Assembly (NCBI GenBank): GCA_049969675.1
Contig: JBMFOP010000001.1
Span: forward strand, 32,001-96,000
Source of the DNA: Myxococcota bacterium
Lineage (GTDB): Bacteria; Myxococcota; SpSt-1050
DNA length: 64,000 nucleotides
Reading direction: 5' to 3'
The notes beneath the pieces are model-generated. The model was not told where the DNA came from and made no database searches. It saw only the letters and a list, made by a program, of their open reading frames with translations. Position numbers and translations under genes: made by a program. Position 1 is the stretch's first letter; every line of letters starts with the position of its first letter. Below are positions 1 to 64,000 of the stretch, piece after piece.

Positions 1-191
1 AGAAGTCCGGACAGTTAGAGGATATGTTAAATAATGTGGCTGATACTTACGACTATCAGGTGGATGCAAGGTTGAGTGCACTCACCTCATTGCTTGAGCC
101 TTTTATGATATTGAGTATGGGTGCGGTTATCTTCTTTATGGTTATATCCATATTGCTTCCAATCTTACAGCTTAATGAATTTATTAAATAG
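1..191 (+). CDS. gspF: Type II secretion inner-membrane platform protein GspF, C-terminal part (cut by window edge)
   Basis: Hand translation gives KSGQLEDMLNNVADTYDYQVDARLSALTSLLEPFMIL...ILLPILQL, typical of the GspF/PilC C-terminus; directly upstream of gspG. Confidence 0.9.
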   Translation, partial: KSGQLEDMLNNVADTYDYQVDARLSALTSLLEPFMILSMGAVIFFMVISILLPILQLNEFIK

Positions 192-202
192 GAGGATAAA
201 AG

Positions 203-646
203 ATGTTGAGAGATTTTCAGGAAAGAGAGAGGAGAAGGTCCCTGAATGAGACAGGTATGACACTTCTGGAGATTATGGTGGTAATCACCATAATCGGGAT
301 CGTGATGAGCATTGTCGGAGTCTCAGTTATGAAGCAGCTTGAAAAGTCCAAGAAAGATGCGGCCTGTCTGCAGATCAGAAATTTTGAGGAGGCACTTGAC
401 CACTATAAGCTTGAAAAGGGGAATTACCCCTCTACTGAGGAAGGGCTCGCCGCATTGGTTCAGGCTGGTAAGTTGAAAGGGAAGACAGTTCCCAAAGACC
501 CATGGGGGAGGGACTACATTTATATCTACCCGGGTCAGAATAATCAGGATGGTCCCGACATTGTCTCCTATGGTGCGGATGGGAGAGAGGGAGGGAGTGG
601 AGATGGTGAGGACCTGAACAACTGGGGTCCTCCGTGTGTAAAATAG
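203..646 (+). CDS. gspG: Type II secretion major pseudopilin GspG
   Basis: Prepilin motif GMTLLEIMVV; YPSTEEGL-ALV, KDPWG and SYGADG motifs. Confidence 0.95.
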   Translation: MLRDFQERERRRSLNETGMTLLEIMVVITIIGIVMSIVGVSVMKQLEKSKKDAACLQIRNFEEALDHYKLEKGNYPSTEEGLAALVQAGKLKGKTVPKDPWGRDYIYIYPGQNNQDGPDIVSYGADGREGGSGDGEDLNNWGPPCVK

Positions 647-658
647 ACGGAATATGTA

Positions 659-1321
659 ATGAGACATTGTGAATGTGGAATAACGCTTATAGAGTTTGTT
701 GTGGTAATTGCCATAATGGCATTTGTAATGGGAGTGTCAATTGTGTCACTCAATAATGTAACATCTTCTGATATGCGTTCTGCTGCATCACAGGTCTCGT
801 CTGCCATCAGATATCTTTATAACTACTCTGCGCTCACCTCCAGATATTGTAGATTTGGGGTAAGGTTGCAGGAGAATACATATAGCGTTGAATGTTCGGA
901 TACGCCATTTTATCTCAAGAAGACCCGACTTCAGGTAGTGGGCGATGAGGTAAAGAAGGATGAGGAAGGGGATAAAGATAGGGAGAAGAAATCCAATTCA
1001 TTGTTTGAAGAGCAGGGTGATAAGATATTGAAGGAGCAGAAGGCTGAATTTTTAGAACTCAAATCCCGATTTTTGAAATCAAAGACACTCCCCGGAAGTA
1101 TCTACTTTGATTCAATGATGGTGAGTCATCTAAGCGATAGGATATTTAAGGGGAATGAATATATCTATTTCTTCCCCGGCGGACAGACTGAGAATGCCTA
1201 TATCTATCTCTCCGATACAAAGCAGAATATCTATACAATAAGGTTATATGCATTAAGCGGTAAGGTGGAGGTCATTGGTGGCTTTGTTGAACCGGAAGAG
1301 GAGGAAGAGGAGCAGGAATGA
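659..1321 (+). CDS. gspH: Minor pseudopilin, GspH-like
   Basis: Prepilin motif GITLIEFVVV; position in gsp operon. Confidence 0.75.
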   Translation: MRHCECGITLIEFVVVIAIMAFVMGVSIVSLNNVTSSDMRSAASQVSSAIRYLYNYSALTSRYCRFGVRLQENTYSVECSDTPFYLKKTRLQVVGDEVKKDEEGDKDREKKSNSLFEEQGDKILKEQKAEFLELKSRFLKSKTLPGSIYFDSMMVSHLSDRIFKGNEYIYFFPGGQTENAYIYLSDTKQNIYTIRLYALSGKVEVIGGFVEPEEEEEEQE

Positions 1322-1992
1322 TGACTCAAAAAAGGGAAGAGACTGGTTTTACACTTTTAGAGGTGATGATATCGCTCGCCATCCTCTCTGTCGCCTTAAG
1401 TGCGGTAATAGGTGTAAATATCGGGGCCATGGCAATCACCGGAAAGTCAAAAGGCATAATACTTGCCGCATCTCTTGCCCGTTCAAAGATGTTTGACCTT
1501 GAGGAGGAGCTCCGAATAAAGGGTTTTCCGGACTTTGATGAACAAATGGATGGAGACTTTGATGCCGAAGGTCATTCTGATTATAAATGGGTGGCTCAAA
1601 TAATAAAGATAAAACTCCCACAGTATTCTGCCCCCGAGGATATTGCATCTATGGCACAGCAGAATCGCGATTCAAATTCGCTCGGTATCTCGCCTGCTAC
1701 CATATCTCCAGAGATGTCAGCCGCTATGGCCGGGCTGCCGATGTTTATAAAGCAGATTGAGGATGCCATTAGAGAGGTGAAGGTGACGGTGATATGGCTG
1801 GAGCAGGAGAAGGAGCAGAGCCTGACGGTTACTACTCATTTCGTCAATATACCGGGTATGGAGATGGGAGTTGGGGGAGATATGATTCAACAGATAACAG
1901 GCGGTTCGGGCTCTATCCCTCTGCCATCATCGGGTTCAATGAATCCTTCTGGCTCAACTCCAAAGCTCAATCCGGGAGTTATAACGAGATGA
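1318..1992 (+). CDS. gspI: Minor pseudopilin, GspI-like
   Basis: GFTLLEVMISLAIL prepilin motif; ATGA overlap with previous gene. Confidence 0.75.
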   Translation: MMTQKREETGFTLLEVMISLAILSVALSAVIGVNIGAMAITGKSKGIILAASLARSKMFDLEEELRIKGFPDFDEQMDGDFDAEGHSDYKWVAQIIKIKLPQYSAPEDIASMAQQNRDSNSLGISPATISPEMSAAMAGLPMFIKQIEDAIREVKVTVIWLEQEKEQSLTVTTHFVNIPGMEMGVGGDMIQQITGGSGSIPLPSSGSMNPSGSTPKLNPGVITR

Positions 1993-2642
1993 ATAAGAGA
2001 GGAATGACATTACTGGAGATTATAGTCTCAGTGAGCATTGTTGCCGTTATGGCATCGCTGGTATACGGGAGTGCAAAAAGACAGATGGAGGCAAGGGAAC
2101 TCGCTACGAGGATTGAGGAGAGATACTCAATGGTGAGGATAGCGCTCAGCCGTATATGTCGCGAGGTCTCAATGGCATTTCTCTCAAATCATATATCACC
2201 GGATAAGAGGACTCAGACAATATTTAAGGGCGTAAATGAGAGCCCTATAAATAGACTGACATTTAGCTCCTTTTCACATCAGCGATTGAGGTCGGATGTG
2301 CACGAATCAGACCAGAATGTAATCACTTATTATGGAAGGCAGGATAAGAAGAATAGTTCACTTCTAAACATAATGAGGTATGAGAAGAAGATTATTGATG
2401 ACAAACCCGAGGAGTATCAGGAAGGGGAGGTTCTGGCGAGTGGTGTGGTAGGTCTTAGATTTAGATACTATGATGAGGAGAAGAGGGAGTGGGTGGATTC
2501 GTGGGATACAATGGGTATTGAGAGGGGAAATAAACTCCCCCGATATGTTGAGGTAACTTTAACCATTCTGGATGAAAATGGTAAGGAGATATCCTTCGTC
2601 TCAAAGGCGAAGATTCAGATACAGAGACCGCTCTCATTCTGA
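1989..2642 (+). CDS. gspJ: Minor pseudopilin GspJ
   Basis: Start moved to ATG 1989 (MNKRGMTLLE); FRYYD..W..SWD and LP..VEV.L motifs. Confidence 0.85.
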   Translation: MNKRGMTLLEIIVSVSIVAVMASLVYGSAKRQMEARELATRIEERYSMVRIALSRICREVSMAFLSNHISPDKRTQTIFKGVNESPINRLTFSSFSHQRLRSDVHESDQNVITYYGRQDKKNSSLLNIMRYEKKIIDDKPEEYQEGEVLASGVVGLRFRYYDEEKREWVDSWDTMGIERGNKLPRYVEVTLTILDENGKEISFVSKAKIQIQRPLSF

Positions 2643-2649
2643 GGTAATT

Positions 2650-3897
2650 ATGCAGAGGCTTATAAAATGCAGAGGTTCAAAAGGAATGGCAATGCTCATG
2701 GTTGTAACCATTATTGCCATTCTTGCCACAATGGCTATGGACTTCTCCTATGAGGCTATGATAAATCTGCAGCTTACCTCTACTTATAGAGACGAGGTGA
2801 AGGCGTACTTCCTTGCACACTCGGCGCTGAATATCTCCCGACTGGTAATATTTTATCAGAAGCAGCTGGATTCTATGTTGAAGAGTAATAACCTTGCACA
2901 GGTGTTAGGTGGTAATATCCAGCTCTTCAGGCTTATCCCTATTGATAGCGAATTTACAAAGTCCTTTGCCAGTGGTGAACTCTTCTCATCGCTGGGCTTT
3001 CAGGAGATTAAGGAGGAGAGACCTACCCCTATGAAGGATGTTGAGAAAGATGAGGGAGAGGGGCGGGCATTTGCAGGGAAATTTGGGGATTTTGAAGGAT
3101 ATTTCAAAGCCAGTATAGAGGATGAAGAGTCAAAGATATCTGTAAGAAACTTTGATGCCACCCCGTCTCTTAGAAATTTTGCTATGACACAACTTATGCT
3201 TTTAATGCTACCGCAGCAGTACAATCCAATCTTTGAAAATAGGGATATGGACAATCAATATACAACCCGTGAGGATATAGTGGTGGCACTCAAGGACTAT
3301 CAGGACATAGATGATAAACAGTTTGACCTCCTCACACAGCAGGACATCGGCCCACCTGAGGATCTATTCTACTCGGCACTTGAAAGGCCATATCAGACAA
3401 AGAATGCGCCATTTGATTCTCTTGAGGAGTTAAGGATGGTAAGAGGTGTGGGAGAGGTCTTCTTTCATAACTTTGCAGATAGGCTTACCATCTATCCCAT
3501 AAAGAAATTCAACCTCGCAAGCCTTGACGACAGGATGATTTTGAACATAATCTGTATGTTTATTAAGGACAGGAATCACCCCATCTGCACAGACCCAACA
3601 TATACATCTCAACAGAACCTCCTCAGGCGGTTTCAGGAATATAAGGAGATGAAGATGAGTCAGAACCCGCTATTTGTGGTATCTGTTCAGGATATAAAGG
3701 AATTCTGTAACCTTGAGGGGATTATCCTCCATGATGCAATACTTGGTGTAGGTAAGATGGAGGAGCTGCTCACAATGGAGAGTTCATATTTCAGGATTGA
3801 GACCATAGGAGTTGTAGGTAGTGTAAAGAAACGAATTACCGCAGTAGTATATGCAGATAAATCCAGATCAGAACTTTTGTATTACAGAGAGGATTGA
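2650..3897 (+). CDS. gspK: Minor pseudopilin GspK
   Basis: GMAMLMVV N-terminus lacking Glu5; DEESKI, NAPFDSLEELRMVRG and SSYFRI motifs; RBS GAGG before ATG 2650. Confidence 0.9.
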   Translation: MQRLIKCRGSKGMAMLMVVTIIAILATMAMDFSYEAMINLQLTSTYRDEVKAYFLAHSALNISRLVIFYQKQLDSMLKSNNLAQVLGGNIQLFRLIPIDSEFTKSFASGELFSSLGFQEIKEERPTPMKDVEKDEGEGRAFAGKFGDFEGYFKASIEDEESKISVRNFDATPSLRNFAMTQLMLLMLPQQYNPIFENRDMDNQYTTREDIVVALKDYQDIDDKQFDLLTQQDIGPPEDLFYSALERPYQTKNAPFDSLEELRMVRGVGEVFFHNFADRLTIYPIKKFNLASLDDRMILNIICMFIKDRNHPICTDPTYTSQQNLLRRFQEYKEMKMSQNPLFVVSVQDIKEFCNLEGIILHDAILGVGKMEELLTMESSYFRIETIGVVGSVKKRITAVVYADKSRSELLYYRED

Positions 3898-3899
3898 TT

Positions 3900-5312
3900 A
3901 TGCCAAAGAGATACATTTCGGTGAGATTCGGGAATGAATCTTATTACGCCCTGATAGGGGAGGAGGTAAAGGGTGGTATAAGGATTTTAGAGAAGAGGTC
4001 TATAAAGGTAAATCAGGAGAATCTCTCTGAGAATGGATTTGATAGAGATGCCTTAAAGACACTGTTTCTCAATGCAGATATTTCAGAGCACATCATAGTC
4101 ATCCCTTATTATGATGTATATACAGGGATTGTAGAATTTCCACTTACAGACCGCAAGAAGATTGAGAACGCACTCTCTTATGAACTTGAAAATGAGACGA
4201 TGGAGAGCCCTGAGGATCTTATTTCAGACTACAGAATTATTAACAATGCAGATGGGAAGACGCAGGTAGCATATTTTGCATCCAGAAAAGAGAACATAAG
4301 GAGATTACTTGCTGAGCTCTCAATGATAGGAGTTGACCCAGCCAATCTGGTGGCTTATCAGAATCTCTATTCAGGATTTTACAGATATATATTTGATAAG
4401 AATTCAGATAGGGCAGTAAAGTCAATTCTGGACTTTTCGGATAATATATTGAGTCTATCCTTTCTTGATTCAGATGGATTTGTCTTCGGGAGGGCATTAA
4501 AAGTTGTAGATATAAATGAAGACCTATCTGTTGTAAAGAACTTCATCACCACTACCATTCAATATTACAGGATGCGTGCACATAGAGAAGTTGTAAGTAC
4601 ATATATTGTTGCAAAGGAGGAAGAATTTGAATTCTTCTATAACCTTTTGAGCTCAGAGATAGGACTCAGCACGGTCTCAAAACTGATTGTCAAAGATTCA
4701 GATTCAAACGATATTGAGGCCGAATTTGTGATGCCTTATTCCTCAGTTGTGGCGAGGTCCGAACTCACCAGGAGACAACTCATCAACTTCAGAAAAGACG
4801 AGTTTGTCTATAGAGGAGAGTTTGAGTTCTTAAAGAGACAACTAATAAAATATGGTATTGCCGTGGTGATTATCGTCCTGCTTGCAATTTCACTTACAAT
4901 CTACAAATTAAGGGCGCTCTCAAAGTATGATGAGTTATTAAATAACTCACTATCTGAGGTCACCAAACAGATATTGGGGAAGCCTTATGACAACTTTACA
5001 ACCGCACTCGCCGTCATTAAGAGCAAGACCGAACCGAAGAATCTCTCAATACCTAAGACATCGGCATTTGACTATTTTATGTATTTCTCAGATGCCTTTC
5101 CGACGGAGGTTGATGTAAATATCCGAACACTTGAGATAGGTGATAAGAAGATTCGTATGGAGGGAGAGACTGATTCATTTGAATCAGTGGATAGGGTAGT
5201 AAATGCATTAAAGAAGAATAGTTGCTTTAAGGATATAACAAAAGGGAAGGTCAAGAAATCACCGGATGGGAAGAGGATTGACTTTGACCTTGCAATAACT
5301 CCCTCCTGTTGA
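3900..5312 (+). CDS. gspL: Type II secretion protein GspL (PilM/PilN-like)
   Basis: Large cytoplasmic domain, one TM segment, INFRKDEF motif and PilN-like C-terminus; gene order. Confidence 0.8.
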   Translation: MPKRYISVRFGNESYYALIGEEVKGGIRILEKRSIKVNQENLSENGFDRDALKTLFLNADISEHIIVIPYYDVYTGIVEFPLTDRKKIENALSYELENETMESPEDLISDYRIINNADGKTQVAYFASRKENIRRLLAELSMIGVDPANLVAYQNLYSGFYRYIFDKNSDRAVKSILDFSDNILSLSFLDSDGFVFGRALKVVDINEDLSVVKNFITTTIQYYRMRAHREVVSTYIVAKEEEFEFFYNLLSSEIGLSTVSKLIVKDSDSNDIEAEFVMPYSSVVARSELTRRQLINFRKDEFVYRGEFEFLKRQLIKYGIAVVIIVLLAISLTIYKLRALSKYDELLNNSLSEVTKQILGKPYDNFTTALAVIKSKTEPKNLSIPKTSAFDYFMYFSDAFPTEVDVNIRTLEIGDKKIRMEGETDSFESVDRVVNALKKNSCFKDITKGKVKKSPDGKRIDFDLAITPSC

Positions 5313-5320
5313 GGTGTAAT

Positions 5321-5893
5321 ATGAATAAGAGAGTGGCACAATTGAGAGATTCACTCAGCATATGGTATAACTCCCTATCAGGCAAGGAGAAGACATTTGT
5401 TGTAATATTCTCATCATCACTCTTTGCTGTGATGGTGGCATTTATAATAATTTTCATATCTTCTACAATAAATAGTCGATATACGGAGATAGAGGAGAAG
5501 GAGAAGAAGTTGAGGGAGATTATAGAAAATAAAGATAAATACAGAGAGGCAGAGCAGGCACAGAAGGTATTTGAACAGAGGCTGAAGGGAAATAATGTGA
5601 ATCTATTCTCTTTTGTTGAGGAGATATCCAGAAGACTTCAGATAGATATATCCGATATGAATGAGAGGGAGAGTCCGGTCCAGAAGGGAGATAAGATAAA
5701 AGAGCAGACGCTGGAATTGAATATCTCAAAGATCCCGATGGACAGGCTTGTGGATTTTATGAAGGAGATTGAGAAGGGGCAGTATCTGGTAAAGATAAAG
5801 AAGCTCAAGATAAATACGAGATATGAGAAGGAGAATAGGACTCTCAATGTAAATATGATTGTAGCCACATATAAGTCAGTAACCAGGGAATGA
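5321..5893 (+). CDS. gspM: Type II secretion protein GspM
   Basis: W..LS.KEK followed by TM and coiled coil; gene order. Confidence 0.8.
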   Translation: MNKRVAQLRDSLSIWYNSLSGKEKTFVVIFSSSLFAVMVAFIIIFISSTINSRYTEIEEKEKKLREIIENKDKYREAEQAQKVFEQRLKGNNVNLFSFVEEISRRLQIDISDMNERESPVQKGDKIKEQTLELNISKIPMDRLVDFMKEIEKGQYLVKIKKLKINTRYEKENRTLNVNMIVATYKSVTRE

Positions 5894-5899
5894 TATATT

Positions 5900-6781
5900 A
5901 TGAAGATAAAGAATATTCTTATTTATGCAGGTTATGTTCTGGCATTCTTTATAAGCCTTTATATTTTTGTCTATCTTACACTTCCAGATGAGAGGATAGC
6001 GAAGTTCTTTGTTGATAGATATACTGCCATTTATGGTGTGAATATAACCTACAGGAGTGCAGGGATTACTCCTTCTATGAATATCCTCTTAAAGGAGGTA
6101 GAACTTATGATAACGGATATCCCGCAGAAGATAAAGCTTGATAGAGTAGAGGCTGGAATCTCCTTATCTGGTTATCTCTTTGGTACAAAGCCACTTATTT
6201 TAAAGGCAGAAATCTCGGGCGGAAGTATCAGGATAAATGCGGGTGCGAAGAAGGAGAAGATATATTTATCGCTCAATGTCTCAGATTTAGATATTATGAA
6301 AGTGGATTTTATAAAAGATAAGACGGGACTTAATATAAAGGGTCAACTGAATCTCCAGCTGGATATTAAATATGATCAGAAAGAATCAAAGAATAACAGT
6401 GGGAGTATATCAATTGAGATAAAGGGTTCAGAGATAAAAGGTGGAAAGGTTATGGGTTTTGAGATCCCATCTGTAAATACAGGAGATATTAAAGGAGAGA
6501 TAGATATAAAAGAGGGGAAATTTAAGGTATCAAACTTTAAATCAAAGGGGAAAGATGTGGAGTTGAGGCTCTCGGGTGAAGGTGGATTCCTATCGCCGCC
6601 ATCCAGAGGGAATCTCAATCTCTCACTAAGGGTCAGGCCATCACAGGGATTTATTGATAGAGAGGAGAAGCTCAAGACGGTCCTCTTCGGGATCGGTAGT
6701 TCACTTGATAAGGAAGGCTTTTACAACTTCTCAATTAAAGGTACCCTCTCAAATCCAGCATTTAATATAGAGAAGAAATGA
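5900..6781 (+). CDS. gspN: Type II secretion protein GspN (deltaproteobacterial type)
   Basis: N-terminal TM ending YLTLP, beta-rich body, C-terminal GTLSNP; last gene of the operon. Confidence 0.75.
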   Translation: MKIKNILIYAGYVLAFFISLYIFVYLTLPDERIAKFFVDRYTAIYGVNITYRSAGITPSMNILLKEVELMITDIPQKIKLDRVEAGISLSGYLFGTKPLILKAEISGGSIRINAGAKKEKIYLSLNVSDLDIMKVDFIKDKTGLNIKGQLNLQLDIKYDQKESKNNSGSISIEIKGSEIKGGKVMGFEIPSVNTGDIKGEIDIKEGKFKVSNFKSKGKDVELRLSGEGGFLSPPSRGNLNLSLRVRPSQGFIDREEKLKTVLFGIGSSLDKEGFYNFSIKGTLSNPAFNIEKK

Positions 6782-6804
6782 CACAGACCATAATTGATAA
6801 ATAA

Positions 6805-7110
6805 TCACATCTGTCCAAAATAATTTTTTCATTGAAGCCATAAGATATTTAATCTTTAAGAGGGGCTTTATATGAATATGGATTGCAGCAGTTTTTGACA
6901 AATCCTACAGATAGACCCTTTAAGACCCCACCAATTGTGCCTGATGTAGGGAAACCAACATTGAAGGTTACAAAAGTTGGACAGCATTTAGAAGAAATTA
7001 TATTGAAGAAAAGTGGGCAACCCGATCTTTAAAATGTGAATTTATCCATACAAACCCCTTATTTTACAAATAGTTAAATTCTCAAAGGAGATTGTTTTGG
7101 ACAGCAGTGA
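6805..7110 (+). mobile_element. Internally deleted IS4-family-like element (MITE), copy A, about 306 bp
   Basis: Imperfect terminal inverted repeats TCACATCTGTCCAAAATAAT / ATTGTTTTGGACAGCAGTGA; interior joins a decayed transposase N-terminus (MNMDCSSF*QILQI) to a C-terminus (PFKTPPIVPD...KVGQHL); homologous to copies at 45835 and 54673. Confidence 0.8.
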
Positions 7111-7786
7111 TATTTAACGACTATTTTTCCCAACTTTATAACAAAAGTTATCAACTGCAAATAGAGAGAAACCTTTTGAGTAAATATAGTATTCTGGATG
7201 TGCTAATAAACATAAGTGGGAAGTTTTTAATCCACTTAATAGCGCCTGAAATAGCCAGACAAACGAGGAGATTAATAGAAAAAACAGACCATCATATTAC
7301 TTAAAAATTGGGAAGTTAGGGCTTAAATTTTTCCTCTATTGCTCTGGTCTATAAAGTGTTATACAGGGCTCTCTAGAGGGATTCAGATATAATTTTATAA
7401 GCTTTTAATATGGCATAAGGTAGATTACAACAACCACAGACTTATAAAAGTCTATTATGATAATGATATTGGCAATGATGAAATCGCGGACGATTATATA
7501 GAATCTATCTATAAATCACTGAGAGATGCAAGGTATATGAACAGGTGCTTATAGAAGATGGATATGTGCAAAAGATTTAGATGATTTTTTGTAGATACTG
7601 CCAATGAAATTAACAAACTTTTGGATTTCTTAATCGTAACTTCTTTAAGGCTTACATTAAAATTTGTGCATATGTGTCAAAATGGATATATTAAAATGTC
7701 TGGATAAAAGTGAGTAAATGTCTGTTTTTTTACTTTACTTTATTGTTTTGTTTTTTTATTTATCAGAGAGTTGTAAGGGAGTTTTT

Positions 7787-9004
7787 ATGTTTATCTCATC
7801 TTTTGGAATGACAGATGTAGGGCGGAAGCGTCCTCACAATGAAGATAATTTTTTTGTGGATAATGATAATAAGATTTATATAGTTTGTGATGGTATGGGC
7901 GGGGCAAATGCCGGGGAGGTCGCATCCAGAATGGCGGTTGATATAATAAGTGCAAGGATGAGGGAACGGATTGATGAGATAAGGGAGTTGAGCTCAGAGA
8001 ATACATTTGATTCAAAACAGAAGATAAAGACAATTATAAGTGATGCTGTATCCGAGGCGAGTCTTAAGATATTTGAGATTGCATCAAGAGAGGAGAGTAA
8101 GAAGGGGATGGGGACGACCCTGGTGATGCTGATAATCTGTGGAGAGAACGCATTTGTTTCAAATGTAGGAGATAGCAGGGCATATCTGATAAGGGATAAT
8201 CAGGTCTATCAGATAACCGAAGACCATACTCTTGTTCAGGAGCAGCTCAAGAGGGGACTTATTACACCCGAGGAGGCAAAGAATGTAACTTATGGGAATG
8301 TAATTACGCGGGCGGTGGGTGTTATGGAATCAGTTATGGTGGATACTACCCACATAGAACTGATGGCAGGTGATATATTCCTCCTCTGCACAGATGGCCT
8401 GCACGGATATACAGAGGATAAGGATGTGCTATCATTTATAACCTGCTCTACCCTTGAAGAGATGGCGAACTGTGCAATAGAATTTGCAAACAGAAGTGGG
8501 GGTAAAGATAATATCACAGCGATATTTGTAAGGGTCTCCACAGAGCTCAAGACCGAGGTCCCGGCATCAGATAAGATTAATCTCCTCAAGTCAGTAAGAC
8601 TGTTCAAATACTGCTCATATCAGGAGATTATGAAGGTCCTATCAGTTGCAACGATAGAGACATTTGAAAAGGATGAGATTATACTTATGGAGAATGAGCC
8701 CGGGGAGGAATTTTATATCATCCTATCTGGAGAGGTGCTGGTTAAAAGCAACAGTAAGCCAATCGCTACATTGGGAGTAGGGAAGCACTTTGGAGAGATG
8801 TCTCTTATTGACCTTGCACCGAGGTCAGCCTCTGTAGTCACCACTCAGCCCTCCAAATTAATCAAGATCAAGAGAAAGGACTTTGTAGCCCTCATTAAGG
8901 AGGATACACATCTGGGTATCAAGTTGTTGTGGTCATTCTTGCAGGACCTTTCGGATAGGTTGAGGATTACAAATATTGAATTGATAAAACACCTGAGTCA
9001 GTGA
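7787..9004 (+). CDS. PP2C-family Ser/Thr phosphatase fused to a C-terminal cyclic-nucleotide-binding domain
   Basis: TDVGRKRPHNED, DGMGG, VGDSR, CTDG and DN motifs; C-terminal FGEMSL...PRSA cNMP motif. Confidence 0.9.
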   Translation: MFISSFGMTDVGRKRPHNEDNFFVDNDNKIYIVCDGMGGANAGEVASRMAVDIISARMRERIDEIRELSSENTFDSKQKIKTIISDAVSEASLKIFEIASREESKKGMGTTLVMLIICGENAFVSNVGDSRAYLIRDNQVYQITEDHTLVQEQLKRGLITPEEAKNVTYGNVITRAVGVMESVMVDTTHIELMAGDIFLLCTDGLHGYTEDKDVLSFITCSTLEEMANCAIEFANRSGGKDNITAIFVRVSTELKTEVPASDKINLLKSVRLFKYCSYQEIMKVLSVATIETFEKDEIILMENEPGEEFYIILSGEVLVKSNSKPIATLGVGKHFGEMSLIDLAPRSASVVTTQPSKLIKIKRKDFVALIKEDTHLGIKLLWSFLQDLSDRLRITNIELIKHLSQ

Positions 9005-9135
9005 GGAGAATGGATTGATTTTACTCTATCAATTGTGTGAAATATAATTGTTATATTTTGCGAGACAGAAGATCGATTTTTATATTTATTTGCAACTTTT
9101 TGAGCAGTGATTAATCTAAATAGATTGGAGGAGAT

Positions 9136-9549
9136 ATGGCATTTAAGGTCACATGGAAAAAAGATATGTTATTTGAAGGGGAGAGTCCAGAAGGGCATAA
9201 GGTAATGATGGATACCTCAAAGGAGCATGGAGGGAGTGATTCAGCCGCTGCTCCGATGCAACTTGTTCTACTTGCACTTGGCGGTTGCACAGGTATGGAT
9301 GTAATAGCAATCTTAAGAAAGATGAAGAATATCCCCGAGGAATTTTATATGGAGATTGAATCTGAGAGGGCACCTGAGCACCCGAAGGTTTATAAGAAGA
9401 CCAATATAAAATATGTCTTTGTTGGGGATTTGAAAGAGGAGAATGTAAAGAAGGCTATTGAATTATCTCAGACCAAATACTGCTCGGTCTCTGCTATTTT
9501 GAGAGGAGTTGGTGAAGTAAATTATAGTTACGAAATAAAGAGGAGGTAG
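9136..9549 (+). CDS. OsmC/YhfA-family protein
   Basis: ALGGCTGMDV and KYCSV two-Cys motifs. Confidence 0.9.
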   Translation: MAFKVTWKKDMLFEGESPEGHKVMMDTSKEHGGSDSAAAPMQLVLLALGGCTGMDVIAILRKMKNIPEEFYMEIESERAPEHPKVYKKTNIKYVFVGDLKEENVKKAIELSQTKYCSVSAILRGVGEVNYSYEIKRR

Positions 9550-9553
9550 GCAG

Positions 9554-10519
9554 ATGGAGTTTCATCTTTCGGGGACGAAGAATAAAAGTGTATCTAATGA
9601 TATTAAAAATCTTATTATCTTAGGTGGTGGTCCTGCAGGTCTTACAGCAGCCATTTATGCAGCAAGGGCTATGCTAAGCCCTCTATTGATTGAATCCGGT
9701 GTGATGGGGGGGCAGGCAGCGATTACTGATATTCTTGAAAATTATCCCGGTTTTCCAGAGGGTATAAACGGTGCGAGGCTCACCTCATTATTTGAGGCTC
9801 AGGCAAAGAAGTTTGGCACCGAAATTATTATGGATGATATTGGTAAGATAGAGGTAGTAGATGATATTATCTTGCTTAAAGGGTATAATACAGAATATCG
9901 AACAAAGGCTCTAATTATAGCAACTGGTGCCTCTTATAAGAGACTCGGTGTAAAGGGGGAAGAGGAGTTTATTGGCAGAGGTATATCATTCTGTGCAACC
10001 TGTGATGGCGCATTTTTCAAAGATGCAAAGATAGCGGTTGTAGGTGGTGGTGATTCAGCAGTAAAGGAGGCGATATTTTTAACCCGATTTGCAAGCGAGG
10101 TCTATATAATTCATAGGAGAGATGAACTCAGGGCTGAAAAGATTATTCAGCAACAGGCATTTTCAAATCCCAAGATAAAGTTCAAATGGAGTACTGTTGT
10201 GGAGGAGTTTTTAGGGGATGAATCTGGGATAAAAAAACTGAGATTGAAAGAGCTCAAGAGCGGGAATATCTATGAAGAGGAGTTTGAAGGTGCATTCATC
10301 TTTATTGGTCATAGACCCAATACAGAGTTATTCAAGGGCATTGTTGATATGGATGAGAATGGCTTTATTATTACAGATGAGAATATGAAGACATCACAAA
10401 AGGGTATATTCGCGGCCGGAGATGTGAGGAAGAAGGGTTTGAGACAGGTAATTACTGCTGCCGCAGATGGTGCCATCGCTGCCTTTATGGCTGAGGACTA
10501 TCTGAGCCATTCTAAATAA
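9554..10519 (+). CDS. trxB: Thioredoxin-disulfide reductase
   Basis: GGGPAG, CATCDG active site, GGGDSA, HRRD, AAGD. Confidence 0.97.
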   Translation: MEFHLSGTKNKSVSNDIKNLIILGGGPAGLTAAIYAARAMLSPLLIESGVMGGQAAITDILENYPGFPEGINGARLTSLFEAQAKKFGTEIIMDDIGKIEVVDDIILLKGYNTEYRTKALIIATGASYKRLGVKGEEEFIGRGISFCATCDGAFFKDAKIAVVGGGDSAVKEAIFLTRFASEVYIIHRRDELRAEKIIQQQAFSNPKIKFKWSTVVEEFLGDESGIKKLRLKELKSGNIYEEEFEGAFIFIGHRPNTELFKGIVDMDENGFIITDENMKTSQKGIFAAGDVRKKGLRQVITAAADGAIAAFMAEDYLSHSK

Positions 10520-10559
10520 GAGATGGAGATATTGTGGTAAAATTTTTATAACCAGACAT

Positions 10560-10603
10560 CCGCCGTACGGAATAATCTGTAAAAGATATCTGTCCAGAAT
10601 AAG
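10560..10603 (+). repeat. Solo end(s) of the same IS4-like element family (copy D)
   Basis: ATATCTGTCCAGAATAA is the reverse complement of the copy B end; preceded by a degenerate end motif CCGCCGTACGGAATAATCTGT (17/21 to CTGCTGTCCAGAATAATCTGT). Confidence 0.55.
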
Positions 10604-11039
10604 TCTTTAGTAAAAGGCTTTTGCAGATGTAAAATTATTCATATCTATATGGAGTTGAATCACAAAAGCCAGAATCTTCAATACAGTCTTGATATTCATA
10701 AAAATACTCCTTTCTGTCCCTGAGCCTGCCCTCAGGAACCTGATTTGATTCTGGCTGGCAGGAGCCTGTTTCTTTACTTACCCTGTAACTTAAATGCCAT
10801 GGCTGATGCAATCAATGGTCCAGATACAGCCCCAGATAGTAAAGAAGTAACTACAGAATAGGCAGCAAAACTCCCTGGTACTCAAGACTGCAATGTCGTT
10901 TCTCCCTATCATATAAGTTTATCAGTTGTTTCATAATGCTGTGCGCAATTATGGGGCACCACCAAATTTTTGAATATAAAAATTTTATGGGAAGGCTTTT
11001 TCATAAATGGGATAAGAGAGGGAAATAATCTGGCAGGGA

Positions 11040-11225
11040 CTATTCTGTTTCAATATCAATTCTTTCATAGTATTTCCCATCATTGCTGTTCTCTCTCTTC
11101 TCTTTTTGTGTTATGCTCTCTTCCTCTGGAATTGAATCTTCAATATAGAGTGGTAATTGGATTTCCCTACGCCTTTCTCTTCTTTTTTCCTTCTTCAATT
11201 TTTCAATAATGAAGGCGTCTAACAT
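11040..11225 (-). CDS. Small highly charged hypothetical protein (61 aa, MLDAFIIEKLKKEKRR...)
   Basis: RBS AGGTGG before ATG 11225 and a sigma54-type promoter 30 bp upstream. Confidence 0.7.
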   Translation of the reverse strand: MLDAFIIEKLKKEKRRERRREIQLPLYIEDSIPEEESITQKEKRENSNDGKYYERIDIETE

Positions 11226-11254
11226 AAATCTCACCACCTTTCAAATTACCAGTA

Positions 11255-11270
11255 TGCATCCCTTGTGCCA
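11255..11270 (-). promoter_or_regulatory. Sigma54 (-24/-12) promoter for the small protein gene
   Basis: Minus strand TGGCAC-AAGGG-ATGCA versus consensus TGGCAC-N5-TTGCA. Confidence 0.7.
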
Positions 11271-11322
11271 GAAAATAATGCATAAATATCAATATGTTAG
11301 GCTTGAGCCCCCTTAAACTTTG

Positions 11323-11401
11323 TGACAATATTGTCATATTTACGAATTCTTGCATAGCCTGATAAATATATGTTTGAGCAAGGCAATTGACAACTTTGTC
11401 A
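11323..11401. promoter_or_regulatory. Two TGACA-N4-TGTCA palindromes, candidate enhancer/operator sites
   Basis: TGACAATATTGTCA at 11323-11336 and TGACAACTTTGTCA at 11388-11401, 65 bp apart, upstream of the sigma54 promoter. Confidence 0.6.
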
Positions 11402-11513
11402 GAAATTTAAAATAAGTATAAAATAAATTCCTTATTTTTATAAATATTGTATTCTGACTGTGGTGTATGTGGGATTTTTCTTTAACATCTTATACTATGG
11501 AGAGAATGTGATT

Positions 11514-12503
11514 ATGAAAAAGGGAGTAGTATTATTTCTTTTATTGAGCTTTCTCCCCTCAATTCTTCCTGCCCAATCGTTAGAGGATATACAATTAAAG
11601 AAGAAGGAGGAGAGGCCTCCAATGCTTGATCTGGGCTTTTTGGGGACTTTTGAAGGTTCTATGGGAATTAATGCAGATAGACCTGAATATTACAATGTTG
11701 TTTATGTGGCTCCTCAACTTAAGATAGGACAGTTTATACGGGCACAGCTGAATATGACTATGAACAGGGCTATCCTTGGTAGGCAGGAAAATGCCTTCTC
11801 CTGGACACCTGAGGATTTCTCTCTTGAGTTTGCCCATCTCAAAATCTATAAGGAGCCTTTTACCGGAATCAGCCTCTCGGCTCGAGCAAGATATTATATT
11901 CCTACCTCCAAGCAGTCACAGGATGCCAACTCTTATGGGCAGATGAGAGGATATATTAAATTCTCTTATACTATCTGGAGATTATATTTTGCAGCAGAAT
12001 TTAACGCGCAAAAATACTTCAACGAGTACTATACATGGAATACAAAGGAGGAGGTTGGGACGGAGAAGTGGTATCATCAGGCTGGTAAAGATGAATATGT
12101 AGAGAATAATACCTCCTACGGATTTGGCGAGACATATACTGGTTCTATCAATATTGCTGATGGGCTTGATTTCTCTCTTATATGGGGGATGTATCAGAGC
12201 CAGAAGTATTCACCTGATAGTGGTCATCCGGAGTCATCTGGTAGCAGTTATTTGCAGCTTCCAAGAAGTACTGTCTGGGGTCACACCTATAGATTTGCCG
12301 CTGATCTTACCTATGGAATTGGGAGTATTCCTGCAATAAGGGACTCAGAGACACTTAAAGGAACTCCAGTACCAAATCTGTATATCTCATTAGGATATTC
12401 TATTTTTGCACCACAATTAAAGAATGGCGGAAGGGAATCAAATTTGAATCCGTTTGATCCGAAATATGCCCAATTATATGCAGATTTAAGTCTTGTATTT
12501 TAA
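11514..12503 (+). CDS. Putative outer-membrane beta-barrel protein
   Basis: Signal peptide MKKGVVLFLL...; alternating aromatic strands; terminal YAQLYADLSLVF (C-terminal Phe, Bam-type signal). Confidence 0.65.
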   Translation: MKKGVVLFLLLSFLPSILPAQSLEDIQLKKKEERPPMLDLGFLGTFEGSMGINADRPEYYNVVYVAPQLKIGQFIRAQLNMTMNRAILGRQENAFSWTPEDFSLEFAHLKIYKEPFTGISLSARARYYIPTSKQSQDANSYGQMRGYIKFSYTIWRLYFAAEFNAQKYFNEYYTWNTKEEVGTEKWYHQAGKDEYVENNTSYGFGETYTGSINIADGLDFSLIWGMYQSQKYSPDSGHPESSGSSYLQLPRSTVWGHTYRFAADLTYGIGSIPAIRDSETLKGTPVPNLYISLGYSIFAPQLKNGGRESNLNPFDPKYAQLYADLSLVF

Positions 12504-12526
12504 TTTTTTTAGTAAAGGAGAGAATT

Positions 12527-15500
12527 ATGAGCAAGAGAACATTTTTAGCAATTATCATTATGGCACTTTTGCTTTCTTTCTGTGCTACAGAGCCAGAGCC
12601 TCTGGATAGGACGCAACCAGAGGCAGTCAACAAAGCCATTTTTAGTGGTGAATGGATTTATAAAGCAACTGTAACTGATACAGATTGGGATAATAAATTT
12701 ACATTTATAGGAGAAGAGACGAGCTCTTATATGGGAGATGCCTTCAAGCTTAGATGGGAAATTACAATGGACTATCTAAATGCATATAAAGTTGCACAGA
12801 GGTATATGACCCTTGATGGCAGATTGGTTGAGAATGATGCTGGAGATAAGAGTCTGGTGCTATCTTTTAGAATCAAAAAGCATTACGATATAAGATACCG
12901 ATATAATAGTACGACAAGGGAAGACCTGAATGTTATTGAAGAGAATTATGATAGACCCTGGAATGAGAGAGAATATATGGAGGTTGATTGGTCGCAGAAT
13001 CTGGCTACCAATGTGAGCAATCCGTTGCAGATGGACCTTGCCTCCGGAGAGCTTGTGAGAGAGCCGGTCTCAGTTTATGAAAATGTAGAATTCTTTGCGA
13101 GAGGTGCTACAAAGGATGAAGATTACAAGATTGATACGAGGAAATGGAATCCCAAGAAAGACCCTGAAGTCTATTTAATAAATATTGACCTCAAAGAGTC
13201 AATCAGGTCTCGTCTTGAGAGCTGGATACAACTTTATTATGGTGAATATATGCCTCCGGTGACAGTTAAGACCCGTCACTCACTTATGAAGGCCCTTCCT
13301 ATAGATCAGCAGACCTATAAACCAATGCAGTATGATGATTATTTCTTTAGAAGGTTTGGCTTCTTCAGAACCGAGTATGATACCTATGACCCCGAGAGGG
13401 GACCAATGGAGAATCAGAAACAATACCTTATTAACAGATGGGATTTTTCAAATGGTAAGAAGTTGATATGGTATGCCTCCCCAAGTTTTCAGGAGCAGAT
13501 CAATGAAGGCGATTCAGACCTGAAGGGCTATGCACTCAGGGTTATTGAAGAATGGAATAAGGTACTGAAGGAGGCTCTCGGCAGAACAGATGATGTCCTT
13601 GAATTTAGAGAAAATGAACCTTTGTGTAACGCTGGTGTTAAGGTGATCACAAATTCTGATGGGGTGAAAGTCTGTGAGGATGGGAAACAGGTAACAAATC
13701 TGGATGGCAGTAAGAGATGGAAGTATGAAGTGGGTGATCTAAGATATTCATTCTTAAACTTCATTAAAAAACCTCAAAATGCATCTCCGCTTGGCTATGG
13801 TCCGTTAACGCCTGATGCAGATACTGGTGAGATAGTAAGTGCCACAGTAAATGTATATGGTAATTGGGTGGATTATGTGGTGAGAAGGGCTATGGATCAG
13901 TATGATGTTGCAGCAGGTTTATGTACGCTTGACAATGTAAAGGACGGCTTCTTTTATAATCCAGAGACAGGGAGGTGTGATAGTCAGGTATTTATAGGCA
14001 AGTACAAAGGGGGAGTTGTTCAACCAAAGGCGGCCCCACCATCAGAAGGTGATAAGAAGAATAAAAACAGGTTGAGAACACTCACACCAGCTCTTAAGAC
14101 GGCATATTATCCCAAACTTGATATTCACAAACCAGACCCACAAATCCCCCAGGAACAGATGAAGAAAGACCTTGAAAATCTCAAAGTGCTTTATAAAGAC
14201 CAGCTCAAACATCCTGTTGCGCTGGATCTTAACGGATTTAAGAGCATTAAAGGTACAAAATTTGAATCAATGCTTGTCCCACATTCTACATTCAATTCAT
14301 TGCTGCCCTATGCAAAATCAGCAGATGATGCTGAGGTGGTAGCACTCCTTTCTCCAGCCAGAAGACTCTCTCCAGAATTTCTATATGCAATGAAGAAGGG
14401 TCAGGAGAAGAGGATGCATTATTGTGACGAACCGATTATGTTTGAACCAGCGATTAATGCATTTGTAGAGGAGATGAAAGATAAACCCAGAGATGAAGTA
14501 TATAAAATTTTGAGGAACTGGATATGGTATACAACAGCGCTTCATGAGATGGGACATACACTTGGATTAAGACACAATTTTAGAGGGTCTGTAGACCAGA
14601 GAAATTTCTCTCAAGAGTATTTTGCAGCCTACGATGAATACTGGAAACAGATTGATGCAATAAGAGGCAAATACTGGAATAGAATCAAAAATGGAGATGC
14701 AGAGGCATACGAGGCATATGTTCAGGAGGTTGATGATATAAAATCCATACACAATAGATATGCCTCAACATCTATAATGGACTATCTCGGCGATTGGACA
14801 AAGTGGCAATATCCTGTTGGGAGCTATGACAGGGCGGCAATTCTATTTGGATATGGAAAGAAGGTTGAGGTTTCTGATGGAAAAGGAGGATGGGTACTTG
14901 CGGATTATATGGACGGCGATTTCAGACAGAAAGATTTCTATGATGAAAATGAACTCGCAGAATCTGGAAGGAAGGTTAGATATTATATGTTCTGCTCGGA
15001 TGAAAAGGTATTTGATGACGCCTTCTGTACCAGATTTGATGTTGGGACAACTGCTACTGAGATCGTAAGGAACTTTATTAGAGATGCACAGCCTGCATAT
15101 TTCTTCAAGAACTTCAAGAGACATTCAGCGATGTTTGATGAGAGGAGAGACAGTTACTATATCAACAAATGGCTCTGGACTTACTATACTTATGGCAAGG
15201 CGTTAGGCGAAATGACTCTCGGTTCAATAAGGTATGAAGAGATGTGGGGCTCCATATTTGATGGAATTGATGCAATTAACAGAGGTCCAGAGACAAGGGA
15301 TATGGTTCCGGGGTATCATAGAAATGGTGGTGAAGACCTATTAAGGGCTTCAATGATATTCTATTATTACCTGATTTATGATGTCTTAATGAGGCCTGAT
15401 TACGGTTATTATCAGTTGAGCTATGATACATCACATCAAAAGTACTGGGAATCCACCGAACCACAATATCTTGATGACTCAAAACCCAGTACTTATGTGC

Positions 15501-16513
15501 CTGCTGGGATTGGTTGGGGGTGGATGGATAAATACGACCAGCAAAGAGATATCAATCAGTATTATCCTCATCTTGAGAGGATTGGTGTGGAGCTTGACAA
15601 GATAATTGCACTTGAGATACTGTCAATCCCTGCGGCACTAAATGAACCGTTATATTTTGAAAAGGCAAATGGTGTCAATTTCTGGAACTCTCTCTGGACA
15701 AATAACGGCAGTCAACTCTGGGAGGTAATTAAAGGACTTATCACAGATAACTTCTCACATTATCAAAATCCATGGTGTATTAAATGTGATGCCGCATGCA
15801 GGGCGGACCCGATAAATCATCCTCCAGAGATTAAGACATATCCTGTTGACCTGCTTGAAGGTATGAGAAAAGGCAGACTGATTGGTGGCTGGGTAGAGCC
15901 GACAAGGCCAAATAGATGTGGCTCCGACGACGAGTCTCCGATGCAGCCCGGAATGGATGCACTCTTTGCAATCTATCCGATTTTCTACGCTATTGCCGGT
16001 GCATCACATCCCTGGTATCATAATTCACTATCAGATTATCTTGATTCGCAGGTCGTTGGTGGTGCTCATAGGTTTGATCCACCTCCGGGTGCAAAGACGG
16101 TTACAATGGTTAATAGCTCCGGGACAAAGACATATCTTGCAGCCCAGACGGATGACAATCTGAGTATCTCATATCAACTCGTTTCAAATGGGAGATGGAT
16201 AAATAATCATCTTGCCTATTACACCGCCTGTAATAATGGTGAAGTACCATCTCAGGAGTTAAGAACTGAGATGAATAAAAATTGCAATGATTGGGAGAGC
16301 TGTTGTTCTGATGTCCTTGATTGTTATAATCCTTGGTTAAATCCAAAACCAGAATATTGTGATGCAGAAGGATGGGACATTTTATTTATGTATGATGGAT
16401 TTAAGTATAGAAATCTGGATAGAATTGAGGCAATGCTTATAATGATGCAGGATATGATTGATATCGCCGGGCATTACCAATGGAGGGTCCCTGGGTACCT
16501 TGAAGAACCCTGA
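12527..16513 (+). CDS. Large lipoprotein zinc metalloprotease (metzincin)
   Basis: Lipobox-like LLSFC; HEMGHTLGLRH zinc motif; Met-turn STSIMDY; TGEI..A motif. Confidence 0.88.
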   Translation: MSKRTFLAIIIMALLLSFCATEPEPLDRTQPEAVNKAIFSGEWIYKATVTDTDWDNKFTFIGEETSSYMGDAFKLRWEITMDYLNAYKVAQRYMTLDGRLVENDAGDKSLVLSFRIKKHYDIRYRYNSTTREDLNVIEENYDRPWNEREYMEVDWSQNLATNVSNPLQMDLASGELVREPVSVYENVEFFARGATKDEDYKIDTRKWNPKKDPEVYLINIDLKESIRSRLESWIQLYYGEYMPPVTVKTRHSLMKALPIDQQTYKPMQYDDYFFRRFGFFRTEYDTYDPERGPMENQKQYLINRWDFSNGKKLIWYASPSFQEQINEGDSDLKGYALRVIEEWNKVLKEALGRTDDVLEFRENEPLCNAGVKVITNSDGVKVCEDGKQVTNLDGSKRWKYEVGDLRYSFLNFIKKPQNASPLGYGPLTPDADTGEIVSATVNVYGNWVDYVVRRAMDQYDVAAGLCTLDNVKDGFFYNPETGRCDSQVFIGKYKGGVVQPKAAPPSEGDKKNKNRLRTLTPALKTAYYPKLDIHKPDPQIPQEQMKKDLENLKVLYKDQLKHPVALDLNGFKSIKGTKFESMLVPHSTFNSLLPYAKSADDAEVVALLSPARRLSPEFLYAMKKGQEKRMHYCDEPIMFEPAINAFVEEMKDKPRDEVYKILRNWIWYTTALHEMGHTLGLRHNFRGSVDQRNFSQEYFAAYDEYWKQIDAIRGKYWNRIKNGDAEAYEAYVQEVDDIKSIHNRYASTSIMDYLGDWTKWQYPVGSYDRAAILFGYGKKVEVSDGKGGWVLADYMDGDFRQKDFYDENELAESGRKVRYYMFCSDEKVFDDAFCTRFDVGTTATEIVRNFIRDAQPAYFFKNFKRHSAMFDERRDSYYINKWLWTYYTYGKALGEMTLGSIRYEEMWGSIFDGIDAINRGPETRDMVPGYHRNGGEDLLRASMIFYYYLIYDVLMRPDYGYYQLSYDTSHQKYWESTEPQYLDDSKPSTYVPAGIGWGWMDKYDQQRDINQYYPHLERIGVELDKIIALEILSIPAALNEPLYFEKANGVNFWNSLWTNNGSQLWEVIKGLITDNFSHYQNPWCIKCDAACRADPINHPPEIKTYPVDLLEGMRKGRLIGGWVEPTRPNRCGSDDESPMQPGMDALFAIYPIFYAIAGASHPWYHNSLSDYLDSQVVGGAHRFDPPPGAKTVTMVNSSGTKTYLAAQTDDNLSISYQLVSNGRWINNHLAYYTACNNGEVPSQELRTEMNKNCNDWESCCSDVLDCYNPWLNPKPEYCDAEGWDILFMYDGFKYRNLDRIEAMLIMMQDMIDIAGHYQWRVPGYLEEP

Positions 16514-16539
16514 TGGGATATAATATTATAGATATTTTG

Positions 16540-16567
16540 AAAAAGGCGGTTTTATACCGCCTTTTTT
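16540..16567. terminator. Intrinsic terminator, possibly bidirectional
   Basis: AAAAAGGCGGT-TTTAT-ACCGCCTTTTT perfect stem with flanking A and T tracts. Confidence 0.85.
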
Positions 16568-16692
16568 GTTGACAACTGCAATGATGTGATGTATTAGAAG
16601 TAGTGTCTTTTACTCCCCGCTTAAAATTCAATATTGCGGGTAAATGAATACCAAAATTCCGTCCTTGGTCAACTAATTTGTCAGGAGGTAAA

Positions 16693-17940
16693 ATGAACTT
16701 ATCAGAGTTAAAAGAACTGAAGATTCAGGACCTTGTAAAACTTGCAAAGGACCTCAATGTAGAGGGTGTGAGAGGTATGAGGAAACAGGACCTCATCTTC
16801 GCTATCCTTCAGGCTGAGGCTGAAAAGAACGGTCTGATATATGGAGAGGGAGTGCTTGAGGTCCTTCCAGATGGTTTTGGATTTTTAAGGGCTTCCGATT
16901 ATTCCTATTTACAGGGACCGGATGATATTTACATCTCGCCTTCACAAATTAAAAAATTTAATCTCAGAACTGGAGATACTGTGCTTGGGCAGATTAGACC
17001 CCCTAAAGAAAATGAACATTATTTTGCAATGATAAAGATTGATGCGATCAATTATGAAGACCCCGAAATTGCAAAAGACAAGATTCTATTTGACAATCTG
17101 ACACCACTTTATCCTAATCAGAAGTTTAATCTGGAATATGACCCTGAGAATTACACTACTCGAATTATTGACCTGTTTGCTCCTATCGGGAAGGGACAGA
17201 GATGCCTTATTGTCTCTCCACCGAGGGCTGGTAAGACTGTACTTCTTCAGAATGTGGCAAATGCACTTACTGCTAATCATAAGGATGTATATCTAATAGT
17301 CCTTTTGATAGACGAGAGGCCGGAGGAGGTTACTGATATGGAGCGGTCAGTACAGGGAGAGGTAATCTCTTCAACATTTGATGAACCTCCTCAGAGACAT
17401 GTTCAGGTCGCTGAAATGGTTATTGAGAGGGCAAAGAGACTTGTTGAACATAAAAAAGATGTGGTGATACTGCTTGATTCTATTACAAGGCTTGCGAGGG
17501 CGTATAATACTGTTGTTCCACCTTCTGGAAAGATTCTTTCTGGTGGTGTGGATTCAAATGCCTTGCATAAGCCCAAGAGATTCTTTGGTGCAGCTCGTAA
17601 TGTAGAGGAGGGAGGTTCACTCACAATCATTGGAACGGCATTGATAGATACCGGTTCAAGAATGGATGAGGTAATATTTGAGGAGTTCAAAGGTACGGGT
17701 AATTGTGAAATTGTACTTGATAGAAAATTGATGGAGAAGAGGATTTTTCCAACGCTTGATATTCCCAAGAGCGGAACAAGAAAAGAGGAATTGCTCCTAC
17801 CAGATTGGGCACTTAAGAGGATCTGGATATTGAGGCAGCTCCTTGCACCACTAAATCAGGTAGATGCAATGGAATTTATTCTTGAAAAAATAAAACGCAC
17901 TAAAACAAACAAAGAATTTTTAGAATCAATGAATCAATAA
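16693..17940 (+). CDS. rho: Transcription termination factor Rho
   Basis: DGFGFLR, GPDDIY, PPRAGKT Walker [20 protein letters not shown]. Confidence 0.99.
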
Positions 17941-17950
17941 CAATGTCCTT

Positions 17951-18556
17951 ATGATTAAGAGAATTTTTTGCTTGATTTTAGTACTATTGAACCCTTTACT
18001 TTATGTAGAGTGTTCAGATAGTAACTCTGACAATAATCTATCAGATGCGGGTGCGGATGTATTAATAAGTGGCTGCAATACAATATCCGATTGTTCAGAT
18101 AAAGAGACTAAAGACTCTGTCTGTGTTAAGAAAGGTTGTGTATCAATAGGAGAGGCCTCAAAGTTTCTCCATATAGTATTTTATCCAAAATACATCAGTT
18201 CTGTGGTAAATGATATCAGTTATTTTACATATTATTTCTTTTATCCACTTGATGTGGAAGGGAATAATTTATCCTGTGAAAAACTCCTGAGTGATTTCAA
18301 CTTTAGTCAAAAGAGAGACCTCAACATTATTCAATCATATGAAAAACAGGCGACCATCTCAGCTACTGGCTCAGAGATGTATACACTCCCGTTGCCCACG
18401 ATAAAAGACTCTCTATTGTTCTTCATCTTTTATCAGGAAAATGGGAGTGTAGTTGCTATTGGTTGTAGCGAGAAGATTGATACTACATCAAATGATTCAG
18501 TGGGTATCTTCCCCTGCAAACCAGAGCAGATAAATGCCTGTCTGGGAGAGTTCTAA
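17951..18556 (+). CDS. Secreted Cys-containing hypothetical protein, possible lipoprotein
   Basis: Signal-like N-terminus ending VEC, SDAGAD linker, several Cys. Confidence 0.6.
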   Translation: MIKRIFCLILVLLNPLLYVECSDSNSDNNLSDAGADVLISGCNTISDCSDKETKDSVCVKKGCVSIGEASKFLHIVFYPKYISSVVNDISYFTYYFFYPLDVEGNNLSCEKLLSDFNFSQKRDLNIIQSYEKQATISATGSEMYTLPLPTIKDSLLFFIFYQENGSVVAIGCSEKIDTTSNDSVGIFPCKPEQINACLGEF

Positions 18557-19494
18557 TCTGAGTTACCATTTGTTCTTTCAAACTCCCTTTTTAGATTTTT
18601 ATAGTTGTCCGCGGTATAGCAGAGTGTATCTGTTATCTTATAGGTCTTATCTTCAATCTCTATCCTGGTCTGTCTGATTCTACAGGCGGCATTTATAGAA
18701 TGACCAATTTCACCAGAAAGTTCAACTATCTTATCAAAGTTGTCAGTATTTTCAGAGGATCTTTCAGCGGCTATCTGTGCAGAGGTAATTGTGGCATCAG
18801 TGGATTTGTCTAAGAGCTCAAAGGTCTGTTCTTCTTTAATTTTCTCTCGGAGTTGTTTTTTTGTCTTAGGATTATCTTCTGACAACTCTTTTGCATCTTT
18901 AGCAACAGCAGTTGTATCCTGCTTTATCCTCTTTGCCTCATCAAATCCAAATTTTTCATTTTTAGCAATATTTTTGGAATCTGACACAAGATTGGCAGAG
19001 CTATTTGTTAGAGAAGCACCGATTAATATGCCTTCTTCTCCTTTTTTCTGATAACCAATCAATGCACCGGTGGATGTCAATCCACTCTTAAGTGCGGTTT
19101 CTTCTATACTGTTGCCGATAGAACCTGCAGCCAGAGAGTTAGCAATATTTGCCCCTCTTTGCCCATTTTTAACCGCACCAATTGAAGTAGCAGACCCAAC
19201 AGCACACATTTTTGCTCCTGCTAAAATGAATGAATCCCCTGAGCCAGTTTTGATAAAGTTATTAATGTCTCCTGATGCAACCCCAGCAGTTTTTGAGACC
19301 AAATTTAAGGTTGTCGCTCCTTCGTCATATCCCATCTGTTTTAAATTTTGAGATGCCCCTTCTATTACACCTATTCCCGCAGATGCATAATCTCCTGTTG
19401 CCACATCTAAACCGGCACATGCATAATCTCCTATGTATTTATATTTTTCTGGTAAAAGATTATCGGTTGCATAGTTTAATAACTTTCCTAACAT
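18553..19494 (-). CDS. Gly/Ala-rich hypothetical protein, candidate T3SS translocator or pore-former
   Basis: No signal peptide; Gly/Ala-rich weakly hydrophobic helices in the first half, charged helical C-terminal half; 1 bp from upstream gene. Confidence 0.5.
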   Translation of the reverse strand: MLGKLLNYATDNLLPEKYKYIGDYACAGLDVATGDYASAGIGVIEGASQNLKQMGYDEGATTLNLVSKTAGVASGDINNFIKTGSGDSFILAGAKMCAVGSATSIGAVKNGQRGANIANSLAAGSIGNSIEETALKSGLTSTGALIGYQKKGEEGILIGASLTNSSANLVSDSKNIAKNEKFGFDEAKRIKQDTTAVAKDAKELSEDNPKTKKQLREKIKEEQTFELLDKSTDATITSAQIAAERSSENTDNFDKIVELSGEIGHSINAACRIRQTRIEIEDKTYKITDTLCYTADNYKNLKREFERTNGNSD

Positions 19495-19495
19495 A

Positions 19496-20248
19496 TTAGT
19501 CCTCCTTTTCTTTTAATCTATCAATTTCACTACTATTCCCTGTCCAATATGCATAAGCGTATTGATCTGTTTCTGTCATAAGCTTGAGATTTGTCTCGTT
19601 TTCCACTTTTTTGGTATTTCTTTCAATAGAGGCAGCTAATCTTATACAGTTGCTGGCATCAAAATTAAATGCATCTATATCTCCGCTCTTTAACTTCTGA
19701 ACCTGTTCTCTATAGTTATCAAGCCCTTTACCTTTATTTGGAGTCTCTTTATCTCCTCCCCTTTCTTCAATTTCTACAAAGTTTTCAAGAACAGTTAGAA
19801 GACGTTGCTTTTCAGATTCACTCATATATGGATTATTTAAAGAATCGTTGATATTTTTTATGGATGCCTGAAGGCTTTTGAGATTTCTTCTCAATTCTTC
19901 TTCGTTCTTTGCTTTATTGTTAACATTTCCCAGCCCTGCTACATTGACACCCATCCAGTCCAGAGATTTGTCCAATACAGTGCCAATAGGAACAATTGTA
20001 CCAAGTGCATGACCACATAGATTAAATAGACCTTTTCTCCTTTTTCTCTTTTTTTGAGCGGACTGATATTTATTTTTATAATTTTCAATAATTTTTTCTA
20101 TGTCCTGATCTGTCAACTCTGGTAAATACTCCTTTCTCTCTGTTTGATTTCTCTGGTGATTCTGTACTTTTGGTGATTGATATTGAATATCTGAATATAC
20201 ATTATAGATATTATCAGTACTATAATTGATGTTATTACTAATTTCCAT
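19496..20248 (-). CDS. Hypothetical protein, candidate T3SS translocator or effector
   Basis: Polar N-terminus, basic cluster QKKRKRRKGLF followed by a hydrophobic stretch and coiled coil; RBS GGAGG favours ATG 20248 (ORF track starts at 20260). Confidence 0.5.
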   Translation of the reverse strand: MEISNNINYSTDNIYNVYSDIQYQSPKVQNHQRNQTERKEYLPELTDQDIEKIIENYKNKYQSAQKKRKRRKGLFNLCGHALGTIVPIGTVLDKSLDWMGVNVAGLGNVNNKAKNEEELRRNLKSLQASIKNINDSLNNPYMSESEKQRLLTVLENFVEIEERGGDKETPNKGKGLDNYREQVQKLKSGDIDAFNFDASNCIRLAASIERNTKKVENETNLKLMTETDQYAYAYWTGNSSEIDRLKEKED

Positions 20249-20263
20249 ATTACCCTCCATATA

Positions 20264-20809
20264 TTATTTCATATTGTGAATTATAGTCTTTAAGGCATCA
20301 TCTTTAGATTTATTATAATTGGAAATTAATTCAATATTTCTCTCTTCCATATGCATCTGGTCAATAAGTTTTTGCATAAGCGCCGGATTTTCATTTAATG
20401 CCTTAAGTAATTTTTCATCTCCATTTCTAAATGCAATAAGGAGTTCTGTTCCGCTCTTCTTTGAATAATCCTCAGTTGATTGATTGGTAGTAGAATTATT
20501 GGCGTTTGTTGTGGAGTTGGTCTGATTATCTGATGATGTTTTATTGGTTGGTGAAGCGGTTGTGTTAGTTGATTCATTGGAATAGTCTCTTGCCTTTGCC
20601 GGAGCAGCTTTCCATTTCCTCTTATGATCCTTTGCCTTTGCCGGAGCGGGTTTAAAATGCATCTTGCCGTTGTTCTCAACCAGGTCATCTGAGTTTGACT
20701 GGTTTACATTACCGTTAGGAGATGGCGTCTGATATACACCATTCTCATAAGTCATCTCTGAATCGGTCGTGTAATTGTTTGTGTTGGTCCCTGTTACTGT
20801 TGTACTCAT
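20264..20809 (-). CDS. Protein with a T3SS needle/rod-like (SctF/SctI) C-terminus and long Ser/Thr/Asn-rich N-terminus
   Basis: Last 41 aa align without gaps to the PrgI C-terminus as I recall it (PAL...SNxxKxxxDxxxxIIxN); strong RBS AGGAGG. Confidence 0.6.
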   Translation of the reverse strand: MSTTVTGTNTNNYTTDSEMTYENGVYQTPSPNGNVNQSNSDDLVENNGKMHFKPAPAKAKDHKRKWKAAPAKARDYSNESTNTTASPTNKTSSDNQTNSTTNANNSTTNQSTEDYSKKSGTELLIAFRNGDEKLLKALNENPALMQKLIDQMHMEERNIELISNYNKSKDDALKTIIHNMK

Positions 20810-20876
20810 AACTTTCCTCCTTTAAATTGTTGAAAAAAAATGTTAATAAAAAAACCATCATACTTTATTTTAGCTC

Positions 20877-20891
20877 TCAATTTGTGTGCCA
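20877..20891 (-). promoter_or_regulatory. Sigma54 (-24/-12) promoter of the 20809-18553 operon
   Basis: Minus strand TGGCAC-ACAAA-TTGA, about 70 bp upstream of the ATG. Confidence 0.6.
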
Positions 20892-20908
20892 GATTATAAA
20901 GGAGAGAG

Positions 20909-21334
20909 ATGAAGAGATTGGCAATAGATTATGGAAAGAGGAGGGCGGGTTTGGCGATTACAGATGATACTGGTAATGTAATAATGCCATATAAAATTAT
21001 TTACTATAAAGATAGCGAAAGTTTTATTAAACAGATAAAAGAGATCTTAAGCCAACTACAACCTGCAGAGATTGTTATGGGTCTTCCACTAAATATGAAT
21101 GGTTCAGAGTCTGAGATGTCAAAAGAGGTTAAGAGAATATCTAAAAGGATAAAGAAAGATTCAAATATTGAAATAAAATTATATGACGAGAGACTGACGA
21201 CCTTTGAGGCACAACAAATGCTGACAGAACAGGGGATCTCGGCTAAAAAACAGAAAGAGATAATTGATATGTATGCCGCATATTGTATATTGAAAGGATA
21301 TATTAACGAAGAATTGGAGAAGAGGAATGATTAA
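20909..21334 (+). CDS. ruvX: YqgF/RuvX pre-16S rRNA nuclease
   Basis: LAIDYGKRRAGLA, MGLP, DERLTT and ID..AA motifs. Confidence 0.95.
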   Translation: MKRLAIDYGKRRAGLAITDDTGNVIMPYKIIYYKDSESFIKQIKEILSQLQPAEIVMGLPLNMNGSESEMSKEVKRISKRIKKDSNIEIKLYDERLTTFEAQQMLTEQGISAKKQKEIIDMYAAYCILKGYINEELEKRND

Positions 21335-22373
21335 AAAAATATTGTTGGCTTTATTGTTTATTGTTTTGTTGTTTGTGGTCGGCTCTGTGTATCTATATAA
21401 AAGCACCAGAGAGTTTTTACAGACGCCTTATAAGAGTGAAAAAAGAGAGGTCTCTCTTAGAATTAAGAAGGGTATGAGTGATAGTGAAGTGGCAAGGCTG
21501 ATTTATGAAAAGGGACTTGTCTCCAATGAAAAGAGGTTTTATTATTTTTTGAGGTTTTTGCATAAGAAGAAAGGGCTTGAGGTGAAGTCTGGTGAATATC
21601 TTTTGAGTCCCGATATGACTCCCTGGGAGATTGCAGAGAAGATGATTAAGAGAGATGTAATCAGGTACAGGGTAACTATCCCTGAGGGACTTCGTTATGA
21701 GGAGGTGGCACAGATACTTGAGAGAGAGGGGGTTGCGATTGCAGATGAATTTATTAATCTTTGTAAGGATAGGGTATATCTCTCTTCCCTCGGCATTGAA
21801 GGTGAGAGTTGCGAGGGGTATTTGCTTCCAGATACATATATGATTGAGAAGGGACTTGATGTAAAAGAGGTCTTCAAGATTATAAATGATGAATTTAAAA
21901 AGAGGGTGGGGGCTGGTTATATAGAGAAGGCAAAGGAGATGGGTTTCAGTCTCTATCAGGTGTTGATTATTGCATCTATGATTGAGAAGGAGGCAAGGCT
22001 TGATTCAGAGAGGCCAATTATTGCGTCTGTTATCTTAAACAGATTGAAACGAGATATGGGCCTTTATATTGATGCAACTGTAATATATGGTCTGATAAGA
22101 GAGAGAGGTGGATTTAATGGGAATCTTACAAGAAAAGACCTTGATACACCGACTCGTTATAATACATATCGGGTCAAAGGACTCCCTCCAACTCCGATAT
22201 GCAATCCGGGGATTAAGAGTATCAATGCGGTATTGATGCCAGCCAGAACAAATTACCTGTATTATGTCTCAAAAAATGATGGCACGCATCATTTCTGTGA
22301 GGATATTGAATGTCACAATAAGGCTGTTAAGAGGTATCAGATTGATTATTTTAAGAAGAATAATAAGAGATGA
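21327..22373 (+). CDS. mltG: Endolytic transglycosylase MltG (YceG)
   Basis: TIPEG, EGYLLPDTY, ASMIEKE, YNTY...GLPPTPICNPG. Confidence 0.96.
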   Translation: MIKKILLALLFIVLLFVVGSVYLYKSTREFLQTPYKSEKREVSLRIKKGMSDSEVARLIYEKGLVSNEKRFYYFLRFLHKKKGLEVKSGEYLLSPDMTPWEIAEKMIKRDVIRYRVTIPEGLRYEEVAQILEREGVAIADEFINLCKDRVYLSSLGIEGESCEGYLLPDTYMIEKGLDVKEVFKIINDEFKKRVGAGYIEKAKEMGFSLYQVLIIASMIEKEARLDSERPIIASVILNRLKRDMGLYIDATVIYGLIRERGGFNGNLTRKDLDTPTRYNTYRVKGLPPTPICNPGIKSINAVLMPARTNYLYYVSKNDGTHHFCEDIECHNKAVKRYQIDYFKKNNKR

Positions 22374-22806
22374 GAGTTTTTTGTTTTTATCTTTGGTCTT
22401 TCTTATAATAGATATTAATTGCAAGAAAGAATTATCTCCTGAAGAGCAGATAAGGAAAAATATTGAGGAGATGGTTGAATATGCCAATAAAAGACATGTC
22501 GGCAAGATTATGGATTTTATTTCCAATGACTATAAAGACAGCTATGGAAATAAGAGAGATTCAATAAAGGCAATTCTTATTCAGAACCTGATGTTCAGGA
22601 AGAATGTTAAGGTCTATCTAAAAAATATAGATGTAAAGGTTGAAAATCAAATTGGATTTGCTACAATTGGGATAATTGTAAAAGAGGGGGAAGGGATAAT
22701 GCCAGATAATGCTGATATAATGAAAATAGAATTGAAATTTGCGAATATGGAGAATAATTGGTTGATTATTTCTGCGATATGGAAAGGTCACCAGAGCCCT
22801 TTCTAA
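22370..22806 (+). CDS. Putative lipoprotein with NTF2-like domain; start ambiguous (T-tract frameshift after ATG 22370, or TTG 22381)
   Basis: Hydrophobic stretch ending INC, then SPEEQIR...ISNDYKD...W.II pattern. Confidence 0.6.
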
Positions 22807-24187
22807 TGGTAGATAGATAGATAGATACAGTTGATAAAAGAAATGCAATAATTAAAGAATATTTGAATAGAGAATTGAAGATTTCGGGTGGTATCTCATT
22901 GATCTTCTCAACTTTATTCCCAAAAAGGGTAGTGCTAAAAAATGAGACTGAAATTCCTCCAATAACTGTTCCGAGGCTCATCCCAAGGTTTCTCATTGTG
23001 GCAAGTAGTCCTGTAGTGATTCCAGTATTATTCATTCCGCTAATATTTAATAATGCTGTGGTGTTGGGGCTATTGAAGATGCCAAGTCCGGATCCAATAA
23101 TTATTTGTGCGATTGATATCTGTATAAGTGCTGATTCAATCCTTGTAAGGGCTAAAAGTAACATTCCTATTGTAAGTAAAATCATACCTGTAATGCATAA
23201 TTTATAATATCCAATTTTATCACTGATATAACCTGAGACTCCAGTAGTTAAAAACATTGCAATAGATGTTATACTCATAATAAAACCGGTCTGTTGTGGT
23301 TCAAGGTTCAGGACAAGTTTGAGATAAAATGGTATAAGAAAATTGGAGATGGAGAGTGCTGTATATCCAATCAGAAGTGAAAATAATCCACCATAATATG
23401 CTGGTATCTTTATTAGATTTATAGGGAAGAATGATTTATCAACTTTGATTTCATGCTTTATTAAAATTAGAATTAAAATTATTCCTATCAAAAGCATAAA
23501 AAGTGAAATTGTGGTAGAATTGCTGTGCGATAACATTGACATTGATATAAGAATAAGTGGGATGGATAATGACCAGAGCAGCATACCATAAATATCATAG
23601 TGATTCTGCTCTTCCTTTAATTGATAATTTTGCTGATAATCTACTATCCACATTATGGCTACAAAAATTATGATTGAAAAAGGAAGATTTATTAGAAATA
23701 GCCACTGCCAGCTAAGATATTGTAAAATAAGACCGCCAATTGGTGGTCCAATAATCAGTCCGAGAGAAATACCTGTAGTATGCATTCCTATTGCAAAACC
23801 ACGTTTCTCTGGTTCAAAGACACTGAGCAAAATAGCTGGACCACTTGCAACCATAAAAGATGCCCCAATTGCCTGTATAATTCTCATAGAAATTAACAGA
23901 CTTATTCTTTCACTCGGTAATACTATAAGTGATGAGACCCCAAATATGAGAGTACCAATTAGAAATATCTTTTTATGACCAAAGATATCCGCTATTTTGC
24001 CACATATGGTTAATATAGATGTAAGAACAATAAGATATACCACAAGAATCATTTGTGATTCATTCAGGCTTAGATGAAGAATTTTAGCAAGGTATGGGAG
24101 TGCAGAATTCAGTGAGCTTGAATTTATTGTTGCCATCAGGCTGGATAGACTCATTATTAGTAAGGTTGTCCATTTTTTCCCATTCAT
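22766..24187 (-). CDS. MFS drug:H+ antiporter (DHA2, EmrB/QacA-like)
   Basis: About 14 hydrophobic segments; GKIADIFGHKK motif A; GP.IGG; WLFLINLP. Confidence 0.9.
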   Translation of the reverse strand: MNGKKWTTLLIMSLSSLMATINSSSLNSALPYLAKILHLSLNESQMILVVYLIVLTSILTICGKIADIFGHKKIFLIGTLIFGVSSLIVLPSERISLLISMRIIQAIGASFMVASGPAILLSVFEPEKRGFAIGMHTTGISLGLIIGPPIGGLILQYLSWQWLFLINLPFSIIIFVAIMWIVDYQQNYQLKEEQNHYDIYGMLLWSLSIPLILISMSMLSHSNSTTISLFMLLIGIILILILIKHEIKVDKSFFPINLIKIPAYYGGLFSLLIGYTALSISNFLIPFYLKLVLNLEPQQTGFIMSITSIAMFLTTGVSGYISDKIGYYKLCITGMILLTIGMLLLALTRIESALIQISIAQIIIGSGLGIFNSPNTTALLNISGMNNTGITTGLLATMRNLGMSLGTVIGGISVSFFSTTLFGNKVEKINEIPPEIFNSLFKYSLIIAFLLSTVSIYLSTIRKGSGDLSISQK

Positions 24188-24191
24188 ATAT

Positions 24192-25070
24192 TTATTTTTT
24201 CTTTATAATCCTTATACCGAAAATACTTGTCATTCCGTCTCGTGTGTATGCATATCCCTCAGAAAAGACATAGATGAGTGTCTTCTTCGCTTTTTCATCT
24301 TTAATCTCTTCAAGGTCGGAGGTTGTATTTACTTCAAGTCTATGTTTTATTCCCGATATTGTAAATAAAGCAGATTTATTATAAGTAATTCCCATATCCA
24401 TATTGACAGAGATGGCTTTATTTATCTCGGTGAAGTTATTGCTGGTCTTGAAGAAATCTGCGGAATCTGAGAATAGGGCAAAAGTGGTGTTCTTTGTAAA
24501 TCCTGCCAGCAACCAGCTCCTGAACAGATTGTCAGACATAAACAAGATCTCCGGCATATCAAAATCTGGCTTTTCACTCTCTGCCTCTAAAAAGAGTAGG
24601 TTCCCTTTGAGCGGAGGTCCATCTTTTCCAAAGAAGGCAGTATTGATATAATACCTGTAATTTACATCATTGACTGTTTTTGTATAAGTTGCCCTTTTTT
24701 TCTGAGCAAGGGATATTATGTTGAAATTATAATTTAGATTTGATGTGCCAACCTCTATTTGATTTTGATCAAGCATCTTTATAATAATATTTTTTCTGAA
24801 CCCGAATTTTTCAAGAGGTGTATCAGATATGAAGTTATCTTCATATAGGTTCTTTATTTTATCACCTGCCAGATATTTTACAGCGATTGATGTATCTGTC
24901 TTCTCTCTGATGGAAGTGCCTCTCCTTGTTGTATCTATCAAAATTATAATCGGTTTCTTCTCTGCATCAAATCCGAGGTAAATTATCTGATTCTTGATAG
25001 TTCGGGCTGAGCTCTTACCTGATATTACAAAGATGAAAAAAATAATTACCAGAAAAAGAGACTTCTTCAT
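24192..25070 (-). CDS. Secreted hypothetical protein
   Basis: 292-aa ORF with signal peptide MKKSLFLVIIFF...SSA. Confidence 0.6.
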   Translation of the reverse strand: MKKSLFLVIIFFIFVISGKSSARTIKNQIIYLGFDAEKKPIIILIDTTRRGTSIREKTDTSIAVKYLAGDKIKNLYEDNFISDTPLEKFGFRKNIIIKMLDQNQIEVGTSNLNYNFNIISLAQKKRATYTKTVNDVNYRYYINTAFFGKDGPPLKGNLLFLEAESEKPDFDMPEILFMSDNLFRSWLLAGFTKNTTFALFSDSADFFKTSNNFTEINKAISVNMDMGITYNKSALFTISGIKHRLEVNTTSDLEEIKDEKAKKTLIYVFSEGYAYTRDGMTSIFGIRIIKKK

Positions 25071-25133
25071 TATACAATTCCCTCACCCCATTAAATACTA
25101 TATTGACTGTTCTAATTTTGCAATCATAGAGGT

Positions 25134-26048
25134 TTATTCATTTGTTGGCAAAACTTTTGGCACTACTGATAGTATATTGGCAATCTGCTCCTCCTCTTTG
25201 ATATCAGAAGGGATATCAACTATCTCATAATTTGCCAGACTGGATAATATCTTTGCGATTAGTTCATGGTTGATACTATGTCCAGCCTTATAAAACTCAA
25301 ATTCACCCACGACCTTATATCCGATAAGAGATATGTCACCCAATGCATCCAGTATCTTATGTCTTACAAATTCATCTATGTATCTGAGAGGCTTATCATT
25401 TAGTATCTTGAAGTCATCCACAACAATTGCATTCTCAAGGCTTCCGCCTTTAATCAATCCCATAGAGCGCATCTTCTCAATGTCCTTATATTCGCAAAAT
25501 GTCCTTGCAGGGGCTATATCATCAACAAAGGATTTTGGGTTGATATTTATAGCAAAAGTTTCTCTGCCAATTACCCTGCTTGGGAAATCTATTGTATATT
25601 TTATTCTTAATGTGTCAGACGGTCTTACTATAGCATAGGCATCATTGTATTTTATCGTTAACTGTCTTCTGATATGCAGTCCTTTTTGGTTCTTTCTCTG
25701 AATCCTTATGCCTGTTTGTAATATCTTATTGACAAATTCAGCCGCTGAGCCATCCAAGATTGGAATCTCTTCATTCTCGCTCTCTATGATGGCATTATTT
25801 ATTCCAATTGCATATAGAGTTGCAAGGAGATGTTCTGTTGTATAAATACTTTTTATGCCGTTTGATAAGGCTGAGCAGAGGTTTGCAGTAATTGAGTTTG
25901 AATGAGTGGCTTTTATAAATGAGTCTTCAATCTTAAAAGATATACCAGAATCTACATCGGCTGGCGAAATTCTTATATGATTGTATTTTCCTGAGTGTAA
26001 TCCTATTCCAGATATTTCAATAGATGATTTCAGTGTCATCTGATACAT
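25134..26048 (-). CDS. lpxC: UDP-3-O-acyl-N-acetylglucosamine deacetylase
   Basis: GIGLHSG, TEHLLA, PILDGSA, APARTF, RHKILD. Confidence 0.97.
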   Translation of the reverse strand: MYQMTLKSSIEISGIGLHSGKYNHIRISPADVDSGISFKIEDSFIKATHSNSITANLCSALSNGIKSIYTTEHLLATLYAIGINNAIIESENEEIPILDGSAAEFVNKILQTGIRIQRKNQKGLHIRRQLTIKYNDAYAIVRPSDTLRIKYTIDFPSRVIGRETFAININPKSFVDDIAPARTFCEYKDIEKMRSMGLIKGGSLENAIVVDDFKILNDKPLRYIDEFVRHKILDALGDISLIGYKVVGEFEFYKAGHSINHELIAKILSSLANYEIVDIPSDIKEEEQIANILSVVPKVLPTNE

Positions 26049-27076
26049 CAGAAAAGTGTCTCCTGTTGAATCTGATTCTTCTTTAATGGCTTTTTGTTTA
26101 AGTGTTTATATGCCAGAGTGGTTGCTATCCTTCCGCGAGGAGTTCTATTTAGGAATCCGGACTGGATGAGATAGGGCTCATATACCTCCTCAATTGTATC
26201 CTTCTCCTCGCCAATTGCGGCGGAGATGGTATCTATACCTACAGGTCCACCTCCAAATTTGTCTATTATACATTCTAAAATCCTGTAGTCCATCTTGTCA
26301 AGTCCCAGATTGTCAACTCCGAGTTGTGTGAGAGCAAAGTCAGTAACCTCCCTATCTATTACTTTCTTATCTTTGACCTGTGCAAAGTCTCTTACCCTTC
26401 TTAAAAGCCTGTTTGCAATTCTTGGTGTCCCCCTTGACCTGCTGGCTATCTCAAGTGCAGCATCATCTTCTATAGCAATTGAAAGTATTTTAGCACTCCT
26501 GATGACGATCTTTTTCAGGTCTTCAGCGCTATAAAAATCCAGTGTCTCCACATATCCAAATCTATCTCTGAGTGGTGAAGAGAGGAGTCCAGCCCTTGTC
26601 GTTGCACCGATTAATGTAAATGGTTTGAGTGGAAGATTTACAATCCTTGCATGTGCCCCCTCTCCAATAATAATATCAAAGTGGAAGTCCTCCATTGCGG
26701 GGTATAGATTTTCCTCAACTGCGGCATTTAATCTGTGAATCTCATCAATAAAAAGGACATCATTGTTGCCAAGATTGGTAAGTAGCCCTGCGAGGTCGCC
26801 TTTCTTTTCTATGGCTGGACCGGATGAGATAAATATATTTACTCCAAGTTCACCTGCAATTATATGTGCCAGTGTTGTCTTTCCGAGTCCGGGTGGGCCA
26901 CAGAGCAATATATGGTCAAGAGATTCCCTCCTCTCCTTTGCAGCCCTTGCAAATATCTTGAGATTGCTTACAATCTTCTCCTGTCCAACAAACTCCTCAA
27001 AATTTTGTGGTCTGATTGATGCCTCATATCTGGCATCATCTGCCCTTTTAATCGGTGAAATCTCTCTCGGTTCCAT
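26048..27076 (-). CDS. ruvB: Holliday junction helicase RuvB
   Basis: [38 protein letters not shown]. Confidence 0.99.
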
Positions 27077-27082
27077 AATAAA

Positions 27083-27679
27083 TTAAACAGACTTAATAAT
27101 ATTCAGTGCCTCTTTAAAAAGAGTATTAAAGTCATTATTACCTATATTTTTCAAATTGGCAATAGCTTTTTCAGCCTGATTCGGTTTATAACCGAGATTT
27201 ATAAGGGCGGAGAAGAGTTCCTCTTTAATGGCGTTATCTATCTCGCCCGTCTTTACCGGTGTAACTGTAATAAGTTCACTGAGTTTCTCTTTTAATTCAA
27301 GGATTATCTTCTCTGCTGTCTTCTTCCCTATACCGGGCACAGAGGATAAGAATCTGATATCCCCACCTGCAATAGCATTTATAATGTTCTGAAAGGACTC
27401 TCTGGATAAAATTGCAATTGCCTTCCTGGGACCAATATCTGAGACTGAGATAAGATACTTGAATAATCTGAGCTCTGCCTCCTCCAGAAAGCCAAAGAGT
27501 GTAATCTGGTCTTCTCTGACATATAGATATGTGTGAATCCTGATTTTTGACTCTTCTATCTGGAATCTCTCAATAATATTTTGAGGGCATAGTATCTCAA
27601 ATACAACTCCAGCATCAGTCTCTATATATATTGCAGCATCAGTTTTCTTAATAGGTCTTCCAATAATCTGTGCAATCAT
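27083..27679 (-). CDS. ruvA: Holliday junction branch-migration protein RuvA
   Basis: VRED..LFGF, HhH motif VPGIGKKTAEKIILELK, AL.NLGY. Confidence 0.97.
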   Translation of the reverse strand: MIAQIIGRPIKKTDAAIYIETDAGVVFEILCPQNIIERFQIEESKIRIHTYLYVREDQITLFGFLEEAELRLFKYLISVSDIGPRKAIAILSRESFQNIINAIAGGDIRFLSSVPGIGKKTAEKIILELKEKLSELITVTPVKTGEIDNAIKEELFSALINLGYKPNQAEKAIANLKNIGNNDFNTLFKEALNIIKSV

Positions 27680-28149
27680 ACTGATACTCCTCTGAATGCA
27701 CCTGAAATGGCAATTGCCAATGCATCCGCTGCATCCTCGTACGGTATTTCCGGGAGATTCAGTATTATTCTAACCATCTCCTGAACCTGATTCTTGGAGG
27801 CATTCCCGTTGCCACAGACAGACTTCTTTACCTCCCTTGGAGATAGCTCAACGACTCTCAGATTGAATCTGACAAATGCCAGTATAGCCGCCGTCCTTGC
27901 AGATGTAAGCATTATGGTAGAGTGGATATTCTTTGCATAAAATGCGGTCTCCATACAGACTACATCAGGTGAGAATCTCTTAATCAGATCTTCGGATCTG
28001 TCGTAGATATTTGATAGTTTTTCAAAGTAATTATTCTTATTTTCACTAAAAATTAGACCATTATCAATATGTATAACTTTACTCCCCTCTTTTGAGATTA
28101 TTCCGTATCCACACTTATTTATTCCGGGGTCAAACCCGAGTATCTTCAT
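27676..28149 (-). CDS. ruvC: Crossover junction endodeoxyribonuclease RuvC
   Basis: ILGFDPG, GNASK.QV, DAADALAIA. Confidence 0.97.
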   Translation of the reverse strand: MKILGFDPGINKCGYGIISKEGSKVIHIDNGLIFSENKNNYFEKLSNIYDRSEDLIKRFSPDVVCMETAFYAKNIHSTIMLTSARTAAILAFVRFNLRVVELSPREVKKSVCGNGNASKNQVQEMVRIILNLPEIPYEDAADALAIAISGAFRGVSV

Positions 28150-28905
28150 CTATCTCTGTTCCTGCATTGAATTCAGCAGGTTTTCATCTATGTCAATATT
28201 TGAACTTACATTCTGGACATCGTCGTGTTCTTCCAGATTCTCAATTAATCTCAATACGGATTCTGCATCCTTATTGTCCGGTTTGACATAGTTTTGGGGG
28301 ATAAAACCTATCCTTGCGGAGATTGGAGTAATTCCCTTTGCCTTAATGGCTCCAAGAACCTTAGAATAATCCTGAACACTGGTATATACTGTATAGGTTC
28401 CATCTTCATTTATTACATCATCTGCACCTGCATTAAGAGCAAGTTCCATCAACTCATCTTCAGATATCTTATCTCCTTCAATTATTATCTCACCCTTCTT
28501 GCTGAACATCCAGCTGACACACCCCGACTCACCGAGATTACCATTGAACTTACTGAATATCTTTCTGAGCTCTGCTGTGGTTCTGTTTTTATTATCTGTG
28601 GCAGCCTCAACTATTATTGCGACGCCGGCCGCTCCATAACCTTCATATATACACTCTTCGTAATTAACACCTTCAAGTTCGCCGGTGCCTTTTTTGATTG
28701 CCCTTTCTATATTGTCTGATGGCATATTGGCATCTCTTGCCGCATCTATGGCTGTCCGGAGCCTCGGATTATTATCTGGGTTGCCACCACCCATTCGTGC
28801 TGCAATGGTTATCTCTTTTATGAGTTTGGTAAAGAGCCTTCCTCGTTTTGCATCTGCCGCGCTCTTCTTATGTTTAATGGTCGCCCATTTGCTGTGTCCG
28901 GACAT
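28150..28905 (-). CDS. yebC: YebC/PmpR family protein
   Basis: [26 protein letters not shown]. Confidence 0.98.
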
Positions 28906-28916
28906 TTAATACCTCC

Positions 28917-29204
28917 TTATTTTTTATCTGTTTGAATATTTTCAGGTGGTAAAACAGAGACATAGTTTCTTTCTTTCTTTCTTATCGATCTTATCGAATA
29001 CTTTACTTTCCCATCAATCAGTGCGAAGAGTGTATAATCTCTACCCATACCTACATTATGTCCGGGGTGGATCTTTGTGCCACACTGTTTCACCAATATG
29101 TTCCCAGCCTTTACAAACTGACCATCATAAATCTTTACACCTCTATACTTTGGGTTGCTGTCTCTGCCGTTTCTACCTGCACCCTGAGCCTTCTTTCTAC
29201 CCAT
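28917..29204 (-). CDS. rpmA: 50S ribosomal protein L27
   Basis: [25 protein letters not shown]. Confidence 0.97.
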
Positions 29205-29214
29205 TGTAATCCTC

Positions 29215-29529
29215 CTATCTGGATTCTATTGAGATTATCTTGATTTCGGTAAATGGTTGTCTGTGGCCTTTGAGTTTCTTAAAGCCTTTTCTCCTTTTTC
29301 GCTTAAAGACCAGAACCTTATCGGATTTGTCCTGTCTGATGATCTCGGCAACAACCTTTGTATCAGGGATTATTGGTCTTCCAATCTTTGGAGATTCTGT
29401 TCCTCCGATAAAAAGAACCTCTCTGAGTTCTATCCTTTCCCCAACATTACCGTTTAATTTTTCAACCCTGATTTTATTGCCTTCTTCAACTCTGTACTGC
29501 TTGCCACCTGTCTGAATTACTGCATACAT
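29215..29529 (-). CDS. rplU: 50S ribosomal protein L21
   Basis: [18 protein letters not shown]; start moved to ATG 29529 after RBS GGAGG. Confidence 0.98.
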
Positions 29530-29556
29530 ATCAATCCTCCATAAATAAGGAGTTTG

Positions 29557-29585
29557 CATATACACAATATTGTTGCTATTGTCAA
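29557..29585 (-). promoter_or_regulatory. Sigma70-type promoter of the rplU operon
   Basis: Minus strand TTGACA-17 bp-TATATG. Confidence 0.65.
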
Positions 29586-29688
29586 GCCTATCTTTTTTCA
29601 AAACATTTATAGTTCTTAAGTCTGTAATTCTTGCAAAATATCTGGTTTTGTAATATTATTGATGCCTCTTTGTGTGAAAGGAGGATTA

Positions 29689-30204
29689 ATGGGCAAGAGT
29701 CCATCAGAGATAAGGCAGGAACAGAGAAAGCCAGTAAAAGTATTTATTAATTTCAGGACAATAGACCAGTTTTATTCTGAAATAGGGACGAATCTATCTC
29801 TCGGAGGTGTATTTGTCAGGTCATCCAATCCGCTTCCGGTAGGGACCGAGATTAAGATTAGTTTTAATATCCCGCAGTTTGGCTGTTATCTGGAATCTCA
29901 GGGAGTGGTGGTGCACAATGGGACTCTGGAGAATCCAGGTATGGGTATAAAGTTTAAGGGGTTATCAGATAGGGCAAAAAAGCTATTGCAGGATGTGCTG
30001 GATCACGAATTGTTGCCGCCAGGGGAAGAGCCGTCAGATGGAGAAAAGGGTGAGAGAAAAAAGACTAAAGTTACAGTGACTGTTGAGTCTCAGAATAAAG
30101 GAATAAAAAAGGCTAAGAGTTCAAGGACTGTTAGTAAGAGAGTTTCAAAAAAGGAAATATCAAAAGATTCAAAAAAAACTAAATGTGCAAAACGAAAGAG
30201 GTAG
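29689..30204 (+). CDS. PilZ-domain protein with Lys-rich tail
   Basis: RQEQR (RxxxR) and NLSLGG (D/NxSxxG) c-di-GMP motifs; PGMGIKF. Confidence 0.85.
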   Translation: MGKSPSEIRQEQRKPVKVFINFRTIDQFYSEIGTNLSLGGVFVRSSNPLPVGTEIKISFNIPQFGCYLESQGVVVHNGTLENPGMGIKFKGLSDRAKKLLQDVLDHELLPPGEEPSDGEKGERKKTKVTVTVESQNKGIKKAKSSRTVSKRVSKKEISKDSKKTKCAKRKR

Positions 30205-30226
30205 AGTATAGTATCATAGGGTTTTA

Positions 30227-31045
30227 ATGATAGTAAGAGAGCCTAAATATAGTGGTAAATTTTATCCAGAAAAGCCCAGAGTCCTCATCTCTATGTTGCA
30301 GGATCTGTACAATAGGGTTGAATTTTCCCGGAAGAAGATAAGGTCTAATGGAATCCTGTTGCCACACGCCGCATATCACTACTCCGGGCATGTGGCTATG
30401 TCTGTCTTGAAGTGCATAGAAATTCCAGAGAATATAATAATCTTTTGTCCAAATCACAATGGACTCGGGGAGGATGTAAATATTGTCTCTGAGGGACGCT
30501 TTATAACACCTATTGGAGATGTTGCTATAAATTCGGATATTGCAAGGGGTATTATGAAAGATATCCCCGAAGTAAAGGAAGATATAAAGTCTCATCTGAT
30601 AGAACATTCAATTGAGGTGCAACTCCCGTTATTAAAATACCTTAGAAACGATGTAAGAATTGTTCCCATACTTATTAAGAAACTTAAAGCAAATATTCTT
30701 ACAAAATTGATATCTGATTTTGCAAATTTCTTTAAGGGTTCTGGTGCTTCTGACATTCTATTTCTCTCAAGCAGTGACCTCTCTCATTATGAGAGATATG
30801 ATGAGGCAATAAGGAAGGATAAGCTGCTCTTAAAATATGTTGAGAAGATGGATATCTATGGGCTCAAAAAGGTAATTGAAGAAGAACATATCTCTATGTG
30901 TGGATATGAGGGCACAGCAATCAATATGGAGTTGTGTCGTCAGTCTGGTGCTACTCAGGGGATAATTAAGAGGTATGATACAAGTAGTTCAAGCGATGGG
31001 AATTATGAGAGTGTTGTGGGGTATGCAGGGGCCTGTTTTGTATAG
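30227..31045 (+). CDS. MEMO1-family protein (AmmeMemoRadiSAM protein B)
   Basis: PHAAY, PNH, EHSIEVQLP, SSDLSHY, SMCG, VVGY. Confidence 0.92.
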   Translation: MIVREPKYSGKFYPEKPRVLISMLQDLYNRVEFSRKKIRSNGILLPHAAYHYSGHVAMSVLKCIEIPENIIIFCPNHNGLGEDVNIVSEGRFITPIGDVAINSDIARGIMKDIPEVKEDIKSHLIEHSIEVQLPLLKYLRNDVRIVPILIKKLKANILTKLISDFANFFKGSGASDILFLSSSDLSHYERYDEAIRKDKLLLKYVEKMDIYGLKKVIEEEHISMCGYEGTAINMELCRQSGATQGIIKRYDTSSSSDGNYESVVGYAGACFV

Positions 31046-31047
31046 TT

Positions 31048-32601
31048 ATGGATAATGCAAAAGTAAAGGCTTTATATAAAGGTGATATATCCAGAATTAA
31101 TATCTGTGAGCTTTTGATAAGGCTTGGGGTCTTAAAAGAGAATGGATATGTGGAGATAATTATTGAAGAGTTGAGGATAAAAATTTATCTATATATGGGG
31201 GATATTGTTAATATTGAATCTGATGATATCAATTTCTCACTTGCGGGATTCTTAAGGAAGAGGAATAGAATCAGTGAAGAGCAGTATGCAGATGTAAAGA
31301 AGATGGTGCAGGCTGGAGATAATAGTACTGCAGAGGTACTCCTGACCCTCGGGTTAATCAAACCATTTGAGGTTATTCAGTTCATAAACGAATTTCTTAT
31401 ATGTGCTCTCGGCAGGATAGCGACTTTTTCAAAGGGGATTTATGTTTATTACAGGATTGAACAGGATGTCTATCCTTTCCCGGTAAATCTGAGATTCAAC
31501 ACAGTAGATGCTGTAAAGAATGTGATATTTAATCATCTCCCCGATGAATATTTTATAAGGCTCTTTGCAAGACATAATGAGATTGATGTCATATTGCGAA
31601 GTTCAGGGCTGACCATTGAGAATGCAAGGCTTGGTCCAAAGGAGTTGCGATATCTTAAAGCCATCTGTTCTTCAGGGAAATTTGTAGATTATCTCCCTGA
31701 AATTAATCCCACTAACTCAGAACATATCTATAAACTCAGGGCTGCATATTATTTTAAGTTGTGTGCATTTATTGAGATGAGGAGAGGGAAAGAGAGTTTT
31801 GAATCAGTATTCCATATTGAGAACCTGAAAGATAATCATTTTGGGGAATGTGGAGTGGTTCCCCCGTCAGAAAAGGCTTTAGAAAAAGAGGGATGTAAGA
31901 TTGATGATGAGGAGGAGAAGAAGATATCAGAGCTGACAGCCCTCTTTGAGGAGATGAAGAAGAAGAATTTCTTTGAAAGATTGAATGTCAGCGAAGATGC
32001 ACAGGATGCCCAGATAAAGAAGGCGTATCTCCTGCTTGCAAAGAAGTATCACCCTGATATTGTCACTGTTAATGCTTCAAAGAGGATAAAGAAGTGTTAT
32101 GAGGATATATTTGCACTTATCAACGAGGCGTATCAGAGGCTTGAGAAGGCAGATTCAAGGAGAGATTATCTGGAATCAATAAAACAGAGTGAGGATGGAA
32201 AGTCTGATGTGGATATAGCGAGTATTCTGGAAGATGAGGCAAAATTTATAAGGGCTAAGGCACTTATCAAGAACAACAGAAATATAGAATCTGGACTTCA
32301 GATACTTGAAGATATAATGACGAGAAATCAGGATGATGAGTACAGGATTTATTATCTCTGGGGGAAATTCCTTAAAGAGAAGCCTACAGACCCAGCCGTA
32401 ATAGGGAAGATAATAACATCTCTTGAAATGATTGCAAAGAAGAAGGAGCTTCCGGACCTCTTCCTGTTCCTCGGTTACCTATATAAAGCAGTCAGGAATG
32501 AGGAGAAGATGATAGAGGCATTCAAAAGACTTCTAAAGCTCGAGCCGAATAATACAATTGCCTCTATTGAGATTAAACTATATGAGAAGAAGAAGAGATG
32601 A
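31048..32601 (+). CDS. DUF4388-like / DnaJ J-domain / TPR protein
   Basis: KKAYLLLAKKYHPD J-domain; C-terminal TPR-like LFLGYLY...LKLEPNN. Confidence 0.8.
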   Translation: MDNAKVKALYKGDISRINICELLIRLGVLKENGYVEIIIEELRIKIYLYMGDIVNIESDDINFSLAGFLRKRNRISEEQYADVKKMVQAGDNSTAEVLLTLGLIKPFEVIQFINEFLICALGRIATFSKGIYVYYRIEQDVYPFPVNLRFNTVDAVKNVIFNHLPDEYFIRLFARHNEIDVILRSSGLTIENARLGPKELRYLKAICSSGKFVDYLPEINPTNSEHIYKLRAAYYFKLCAFIEMRRGKESFESVFHIENLKDNHFGECGVVPPSEKALEKEGCKIDDEEEKKISELTALFEEMKKKNFFERLNVSEDAQDAQIKKAYLLLAKKYHPDIVTVNASKRIKKCYEDIFALINEAYQRLEKADSRRDYLESIKQSEDGKSDVDIASILEDEAKFIRAKALIKNNRNIESGLQILEDIMTRNQDDEYRIYYLWGKFLKEKPTDPAVIGKIITSLEMIAKKKELPDLFLFLGYLYKAVRNEEKMIEAFKRLLKLEPNNTIASIEIKLYEKKKR

Positions 32602-33899
32602 GACTATCGTGTAAGATCGCATATGCTGTATTGGTTGCATCATTTGTCCTCTCTGCCTGTCAGACAGCCACTCATCTTAAGCCAGAGGGCTGCCAGCAGC
32701 AGATAATATTTGAGATACAGGGTATATCACATCCTGTAAAAGATATTTCAGAAAACAGGGCTCTATTAAGGCTTGAGGGAGAGATATCTGTGGCATCGGT
32801 GGGGGATATCATTCCTCATAACAATGTAAAGAAGGCGGCGTCACAGGGGAATATAGTTCAGGGTGGAAGGAGTATAAATAATGAAGGTTTTGATACCCTT
32901 TTTGAGAATGTAAAGGAGTATCTTAAAGCCGATGTCACTATTGCAAATTACGAATCACCAATTGCCCCCATAAATGGTTCATCAGGGCAACCTTTTGTAT
33001 TTAATTCTGATACATCCCTTCTTAGAGCCGCAAGAGATGCAAATATCAATCTGTTTAATATAGCAAATAACCACATCTATGATCAGGATATAAAAGGGTT
33101 TTTAGAGACGATAGAGAATTTTGAATCGGAGAAGATAAGATATATAGGCACATATACCGATGATAAGCCACGCCCTCTATTCCTGGAAAGGAATGGGATC
33201 AGGGTGGCATTCTTTGGATTTACCACGCTCTTAAATAATCAACCCGATTACGGCCGGCTCAGGGAGTATGTTAGAAAGTATATAGGAGAGAAGGATACAG
33301 AAGAGATCAGAAAGGCTAAAGAGAAGGCAGATATTGTGATTGTTTATATACACTGGGGAGAGGAATATAAGAAGGAGCCAGACGAATCACAGATCAGTCT
33401 CGCAGATGAATTGATTGAGGCTGGCGCAGATATTATAATTGGTGGACATCCACATATACTCCAGCCATTGAGTCTTATAGCCTCAAATGATATGCGGATT
33501 GTCCCTGTGGCATTTTCAATGGGAAATTTTATCTCAAATCAGAGCCGAAATTATGCATTTCCTATATCCGGTGAAGATGAGGGGAGGACAAGGGACTCCG
33601 CAATATTGAGATTTAAGCTAAAAAAATATTCTTACAACGACTTTTCCTTTACTGTGGTCTCGGAACTCTATTTTGTGCCTCTCTGGACATACAACAATGA
33701 TATCCAGTTTTCAAAGGGGGTTGAAAAGAGACTTAAGATATATCCATTCCCTATCACGGAAAGGATAGAACAATTGAATAAGGCAATTGTGGTAGAGAAG
33801 GATGAAAATAGGAAGAAGGAACTCCTTCTGGAACTTGAAAATCTGTTGTTGAGGCTCAAATTGATAAAGGGTACACTCGGAGAAGATTATGTAAGATAG
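32598..33899 (+). CDS. CapA/PgsA-like metallophosphoesterase lipoprotein
   Basis: Lipobox LSAC; VGD, NYE, ANNHIYD, HWGEEY, GGHPH, SMGNF. Confidence 0.9.
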   Translation: MRLSCKIAYAVLVASFVLSACQTATHLKPEGCQQQIIFEIQGISHPVKDISENRALLRLEGEISVASVGDIIPHNNVKKAASQGNIVQGGRSINNEGFDTLFENVKEYLKADVTIANYESPIAPINGSSGQPFVFNSDTSLLRAARDANINLFNIANNHIYDQDIKGFLETIENFESEKIRYIGTYTDDKPRPLFLERNGIRVAFFGFTTLLNNQPDYGRLREYVRKYIGEKDTEEIRKAKEKADIVIVYIHWGEEYKKEPDESQISLADELIEAGADIIIGGHPHILQPLSLIASNDMRIVPVAFSMGNFISNQSRNYAFPISGEDEGRTRDSAILRFKLKKYSYNDFSFTVVSELYFVPLWTYNNDIQFSKGVEKRLKIYPFPITERIEQLNKAIVVEKDENRKKELLLELENLLLRLKLIKGTLGEDYVR

Positions 33900-33900
33900 T

Positions 33901-34536
33901 ATGAAATACTCTCCAATTATATGGGCATCAGCATATCTGATAAGCAGGTTAATCAGGAGTTACAGATATGTAGTCAGTAATGATGCTATTGTACAGAATT
34001 GCAAAAGACCTCCGGTCTTTGCTCTATTCCATTCTACTCAGATGTTGGTTGCAAGTTATAGAACCAATTTTAAGACCAATATATTGGTAAGTCTTTCAAA
34101 GGATGGGGAGATAGCAGCACAGGCATTACAGATGCTCGGCTTTGGAGTGGTAAGGGGTTCTTCTTCAAAAAGGGGTAGAGAGGCACTTGATGAATTGATA
34201 TTAAAGGTCAGATCCGGAGAATCAGCCGCTATTACAGTTGATGGTCCACGGGGTCCCTGTGAAGAGGTAAAGAGTGGAATAATAAGACTTGCGTCAGAGT
34301 CAAATGCGCCAATAGTTTGTGTATCAGCTGCTGCAAAGGTTATGTATAGATTAAAGAATTCCTGGGACCGTTTTATAGTTGCACCCCCTCTTTCAAAGGT
34401 CTTTATCTCTTTTTCGGACCCCATCACTGTCGATAGAATAGTGGATGCTGAAGAGATAAAATTTTTTAAGAGTCTAATAAAAACAAAATTGCGCTCCCTG
34501 TTTGAGGATTCTCTCAAAATGGTTCAAAAAATTTAA
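33901..34536 (+). CDS. DUF374 / lysophospholipid acyltransferase-like protein
   Basis: SKDGE, VRGSS, TVDGPRGP, SWD. Confidence 0.88.
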   Translation: MKYSPIIWASAYLISRLIRSYRYVVSNDAIVQNCKRPPVFALFHSTQMLVASYRTNFKTNILVSLSKDGEIAAQALQMLGFGVVRGSSSKRGREALDELILKVRSGESAAITVDGPRGPCEEVKSGIIRLASESNAPIVCVSAAAKVMYRLKNSWDRFIVAPPLSKVFISFSDPITVDRIVDAEEIKFFKSLIKTKLRSLFEDSLKMVQKI

Positions 34537-34569
34537 GAGTTATGTTATATAAATTTCAAGAGGTGTGGA

Positions 34570-36378
34570 TTGCATAGGTATTATAAAGAGAATCAGGATA
34601 TTGAAGGACAAAGGCTTGCCTGTGGTAAATATAGTCGCAGGGTTCTACAGGATCTGCTTAAACTATCAGATATTCATTGTAATATAATTGCAATGGGTTG
34701 GGTTGGAAATCGTATAGTGATTGATATTCTCCCACAGGGTAAAAAAGAGGACTCACTAATCACGCTTTATATTGCAAAGAGGGTAGATACTCAACCATCC
34801 CTTTTAAAGACCGACTTTCTGGATATATACTACAGTAGTAATAAGAATAACGAGGACTTTGCAAGACATATCCTATCTCTTAAGATTAATGATATCACTT
34901 TCGCTCAGCTAACGAAGATCTTAAAAGATGACCCTGAACTTGGAGACCCATCTCTCTCTATGCCCACATCAGAGGCGGCGGATAGGCCAGAGAATCATCT
35001 GGACAGCTGGGGTGGAAGGGATTTATACGCCAATTTCTTCGCCGAGGGAGAATTTGCCAGAGGACAGTTAGATTCGGTTAATATCTATGAGAATTGTGTC
35101 TTTATTCAACATTCTGATATAGAATGCGTCTCGTTAAGGCCAAATCTGGATTTGAGACTCATTAAGTTTCTGGTAAGATATCCATGGCTCTCCCCAAATC
35201 CAGAGAAATATAGTGGTATCAGACGTGATGAACTCCCGGATGTTAATAAATTCTTCTCTACTGACCTCAGGGAGAAAGATATTATAATGGGGCATAATAA
35301 GGTTAGAGATGCACTTGAATATGTCCTTAATAATGTTAAGAAGAAGAATATCTTCCTCTCCAATACCTGCACCCCTGTTGTGATAGGGGAAGATGTAGAA
35401 TCTTTAGTAAAAAAGGCTAAACAGAGGAGAAAGGACCTCTTATATCTTACAGTCACTCCTCAATCAATGGAGGTAGTATTAAAGGACTTATTTAAAATTC
35501 CATCTAAAAGAATGAAGAGAAAGGCTCATAATCTGATTAATCTTATGGGTTATGAAGATGATAATTACATAAGACAGTTAATAAAGTTTCTAAAAGATTT
35601 AGGAATTGAAGTAAATTCTACTGTTATACCTGATGTCTCAGTAAAGACCCTTAATAAATATTTTAAAGGCGGTGTTGATATACTAAAACCAAATTCTCTC
35701 TGGAGCCATCTCTATATGCAACTTAACTCTATGTCTGGACATAAATATATTTCAATTGACTCACCATATGGCTTTTTCGGGACAATCAGATGGATAATTG
35801 AACTCTTAAGAATCCCTGGAAGAAAGATATCTGAGGATGAGATAATGAAGAGAATAAAGCCCGAGATCATTGATAGATATTTGAGATTGAGAGAAGCAAT
35901 GAAATCTATAGGTGTTATCTTCATTGTGAGAAAGGATGAAGTTGGATATCTCACCGATTCTGCTAAGTCGTGGGGTGTACCTTTGATAAAGTTCTTCAGA
36001 GAGATGGGAAGTAAGATAGAGGTATTCATAAAGGCTCAAAGCCTTGAAGAGGCAAAGTCTGCATCAACTCAACTATTAGGTTTTATTTCGGATTATCATA
36101 ATTTTGAGATAAGATATTTTGATTCTTTTGAGAATATGATGAGACTGATAAAGAGTAGTATGGCTCAATTGGTTTTTACAAATCATTCAAATGATTGGAG
36201 GATAACATCGGGGGGAAAGCATTCTCTCTCACTTACGGATTTTGAAGTCGGTTTTGAAGGTGCAATATATACAATGGAAAATATTTTGAACCTCGCAAAT
36301 AATCAATTTTTCAAGAGGTATGCAAGGTATTTACAGAGGGATTTTAAGGGAAGCTATGAAGAGAGAGAACAAAGGTAG
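34570..36378 (+). CDS. Nitrogenase component-1-like protein (NifD/NifE/BchN fold) with N-terminal extension
   Basis: HSDIEC, STDLREKDIIMG, NTCTPVVIGEDV, INLMG, PYGF.GT..W, GFEG; start codon uncertain. Confidence 0.8.
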   Translation: MHRYYKENQDIEGQRLACGKYSRRVLQDLLKLSDIHCNIIAMGWVGNRIVIDILPQGKKEDSLITLYIAKRVDTQPSLLKTDFLDIYYSSNKNNEDFARHILSLKINDITFAQLTKILKDDPELGDPSLSMPTSEAADRPENHLDSWGGRDLYANFFAEGEFARGQLDSVNIYENCVFIQHSDIECVSLRPNLDLRLIKFLVRYPWLSPNPEKYSGIRRDELPDVNKFFSTDLREKDIIMGHNKVRDALEYVLNNVKKKNIFLSNTCTPVVIGEDVESLVKKAKQRRKDLLYLTVTPQSMEVVLKDLFKIPSKRMKRKAHNLINLMGYEDDNYIRQLIKFLKDLGIEVNSTVIPDVSVKTLNKYFKGGVDILKPNSLWSHLYMQLNSMSGHKYISIDSPYGFFGTIRWIIELLRIPGRKISEDEIMKRIKPEIIDRYLRLREAMKSIGVIFIVRKDEVGYLTDSAKSWGVPLIKFFREMGSKIEVFIKAQSLEEAKSASTQLLGFISDYHNFEIRYFDSFENMMRLIKSSMAQLVFTNHSNDWRITSGGKHSLSLTDFEVGFEGAIYTMENILNLANNQFFKRYARYLQRDFKGSYEEREQR

Positions 36379-37699
36379 AAAATTCTCTCAGAGGTTACTG
36401 AGCCCATATATGGTGGGAGTCTATCTCGGTGTTAATGCTGTGAAGGATTTTTATCTGCTTGTAGATGGGCCGGATTGCTCATATATGAAGACCCAATATA
36501 TAGGAATGAATCAGGACTTCTATGCCAATCTTACAAATCTATCTGGTTTTCACAGAATAGGAAATACTGCATTACATCCAATTATGATGGCATCTTCAAG
36601 AGAGGAGAAGATTCTCTCTGCTTTATTAAAGATTGCAAAAGGAGAATTTGTCTCTGCGGTTGGTATCACTCCGATGCCAATGGCAGCGGTTACCGCGGTA
36701 GATTATAGTCGGTTATTAAGGGAGGTGAGCAGGAGATATAAAAAACCAACATTTGAGTTCAAGAATAAATCACTCTCGGGGGATTGGATGGATGGTTACA
36801 TGGAATTCGGGAAGGTGCTTGCATCCAGTATGGAGATTGGGAAGGTCAGGAAGAGACGAAGGTCTGTGGCTATAATCGGTTATTTATATGATAGAAACGA
36901 ATATGATAATATTGCAAATATCGCTGAGCTCAAAAGAGTCTTTCAGGGGATTGGTGTAAATGTCGCGGGTATATGGTTTGATGGCGGCGGTTTTATGGAT
37001 CTAAAATCAGTATCTGAGGCTGACCTGATTATTTCGTTTGGATATCTCAGAGATGCTGCGAGAATCTTATCAGAGCGGCTAAAGACTCCGGTGATGGAAT
37101 TTGATTATCCAGTGGGGTTTGAGCAGACGGGTGATATATTAAAGAGGGTATCTGAATACTTTGAAATCAGAGACGCATCCACCTTCATTGAGAGAGAGAC
37201 AGAGGCAATTGTGAGGAGAGTAGAGTCACTTATAGAACAATACTTAATACGACTCAGGGTGTTTTATTGTGGGGACCCGATTCTATTTAATTCAATTAAA
37301 TCAATGCTTGAACTTGTTGGAATGAAGATTGAATATGCCATTATTTCCAATACATCTGAGAAGTCATCTTATGTAAAGGAGCCAATTAAGAATATTATTT
37401 TTGAACCGTCTATCAACGATGTCTTTGAGGTTGGTCTAAAGATGGCAAGAGAGGATAAGATAGACCTATATGTCGGCAATAGTGATATGAGTTCATACTT
37501 TATCGGGAGTGGGAAGGCGGCGGTTGAGATTGGATTCCCTTCTTATTTCTCGCATTGTATCGCAGAAATCCCTTATGTGGGTTATAGAGGGTATATGCAT
37601 CTTCTGAACAGGATTATAAAAGAGCTCAGATTTGCTGAGGTCAGAAAGGTCTTTAGAGAGCAAGGGATAGAGTCATTCATAAAAAATAAAATTTTATAA
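36356..37699 (+). CDS. Nitrogenase component-1-like protein (NifK/NifN/BchB fold)
   Basis: GVYLGVNAV..LLVDGPDC, VAIIG, ELKR...IGV.V, YPVG.EQT, GFP, GYRG; overlaps previous gene. Confidence 0.8.
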   Translation: MKRENKGRKFSQRLLSPYMVGVYLGVNAVKDFYLLVDGPDCSYMKTQYIGMNQDFYANLTNLSGFHRIGNTALHPIMMASSREEKILSALLKIAKGEFVSAVGITPMPMAAVTAVDYSRLLREVSRRYKKPTFEFKNKSLSGDWMDGYMEFGKVLASSMEIGKVRKRRRSVAIIGYLYDRNEYDNIANIAELKRVFQGIGVNVAGIWFDGGGFMDLKSVSEADLIISFGYLRDAARILSERLKTPVMEFDYPVGFEQTGDILKRVSEYFEIRDASTFIERETEAIVRRVESLIEQYLIRLRVFYCGDPILFNSIKSMLELVGMKIEYAIISNTSEKSSYVKEPIKNIIFEPSINDVFEVGLKMAREDKIDLYVGNSDMSSYFIGSGKAAVEIGFPSYFSHCIAEIPYVGYRGYMHLLNRIIKELRFAEVRKVFREQGIESFIKNKIL

Positions 37700-37768
37700 C
37701 TTCTGGATATTGCTAACTGTAGATTTTTCTTGAAATCTTTTTCAGATTGTGTTAGGGTTTCTGCCGCT

Positions 37769-37849
37769 GCCGAAGTGGTGGAATTGGTAGACACGTACGT
37801 TTGAGGGGCGTATGCCAGCGGCGTGTGGGTTCGAGTCCCACCTTCGGCA
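37769..37849 (+). tRNA. tRNA-Leu (GAG)
   Basis: Acceptor stem GCCGAAG/CTTCGGC, D-loop GGAATTGGTAGAC, anticodon arm TACGT-TTGAGGG-GCGTA, variable arm, GGTTCGAGTCC; CCA not encoded. Confidence 0.96.
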
Positions 37850-37983
37850 TTTTTTTTTGCCTTTACTTGCTTTTTGAAATTATAATTTTACATTATTAAT
37901 ATTTACAATGGATTGAGTAAAGGTTATTATTTATCTGTTTTGAGGGTTAGCTCTGGTCTGTCTTTTGAGGCAGGTAAGAAGTC

Positions 37984-39906
37984 TTGAAGAAAAAATATTT
38001 ATATTTAAATCTCAATCTAAATAAGAGTATAGCCTTTAAGGTATCGCTTGTGATATCTATCGCCATACTAATTATTATGGGGACTGGATTCTATTTTCTC
38101 CTTGATATGCAAAAGAAGGCTATTAAGAAAAATATTGATGATTATTTTGCCTCCATTTATGAGATGGTTCTGGTTACAATAAAGGACCAGCATACCTTGA
38201 ACGGAACACTCCCTTCAAAACAGCTACGGGATATAATGAAATCCCACAAAGAGATTATATCTTCCAATATCACCAATTATTATGGTGTAATTAAATGGGC
38301 TTCAAATCCCTCTGATGTAGGGAAGATAAATAAACTTGTGAATGAGGTAAAGAAGGAGTGGGGAGGTGCGGATATCAGGACAGGGGTAAGGATTCTTGAA
38401 AATAAGAATGCTACTCAGATTGTTACACCAATTATGCCCGAACAGATCTGCGTCAAATGTCATCAGGATAGAAAGGAACCCATAGGATTTTTTATTGCGG
38501 AGAGTATTAGTTTTTCAACTCTATTTAGCGACATCTATAAATTTTCTACTGTCTCGTTTCTTGTAATTCTGGATACAATTCTGGTAACAATGCTCATCCT
38601 CTCTTTAGCACTGAGGTTTTATGTAGTTAAACCCATTGATACACTTTTGAGTATGATTCAGGCTGTGGAGAAGGGGAATTTCCTCGTGAGGGCAGATATA
38701 AAGAGGGAGGATGAACTTGGTATCCTCTCTCGTGGCTTTAATAATATGCTCAAGAAGATTACCGACCTTATGGTCTCTCAAATGGATCAGGAGAGACAGG
38801 TTGTACAGATGCAACAGGAGTTAAAATATCGTGATGAGATAGAGGAGAAAGGGAAGAAGATTCTTGAGATTAATGCCTCACTTGAGAAGAAGTTGAATGA
38901 ACTTTCGCTCTTAATCGAACTCTCATCAGCCCTCAATTCAAGCCTTGAACTGGATGATATACTTGAATCTCTGGTAAATATCCTGCACAGGAAGATGAAC
39001 TATCTTGGACTTGTGGTCTTACTATGGGATGAGGAAGAGCGGGTATTGAGAGTAAAGAGGTCATTTGGTTATGACGATGGAGAGCAGCTTAAAAATATGG
39101 TCTTTAAGCCCGGTGAGGGGATTTCCGGGCTTGTCGTTCAGAGCGGAGAGATGATTCTTGTAAATGATACAACGCATGACCCGAGATTCCTGCATTATAA
39201 AGGGAAGAAGATCATTGATGGCTCATTTTTGTCCATTCCTATGAAGTTTAAGGGTGAGACCATTGGTGTGTTAAACTTTTCAAGGCCCGGGATATATATG
39301 TTTAAGGATGATGAGATAGAGCTCTTAAAGGCTGTTGCCAATCAGGCGGCGATTGCGATCAAGAATGCTGAATTGTATCAGAAGACATTAGAACTCTCCA
39401 TCACCGATGCCCTTACAGGTTTATATAACAGAAGATATTTTTTCAGGAGGTTTGCAGAGGTTGTAGAGAATTCAATTCGCTATAATACAGGTTTCTCAAT
39501 CCTTATGATTGATATAGACCATTTTAAGAATTTTAATGATACATACGGACATAAGGCTGGGGATGAGATATTAAAGAGGGTGGCATATATATTCTCTTCA
39601 AGAGTCAGGAAGGTGGATATTGTAGCACGATATGGTGGAGAAGAATTCATAATTCTCTTCCCGAGGATGAAGAAGAAAGAGGCTTATGACCTTGCAGAGA
39701 AACTCCGTAAGAATGTGGAACTCTCAAAATTTGTTTTTGAGGGACAACCTATAGGACAGAAGATTACAATATCTATTGGTGTTGCCACTTTCCCCGACGA
39801 TAGCAAGGATGCCAGGGAGATAGTAGATCTGGCAGATAAGGCACTTTATAAGGCAAAGAGAAATGGTAGAAATCAGACAGTCTCATATGAACAGACCAAT
39901 GAATGA
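37984..39906 (+). CDS. Membrane diguanylate cyclase: periplasmic CxxCH sensor, HAMP, GAF, GGDEF
   Basis: Two TM segments flanking CVKCH; REDELG.L...FN.M HAMP; GAF; D.LTGL.NRR, RKVD I-site, GGEEF. Confidence 0.93.
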   Translation: MKKKYLYLNLNLNKSIAFKVSLVISIAILIIMGTGFYFLLDMQKKAIKKNIDDYFASIYEMVLVTIKDQHTLNGTLPSKQLRDIMKSHKEIISSNITNYYGVIKWASNPSDVGKINKLVNEVKKEWGGADIRTGVRILENKNATQIVTPIMPEQICVKCHQDRKEPIGFFIAESISFSTLFSDIYKFSTVSFLVILDTILVTMLILSLALRFYVVKPIDTLLSMIQAVEKGNFLVRADIKREDELGILSRGFNNMLKKITDLMVSQMDQERQVVQMQQELKYRDEIEEKGKKILEINASLEKKLNELSLLIELSSALNSSLELDDILESLVNILHRKMNYLGLVVLLWDEEERVLRVKRSFGYDDGEQLKNMVFKPGEGISGLVVQSGEMILVNDTTHDPRFLHYKGKKIIDGSFLSIPMKFKGETIGVLNFSRPGIYMFKDDEIELLKAVANQAAIAIKNAELYQKTLELSITDALTGLYNRRYFFRRFAEVVENSIRYNTGFSILMIDIDHFKNFNDTYGHKAGDEILKRVAYIFSSRVRKVDIVARYGGEEFIILFPRMKKKEAYDLAEKLRKNVELSKFVFEGQPIGQKITISIGVATFPDDSKDAREIVDLADKALYKAKRNGRNQTVSYEQTNE

Positions 39907-40961
39907 ATAAATTCATTCCCAGAACATTATTTGGTTATATCTTTCAGAGGGCTGCAATCTCATTTTTTCTATTCCTGATGATTATCTCCACAATACTCTT
40001 GCTGGTCTCTTTTATACAATATGCGGACATCTTCCTTATTGCCAATATCTCATCCGGAGATATCCTTAAGATAATACTCCTGATGTTCCCTCTCTCATTT
40101 GAGTTTGCCATCCCTCTTTCAGTAGTTGCTTCTTTGATGTATGTTTTTTATGTAATGGAGGTAAAGAATGAGGTCCTTGCCATTGAACTGACAGGGTTCA
40201 ATAGATATATTTTTGCATATCCCGTCCTCTTATTTGCAACTCTAATATTTTTAGTAAATTTGATTTTTTCACTTCTTCTTTTTCCTCTATCTATATCCAG
40301 AATTAAGGCACAGGCTATGAACTATACAGGGAGCAATATCAAAAATGCGCTTATAGATGGAAGGATAAATGATGATATACCTGATACAGTTATATATTTC
40401 AAATCCAGAGATGAGAATGATAGATATAAGAATCTCTATGTCTTTCAGAGAGGGGAGAGCGGTGAACATCTGCTGATTTATTCAAAAGAGGCAAGATTTG
40501 ATTTTGCTAAAGAGGATCTATCAATTGGGATAAATATGAATAATGGAAAAATTATTGCCCCGGATGGCAATTCTATCAGGAATATCATCTTTGAGGAAGG
40601 GAGATTGAGTATAGATGTGGCAGATATAATAGAAAAGAAGGTTAAAAATATAAGAGGATTTTATGGGAACAATACCCCAAAGGAGAAGAGTATAGTTCTA
40701 TATGATGGGATTTATCTATCTCTGGTAAATCTCTGGATATGCTTGATTGGAGTAATAATATTCATCGGTAGATTAGATATAAATCATTTTATTAGATACA
40801 TATTGTTTTTCCTCTTTACTGGTTTATATTATATTGGATTCAGAGGGTATCATTCAGCATTTGAGAGCGGATTTATGAGGGTCTCGGAGGCATTCTTCTC
40901 TATACTATTTTTGATGTCTCTATTTCTGATATTGATAAAGAGGATGTTTGTGCTCAGATGA
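39903..40961 (+). CDS. lptF: LPS export permease LptF-like
   Basis: Three TM, periplasmic beta domain, three TM; NE..A...G motif; paired with the next gene. Confidence 0.75.
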   Translation: MNKFIPRTLFGYIFQRAAISFFLFLMIISTILLLVSFIQYADIFLIANISSGDILKIILLMFPLSFEFAIPLSVVASLMYVFYVMEVKNEVLAIELTGFNRYIFAYPVLLFATLIFLVNLIFSLLLFPLSISRIKAQAMNYTGSNIKNALIDGRINDDIPDTVIYFKSRDENDRYKNLYVFQRGESGEHLLIYSKEARFDFAKEDLSIGINMNNGKIIAPDGNSIRNIIFEEGRLSIDVADIIEKKVKNIRGFYGNNTPKEKSIVLYDGIYLSLVNLWICLIGVIIFIGRLDINHFIRYILFFLFTGLYYIGFRGYHSAFESGFMRVSEAFFSILFLMSLFLILIKRMFVLR

Positions 40962-42079
40962 TTATTCTATTTAGGTACATCAATCGAAGATTCTTTCTGA
41001 TTCTTATAATGGTACTCATAGCAGTAATGCTACTCTCATTTCTGATTGATACTATTGAGAGTTCAAAGACCATATCTCAGGAAGATGTAAAGGCATCATC
41101 AGTAATCCTTCTACTCTTTAACAAATTCATTGTTCTCTCCATTCAGACATTTCCGCTTTCTGTGTATATCTCATTATTACTTGTTCTCTACAGCCTTCAT
41201 ATAAAAAATGAATATCTATCTCTTATGACCTCTGCAATCAGACCTGAGAGGCTCATCCTCCTTTTTTCTCCAGCCATATTGGTATGCGGGATTATCTATT
41301 ATATTTTAGCAGATTCAATTCTGCCAGAGGCATCAAAAGAGGTTGATAGACTCCTCATCTTTGATTTTAAGAGATTTACAGCAAGCTGGACATATTTTTA
41401 TAGAGATAGAAACTGGTTTTTAGGGAGAGATGGAGTTATATATCATTATAATGAGATAGATGAGAATAGCAGGAGTATGAAGGATTTTTCTCTCTATAAA
41501 TTGAGTGAGGATGGTGTTGAAAAAGTACTCTTTGCAAAAAGATTACAACATCAGGGTGGAAAGAAATATCTATCTGAAGGGGTGAGAGAGTTTATATTTG
41601 GAGAAGATGGCAAGACAGGTTATGATGCGGGTATCTCAAAGAGCATTACCCTTGCAGATGATTACGACATCTTCCGTCAGAGGAGGGGCAGACCTTTTCA
41701 GATGAGCCTACCCGAACTCATAAATTTGATTGAGATTAGAGAACGGGTGGGGATGGATACCTCCCGCTATAGGTATGAGATGTATAACAGAATATTTTAT
41801 CCACTATCATTTGTATCGCTCTGTCTCTTTATATTGTTTCTATTTATAAAAAGACTTTATCTGATGAGTTCACGATATATTATCTTTTACGGTATGGTAG
41901 TATTACTATTGTTCTTTTTACTTCAGACATTTGCCGGTAAATTATCTGAGGCATCCATAAATAAACCATTTTTTGTAGCCTCCATCCCCTTCGCCAGTCT
42001 TTTCTTAATGATAATAATTATTCTGATAGTTGATGGATTTAATAGAGCAAATAGGCCTCAAAAAGAGGCATCTTTGTAG
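40958..42079 (+). CDS. lptG: LPS export permease LptG-like
   Basis: ILFRYI start, NEY.SL motif, P.QMSL.EL, R.FYP. Confidence 0.78.
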   Translation: MIILFRYINRRFFLILIMVLIAVMLLSFLIDTIESSKTISQEDVKASSVILLLFNKFIVLSIQTFPLSVYISLLLVLYSLHIKNEYLSLMTSAIRPERLILLFSPAILVCGIIYYILADSILPEASKEVDRLLIFDFKRFTASWTYFYRDRNWFLGRDGVIYHYNEIDENSRSMKDFSLYKLSEDGVEKVLFAKRLQHQGGKKYLSEGVREFIFGEDGKTGYDAGISKSITLADDYDIFRQRRGRPFQMSLPELINLIEIRERVGMDTSRYRYEMYNRIFYPLSFVSLCLFILFLFIKRLYLMSSRYIIFYGMVVLLLFFLLQTFAGKLSEASINKPFFVASIPFASLFLMIIIILIVDGFNRANRPQKEASL

Positions 42080-43041
42080 TTGAGGCATCTAATCTGATGG
42101 CTCTCTCCTTCCGTGAGAAGCTCAGGGAATCTTTCCCTGCATATATCTGTAGCCCTGTTGCACCTCGGATTAAATGGACATCCGGCTGGCATATCCCTTA
42201 TAGATGGGACGAACCCTTTTATCTCCATAAGCCTTCTCTGATGACCCTTCCTTCTCTCTTCAAACAGTCTTTTTAATGCGAGTGTATAAGGGTGCATAGG
42301 ATTATTAAGTATCTCCGAAGCGCTACCGGCCTCCATAATAGTACCTCCATACATAACTATGATTCTGTCCGCAATCTTCTCTACTATATTCATATCGTGT
42401 GAGATGAAGATGAGCGATATCCCTTTTCTTTGTTTCATATGCTTTATGAGTGATAATATTCCGCTGGCAATGGTTACATCCAGAGCAGTTGTAGGTTCAT
42501 CTGCGATTACCACAGAAGGTTGGGGGAGGAATGCCATGGCAATGAGTGCCCGCTGTCTCATTCCACCTGAGAGTTGATGCGGATATGAATTATATACTCT
42601 CTCTGCATCCCTTATACCTACATCTTTGAGCGATGTCAGAATCCTCTTCTTCTGTTCCGCCTTGTCAATATCTGGCAGGACCTCACTCAGCTGGTTACCT
42701 ATTGAAAAGAGGGGGTTTAAGGCGGTCATAGGCTCTTGAAATATCATCGTGATTTTCTTTCCTCTCATGAGTGAAGGGTCTTTTATTGTGACATTATCAT
42801 CTGAATACTCAATATCTCCACGAAATAGCAGATTCTGTGGCAATAATCCCATAATTGAATATCCGGTCATTGATTTGCCTGAACCCGATTCTCCGATTAT
42901 ACAGAGTGTCTCATTTTTATATACCCCGAATGATATATCCCTCAAAATGTGGTATCCGTCCAGAGTTTTAAGATATTCAATATTCACTTTCAGGATGCTA
43001 TTTGATGACATTCTTAAATGCTCCGAATCTGGATATATCAA
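42058..43041 (-). CDS. Oligopeptide/dipeptide ABC transporter ATP-binding subunit (OppD/DppD type)
   Basis: GESGSGKS, FQEP, YPHQLSGGMRQR, ADEPTTALD, HPYT, GCPFNPRC; true start may be 43011. Confidence 0.93.
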   Translation of the reverse strand: MIYPDSEHLRMSSNSILKVNIEYLKTLDGYHILRDISFGVYKNETLCIIGESGSGKSMTGYSIMGLLPQNLLFRGDIEYSDDNVTIKDPSLMRGKKITMIFQEPMTALNPLFSIGNQLSEVLPDIDKAEQKKRILTSLKDVGIRDAERVYNSYPHQLSGGMRQRALIAMAFLPQPSVVIADEPTTALDVTIASGILSLIKHMKQRKGISLIFISHDMNIVEKIADRIIVMYGGTIMEAGSASEILNNPMHPYTLALKRLFEERRKGHQRRLMEIKGFVPSIRDMPAGCPFNPRCNRATDICRERFPELLTEGESHQIRCLNYKDASF

Positions 43042-43708
43042 ATGTTTTATTATCTACCTCCTCAAAAGATATTTTTATTATTTTTATATCTGTCTTCATA
43101 TTCCTCTTTTCATCCTGAATCTGAATTCTATGGTATATCCGTTTGCCCTGTAGGGTAGAGAAGTCTTGATATATGGCACTGATCTTCCCTCCATTTGAAT
43201 ATAAAATCTCTGCCTTTTTGACTGAACAATACTCGGGTTCAATGAAAAAAGTAATCTTATCTTCATTATTCTCTGTATATACAAATTTATTATTGTCTTT
43301 TTCTGTGAGCCTCTTCTCATCAACCGATAGAGTTAGGAGCTCGTTAAGAACTGAAAATGGTATAGAAATATTGAAGACTCTACCAATCTCCTCTTCGTTT
43401 GCAAATGTATAAAGGATTTGCTGCTGGTAATCTATTACATATAATTTTCTCTCTTTTAGAAGGATGGTTGTGATTATATCGTCAAAGACCCCCATTACAT
43501 CTACTCTAACCATACCATCTTTAATAAATATATTTTGTATTGTGGTAAACCTCTCTTTTCCAATTTCAATCCCTGTCTTTGCCCTTATTTTCAGATTGCT
43601 AAAATGAATTGGTCTATCACATCCTGATCTGATTTGTATATTCTCCGGTCTATGTATGCAGCCTGATGAGAGAATTATTGTTAGAACAACAATTATTTGC
43701 CTCTTCAT
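42998..43708 (-). CDS. Lipoprotein, possible LolB/DUF4292-like
   Basis: Lipobox SSGC; beta-rich sequence. Confidence 0.55.
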   Translation of the reverse strand: MKRQIIVVLTIILSSGCIHRPENIQIRSGCDRPIHFSNLKIRAKTGIEIGKERFTTIQNIFIKDGMVRVDVMGVFDDIITTILLKERKLYVIDYQQQILYTFANEEEIGRVFNISIPFSVLNELLTLSVDEKRLTEKDNNKFVYTENNEDKITFFIEPEYCSVKKAEILYSNGGKISAIYQDFSTLQGKRIYHRIQIQDEKRNMKTDIKIIKISFEEVDNKTFDISRFGAFKNVIK

Positions 43709-43859
43709 AAGGGTTCTTCTTTAGCACAAAAAAATTAATAAAAATACTTTAAATTTAACAAAAACTGGTATATAAGGGCTTCCTTTGATTGAGCTGGCAA
43801 GATTTGAAGTTTACTTCCAGCCAAAAATATTTGTCTTTTGGAAAGAAGGAGATATTAAG

Positions 43860-44468
43860 ATGATAGTCCAAATCAATCCGATTAACCCTCAGAAGCACCT
43901 GATTGAGAAGGCTGTAGAGATTCTGAAGAATAAAGGTGTAATAGCCTACCCGACTGATACTGTCTATGGGATAGGGTGTGATATCTTTGAAAAAGAGGCG
44001 GTTGAAAGGATATATCAGATTAAGTCCAAAGATAGGAAGAAACCGCTCTCATTTATCTGCGAAGACCTCAAACATATCAGCCAGTTTGCTATAGTTTCGG
44101 ATAATGCATATAGATTGATGAAGAGACTGATCCCCGGTCCATATACATTTATCCTTGAAGCCACAAAACTTGTCCCCAAGGTAATGCTGACGAAGAGGAA
44201 TACAGTTGGGATAAGGGTCCCGGACAATAAGATATGCCTTGAGATAGTCAGGACATTGGGTCATCCAATAGTTACCACGAGTGCAAATGTCTCCAGTGAG
44301 GAGGTCATTTCAGATCCGGCAGAGATTCATAAGAAGTTTGGTAAGGTATTGGACCTCGTAATTGATGGTGGTGTCCTTTCACAGGAGCCTTCCTCCATTA
44401 TTGACCTTACCGGTAAAGAACCGGTAGTGGTTCGTGAGGGGAAGGGGGATCTCTCTCTTTTCAAGTAA
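43860..44468 (+). CDS. tsaC: Sua5/YciO/TsaC-family threonylcarbamoyl-AMP synthase
   Basis: YPTDTVYG, PGPYT, GIRVP, TSAN; start moved to ATG 43860 after AGGAG. Confidence 0.9.
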   Translation: MIVQINPINPQKHLIEKAVEILKNKGVIAYPTDTVYGIGCDIFEKEAVERIYQIKSKDRKKPLSFICEDLKHISQFAIVSDNAYRLMKRLIPGPYTFILEATKLVPKVMLTKRNTVGIRVPDNKICLEIVRTLGHPIVTTSANVSSEEVISDPAEIHKKFGKVLDLVIDGGVLSQEPSSIIDLTGKEPVVVREGKGDLSLFK

Positions 44469-44495
44469 TCTTTCAAATCTTTCTGAGGATAGTCT

Positions 44496-45803
44496 ATGAT
44501 TAAACCCGATGTATATATCAAAGACCTTGAGAGATATATTGATAAAGAGGTTACATTGTGTGGATGGGTCTACAATATCAGGTCTTCAGGTAAGGTAAGA
44601 TTTATCCTTGTTAGAGATGGCACAGGTTTTATTCAGTGTGTGGTAACTCCAAAAGGGGTCTCTCAGGAGAAGTTTGAACGGTCTGATAGAATTCCTCAGG
44701 AGAGCTCAATAATCGTCAGAGGGAAGGTCAGGAAGGAGGCACGGGCACCTTATTGTGGTTATGAGATTGAACTGTCAGACTATGAGGTAGTCTCAACAGT
44801 CACTCAGGAATATCCGATAGCATTAAAAGAGCACGGAGTCGATTTTCTGATGAATCATAGACACCTCTGGATTCGTTCATATCAACAGAGTATGATTCTC
44901 AGAATAAGGGCAACAATTATAAAGGCTATCAGGGACTACTTTGATTCCAATGGATTTACTCTGGTAGATGCCCCCATCTTTACACCAAATGCCTGTGAAG
45001 GGACATCCACGCTCTTTGAGACCAATTACTTTGGAACAAAGGCGTATCTAACTCAATCAGGGCAGCTCTATATGGAGGCGGCTGCCATGGCTTTGGGGAA
45101 GGTCTACTGCTTTGGCCCAACATTTAGAGCTGAGAAGAGCAAGACAAGAAGGCATCTAACCGAATTCTGGATGGTAGAACCTGAGATGGCATACTTTGAC
45201 CTTGAGGACGATATGGAAGTGGCTGAGGGGCTCGTATCGTATATTATAGAGACAGTCCTTTCAAAACATGAAAAGGAGCTCATTGCCCTTGAAAGAGATG
45301 TTGATTCCCTGAGGAATGCGGCAAAAAAGCCCTTTTATAGGATAAGATATATGGAGGCATTGGAGGTAATTAAAAAGGGTGGGCTGGAGATAAAATATGG
45401 GGATGATTTTGGTGGTGATGAAGAGACAGTTCTCACAAAACAGTTTGATAAACCGGTATTTGTTACTCATTACCCGATTGAGATCAAGGCTTTTTATATG
45501 AAGAGGGACCCGAAGGATCAGACGCTCGCTCTAAATATGGATCTCCTTGCCCCAGAGGGATATGGAGAGATTATCGGTGGAGGGCAGAGGGAAGACAATC
45601 TGGATATATTACTTGATTCAATTAAGAAGAACAACCTCCCTCAGAATGTATTTGAGTGGTATCTGGATATAAGGAGATATGGCTCTGTGCCACACTCGGG
45701 ATTTGGGCTTGGGGTTGAGAGGACAGTCGCATATATTTGTGGCCTGCACCATGTGAGAGAGACTATCCCATTTCCGAGATTGATGGACCGCCTCAGTCCG
45801 TAA
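44496..45803 (+). CDS. asnS: Asparagine--tRNA ligase
   Basis: [36 protein letters not shown]. Confidence 0.97.
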
Positions 45804-45834
45804 ATATAAATATTTTTTATTTTTTTACTTTTAC

Positions 45835-46595
45835 TCACTGCTGTCCAGAATAATCTGTTTAACAAGTTTACTATTTGTAAAATAAGGTATTTTGTACAGG
45901 TAAATCCATATTTTCGAATCGGATTTCACCCTTTTCTTCCATACACTATCTAATAAAATGCTGTCCAACTTAAATAACCCTAATGTTAGTTGCTCTACAT
46001 CAGACACAACAGGACTGTCTGCCGTCGCACAGACAGGTAAAGTCTCATAATGTTTATTTGTTCATTCACATAAATTTTTGTATAGTAATTCTTATTTGAA
46101 AGCCCGACAAAGTTAAAATCAAGCCAATAATCACTTTTTTATATGTCCATTTGAATGACTTTGCTTTGTGTTCATCGTTGTATTTAATGACCTTCCCCAT
46201 ATTTTCAATGAATATCTCTTCATTCAACTCAATTCTCTTGCCTTTCTGCTTATAGAAATTTTCTACTTTCTATAATAAATATTTTTTCATTAAAGCAGCA
46301 TATGGTCTTAAACACTTTTTTCACTATAATATTTTTAACACGCCCCGGTGGTGACTTTTTTCTAATGGAGTAAATAGATAATCCATAAACATTGCTACAA
46401 ATTGCTCCCAACAATTAAATCTATTTGCCCCATTATCAACCCTTGTCTCTCTTACCGCCTTATAAAACATATTTATAATCAATATTTGTAGAATTTATTA
46501 AAAATTAAATCAATTCATATTCATATAAATCCTTAACTCTTCAAAATTCAATATCTAAAAGGTCTAAAGTTAAAATTTATTCTGGACAGATATGT
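45835..46595 (-). mobile_element. IS4-family-like relic, copy B (about 760 bp, inverted), with decayed transposase N-terminus
   Basis: Ends TCACTGCTGTCCAGAATAAT and TTATTCTGGACAG; both flanks align to copy A; minus strand reads ILQILIINMFYKAVRETRVDNGANRFNCWEQFVAMF, like the DUF4372 N-terminus of IS4 transposases. Confidence 0.8.
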
Positions 46596-46650
46596 ACATA
46601 ACTTAAATTTTGTTTTACATCGCGCAAATTTTAATATAGTATATGTGGTT

Positions 46651-48282
46651 ATGAACCGATTATTTAAATTTTTATTTACCAGTTTAGTCTTATCAGCAAT
46701 TTCCTGTTCGGTTGATTACTCCCTGCTAAATAATAGACAATGCGACAGTGAAGGTAGATGTGTCGCTGGATATGTATGTGATAGAGCGACTATGACCTGT
46801 GTCAGAGAAGGCTCTATGCCCGGAAATGATGCTGGGACCCTGCCCGATATCATAAGAGATGAAATCTCAATTTTGGATACAGAAATGCCAGATTCAGAAG
46901 AAGATGCTGGCTGCAGACCTACCAACAATGGGATAGAGATATGCGATGGGATAGACAACAACTGTGATGGCAGAACGGATGAGAACTATGTATGCGGAAG
47001 CTGTACCTTAACTAATTCCATTACAGAGCAATGCAATGAATCTACAAAGTGCGATAAATGCTTTATAGTGAATGGTGAAAAATATAGATGTGTCTCTGTG
47101 GACGGTTTAGATTTTAACTGGCGTAAAGAATCTGAATTGATTTGCGATTCTTCAAAATCTATAAAGGCAATAAAATGTGAAAACATCTGTCAATTGTGTG
47201 ATGGAAATAAATTTTCTGACCCATTTATCATTCAGAATGAATCCTGCGATGGAAAAGACAACAATTGCGATGGAAAAATAGATGAGGGAGATATATGTCC
47301 CACCAATAATATATGTGTAGGTGGAAAGTGTATAGAAAGACCATGTCAGAAGAAGGAGGATTGCCCCCCGGAGAAAGTCTGTAAAGAGAATAAATGTCAA
47401 TCCTGCACAGAAGTCGTGGATGATTCGCTGTGCGGTTCAGGTAAGATATGTATCAATGGTGCCTGCATAGATGGCGATTGCCATCAGAATACTGATTGTT
47501 CTGGTGGTATCTGTGTATCCAATAAATGTTGTACAGGGTGTTGTGCAAAAAAGGATGATTGTCCAGCAGAACTTGTTTGCAAAAAGGGACTAAATGAACA
47601 AATCGGAAATTGTGAGAGTTGCACTGATATAATAGATGACCTGTTATGTGGTTTTGGTTATATCTGTGAAGGCAATAAATGTATAAAAGGTGAGTGTCAT
47701 CCTAATATTGGATGTCTCCTTGGGAAGATATGTGTCAACTATAACTGCTGCAATCCCGGACCGACCTGCTGTAATAAGGATGGTGACTGTAAATCAAATA
47801 TGACCTGCACCCAGAATCATACCTGTGATTGTAAGCCACTCTTTGGAGATTGCAACAATAAATATGATGATGGCTGCGAAAAAGACCTTTGAAGTGATAT
47901 CAACAATTGTGGAGTATGTAATCAAAAATGTGTCTTTCCCAATGCAGACCCCGAGTGTGTAAACGGTAGATGTCTGATTAAGAATTGCAAACCAAATTTT
48001 AAGGACTGCAATCAAAAACCAGAGGACGGTTGTGAAATAGACATTTCAAAGGATATACTTAATTGTGGTGATTGTAATTCACCCTGTTCAGCGGATAATG
48101 CAACGGTAAAATGTGAGCAGTCAAAATGTGTAATATCTGCCTGTAATCTCGGATTTGCAGATTGCGATGGGAATTATAATAATGGTTGCGAAATAAATAC
48201 AAATACTGATAGTAAAAACTGCGGAGACTGCGGAAATAAATGTAAACCAAATGAAATCTGCAAAAATGGCCAATGTAACTGA
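46651..48282 (+). pseudogene. Cys-rich repeat lipoprotein interrupted by an in-frame TGA at 47890-47892
   Basis: Lipobox-like AISC; E.CDG.DNNCDG..DE repeats; after TGA the same frame stays open for 129 codons of GCE....D..NCG.C repeats until TGA 48280-48282. Confidence 0.8.
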
Positions 48283-49138
48283 AGAAGAGATTTCCTCTCC
48301 ATTTAATTTCTCATATCCCATATCTCTTCCATCTCTAAAAATCTCTCTATCAGATTTAGGTCAGATAAACCCAATATTGATAGCAGATACAGAGAGTGAA
48401 GTCTTCATTATTGATGGTTTTAGAAGGTATAATATATTAAAACAGCTCGGGGCAGATCCCATATTTTTCAAAGTAAGACCCTTACATATAGAGAATGCCC
48501 TTAATGTATATTTAGCAATCAATCTCGAATCCCGTCGTTTTAATATTATTGAAAAGATTAGAATATGTAGATTTGTCATTTCAAATAAGATTAATATATC
48601 TGAACAGACTCTTCAAAAGGCTGGACTTGGAGATATTTATAAGAATAGTGGTCTTTATGAATTTATTGAGAATCTCAATGACAATCTAAAAGATATCATT
48701 GTGGAGAAGCGGCTTACAACCTCATTGATAGAAAGGCTTTTAAAAATTGGCTATACAAATTCAGAGAAGATACTCCTTTATGCAAGAGATAAATCTCTAA
48801 CTCATCAACAGACAAGGGAGGTTATAACTGATTTATATCTACTTACAATGAAAGGTGTAGATATTGGTCAAATTATTAACGCACTCACAGAAATTTCATT
48901 TGAAGAACTAAAAAGGAAAATAAGGGGAATCAAAAATCCATTGCTTCAAAAAATGGAAGATGAATTTAAGGATTTTATAAAAGACATTAAGAATCTGTCA
49001 ATTCATCCACCAGAAAATTTTGAAGGGAATAATTACATATTGGAGGGTAGATTCAGAGATGAGAATGACCTTGAACAGATCTTAAAGGAGATATCAGAGA
49101 TTAAAGAGAGATGGAAGAGGAATCCAATATTAAAATAG
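48266..49138 (+). CDS. ParB/Srx-like N-terminal domain protein
   Basis: SL...GQINPI, IIDGFRR, N..SR.FN..EK. Confidence 0.8.
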   Translation: MANVTEEEISSPFNFSYPISLPSLKISLSDLGQINPILIADTESEVFIIDGFRRYNILKQLGADPIFFKVRPLHIENALNVYLAINLESRRFNIIEKIRICRFVISNKINISEQTLQKAGLGDIYKNSGLYEFIENLNDNLKDIIVEKRLTTSLIERLLKIGYTNSEKILLYARDKSLTHQQTREVITDLYLLTMKGVDIGQIINALTEISFEELKRKIRGIKNPLLQKMEDEFKDFIKDIKNLSIHPPENFEGNNYILEGRFRDENDLEQILKEISEIKERWKRNPILK

Positions 49139-50166
49139 TCATTGATAGTCAATCGCCACGGAATAACTTTGTCAAAGAGATAATAAGAAGGGCACATCTT
49201 AACAAAATTGAGATAGTAGAGAATTTAGATACCCAACCAAACCAGAGAGAGAAACTATTATATATATCGTCCCAGAGAGGTTTTATCCGTCCCTGTCCCT
49301 GTTCAAAGAGGTATAGATGTTGTAACTATTTTACCATTGATACTATAGAGGGTTGTATCTATGACTGTGAATATTGCATATTAAAATCATTTCTTAATAA
49401 TTCAAAGATACTCATCAAGGCAGATATAGGAGAGTTGATATCAGAATTAAAAGAATTTACGAGTAGAATTTCGGGTGGTGGATTGACTATAAGAATCGGG
49501 ACCGGCGAGCTAAGCGATTCACTTGCACTTGAAAATATAGCACCATTTGCACCCATATTGATTGAGGAGACAAAAGAAAATAATAATCTAATTCTTGAAT
49601 TTAAGACAAAGAGCAGTAATGTCTCTGAAATCTTAAATCTACCACACAATCCGTTAGCAACAATCTCATTTTCAATGACCACACCATATCTCCATCAAAA
49701 ACTTGAGACCGGAACACCATCCATAGAGAATAGAGTGGTATCTGCAAAGAGATGTGTGGAGCACTCATATAGAGTAGGCTTTCACTTTGACCCAATTATA
49801 TATTATCAAGAATTTGAAAAAGACTATGATGCCATTATAAAGATGATTTCACAGAACATCCCTCCGGAGGCGATAAGCTGGGTCTCTCTCGGGACAATTA
49901 GATTTAACCCCCTAATGTTTGACATATTTAACAATCCAATCCTTTTTGGAGAATATATAACTGACCTTGAGAAAAAGTCAAGATACCCATTTGTCTTAAG
50001 AAAAAAGATCTACAGAAGCATTACAAGTATGTTCAACCACTATTTTAATTCAAAGGTAAAATTATATCTATGTATGGAACTGGATATAATGAACAAAATT
50101 ATATTGGGGAGAACATTTGATTCAGATGAAGAACTAAATAGATATATCATCGGCAAGAATGAATAA
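49111..50166 (+). CDS. Spore photoproduct lyase (SplB)-family radical SAM protein
   Basis: GCIYDCEYC, RIGTGELSDSLA, EFKTKS, GFHFDPII, YLCME. Confidence 0.88.
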   Translation: MEEESNIKIVIDSQSPRNNFVKEIIRRAHLNKIEIVENLDTQPNQREKLLYISSQRGFIRPCPCSKRYRCCNYFTIDTIEGCIYDCEYCILKSFLNNSKILIKADIGELISELKEFTSRISGGGLTIRIGTGELSDSLALENIAPFAPILIEETKENNNLILEFKTKSSNVSEILNLPHNPLATISFSMTTPYLHQKLETGTPSIENRVVSAKRCVEHSYRVGFHFDPIIYYQEFEKDYDAIIKMISQNIPPEAISWVSLGTIRFNPLMFDIFNNPILFGEYITDLEKKSRYPFVLRKKIYRSITSMFNHYFNSKVKLYLCMELDIMNKIILGRTFDSDEELNRYIIGKNE

Positions 50167-50312
50167 TTAAAAAATTAGAACAATATCCACCTCATAATGA
50201 AATGTATTGATGTTATAACAGTGAACGGAGGCATCACCCGGAGTTTGATTGATTCGCCTAAAAAAGAAGTGAAGATTATGCACAGATTAAAGAATCAGAA
50301 ATCAGAGATGTA

Positions 50313-50912
50313 TCAGGTCTGACTCCCTGTATGCCAATCTAATAGAAATCTCTTTAGTTTTTCAAATGCCTGTCCGCGATGACTGATCCTATTTTTTATA
50401 TCAGGAGGCAATTCAGCCATCGTCTTTTTATATTCGGGTAGATAAAAGATCGGGTCAAAACCAAATCCATTGTTTCCTGAAGGCTCAGTGGATATAATTC
50501 CATTAACCGTTCCTTCAAACAGATAGTACTCTTCAGGGCTCACCATAAAACAGGCTACACAGACAAATCGTGCCCCTCTCTTTTCAATAGGGACACCGTC
50601 CAGCTCTTTTAGTAATTTTCTTATCCGCTCATCTGTAGTAGGGGCATATCTTGCGGAGTGGATGCCCGGTCTATTATTTAATATACTAACCTCAAGCCCA
50701 GAATCATCAGATATTACCATCTCTTTATATAATTCATAAATTACGCGGGCTTTAATTAGTGCATTTTCCAAATAGGTACTTCCATTCTCCTCTATCTCAG
50801 AATCAAAATTAATCTCTGATAGGTCTTCCACCTCAACAGGAAGTCCATGGAGAATATCCTTTATCTCTCCAGACTTACCTTTATTGCTTGTTGCCAAAAT
50901 TATCTTATTCAT
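50313..50912 (-). CDS. rdgB: Non-canonical purine NTP pyrophosphatase (RdgB/HAM1)
   Basis: ATSN.GK, DDSGL, PGIHSAR, GFGFDPIF, SHR. Confidence 0.97.
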   Translation of the reverse strand: MNKIILATSNKGKSGEIKDILHGLPVEVEDLSEINFDSEIEENGSTYLENALIKARVIYELYKEMVISDDSGLEVSILNNRPGIHSARYAPTTDERIRKLLKELDGVPIEKRGARFVCVACFMVSPEEYYLFEGTVNGIISTEPSGNNGFGFDPIFYLPEYKKTMAELPPDIKNRISHRGQAFEKLKRFLLDWHTGSQT

Positions 50913-51631
50913 TCAATACAGGTAAATGGAGACTCTTTTAAGAATCTCAAGATATGCTGATAAGGTTTTTTATAAAAGAGGAATCCGTTGTGTCCAATCC
51001 CCTCCAGTGCGACAATCTCAAGATTTGGAATATTCTCTTTCTCTGGCACAGAATATGGATATGGTATCAGTCTGTCATCTATGGAGTATATTGCACAAAA
51101 TCTCACTTTATCTGGAAATTTACTTGAATTGAGCTCCCTGATAAAGGCAGAGTTGGGAGTCAACTGCCAGAGGTTCTGTCCCAGAAAACCTGTTGCAAGA
51201 AGCCCCAGATAGGCAAAAGGGGTTCCTCTATGGGGAGAGGCGAGTGTTATCAATGTATGTGTATATTCATCTGCACAAAGTTTCTGAATCATATATCTTC
51301 CAATTATTCCGCCCTCTGAATGTCCAATAATAGCTATATCAGGGAGGTTATATCTCTCAATGAGTCTCCTTACTTTTATATTTACAAAAGAGGCGGTCTC
51401 CTCTATCCCATCGGTTCGTAATATCTCTAGAAAACCACCGAGATTTATCGTAAAGACATCAAATTTATCCTTTCTCAATCTCTCCTCAAGCACCATCATA
51501 ACCCTTCTATTGGCACCAAAACCGTAAATCAGGAGAACTGGCTTTTTACAGAATTCAAAGTCTGTGATCCTCTCAATCCCTCTTCTGGATATAGCTGACC
51601 TGATTATATCAGTAGTATCATTTACGAGCGT
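50909..51631 (-). CDS. Alpha/beta hydrolase (lipase/esterase); probable ACG start
   Basis: PVLLIYG, GHSEGG nucleophile elbow, TLASPHRGT, late D and GH; RBS AGGAG 7 nt before in-frame ACG at 51631. Confidence 0.8.
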   Translation of the reverse strand, partial: TLVNDTTDIIRSAISRRGIERITDFEFCKKPVLLIYGFGANRRVMMVLEERLRKDKFDVFTINLGGFLEILRTDGIEETASFVNIKVRRLIERYNLPDIAIIGHSEGGIIGRYMIQKLCADEYTHTLITLASPHRGTPFAYLGLLATGFLGQNLWQLTPNSAFIRELNSSKFPDKVRFCAIYSIDDRLIPYPYSVPEKENIPNLEIVALEGIGHNGFLFYKKPYQHILRFLKESPFTCIE

Positions 51632-51671
51632 AGTCAGTCTCCTGACCTTTGGAAAAATAGGTTTATAAAAA

Positions 51672-52994
51672 TTAGTAAGTCCCAAGGTAATTGTTAATCT
51701 CCCATGGATGAACAAAACCAATATAATTATGCCATTCCTGACGCTTGGCGTCAAGAAAATGATAATGTATATGTTCCCCAAGTGTCTCCTTCATTAAGGT
51801 GCTCTTTTCAAATTTATCCAGAGCCTCCCTCAAACTACCAGGTAATTCACCAATTCTATATCTCCTCCTCTCTCTAAGGCTCATTCTGTAGATATTTTTA
51901 TTGACAGGTGGTGGGGGCTCAATCCTATTTTCAATACCATCCCACCCTGATGCAAGCATTACAGCAAGGGCAAGATATGGATTACACGATGGGTCTGGCA
52001 TCCTGAACTCAATCCTTGTACCCTTTCCTCTCCTTGCTGGAACCCTGATTAGTGGGGACCTATTCTTCTCAGCCCATGCCACATGCGTGGGCGCCTCATA
52101 ACCGGGCACCAATCTCTTATATGAATTCACAAGTGGATTCGTAATTGCGCACATCTCCTGCGCATGTTCAATGATGCCACCAATATAATAAAGCGCTAAT
52201 TTTGAGAGTTGATATTCACCTTTTGGGTCATAAAATGCGTTATCTTTCCCCTTAAATAGGGACTGATGTGTGTGCATACCGCTACCATTTATTCCGAAGA
52301 CTGGCTTCGGCATAAATGTGGCATGTAATCCAAAGTCCTGTGCCACCTTCCTCACTATTATCTTCAAGGTACAGATATTATCTGCGGTCTTTAAAAACTC
52401 ATCATACTTAAAATCTATCTCGTGCTGTCCTCTTGCAACCTCATGGTGCCCGGCCTCCACTTCAAAACCCATATTCTCAAGCACATTTATCATTGTCCTC
52501 CGTGCCTCTTCTCCTCTGTCAACTGGTGTCATATCAAAATAACTTGCATCATCATGGGTCTCAGTCGTAGGTTTCCCCTCTGGATCCGTCTGAAAGAGGA
52601 AAAATTCCATCTCAGTCCCCGCCATCGCAATATAACCAGCCTTTCTTACCTTCTCAATTACCCTTTTTAAGGCCGTCCTCGTGCATCCATCAAATGGTCT
52701 CCCATCGGGTGTATATATATCACAGATAAGCCTCGCGACCTTACCCCCCTTCTCCTCCCACGGAAATATCATAAATGTATTCAGGTCAGGGACCAGTGTC
52801 ATATCCGATTCCTCTATCCTTGCAAACCCCTCAATAGAAGACCCATCAAACATAATCTCCCCATCAAGAGCCTTTTCAAACTGCTTTGGTGGAACCTCCA
52901 CATTCTTATTTATCCCAAGCACATCTGTAAACTGAAGTCTGAGAAATTTAACACCCTCCTTCCTGATCTCTTTTAATATCTCTTCTCTTTTCAT
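51672..52994 (-). CDS. glnA: Glutamine synthetase type I
   Basis: FDGSSIEGF, HHEV..GQHE, ATFMPKP..G.NGSGMH, NSYKRLVPGYEAP, RIEFR.PD. Confidence 0.98.
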   Translation of the reverse strand: MKREEILKEIRKEGVKFLRLQFTDVLGINKNVEVPPKQFEKALDGEIMFDGSSIEGFARIEESDMTLVPDLNTFMIFPWEEKGGKVARLICDIYTPDGRPFDGCTRTALKRVIEKVRKAGYIAMAGTEMEFFLFQTDPEGKPTTETHDDASYFDMTPVDRGEEARRTMINVLENMGFEVEAGHHEVARGQHEIDFKYDEFLKTADNICTLKIIVRKVAQDFGLHATFMPKPVFGINGSGMHTHQSLFKGKDNAFYDPKGEYQLSKLALYYIGGIIEHAQEMCAITNPLVNSYKRLVPGYEAPTHVAWAEKNRSPLIRVPARRGKGTRIEFRMPDPSCNPYLALAVMLASGWDGIENRIEPPPPVNKNIYRMSLRERRRYRIGELPGSLREALDKFEKSTLMKETLGEHIHYHFLDAKRQEWHNYIGFVHPWEINNYLGTY

Positions 52995-53016
52995 CTCTGC
53001 CTCCTTGTTGAGGTAC

Positions 53017-53045
53017 ACTATCTCCTTATTTTACAATATTGTCAA
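53017..53045 (-). promoter_or_regulatory. Sigma70-type glnA promoter overlapped by a TGACAATATTGTAA near-palindrome
   Basis: Minus strand TTGACA-17 bp-GATAGT; the -35 box overlaps a 13/14 match to the palindrome at 11323. Confidence 0.5.
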
Positions 53046-53283
53046 ATTAAATTTGCAAAATAATCATCATTTATTAAGCAATCTGTAAAAATATGCATTG
53101 TATTGCAATAAATAATGGGATTTTTTACCAAAAATACAAAAAATTATTAACACCCAATCAAAATACCCGTGCGGTGTGACCTCTATCACCAGACATTTTT
53201 GGCTCATATCCTTCAAATCCATCGGCAGGCCCTTTCTTTACCAATATTTTTATGGTATATTGAATTCATTAAGGAGGTATATT

Positions 53284-54621
53284 ATGAAGAAGATATATTT
53301 TCTCAGTATAATATCCTTAATTCTCCTCTCTGCCTGCAATGTAGTTTACTACGCCCCATACCCTCCCAATACAGAATATGTATATTACGGGCATCACCCA
53401 ATTCCATCCTATATCGGAGGTGGTATGTGTTTTATTGAGGGGAGGCATATCCATAATTATCCACCCGAGAATAACTACTCCTTTTATTACTATGAAGGCA
53501 TATATTTCTACATTGGCGAGACAGTAGCCTACTTTGGTCCGCACCCCATCCCCTCCCAGTTTGGTGGTGGGATATGTATGATTAATGGATATCATACACA
53601 CACCTATTATCCTTACGGATCGGGTTATGTATATTATCCGGATGATAATGTCTTCGTATATGTAGATGTGGATATCAATGTAAATAATAGGAGACCATAC
53701 GAACCGAAGAATAGACACGGTTCATACTCCTCTGGAATACCATATTCGGATACGGGTGGGAGACACGAATATAAGCCCTCATCAGGTGGGACGAATTCAT
53801 CCGGGACAACATCAGGTTCACAGGATTATTCCCATAAAGGGACATCAGGTGGCTCCTCTACCGGTTCAGGGAGTGGAGCAGGTAGCAGTTCTCAAACTGG
53901 AAATTCCACAATACAGTATAATAAAACACCCGATTTCAACTACACACCTCGCAAATATGAACCAGCAAATCCACAGATAGATACTCCATCTCAAACAAAT
54001 AAGAAGATTGAGAATAATCAGCCAGTTATAAATATACCACAGGATACTAAAAGGAGAGTGGATTTTGATAACAAGCCCACAATAAACACACCATCCCAGA
54101 CAAATAAAAAGTATGATATGGACAATCCAACATTTGAGCCACCCTCCCAGACAAAAAATAAGATTGAAAAGAATGACAACATTCCTCCCCTGTATGTACC
54201 AGACAGTACTCCGAAAAAAAAGGATGACAAATACCCTGTAATCAATACACCATCACAGACAGAGAAGAAGATTGAGAAGAATCAACCGGTTATAAATACA
54301 CCATCCGATACAAATAAAAGATATAATACAAATCAAACACCGAATATCAATGTTCCAAAAGATACAACAAAGAGACTGGAATTTGGCAATGAGCCCAAGA
54401 AATTTGACACACCACCAGTAAAAAGATTTACCCCGGGCACCAATGAGGATAAAAAGAGGGATAGACCACCTCTTGATGTCCCGCAGATAGATACAAAGAA
54501 GAAAGACTCTGCAGATGATGATGACGAAAATAATCTGAAGAAGAAGGTATATCAGAAGGACCAGATAAAGGTTCCAGGGGTCAATAAGAAAGTGCCATCT
54601 CCAGACCCTGTATCAAAATAA
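53284..54621 (+). CDS. Lipoprotein with two His/Cys/Tyr-rich repeats and a Pro/Thr/Lys-rich repeat tail
   Basis: RBS AAGGAGG; lipobox LSAC; 2x GxHPIP..GGG.C.I.G.HxH; about eight 17-18 aa PxINTPSQTNKK-type repeats. Confidence 0.8.
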   Translation: MKKIYFLSIISLILLSACNVVYYAPYPPNTEYVYYGHHPIPSYIGGGMCFIEGRHIHNYPPENNYSFYYYEGIYFYIGETVAYFGPHPIPSQFGGGICMINGYHTHTYYPYGSGYVYYPDDNVFVYVDVDINVNNRRPYEPKNRHGSYSSGIPYSDTGGRHEYKPSSGGTNSSGTTSGSQDYSHKGTSGGSSTGSGSGAGSSSQTGNSTIQYNKTPDFNYTPRKYEPANPQIDTPSQTNKKIENNQPVINIPQDTKRRVDFDNKPTINTPSQTNKKYDMDNPTFEPPSQTKNKIEKNDNIPPLYVPDSTPKKKDDKYPVINTPSQTEKKIEKNQPVINTPSDTNKRYNTNQTPNINVPKDTTKRLEFGNEPKKFDTPPVKRFTPGTNEDKKRDRPPLDVPQIDTKKKDSADDDDENNLKKKVYQKDQIKVPGVNKKVPSPDPVSK

Positions 54622-54672
54622 TTACCTCAATTTGGCACAGGTAAAATCCAAACTACTCACAAATATTCTTGT

Positions 54673-56076
54673 ACACACCTGTTCAGATAAATTATCATTG
54701 AATACTCAAAGATACTGAATTCTTAGAGGAGGCTTTATATAAATATGAATCACATTAGCTTTCGGCAAATTCTACAAATATTTTTAATGAATATGTTTTA
54801 TAAGGTGATGATAGAGAGGGGATGAGAGAGAAATAAATTAATTTATTAGTTAACAGTAAATCAGAAAAAAGAAAATGCCATTATATACAATTTGTATATC
54901 CGTTGTCGGCTTTGAAAACACCTCCTGATTCTCACTAAATTAGAAATTCTTGACATACTCTTCTTGATTTAATATGAAAAATATCCAATGACTAATAAAT
55001 TTTTATTTAATAAAGTGTATCTTATTTTATGAAAGTAGTAAGAGATGAAATTAAAAAATATCATTATAACAATTACAATTTTAAGTTTATATATTTATGC
55101 CTGTAATTTACATCTAAAGTATGTATGTACACCGAGTTGTAATGGGAAGGAGTGTGGGGATGATGGGCGTGGAAGGAGTTGTGGGAGTTGTGGGAGCAAT
55201 GCGAGTTGTGATTTAAATAGGTGTGTCTGTAATTCTGGATATGCAAACTGCAATAACAGCTGGACTGATGGATGTGAGACAATTGGAGATCCCGGACATC
55301 TATGGAGTAAGAGATTCGGGGGGAGTAGTTATGATTATGGTTCTTCCGTCTCAGTGGATACCTCAGGCAATGTATATGGGACTGGATATTTTTTAAGTTC
55401 TCTAATAAATTTTGGTGGATGCATATTTAATAGTGCTGGTAGTAATGATATATATCTTTTCAAATATGCACCATGAATGGAAGTCCATTGTCCATGGTCC
55501 ATAGTTATTTGTTTTGTGATTGTAATCGTTAACATGAACGCTGTATTTTTTCTGGCATTCCTTGCAGATTAAAAGCTGCACTTATGCATAAAAAAATTAT
55601 CCCGCTTCGCTCCGCCATTTCGCATAAACGGCTCTTGTGGTTTGTGTTATTTTCATTGTGCTATGCTTACGCAGATGCACAAAAGAATAATTCTGCCTCA
55701 CGCTGTTCGGCAGATAATTCGCACTACATAAATTTTACGAGCCTTAAACAAAAGTTGAATACAAATCCAGATTTGTGAATATTACAGACTTAATCAAATA
55801 AAGTTTATGCATTGCACTACGAGGCTACTCTTCGCTTCACCTTGTCGCTAACCTTTTGTTTATCGTCCGTTGTCCACAGTCAACGGTACATAGTTTATAA
55901 TCCATATTGTCTTATTTATGGTAAATAAAATTGAAGGCTATTTAAGTTAGACGGCATTTTAGCTGGTAATGAGTAGAGGAGAGTAACAAGAATTTGAAAA
56001 TGTGAATCTATCCATCTAGAATCCTTGTTTTACAAATAGTTAACTTCTCAAATCAGATTATTCTGGACAGCAGTGA
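54673..56076 (+). mobile_element. IS4-family-like relic, copy C (about 1.4 kb), whose ends enclose a cargo gene
   Basis: Left flank aligns to copies A and B and reads MNHISFRQILQIFLMNMFYKV; right flank ends TTACAAATAGTTAA...ATTATTCTGGACAGCAGTGA as in copy A. Confidence 0.7.
55045..55476 (+). CDS. Short Cys-rich lipoprotein with a single beta-propeller (SBBP-like) blade, probably a collapsed gene
   Basis: Signal ending IYAC; CTPSC.GKECGDDG..GSC motif; WSKRFGGS..DYG.SVSVDTSGNVYGTG blade. Confidence 0.65.
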   Translation: MKLKNIIITITILSLYIYACNLHLKYVCTPSCNGKECGDDGRGRSCGSCGSNASCDLNRCVCNSGYANCNNSWTDGCETIGDPGHLWSKRFGGSSYDYGSSVSVDTSGNVYGTGYFLSSLINFGGCIFNSAGSNDIYLFKYAP

Positions 56077-56160
56077 AATCAACTAATTTAATTCACTATT
56101 TTAATTCTTGATTTTTATAAATAATTGTTGTATTGACTCCTCCAACAAGGAGGTAGTCAG

Positions 56161-56370
56161 ATGAAGAAAGTCATCGCATTGGTAATTGTTCTGGTACTCT
56201 TTATTGCTTGTGCTTCACAGAAGGCGGCAGCCCCAACTGCTCCGGAGACACCGAAGGTTGAGACGCCTGCAGCGCCTGCTGCTCCAGCAACGCCAGCCGC
56301 ACCAGCAACGCCAGCCGCACCGGCTACACCAACAGCGCCTGCTACACCGGATGCTCCAGCAGGAAAGTAA
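56161..56370 (+). CDS. Small lipoprotein with PAAPAT tandem repeats
   Basis: RBS AAGGAGG, lipobox FIAC, 18-bp DNA repeats near 56284-56321, followed by a hairpin. Confidence 0.85.
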   Translation: MKKVIALVIVLVLFIACASQKAAAPTAPETPKVETPAAPAAPATPAAPATPAAPATPTAPATPDAPAGK

Positions 56371-56384
56371 TTTAATTCATTTTA

Positions 56385-56416
56385 ATACAGCGTCAGAATC
56401 TTATCTGGCGCTGTAT
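56385..56416 (+). terminator. Stem-loop, probable terminator
   Basis: ATACAGCGTCAGA-ATCTTA-TCTGGCGCTGTAT followed by a pyrimidine run. Confidence 0.7.
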
Positions 56417-56678
56417 CTCTTCTCTCCATTTTTCATCAATTCAGAAAAAGTTCAAAGAAAAGTTCAGGAAGGGTTAACCTATCTTTTCTTTTAGATTAAA
56501 TTTTTAACAATAGAGATTTACGAAATTAAACCCAGACTTCCCGTGAGTAAAAGTAACAGGTAAAGCAAAAGAGGGGGAAAAATGAATTTATGTTATTTTG
56601 ATTCACTTTAAACGGATTGAGCATAAATTGAATTTTTGCTTTGCTTATATTGAATTGTTGTGTCATAAAGGGAAATCT

Positions 56679-57833
56679 ATGATGCGTATGGATGATATTT
56701 CAAAGAAAAAGGCGTTTCTGACAGTCCTTTTGATATTTATGGTCTGGAGGGGTTCGTTATTTCTCTTTGATTTTATCGGGATGAGTTTTACCTATGAGCG
56801 CACCAACAATACAAATAAAGACTATCAGGCATATCCACAGAAGGAGAGATATTTCATTGATGGATGGTTCAGATGGGATTCGGGCTGGTATAAGAGGATT
56901 GCCGAGCGTGGATATTATATTGAAGGACAACAGAGTGATGTAGCGTTCTTTCCACTCTTCCCATACCTTTCAAGATATCTGGGATATGTAGTGGGTAATC
57001 ACTTTCTGGCTGGATTTTTGATCTCAAATTTCTCTACATTGTTTGCAATCTTCTTTATGTATCTGATTGCCCTTTCTATGACTGATGCGGGGCGCGCAAA
57101 AAGGTCAATTATCCTTATACTTTTATTCCCGGCCTCATTCTTTCTCTCTGCATATTACACAGAAGGGCTGTTTTTACTTACAATAACGGGGAGTACATAC
57201 TTCTTCTTTAAGAGGAATTATCTCCTGTCCGGTATATTCGGAATGGCGGCTATGCTTACACGTTCAACAGGATTAATTCTCTTTGTGGCATTCTCCCTCT
57301 ATTTACTATATGAAATTCTCCAAAAACGAGAGAGATTCTCTATTTCAATGTTATATCTTCTGCTCATCCCTTCGGGACTTCTCATCTTTATGCTGATGCT
57401 CAAGGTTCAGGTAGGAGACCCATTTGCATTTTCAAAATTTCAGGCGGGATGGGGGAGACATTTCCTCTTTCCCATCTTTACACCATTTGTAGAGCTGTAC
57501 AGGGTCAACTGGTCATTTCCGAGAGATGATGTAAATATGCAAAAATTTTTGGAGGCAATTACCTCTATATTATTCCTCATAATTGCTATTATGATGATAG
57601 TTAAAAAATATAATCCTGTACTCTGGATGATTCTACTCTTAGGTATCCTTATGCCACTTTCTACTGGTAAGGTAATGTCAATGATGAGGTTTGCCTCAGT
57701 CCTCTTCCCTGCATTTTATTATTTATCTGATTTATGTGAAGACAGAAGTGTAGAGCGATTTATAATATTTCTCTTCTCTTTCTTTCTCGCAATTTATAAC
57801 TTGAGATTTTTAAACTGGTTCTGGGCTGGCTGA
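56679..57833 (+). CDS. GT-C membrane mannosyltransferase (PIG-V/Gpi18-like)
   Basis: RWDSGWY..IA..GY, AFFPLFP, FP.SFF.SA.YTE, R..G, Q..WGR. Confidence 0.88.
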   Translation: MMRMDDISKKKAFLTVLLIFMVWRGSLFLFDFIGMSFTYERTNNTNKDYQAYPQKERYFIDGWFRWDSGWYKRIAERGYYIEGQQSDVAFFPLFPYLSRYLGYVVGNHFLAGFLISNFSTLFAIFFMYLIALSMTDAGRAKRSIILILLFPASFFLSAYYTEGLFLLTITGSTYFFFKRNYLLSGIFGMAAMLTRSTGLILFVAFSLYLLYEILQKRERFSISMLYLLLIPSGLLIFMLMLKVQVGDPFAFSKFQAGWGRHFLFPIFTPFVELYRVNWSFPRDDVNMQKFLEAITSILFLIIAIMMIVKKYNPVLWMILLLGILMPLSTGKVMSMMRFASVLFPAFYYLSDLCEDRSVERFIIFLFSFFLAIYNLRFLNWFWAG

Positions 57834-57834
57834 T

Positions 57835-59400
57835 ATGCACTTTGTAATAAGATTTGAACCGCCGGTGGAAGATGCAAAATACAATAAATATTCGCATATA
57901 ATACCTGTCATTCCAGATGTTGAGATAGGAGAGGGGGATACGGTGAGCTTCAGGGGGGAGGAGACCCTTACAAGAGAGGAGTTCTATAGTATAGCTGATA
58001 CACTTGCAAAAAGGGGTGTTGATTTTGTAATTGAGACCACGGGTATTTCATTTATTAATCCCGACAATCTAAAATATATCTTCAAAAGATATAGGATAAA
58101 GGAGATAATCATTAAGATATTCAGTCTAAACTTCACGGTAAATGATGATTTTTTTAGAGAGATCGGTACCTCTATAAAATCACTTATGGGATTGGATGCC
58201 CTTTTAAGGACTGGATTTAAAGATATAAGTTTAATTACCTACATCTATGAGGGGAATTACTTAAACAGACTCAAGTCCATTTATGATTTTAAGAAGGATA
58301 AGGGACTCAAATATTTATATATAGAGCTGGATAACACACTATCCATTGAAAGAAGAAACTCTGTTTTTAAGGAAATCCTCTCCCGATTCGGTGAGCAGGA
58401 TGATATTATTATAAGGAATAATGATTTTGAGATTAGATTGAGAGATAGAGAGAGAGAGGGTATAGAAATAAGGACTGACAGAGAAAACGGCATCCTGAAT
58501 CTTGTTTTGAGGAATTTTTGCACAAATAATTGCACATTCTGTACAACAAGGATAGTTCAGATGGCGAATCGTTCACCGCTCCCTTATGATGCAAAAGAGA
58601 GGGTAATCAGGGCTATTGGTGAAGCCTCAAAATCTCTTTCAGAGAAGAATCTTTTAGAGATTGTTGCAGTAGAGCCGCTGGAACATCCCGATATAGTTAG
58701 TATACTTGAAAAGGCTAATGAGTGTGGATTTGAGGATATCAGATTGCTTACGCATGGGAGATTAATCAGGAGTAAGAAGGAGCTAAATAATTTAAAGAGA
58801 TTGGGAGTAAGGGAGATGATTCTCCCAATTGCATTTTATTCACCAGAATCCGCTATGGCTAATGTCAGAGACAGAAATGCCTTTTATGATATGATAAATC
58901 TTTTGGAGTTGATAAAGAATTACAGAGGTATAGATTTCAGATTCAATATTATGCTCTCCCAACAAAACTACAGAGATATTTACAGGATCATCAGATTTTT
59001 AAAAGCGAATAATATAAGTAAATTTAATATCAATCTCGCACTGCCCTCCATTGAGGATGAGAGATTTTATAGACCTTATGCTGTTAAGTTATCGGATTTG
59101 GTAGAATATATAAAAGAGAATTCAGGAGATGAACAACTCAAAGAACATATTGTAAAGTCTTTGAGCTCCATTATTCCAGCATGTATAATCAGGAGGTATT
59201 TCCCGGAGAGGTTTATAATGGAGATCAAAGATATATATGAGAACATCACCTCCACTTCACTGGCTGCAAGGCGTCCGAGCGCAAAAGCCAAACTCAGGGT
59301 TGACTGCAAAGAGAAGATGAACTGCCCGTATGGTAGTTTCTGTGTCGGTGTAAATGAGACATATATAAAATTATTTGGTGATGAGGAGTTTTATTTTTGA
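57835..59400 (+). CDS. Tandem radical SAM protein (degenerate N-terminal domain, intact C-terminal domain)
   Basis: CTNNCTFC at mid-protein; N-terminal half has barrel-like motifs without the Cys triad; C-terminal C...NC....C.G....Y..LFG..EF. Confidence 0.8.
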   Translation: MHFVIRFEPPVEDAKYNKYSHIIPVIPDVEIGEGDTVSFRGEETLTREEFYSIADTLAKRGVDFVIETTGISFINPDNLKYIFKRYRIKEIIIKIFSLNFTVNDDFFREIGTSIKSLMGLDALLRTGFKDISLITYIYEGNYLNRLKSIYDFKKDKGLKYLYIELDNTLSIERRNSVFKEILSRFGEQDDIIIRNNDFEIRLRDREREGIEIRTDRENGILNLVLRNFCTNNCTFCTTRIVQMANRSPLPYDAKERVIRAIGEASKSLSEKNLLEIVAVEPLEHPDIVSILEKANECGFEDIRLLTHGRLIRSKKELNNLKRLGVREMILPIAFYSPESAMANVRDRNAFYDMINLLELIKNYRGIDFRFNIMLSQQNYRDIYRIIRFLKANNISKFNINLALPSIEDERFYRPYAVKLSDLVEYIKENSGDEQLKEHIVKSLSSIIPACIIRRYFPERFIMEIKDIYENITSTSLAARRPSAKAKLRVDCKEKMNCPYGSFCVGVNETYIKLFGDEEFYF

Positions 59401-60329
59401 TGAAGAGGATTGTTTTTACTATCCTGATTCTATTAATGTATGGCTGCGAGAGAAAAGATTACTATTCTGAGATTAAGAGAGATTGTAATTTAGAGAAGGC
59501 AGAGAGGATTTTAAGTACATTGTTGTCCAGAGAAGATCCACAGTCAATAAAGGTAATTGATGCTATATCTGAGTGCAATTCAGATATAATGGATAAATTC
59601 TTATCTGATATCTATAATAGGTCTGATGAAAAGATAAAAAGGCATATATACCTTAGACTCATAGAGAAGAGGAGCAAGGCATTTTTAGAGACGGCATTTA
59701 ATATTTTGATAAATAAGGTACAGACAAATGAGGATTATAGCGGTGAATTGAAATATATAAATGAGACAGACCCCGAATTTATAGAGAAGAAGTATAAAGA
59801 GCTCACTCATCAAATAGAGGAGGCAAAGAAGAATAAGAATAGATTGGGTCTTGAGATATTGCTGGATAATATTAAAGCCCTCTCAACTCTAATGGGGAAG
59901 GGGATAGATGAAGATGGGATTCTGAAAGATATCAATAGACTCAGCCGGGAAGAGGAGAAGGAGAGTCTCTATAGTAAGTTTATTGACGCCACAAATAATC
60001 AGGAGATGACAAAGGCATATAATATATTCAAAAGGCTTAAAGAACATAATCTAATATTAAAAGGCGACAACGCAACTAATCTTGAAGAGATATTAAGACA
60101 GCTCTCTGAGACAGAGGATAAGTTTTATGAGACCTCTTTGAGACTGGATGGACTTATGATAGAGATTGAGAAGGGGAGGCGCGAGGGAAATACCAATGAT
60201 GTAAAGAGACTTGAAGAGGAATTGAGGTCTGTAAAATCGGATATGGTCTTTAAGAAGAGGGCACTTGATAGGGCAGCAAAGAGACTTCCCCGTGTGAGAG
60301 AACTTTTTGAACAGGTGAGGGTAAAATGA
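59400..60329 (+). CDS. Alpha-helical / coiled-coil lipoprotein
   Basis: Lipobox MYGC; charged helical sequence. Confidence 0.65.
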   Translation: MKRIVFTILILLMYGCERKDYYSEIKRDCNLEKAERILSTLLSREDPQSIKVIDAISECNSDIMDKFLSDIYNRSDEKIKRHIYLRLIEKRSKAFLETAFNILINKVQTNEDYSGELKYINETDPEFIEKKYKELTHQIEEAKKNKNRLGLEILLDNIKALSTLMGKGIDEDGILKDINRLSREEEKESLYSKFIDATNNQEMTKAYNIFKRLKEHNLILKGDNATNLEEILRQLSETEDKFYETSLRLDGLMIEIEKGRREGNTNDVKRLEEELRSVKSDMVFKKRALDRAAKRLPRVRELFEQVRVK

Positions 60330-60907
60330 GAAAGGCAATTTTTATTATCTTAGGTTTGATAATTATATCAATTCTCCTCTTTGCACTCATAACCAGGTTT
60401 TATCTACCTTTTGAGTGTATTAAAGGAGATAAGTCAGAATGCATCAGTCGGGCGTCTGAATTGTCAGACAAGAATTTGCTCAAAAGGGTCTGCAGTAAGA
60501 TAGATAGAGATGGTTGTATTACACTCCTTGGTATGTTGCATTCAAAATCAAAGGATGATTTGATTCCATATATAAGCGACGACTATTGTAATCAGAATAT
60601 TTCCGCATTCTGTGCATTTTCTTCAATAGCATATAGCACTGATGGAGATAGTAGTAACGCACAGAATTTTGCACTGAAGGGTTGTGATTTAAATGAGGGG
60701 GTGAGCTGTGCTATTTTAGCAGGTATAGAGCTGGACAACGAGAAAGACGAAGACGCCTTAAAGAGCTCCCTTAAGGGTTGTCTTCTGAACTCCGCAGCCG
60801 CCTGTGCGATAGCCGGGACAATACTCATTAATAAGGGTGAGGAGAGGGAGGGGATGCAGTTTATTGATCGGTGTTGTGAACTGGGTGGCGAGGAGTGCTG
60901 TAATTAG
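60326..60907 (+). CDS. Membrane-anchored Cys-rich Sel1/Hcp-like repeat protein
   Basis: N-terminal TM; repeats KGCDL....SC..LA and KGCLL....AC..AG. Confidence 0.7.
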   Translation: MRKAIFIILGLIIISILLFALITRFYLPFECIKGDKSECISRASELSDKNLLKRVCSKIDRDGCITLLGMLHSKSKDDLIPYISDDYCNQNISAFCAFSSIAYSTDGDSSNAQNFALKGCDLNEGVSCAILAGIELDNEKDEDALKSSLKGCLLNSAAACAIAGTILINKGEEREGMQFIDRCCELGGEECCN

Positions 60908-60958
60908 AAAATTTTGCCGATTTTTTGACAGGATAAAAATTTGATTTATAAAGAAGAT

Positions 60959-62299
60959 ATGAGGGACTCAATAATAAAAATTGTCAGAAGACATACAGAG
61001 ACCGGAAAGAGGATATTCAGATTTTACCTAATTTTTCTCTCTATACTGATAACGGTAGTATTTATCTGGGGACTTACAAATGTAAAGAGAGATATCAGAA
61101 TTGATAAACGGATTATTGAGGACTTTGAGAATAAGAGTATAGAGGAGCATTTTCAGGAGATAGATGGAATCTGTGGAATTGATATCTCCCAATATAAGAT
61201 TGAACCCACAAAAATTGTTTTTGAAAATGGAGAGTATATATACAGATATCCTGATAAAAAAATTGCCCACCTTACCATTGTGCCTGAGATGCAAAACATA
61301 TTGAAGAAGAATCTTGAAACCTATTCGCTGCCATTTGCGGGCGCAATTGTTCTGGATGCATCAACGGGTAAGATTTTAGCTATGTATGAGAAGAGGCGGG
61401 ATAGCCGATACTCAATCTTTAGGACATATAAAGCCGCCTCTGTGTTCAAGATTATTACAATGGAGTCTCTGCTCTCGGAAAAGAATATAAATACAGATGA
61501 ACAGATGTGCTATTATGGTGGGAAGAGAAGTATTGAGAGAAGGCATCTCATTGAAAATCCAAAAAAGGACCATAAATGTTTAAATATAAATAAGGCATTG
61601 GGACACTCTGCAAATGTGATATTTGCCAGACTTGCTTATAGATATCTGGACAGAGAAATTCTTAGAAATCACACTACAAATTTTGGTTTCTTTGAATCTA
61701 TCCCGGTTGAGTTTGAGGTGGAGAGGAGTAATATCAATATCCCATCGGAGAGGGAAGAACTCGCATATACAGCAGCCGGTTTTGGAGAGACCTATATCAG
61801 TGTACTTCACGGGGCAATCATTGCATCCATCGTCGCAAATAACGGGATATATGTAAAGCCTTCAATAATAGAGCAGATAGAGGATGATGAACAAAATATA
61901 TTATATCAACACATCAGGACAGAATTCAAAGAGGTCTTTTCAAAAGATGTGGCGAACAGACTTAAGGAGATGATGAGATATACAATTACAGAGGGGACTG
62001 CCCATAAATTCTTTGCAAAGAGAAGACCTGTTGATTTTATCAGGGAGATACCTGTAGCAGGGAAGACTGGTTCAATTGCAGATAAAGGGAGTAATTACAC
62101 GGAATATAACTGGTTTGTAGGATTCGCACCAGTAGATAATCCCAAATATGTCATCTCTGTTATTACAATAAATTCTGAGAACATCTCTGCAAGGGCTACC
62201 TTATACGCAAAGAATATCTTAAATGACCTGTTCAAAATAAAGACAACTAAATACAAATTATCTGATGGCAAATCAGGAGAGATTCTGGGTATAAGATAG
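60959..62299 (+). CDS. Penicillin-binding transpeptidase-domain protein
   Basis: SVFK (SxxK), SAN (SxN), KTG; N-terminal TM; no transglycosylase domain. Confidence 0.92.
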   Translation: MRDSIIKIVRRHTETGKRIFRFYLIFLSILITVVFIWGLTNVKRDIRIDKRIIEDFENKSIEEHFQEIDGICGIDISQYKIEPTKIVFENGEYIYRYPDKKIAHLTIVPEMQNILKKNLETYSLPFAGAIVLDASTGKILAMYEKRRDSRYSIFRTYKAASVFKIITMESLLSEKNINTDEQMCYYGGKRSIERRHLIENPKKDHKCLNINKALGHSANVIFARLAYRYLDREILRNHTTNFGFFESIPVEFEVERSNINIPSEREELAYTAAGFGETYISVLHGAIIASIVANNGIYVKPSIIEQIEDDEQNILYQHIRTEFKEVFSKDVANRLKEMMRYTITEGTAHKFFAKRRPVDFIREIPVAGKTGSIADKGSNYTEYNWFVGFAPVDNPKYVISVITINSENISARATLYAKNILNDLFKIKTTKYKLSDGKSGEILGIR

Positions 62300-62301
62300 G
62301 A

Positions 62302-63297
62302 TTATAGCTCCATTGATGGATTTGCAAAGACATTCCTTAAATTATCGTAAGAGCCCCTGACTATTCTTCTGACAGCAGCGGCGGCTATCATAGCGGCATT
62401 GTCTGTACAAAATCTCCTCTCAGGGAAGAAGACCTCAATCCCATAGCCTTGAGCGTTTTTTATAAAATAATTTCTTATATAGTTATTGAATGCCACACCG
62501 CCAGAGAAGAGGACCTTTTTGATTCCAGTATTCTTAGAGGCAATTACTCCCTTTTCAAAGAGCGTTTTTGCAACGGCAAGCTGAAATGATGCAGCCAGAT
62601 TATTTCTATCTTCCGGGTTTTTTATAGGATACTTTCTTATGTAATCTATTACAAATGTCTTGAGTCCCGAAAAACTCATATCCACTCTATCTGGCATAAT
62701 ATCAGGGAATGTAATTGAATTTTCATCTCCCCTTTGTGCACACTTCTCTATCTCTGGACCACCAGGATAACCCAATCCAAGTACGCGCGCGACCTTGTCA
62801 AATGCCTCGCCTGCCGCATCATCAAATGTGGTCCCAATCTGTTGATAGTTGCCCCAATCTTCTACAATATAAATATTTGTATGCCCACCGGAGACTACCA
62901 TCCCTATAAATGGTGGTTTGAGCATATCACCTGAGAGTCTTATTGCTGCAAGATGACCTTCTAAGTGATTTACTCCTACAATAGGTTTGTTGAGGGCAAA
63001 GGATAATCCATTTGCGAATACTACGCCTATTAGCAATGAACCCATAAGTCCCGGACCGTTTGTAACAGCGATGGCGTCTATCTCCTCAATATTAAGATTT
63101 GCCTTTGATAGAGCCTCATTCACAACAGGATATATCTTGAGTATATGATTTCTGCTTGCAATCTCAGGAACCACACCGCCATATCGGGAGTGAATCTCTA
63201 CCTGAGATGCAACTATGTTTGAGAGGACATTAAAAGATGTATCAATTACAGCAGAGGAGGTTTCATCACAGGAAGATTCAATACCGAGGATATACAT
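62302..63297 (-). CDS. tsaD: tRNA threonylcarbamoyltransferase TsaD
   Basis: LGIESSCDET, GGVVPE.ASR.H, NHLEGH, VSGGHT, DDAAGEAFDK, TDNAAM. Confidence 0.98.
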   Translation of the reverse strand: MYILGIESSCDETSSAVIDTSFNVLSNIVASQVEIHSRYGGVVPEIASRNHILKIYPVVNEALSKANLNIEEIDAIAVTNGPGLMGSLLIGVVFANGLSFALNKPIVGVNHLEGHLAAIRLSGDMLKPPFIGMVVSGGHTNIYIVEDWGNYQQIGTTFDDAAGEAFDKVARVLGLGYPGGPEIEKCAQRGDENSITFPDIMPDRVDMSFSGLKTFVIDYIRKYPIKNPEDRNNLAASFQLAVAKTLFEKGVIASKNTGIKKVLFSGGVAFNNYIRNYFIKNAQGYGIEVFFPERRFCTDNAAMIAAAAVRRIVRGSYDNLRNVFANPSMEL

Positions 63298-64000
63298 TAT
63301 TTGAAGTATTCAATGTTTATATCTAAAAAGATATTATCTCTCTCCTCAATAGTCTTGAGCCACTCAAGATTTACTGAATGAGATTTGACCTCGTTATATA
63401 TTCGGGTAAATCTCAGTATATGGTCCGAAAATCTCTTATGCGCATATCCTACAGCGGTTCCGGTCTTCATTATGAATGCCCAGTCGCTGCTCTGAGCAAG
63501 GAGTAGTTCTCGAGCCGCCTGCCTGATTGCCCTATCGTCAATCTCATTTTTGCCATAGTAATAATTGGCAAGTTCATTCATCCTCTTCTCTGCCATATGC
63601 AGGTGTGGATATATCCAGGCATTTGACCCCTCTACCCATACCTCATAATAACCTTTATTACCCCATGAGGAACGGGCGGGATTGACTATCTGCTGTGTTG
63701 GATACTGCCTGAGATATTCGGATAGAGATAGGGTTTTGAAGACCTTCTGGTCATAATAGGATTTTCTAAAGAAGAAATTTAAGAAGTCAGGGCCCTCGAA
63801 CCACCAGTGCCCAAACAGTTCAGCATCATAGGGTGCAAGTACAATAGGCTTTATACCAAGTTTTGAATGCAGATATTCAATCTGTTTCTCTCTGTTAAAC
63901 ATAAAGTTACCTGCATGGATAGCGGCTTTATGTATTGCCGCATCTCTATTGTATGGTTCTTTGTGCTTTGTCTTCCCGGTGATTCTGTAATATTTTACTC
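63297..64000 (-). CDS. GH57 1,4-alpha-glucan branching enzyme (DUF1957), C-terminal part
   Basis: PYDAELFGHWWFEG, SSWG, RELLLAQSSDWAF; frame continues to the window edge. Confidence 0.92.
   Translation of the reverse strand, partial: VKYYRITGKTKHKEPYNRDAAIHKAAIHAGNFMFNREKQIEYLHSKLGIKPIVLAPYDAELFGHWWFEGPDFLNFFFRKSYYDQKVFKTLSLSEYLRQYPTQQIVNPARSSWGNKGYYEVWVEGSNAWIYPHLHMAEKRMNELANYYYGKNEIDDRAIRQAARELLLAQSSDWAFIMKTGTAVGYAHKRFSDHILRFTRIYNEVKSHSVNLEWLKTIEERDNIFLDINIEYFK

Follow-up and report, generated by a model that had tools for sequence, protein, structure and literature searches.

Profile matches and phylogenetic trees identified two overlapping genes on the + strand of the window (the whole stretch of DNA analysed, 64,000 nucleotides) as encoding NflD and NflK, which together make up the catalytic component of a nitrogenase-like reductase of Group VI. 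An initial annotation had described the pair as an orphan enzyme with no NifH-type reductase and possibly a different electron donor. This description does not stand: the enzyme is of the known Group VI kind, and a cognate NifH-type reductase is encoded elsewhere in the genome. The best reading of the data is that the proteins probably form an ATP-driven [4Fe-4S] reductase acting in His-Xaa-Ser peptide maturation.

Subunit A (NflD-type, alpha-like, 602 aa; 34570..36378, +) starts with a TTG codon preceded by a GAGG site. Subunit B (NflK-type, beta-like; 36356..37699, +), assigned by profile and tree, is probably 447 aa long: its open frame runs from the ATG at 36320, but the ATG at 36356 is the most likely start because of the length of the database protein (447 aa) and the starts of homologues, and A and B therefore overlap by 23 nt. 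Both proteins match PF00148 far above the cut-off of 28.6 (A, 101 bits; B, 149 bits), and their AF2 models (pLDDT 79 for A, 91.5 for B) matched nitrogenase component-1 folds, with best Foldseek E values of 1.5e-15 and 2.3e-23, respectively, for these predicted structures. Whole-chain structure searches of A took in residues 148-585 only; the top match was MarD (VIA-align, Z 20.2, rmsd 4.5, 364 aligned). Identity to solved component-1 chains was 11-19%. A search with A found 26 proteins (29-100% identity), and the best NCBIfam match of B was BchZ, at 47 bits against a cut-off of 529. The initial annotation was right in seeing here two overlapping component-1-type genes and an uncharacterised heteromer, which is not Nif, DPOR/COR, CfbD or Mar.

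Alignments placed Cys186 of A (35125..35127, +; motif HxDxEC) in the column of the second NifD P-cluster Cys and Cys267 (35368..35370, +) in that of the third; the first is absent from A. These candidate cluster ligands are Cys in 83 (with 2 gaps) and 84 of the 85 A-type proteins, respectively. Beside Cys186, E185 occurs in 81/85 and D or E at 183 in 82/85, which makes E185 and D183 candidates for a non-Cys fourth ligand. The third candidate is Cys53 of B (36476..36478, +; numbering from 36320), found in 76/76 homologues, in the column of NifK C95, BchZ C35 and BchB D36; it adjoins Asp52 (70/76), and the other two P-cluster positions of B read P/Y and P. The FeMo-co ligand columns (Cys275/His442) correspond in A to K373 and T556, column 373 being Cys in 15/85 relatives. 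The ligand count first proposed (two of three P-cluster-type Cys on A, one on B, no FeMo-co Cys/His ligands) was thus borne out and, with three invariant Cys per A/B pair, the single intersubunit cluster deduced from it is probable. Mo, V and Fe nitrogenases (Groups I-III) were ruled out by the lack of six P-cluster Cys, FeMo-co ligands and NifB/NifEN; NifB had no match at E 1e-5 in the genome.

The window holds no NifH-type gene, nifB or chlorophyll (bch) gene, as had been noted. A search of the genome's contigs for NifH homologues, a check suggested at the outset, returned one, a full NifH-family gene on contig C75 (E 1e-83, 281 bits; hereafter H). Its product carries the motifs GKGGIGKS, GVGCAGRG and DVVCGGF, that is, Walker A and both cluster Cys, as in Group VI NifH proteins (GxGxxG motif, Cys97/Cys132 equivalents). 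The genome content, one NifH-family gene and one component-1 pair, counts in favour of the best explanation. Sampling of 161 genomes from the phylum gave 18 B carriers, all of which had H, on the contig of B in 14; H also occurred in 4/4 Elusimicrobia carriers and at 41 of the 54 related loci with at least 4 kb of upstream sequence. The orphan reading was dropped on the strength of the C75 gene and of H in every B carrier sampled. In none of the four genomes of the genus is H linked to A/B; pN was 0.13-0.27 against a saturated pS of 0.72-0.83 for A, B and H, and the three genes are maintained under purifying selection despite the scattering of the operon.

In its tree, H lies in a 64-row clade (support 95/92) together with the sequence of Elusimicrobia GWF2_62_30. 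BchL is the sister of this clade, and outside it fall NifH, BchX and a single Group IV-type Treponema H, in a sample that left out CfbC, MarH and IsrH. In the B tree (FastTree), B grouped with GWF2_62_30 in a 43-row clade with support of 98. GWF2_62_30 is a genome named in Meheust et al. 2020 (10.1101/765248). The label "group IV-like", given earlier, was dropped on these trees, which place H and B with Group VI sequences within a sample free of Cfb, Mar and Isr references. The initial annotation had held that it would fail if the pair fell in a characterised clade with a cognate reductase elsewhere: the reductase is elsewhere and the clade is a described one, Group VI, but none of its members is characterised. 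The same is stated in a 2026 review, according to which gene context has revealed little more than a tetrapyrrole hint (PMC13474568). For Group VI, 0 to 13 nearby radical SAM copies are reported in Meheust et al. 2020 (10.1101/765248). The term Group VI does not occur in the accessible text of PMC9447857.

A/B lie between an unrelated run of genes (PilZ, Memo-like, DnaJ/TPR, CapA and DUF374 by profile matches; 29659..34536, +), a run that close relatives share, with the same order at loci L008 and L009 and DUF374 also at L010, and a tRNA-Leu(GAG) directly after B (37768..37850, +). A promoter and terminator scan gave nothing specific. There were 62 radical SAM matches in this 3-Mb genome, many of B12-binding type, none adjoining A/B; homologues of the radical SAM neighbours of related loci are among them. 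A radical SAM protein encoded in the window (57835..59400, +), whose best NCBIfam match was HxsC4 at 47.5 bits, a long way short of the cut-off of 500, may possibly belong to the dispersed set of partner enzymes; it had matches at only 2/75 related loci. Over the 75 loci, the eight commonest neighbours after A, B and H were HxsC-like radical SAM proteins, a radical-SAM-like protein and HxsB. Radical SAM co-occurrence, suggested initially, proved a sound lead. The C20 radical SAM protein, used as a single-protein query, found 6/25 carriers at E 1e-30 and is insensitive for profiling. In the genus, the parts of what is usually one radical SAM-H-A-B operon are spread across three contigs but are still maintained.

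The genome encodes an HxsA-type precursor, HxsB and HxsD, all above cut-off (HxsA4 NF038313, 69.6/55; HxsB TIGR03978, 537.9/370; HxsD TIGR03976, 56.6/50). No HxsC equivalog was found over cut-off in the genome (best match 117.8 of 267.9, with 14 weaker matches). HxsB over cut-off occurred in 18/18 B carriers and 12/143 non-carriers, and HxsA4 in 16/18 carriers, plus G004 with a plain repeat peptide under cut-off, against 2/143; a (His-Gly-Ser)n precursor was thus seen in 17/18 carriers and 2/143 non-carriers. In the Elusimicrobia (phylum of G166), HxsA4 and HxsB were found together in 4/4 carriers and 2/97 other genomes. The carriers are kin, comprising five families plus the Elusimicrobia, and the profile overstates their independence. 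HxsB was on the contig of B in 9/18 carriers, at 4-41 kb, and the peptide gene lay directly 3' of B in G016, G095 and L083, which are close kin and not independent. Several observations count against the peptide link: the only carrier with no peptide detected, G069 (610 contigs); the peptide system in G227 and G054, with no component-1 gene, and in G257, with H only; the absence in the genus of physical linkage of A/B to H or the peptide genes; and the canonical four-gene HXS system (HxsABCD), a characterised anti-phage system that needs no reductase (PMC13128918). Our literature search, which mostly did not cover subscription journals, found no report tying nitrogenase-like or Group VI enzymes to HxsA/HxsB or RiPP precursors.

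The extra N-terminal domain claimed for A is real, although it spans about 115-120 aa plus a linker and not the 150 aa first estimated (residues about 10-126; 34597..34947, +). Profile-profile comparison matched it to radical SAM enzymes of related loci, which also carry it (95.5%, E 1.3e-8 against a radical-SAM-only profile), and some NflD proteins carry it twice. No Pfam family was common to its 80 members, and no match to HxsD was obtained. Atlas structures gave no match at TM >=0.5 by query and nothing usable by features; as the whole-chain structure searches took in residues 148-585 only, these results say little about the fold of the domain. Counting against the peptide reading, the domain was not detected on the genome's own orthologous radical SAM protein (C20:34654); in the neighbour of that gene it was weakly detected (E 0.03). 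Complex prediction of the domain with precursor residues 1-48 (score 0.00, mark 0.32) carries no weight either way.

By analogy with DPOR/COR, the dimeric ATPase H would use ATP to deliver electrons singly to a [4Fe-4S] cluster, probably the only one and a simple one, held at the A/B interface by C186 and C267 of A and C53 of B, with E185 or D183 of A or D52 of B as the presumed fourth, non-Cys ligand. An organic substrate would occupy the empty FeMo-co pocket, where the invariant D542 and R544 could bind or protonate it. Genome profiles suggest that this substrate belongs to the pathway by which the HxsA4 precursor, (His-Gly/Ala-Ser)n-Trp, is matured. The His/Ser repeats would be oxidised or cross-linked by HxsB, HxsD and at least six radical SAM enzymes of HxsC-like type, an unsaturated or aromatic bond in the product would receive two electrons from the reductase, and the N-terminal domain, common to the radical SAM enzymes, would serve as a pathway adaptor. 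More tentatively, and with slightly less than even confidence, we propose that Group VI enzymes in general serve a ribosomal peptide pathway as ATP-driven tailoring reductases, recruited via the shared domain and acting on radical-SAM-modified His/Ser units of (His-Gly-Ser)n-Trp, for example dearomatised or reductively cleaved.

The same H/A/B reductase might instead act on a non-peptide radical SAM product (a small cofactor, metallophore or lipid), the peptide being a fellow traveller or carrier. The many radical SAM matches, often of B12-binding type, and the peptide and HxsB found in genomes lacking the reductase agree with this, and several precursors have a twin-arginine-like export segment, which we take to be Tat and which would suit a carrier. 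We consider this rather unlikely, given that the named family matched best by the commonest neighbours is HxsC/HxsC4, albeit below cut-off, that B12-type radical SAMs are best matches at only 2-3 of 75 loci, and that the peptide gene is often within the same cluster.

Tetrapyrrole reduction, leading to a cofactor as in DPOR, COR and CfbCD, is the function proposed for Group VI in section 16 of Meheust et al. 2020 (10.1101/765248); here it would have to start from a scavenged precursor. The sister position of the H clade to BchL, the DPOR/COR-like ligand pattern and HemC in 15/25 other carriers fit this proposal. It is weakened because HemB and HemC, as well as Mg-chelatase/bch genes, are all absent from a 99.9%-complete genome; HemC was not found in 3/3 other members of the genus and 10/25 other carriers, that paper reports uroporphyrinogen synthesis from only five genomes (10.1101/765248), and no tetrapyrrole gene is among the common neighbours with a homologue here, a count blind to genes that the genome lacks. 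We regard it as improbable. Activity of A/B with another electron donor, for which the unlinked H and a 0.9-Mb archaeal bin with five component-1 genes and no H found (G167) might be cited, is very doubtful: the bin is small and probably incomplete, each of the four genomes of the genus retains an intact H under purifying selection, 18/18 and 4/4 carriers have H, and this genome has no other component-1 gene for it to serve. That A/B are relicts of a decayed operon, as the broken cluster and unrelated surroundings might suggest, is the least credible reading, in view of the absence of stops, the retention of all invariant residues, a pN far below the saturated pS and 59-66% identity with the congeneric proteins, similar to the values for neighbouring genes (59-77%).

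The genome offers a natural test, having single H, D and K genes, no tetrapyrrole pathway and a scattered cluster, with all His-Xaa-Ser genes kept, and it speaks against the tetrapyrrole proposal for Group VI. The favoured peptide reading points to a short list of genes, and to a peptide of measurable mass as a concrete candidate substrate; if true, a nitrogenase-family enzyme would act on a peptide, and the pathway would matter enough to persist gene by gene in a 3-Mb genome after its cluster was scattered.

Compared with known systems, the enzyme shares with Group IV NFL (CfbCD, Mar, Nfa, Isr) a NifH-type ATPase and the component-1 fold. Unlike CfbCD, with a single D subunit in the F430 pathway, it has two different subunits and no HemB/HemC, and scores under cut-off (H 294.7 bits against 402 for CfbC; A 28 against 268 for CfbD); unlike Mar, Nfa and Isr, it has no NifB-like maturase (MarB, NfaB, IsrB) and three Cys in place of a six-Cys P-cluster set. 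DPOR (BchLNB) and COR (BchXYZ) of Group V are alike in fold, probable single interface [4Fe-4S] cluster and empty FeMo-co pocket, and the Cys of B aligns with an Asp in BchB and a Cys in BchZ. They differ in that, of the three BchN/BchY Cys, the first is missing from A, that scores are about a tenth of family cut-offs (47/529, 43/490), and that none of bchH/I/D/M/F/C, chlG and pufLM is in the genome. HXS systems (PMC13128918; NCBIfam TIGR03976-8, NF038313) have in common with this genome HxsB, HxsD and a precursor built of His-Xaa-Ser repeats; here the precursor is of HxsA4 type, has 15 such repeats, ends in Trp and lacks a C-terminal domain, and there is no HxsC over cut-off but a set of at least six HxsC-like paralogues. 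The closest likeness is to the NflH/NflD/NflK described, in the sections available, in 10.1101/765248 and PMC13474568, which do not mention the HxsA4/HxsB link or the accessory domain for Group VI: unlike there, H, the D/K pair and partner radical SAM genes are on separate contigs, fixed genus-wide, and HemB/HemC are absent; alike are the H and B clade, the Walker A motif and pair of Cys in NflH, the strong divergence of D/K, which keep no more than four of the six P-cluster Cys (here three), the absence of FeMo-co ligands and nifB, and a radical-SAM-rich genome.

Exactly two component-1 matches were found in the source genome (99.91% complete, 188 contigs): A, an NflD-type alpha-like gene, and B, an NflK-type beta-like gene. 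A (34570-36378, plus strand) codes for 602 amino acids; B lies on the same strand, ends at 37699 and probably starts at the ATG at 36356, judging by the database protein (447 aa) and the coinciding starts of its homologues. The pair is flanked by a DUF374 gene and a tRNA-Leu gene. Both proteins matched PF00148 well above cut-off and their AlphaFold models (pLDDT 79 for A, 91.5 for B) matched NifEN, NifDK, MarDK and BchNB at 11-19% identity, in agreement with the component-1 family named in the initial annotation. The top VIA-align match of A was MarD (Z 20.2, rmsd 4.5, 364 aligned). Against the NCBIfam nitrogenase, DPOR, COR and Cfb models, A and B scored nowhere above about one eighth of the cut-off. 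Elsewhere in the window lie a Cys-rich MopE-like repeat protein (46645-47892) and three neighbouring ORFs that fit no obvious family (18553-20809), low-complexity and helical, of a sort seen beside secretion systems.

Alignment to annotated NifD/K/E/N and BchN/B/Y/Z from named plasmid records placed A C186 and C267 in the second and third P-cluster Cys columns and B C53 in the middle one; the FeMo-co ligand columns of A read K373 and T556. The reduced ligand set first noted for the pair, two P-cluster-type Cys in A, one in B and no FeMo-co Cys or His, is thus borne out. Among 85 A-type proteins of related loci, C186 was present in 83 and C267 in 84 (the remainder being gaps), E185 in 81, D542 in 84 and R544 in all; C53 of B was found in 76/76 homologues and D52 in 70/76. 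This conservation identifies the reduced set as a family trait and rules out decay. By analogy with DPOR and COR, the A/B interface is likely to hold a single [4Fe-4S] cluster, with three Cys and a carboxylate as ligands. Some A-type relatives carry a Cys that the source genome lacks, at column 373, the NifD FeMo-co Cys column (15/85), or at position 182 (19/85).

The extra N-terminal domain reported for A was modelled as a confident unit (helix, five strands, two helices), spanning residues about 10-126 rather than about 150 residues. It is duplicated in some NflD. In related loci, iterated profiles (best reversed-sequence E 0.023) reached ~445-aa radical SAM enzymes at their N-termini and large proteins at their C-termini. 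A profile made from A alone matched one of 14 radical SAM N-termini at 95.5% (E 1.3e-8), a comparison not wholly independent, as the 14 had been gathered by the iteration. In the source genome only A scored, with C20:32061 borderline, and the profile search did not detect the domain on the radical SAM protein of contig C20.

The initial annotation had described an orphan pair without a NifH-type reductase. This does not hold: the sole full NifH-family match in the genome, H (C75:2030-2827), scored 281 bits, the four others at most 32, and H was present in all 18 carriers (genomes with B) of a 161-genome phylum sample. The protein carries Walker A and both cluster Cys and lies below the cut-offs of the NifH, CfbC, BchL and BchX models. 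Its gene follows a PEGA-domain gene and is convergent with recG in 4/4 genomes of the genus. In 14 carriers H is on B's contig, in three (the source genus) it is unlinked, and in one the assembly is fragmented. Among the 78 loci given by the best 80 of 209 B relatives in GTDB genomes, a NifH-like gene lies no more than 10 kb away in 49, and in 41 of the 54 having at least 4 kb upstream; the typical order is H-A-B, or an H-A fusion. Very probably, H is the electron donor to A/B.

When source-genome proteins were compared with 75 more distant loci, the neighbours met most often, apart from A, B and H themselves, were radical SAM proteins, the co-occurrence that the initial annotation had proposed to profile. 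By best source-genome counterpart they occurred in 30 (C20), 19 (C16), 18 (C61), 14 (C74), 12 (C132) and 9 (C31) loci; HxsB, the maturase of His-Xaa-Ser peptides, was a neighbour in 9, as were homologues of an 870-aa radical-SAM-like protein on C20. Genes matching the C20 radical SAM adjoin H or B in G025, G112, G133 and G169; to judge from this gene order, the relatives' radical SAM-H-A-B operon is split across C20, C75 and C1 in the source genome. An assembly artefact was ruled out as the cause, since congeners show an identical arrangement around A/B, H and the Hxs genes alike.

The 870-aa protein (L128:3062-5671; G000:C20:32061-34673) has a DUF483 domain and no CxxxCxxC, and overlaps the C20 radical SAM; some homologues end in the accessory domain shared with A. 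A total of 62 radical SAM matches was counted across the 3.05 Mb of the source genome. Three clusters stand out on C44, C52 and C110 (L135-L137), with four to five radical SAM genes in each; by BchE similarity, several of these genes are of the B12-binding type.

Contig C74 carries hxsB, a 123-aa precursor (15 His-Xaa-Ser repeats, terminal Trp) and a double radical SAM. HxsA4 (the repeat precursor), HxsB and HxsD (on C43) scored above their own cut-offs in the source genome; the remaining radical SAMs best matched HxsC or HxsC4, all below cut-off. As carriers are kin and not independent, co-occurrence counts across genomes are not probabilities: in the 161 genomes, HxsB was above cut-off in 18/18 carriers versus 12/143 non-carriers, and HxsA4 in 16/18 versus 2/143. 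Ten of the 12 HxsB-positive non-carriers are one family, whose loci have short canonical repeats and a C-terminal domain. The carriers below the HxsA4 cut-off are G004, with a plain repeat peptide, and G069 (610 contigs), where none was found; the positive non-carriers are G087, with one component-1 match, and G033, with a candidate 481-aa frame. In the phylum of the Elusimicrobia genome G166 (101 genomes), all four carriers combine HxsB with an HxsA4-type peptide (on B's contig in three of them), and 2/97 non-carriers have both: G257 (H only) and G227 (no nitrogenase-like gene). A leader motif is common to the precursors.

A 66-aa ORF directly before hxsB (L129, G000:C74:11621-11821, minus), kept in two congeners, resembles by eye the start of HxsD, whose above-cut-off match is on C43. 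G227:C20, with four HxsB-like genes, two HxsA4-type precursors and no nitrogenase-like gene, is a natural control for the reductase's contribution. One Elusimicrobia contig, G166:C16 (L071, L082), combines eight B-type matches with four H-type genes. In G167, a 0.9-Mb bin labelled Nanoarchaeota archaeon (L045, L168, L182-L187), two A/B pairs plus a further B make five component-1 genes, and the bin also encodes an HxsA4-type precursor; a NifH-type gene was looked for there and not found.

In the sole experimental work on an Hxs system, the main text of which does not contain the word nitrogenase, a four-gene system is reported to place +8 Da (+C, -4H) on a His-Xaa-Ser repeat and to have anti-phage activity (PMC13128918). 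Literature searches found no link of a nitrogenase-like reductase to such peptides. A low-potential reductase could plausibly act on an oxidised, carbon-bridged His/Ser unit. We somewhat favor a role of the A/B/H system in HxsA4 maturation; direct action on the peptide is tentative, at a little under an even chance. That the substrate is a non-peptide radical SAM product seems unlikely. Tetrapyrrole reduction, the role proposed for Group VI (Meheust et al., 10.1101/765248), is doubtful: HemC was found in 15 of 25 other carriers and a precursor could be scavenged, but neither HemB nor HemC was found in the source genome (controls positive in 11/14), HemC was not found in the other 10, including 3/3 congeners, and the genome search gave no match to nifB, Mg-chelatase, bchM/F/C, chlG or pufLM. 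An enzyme working independently of H, with the different electron donor suggested earlier, is very improbable given the H gene on C75. For A, B and H, pN was 0.13-0.27 against a near-saturated pS of 0.72-0.83 (six pairwise comparisons), and a relic A/B is scarcely credible.

The tree of H (78 rows) contains a clade of 64 rows (support 95/92; quick tree, and upper part of the careful tree) in which the source H groups with H genes adjoining A/B homologues and with those of Elusimicrobia GWF2_62_30 and GWA2_66_18. BchL is its sister; a Group IV-type Treponema protein falls outside it, as do NifH and BchX. The B clade has support 98 (FastTree, 43 B-type and 12 reference sequences, the reference branches being long). 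The group IV-like assignment made earlier is therefore replaced: the system almost certainly belongs to Group VI, of which A/B is a real, intact and new member. The nearest named relatives, at 59-66% identity, are labelled Deltaproteobacteria/Myxococcota, and one Bdellovibrio. Group VI, the described NflH/NflD/NflK clade, was defined by such a placement, with GWF2_62_30 named and homologues in fourteen Myxococcales genomes (Meheust et al., 10.1101/765248); a review describes it as lacking NifB, FeMo-co ligands and any characterised member, with no more than four Cys (PMC13474568). The find owes its value to a setting that is scattered, single-copy and tetrapyrrole-free, and this setting gives a testable peptide hypothesis a sharper form.
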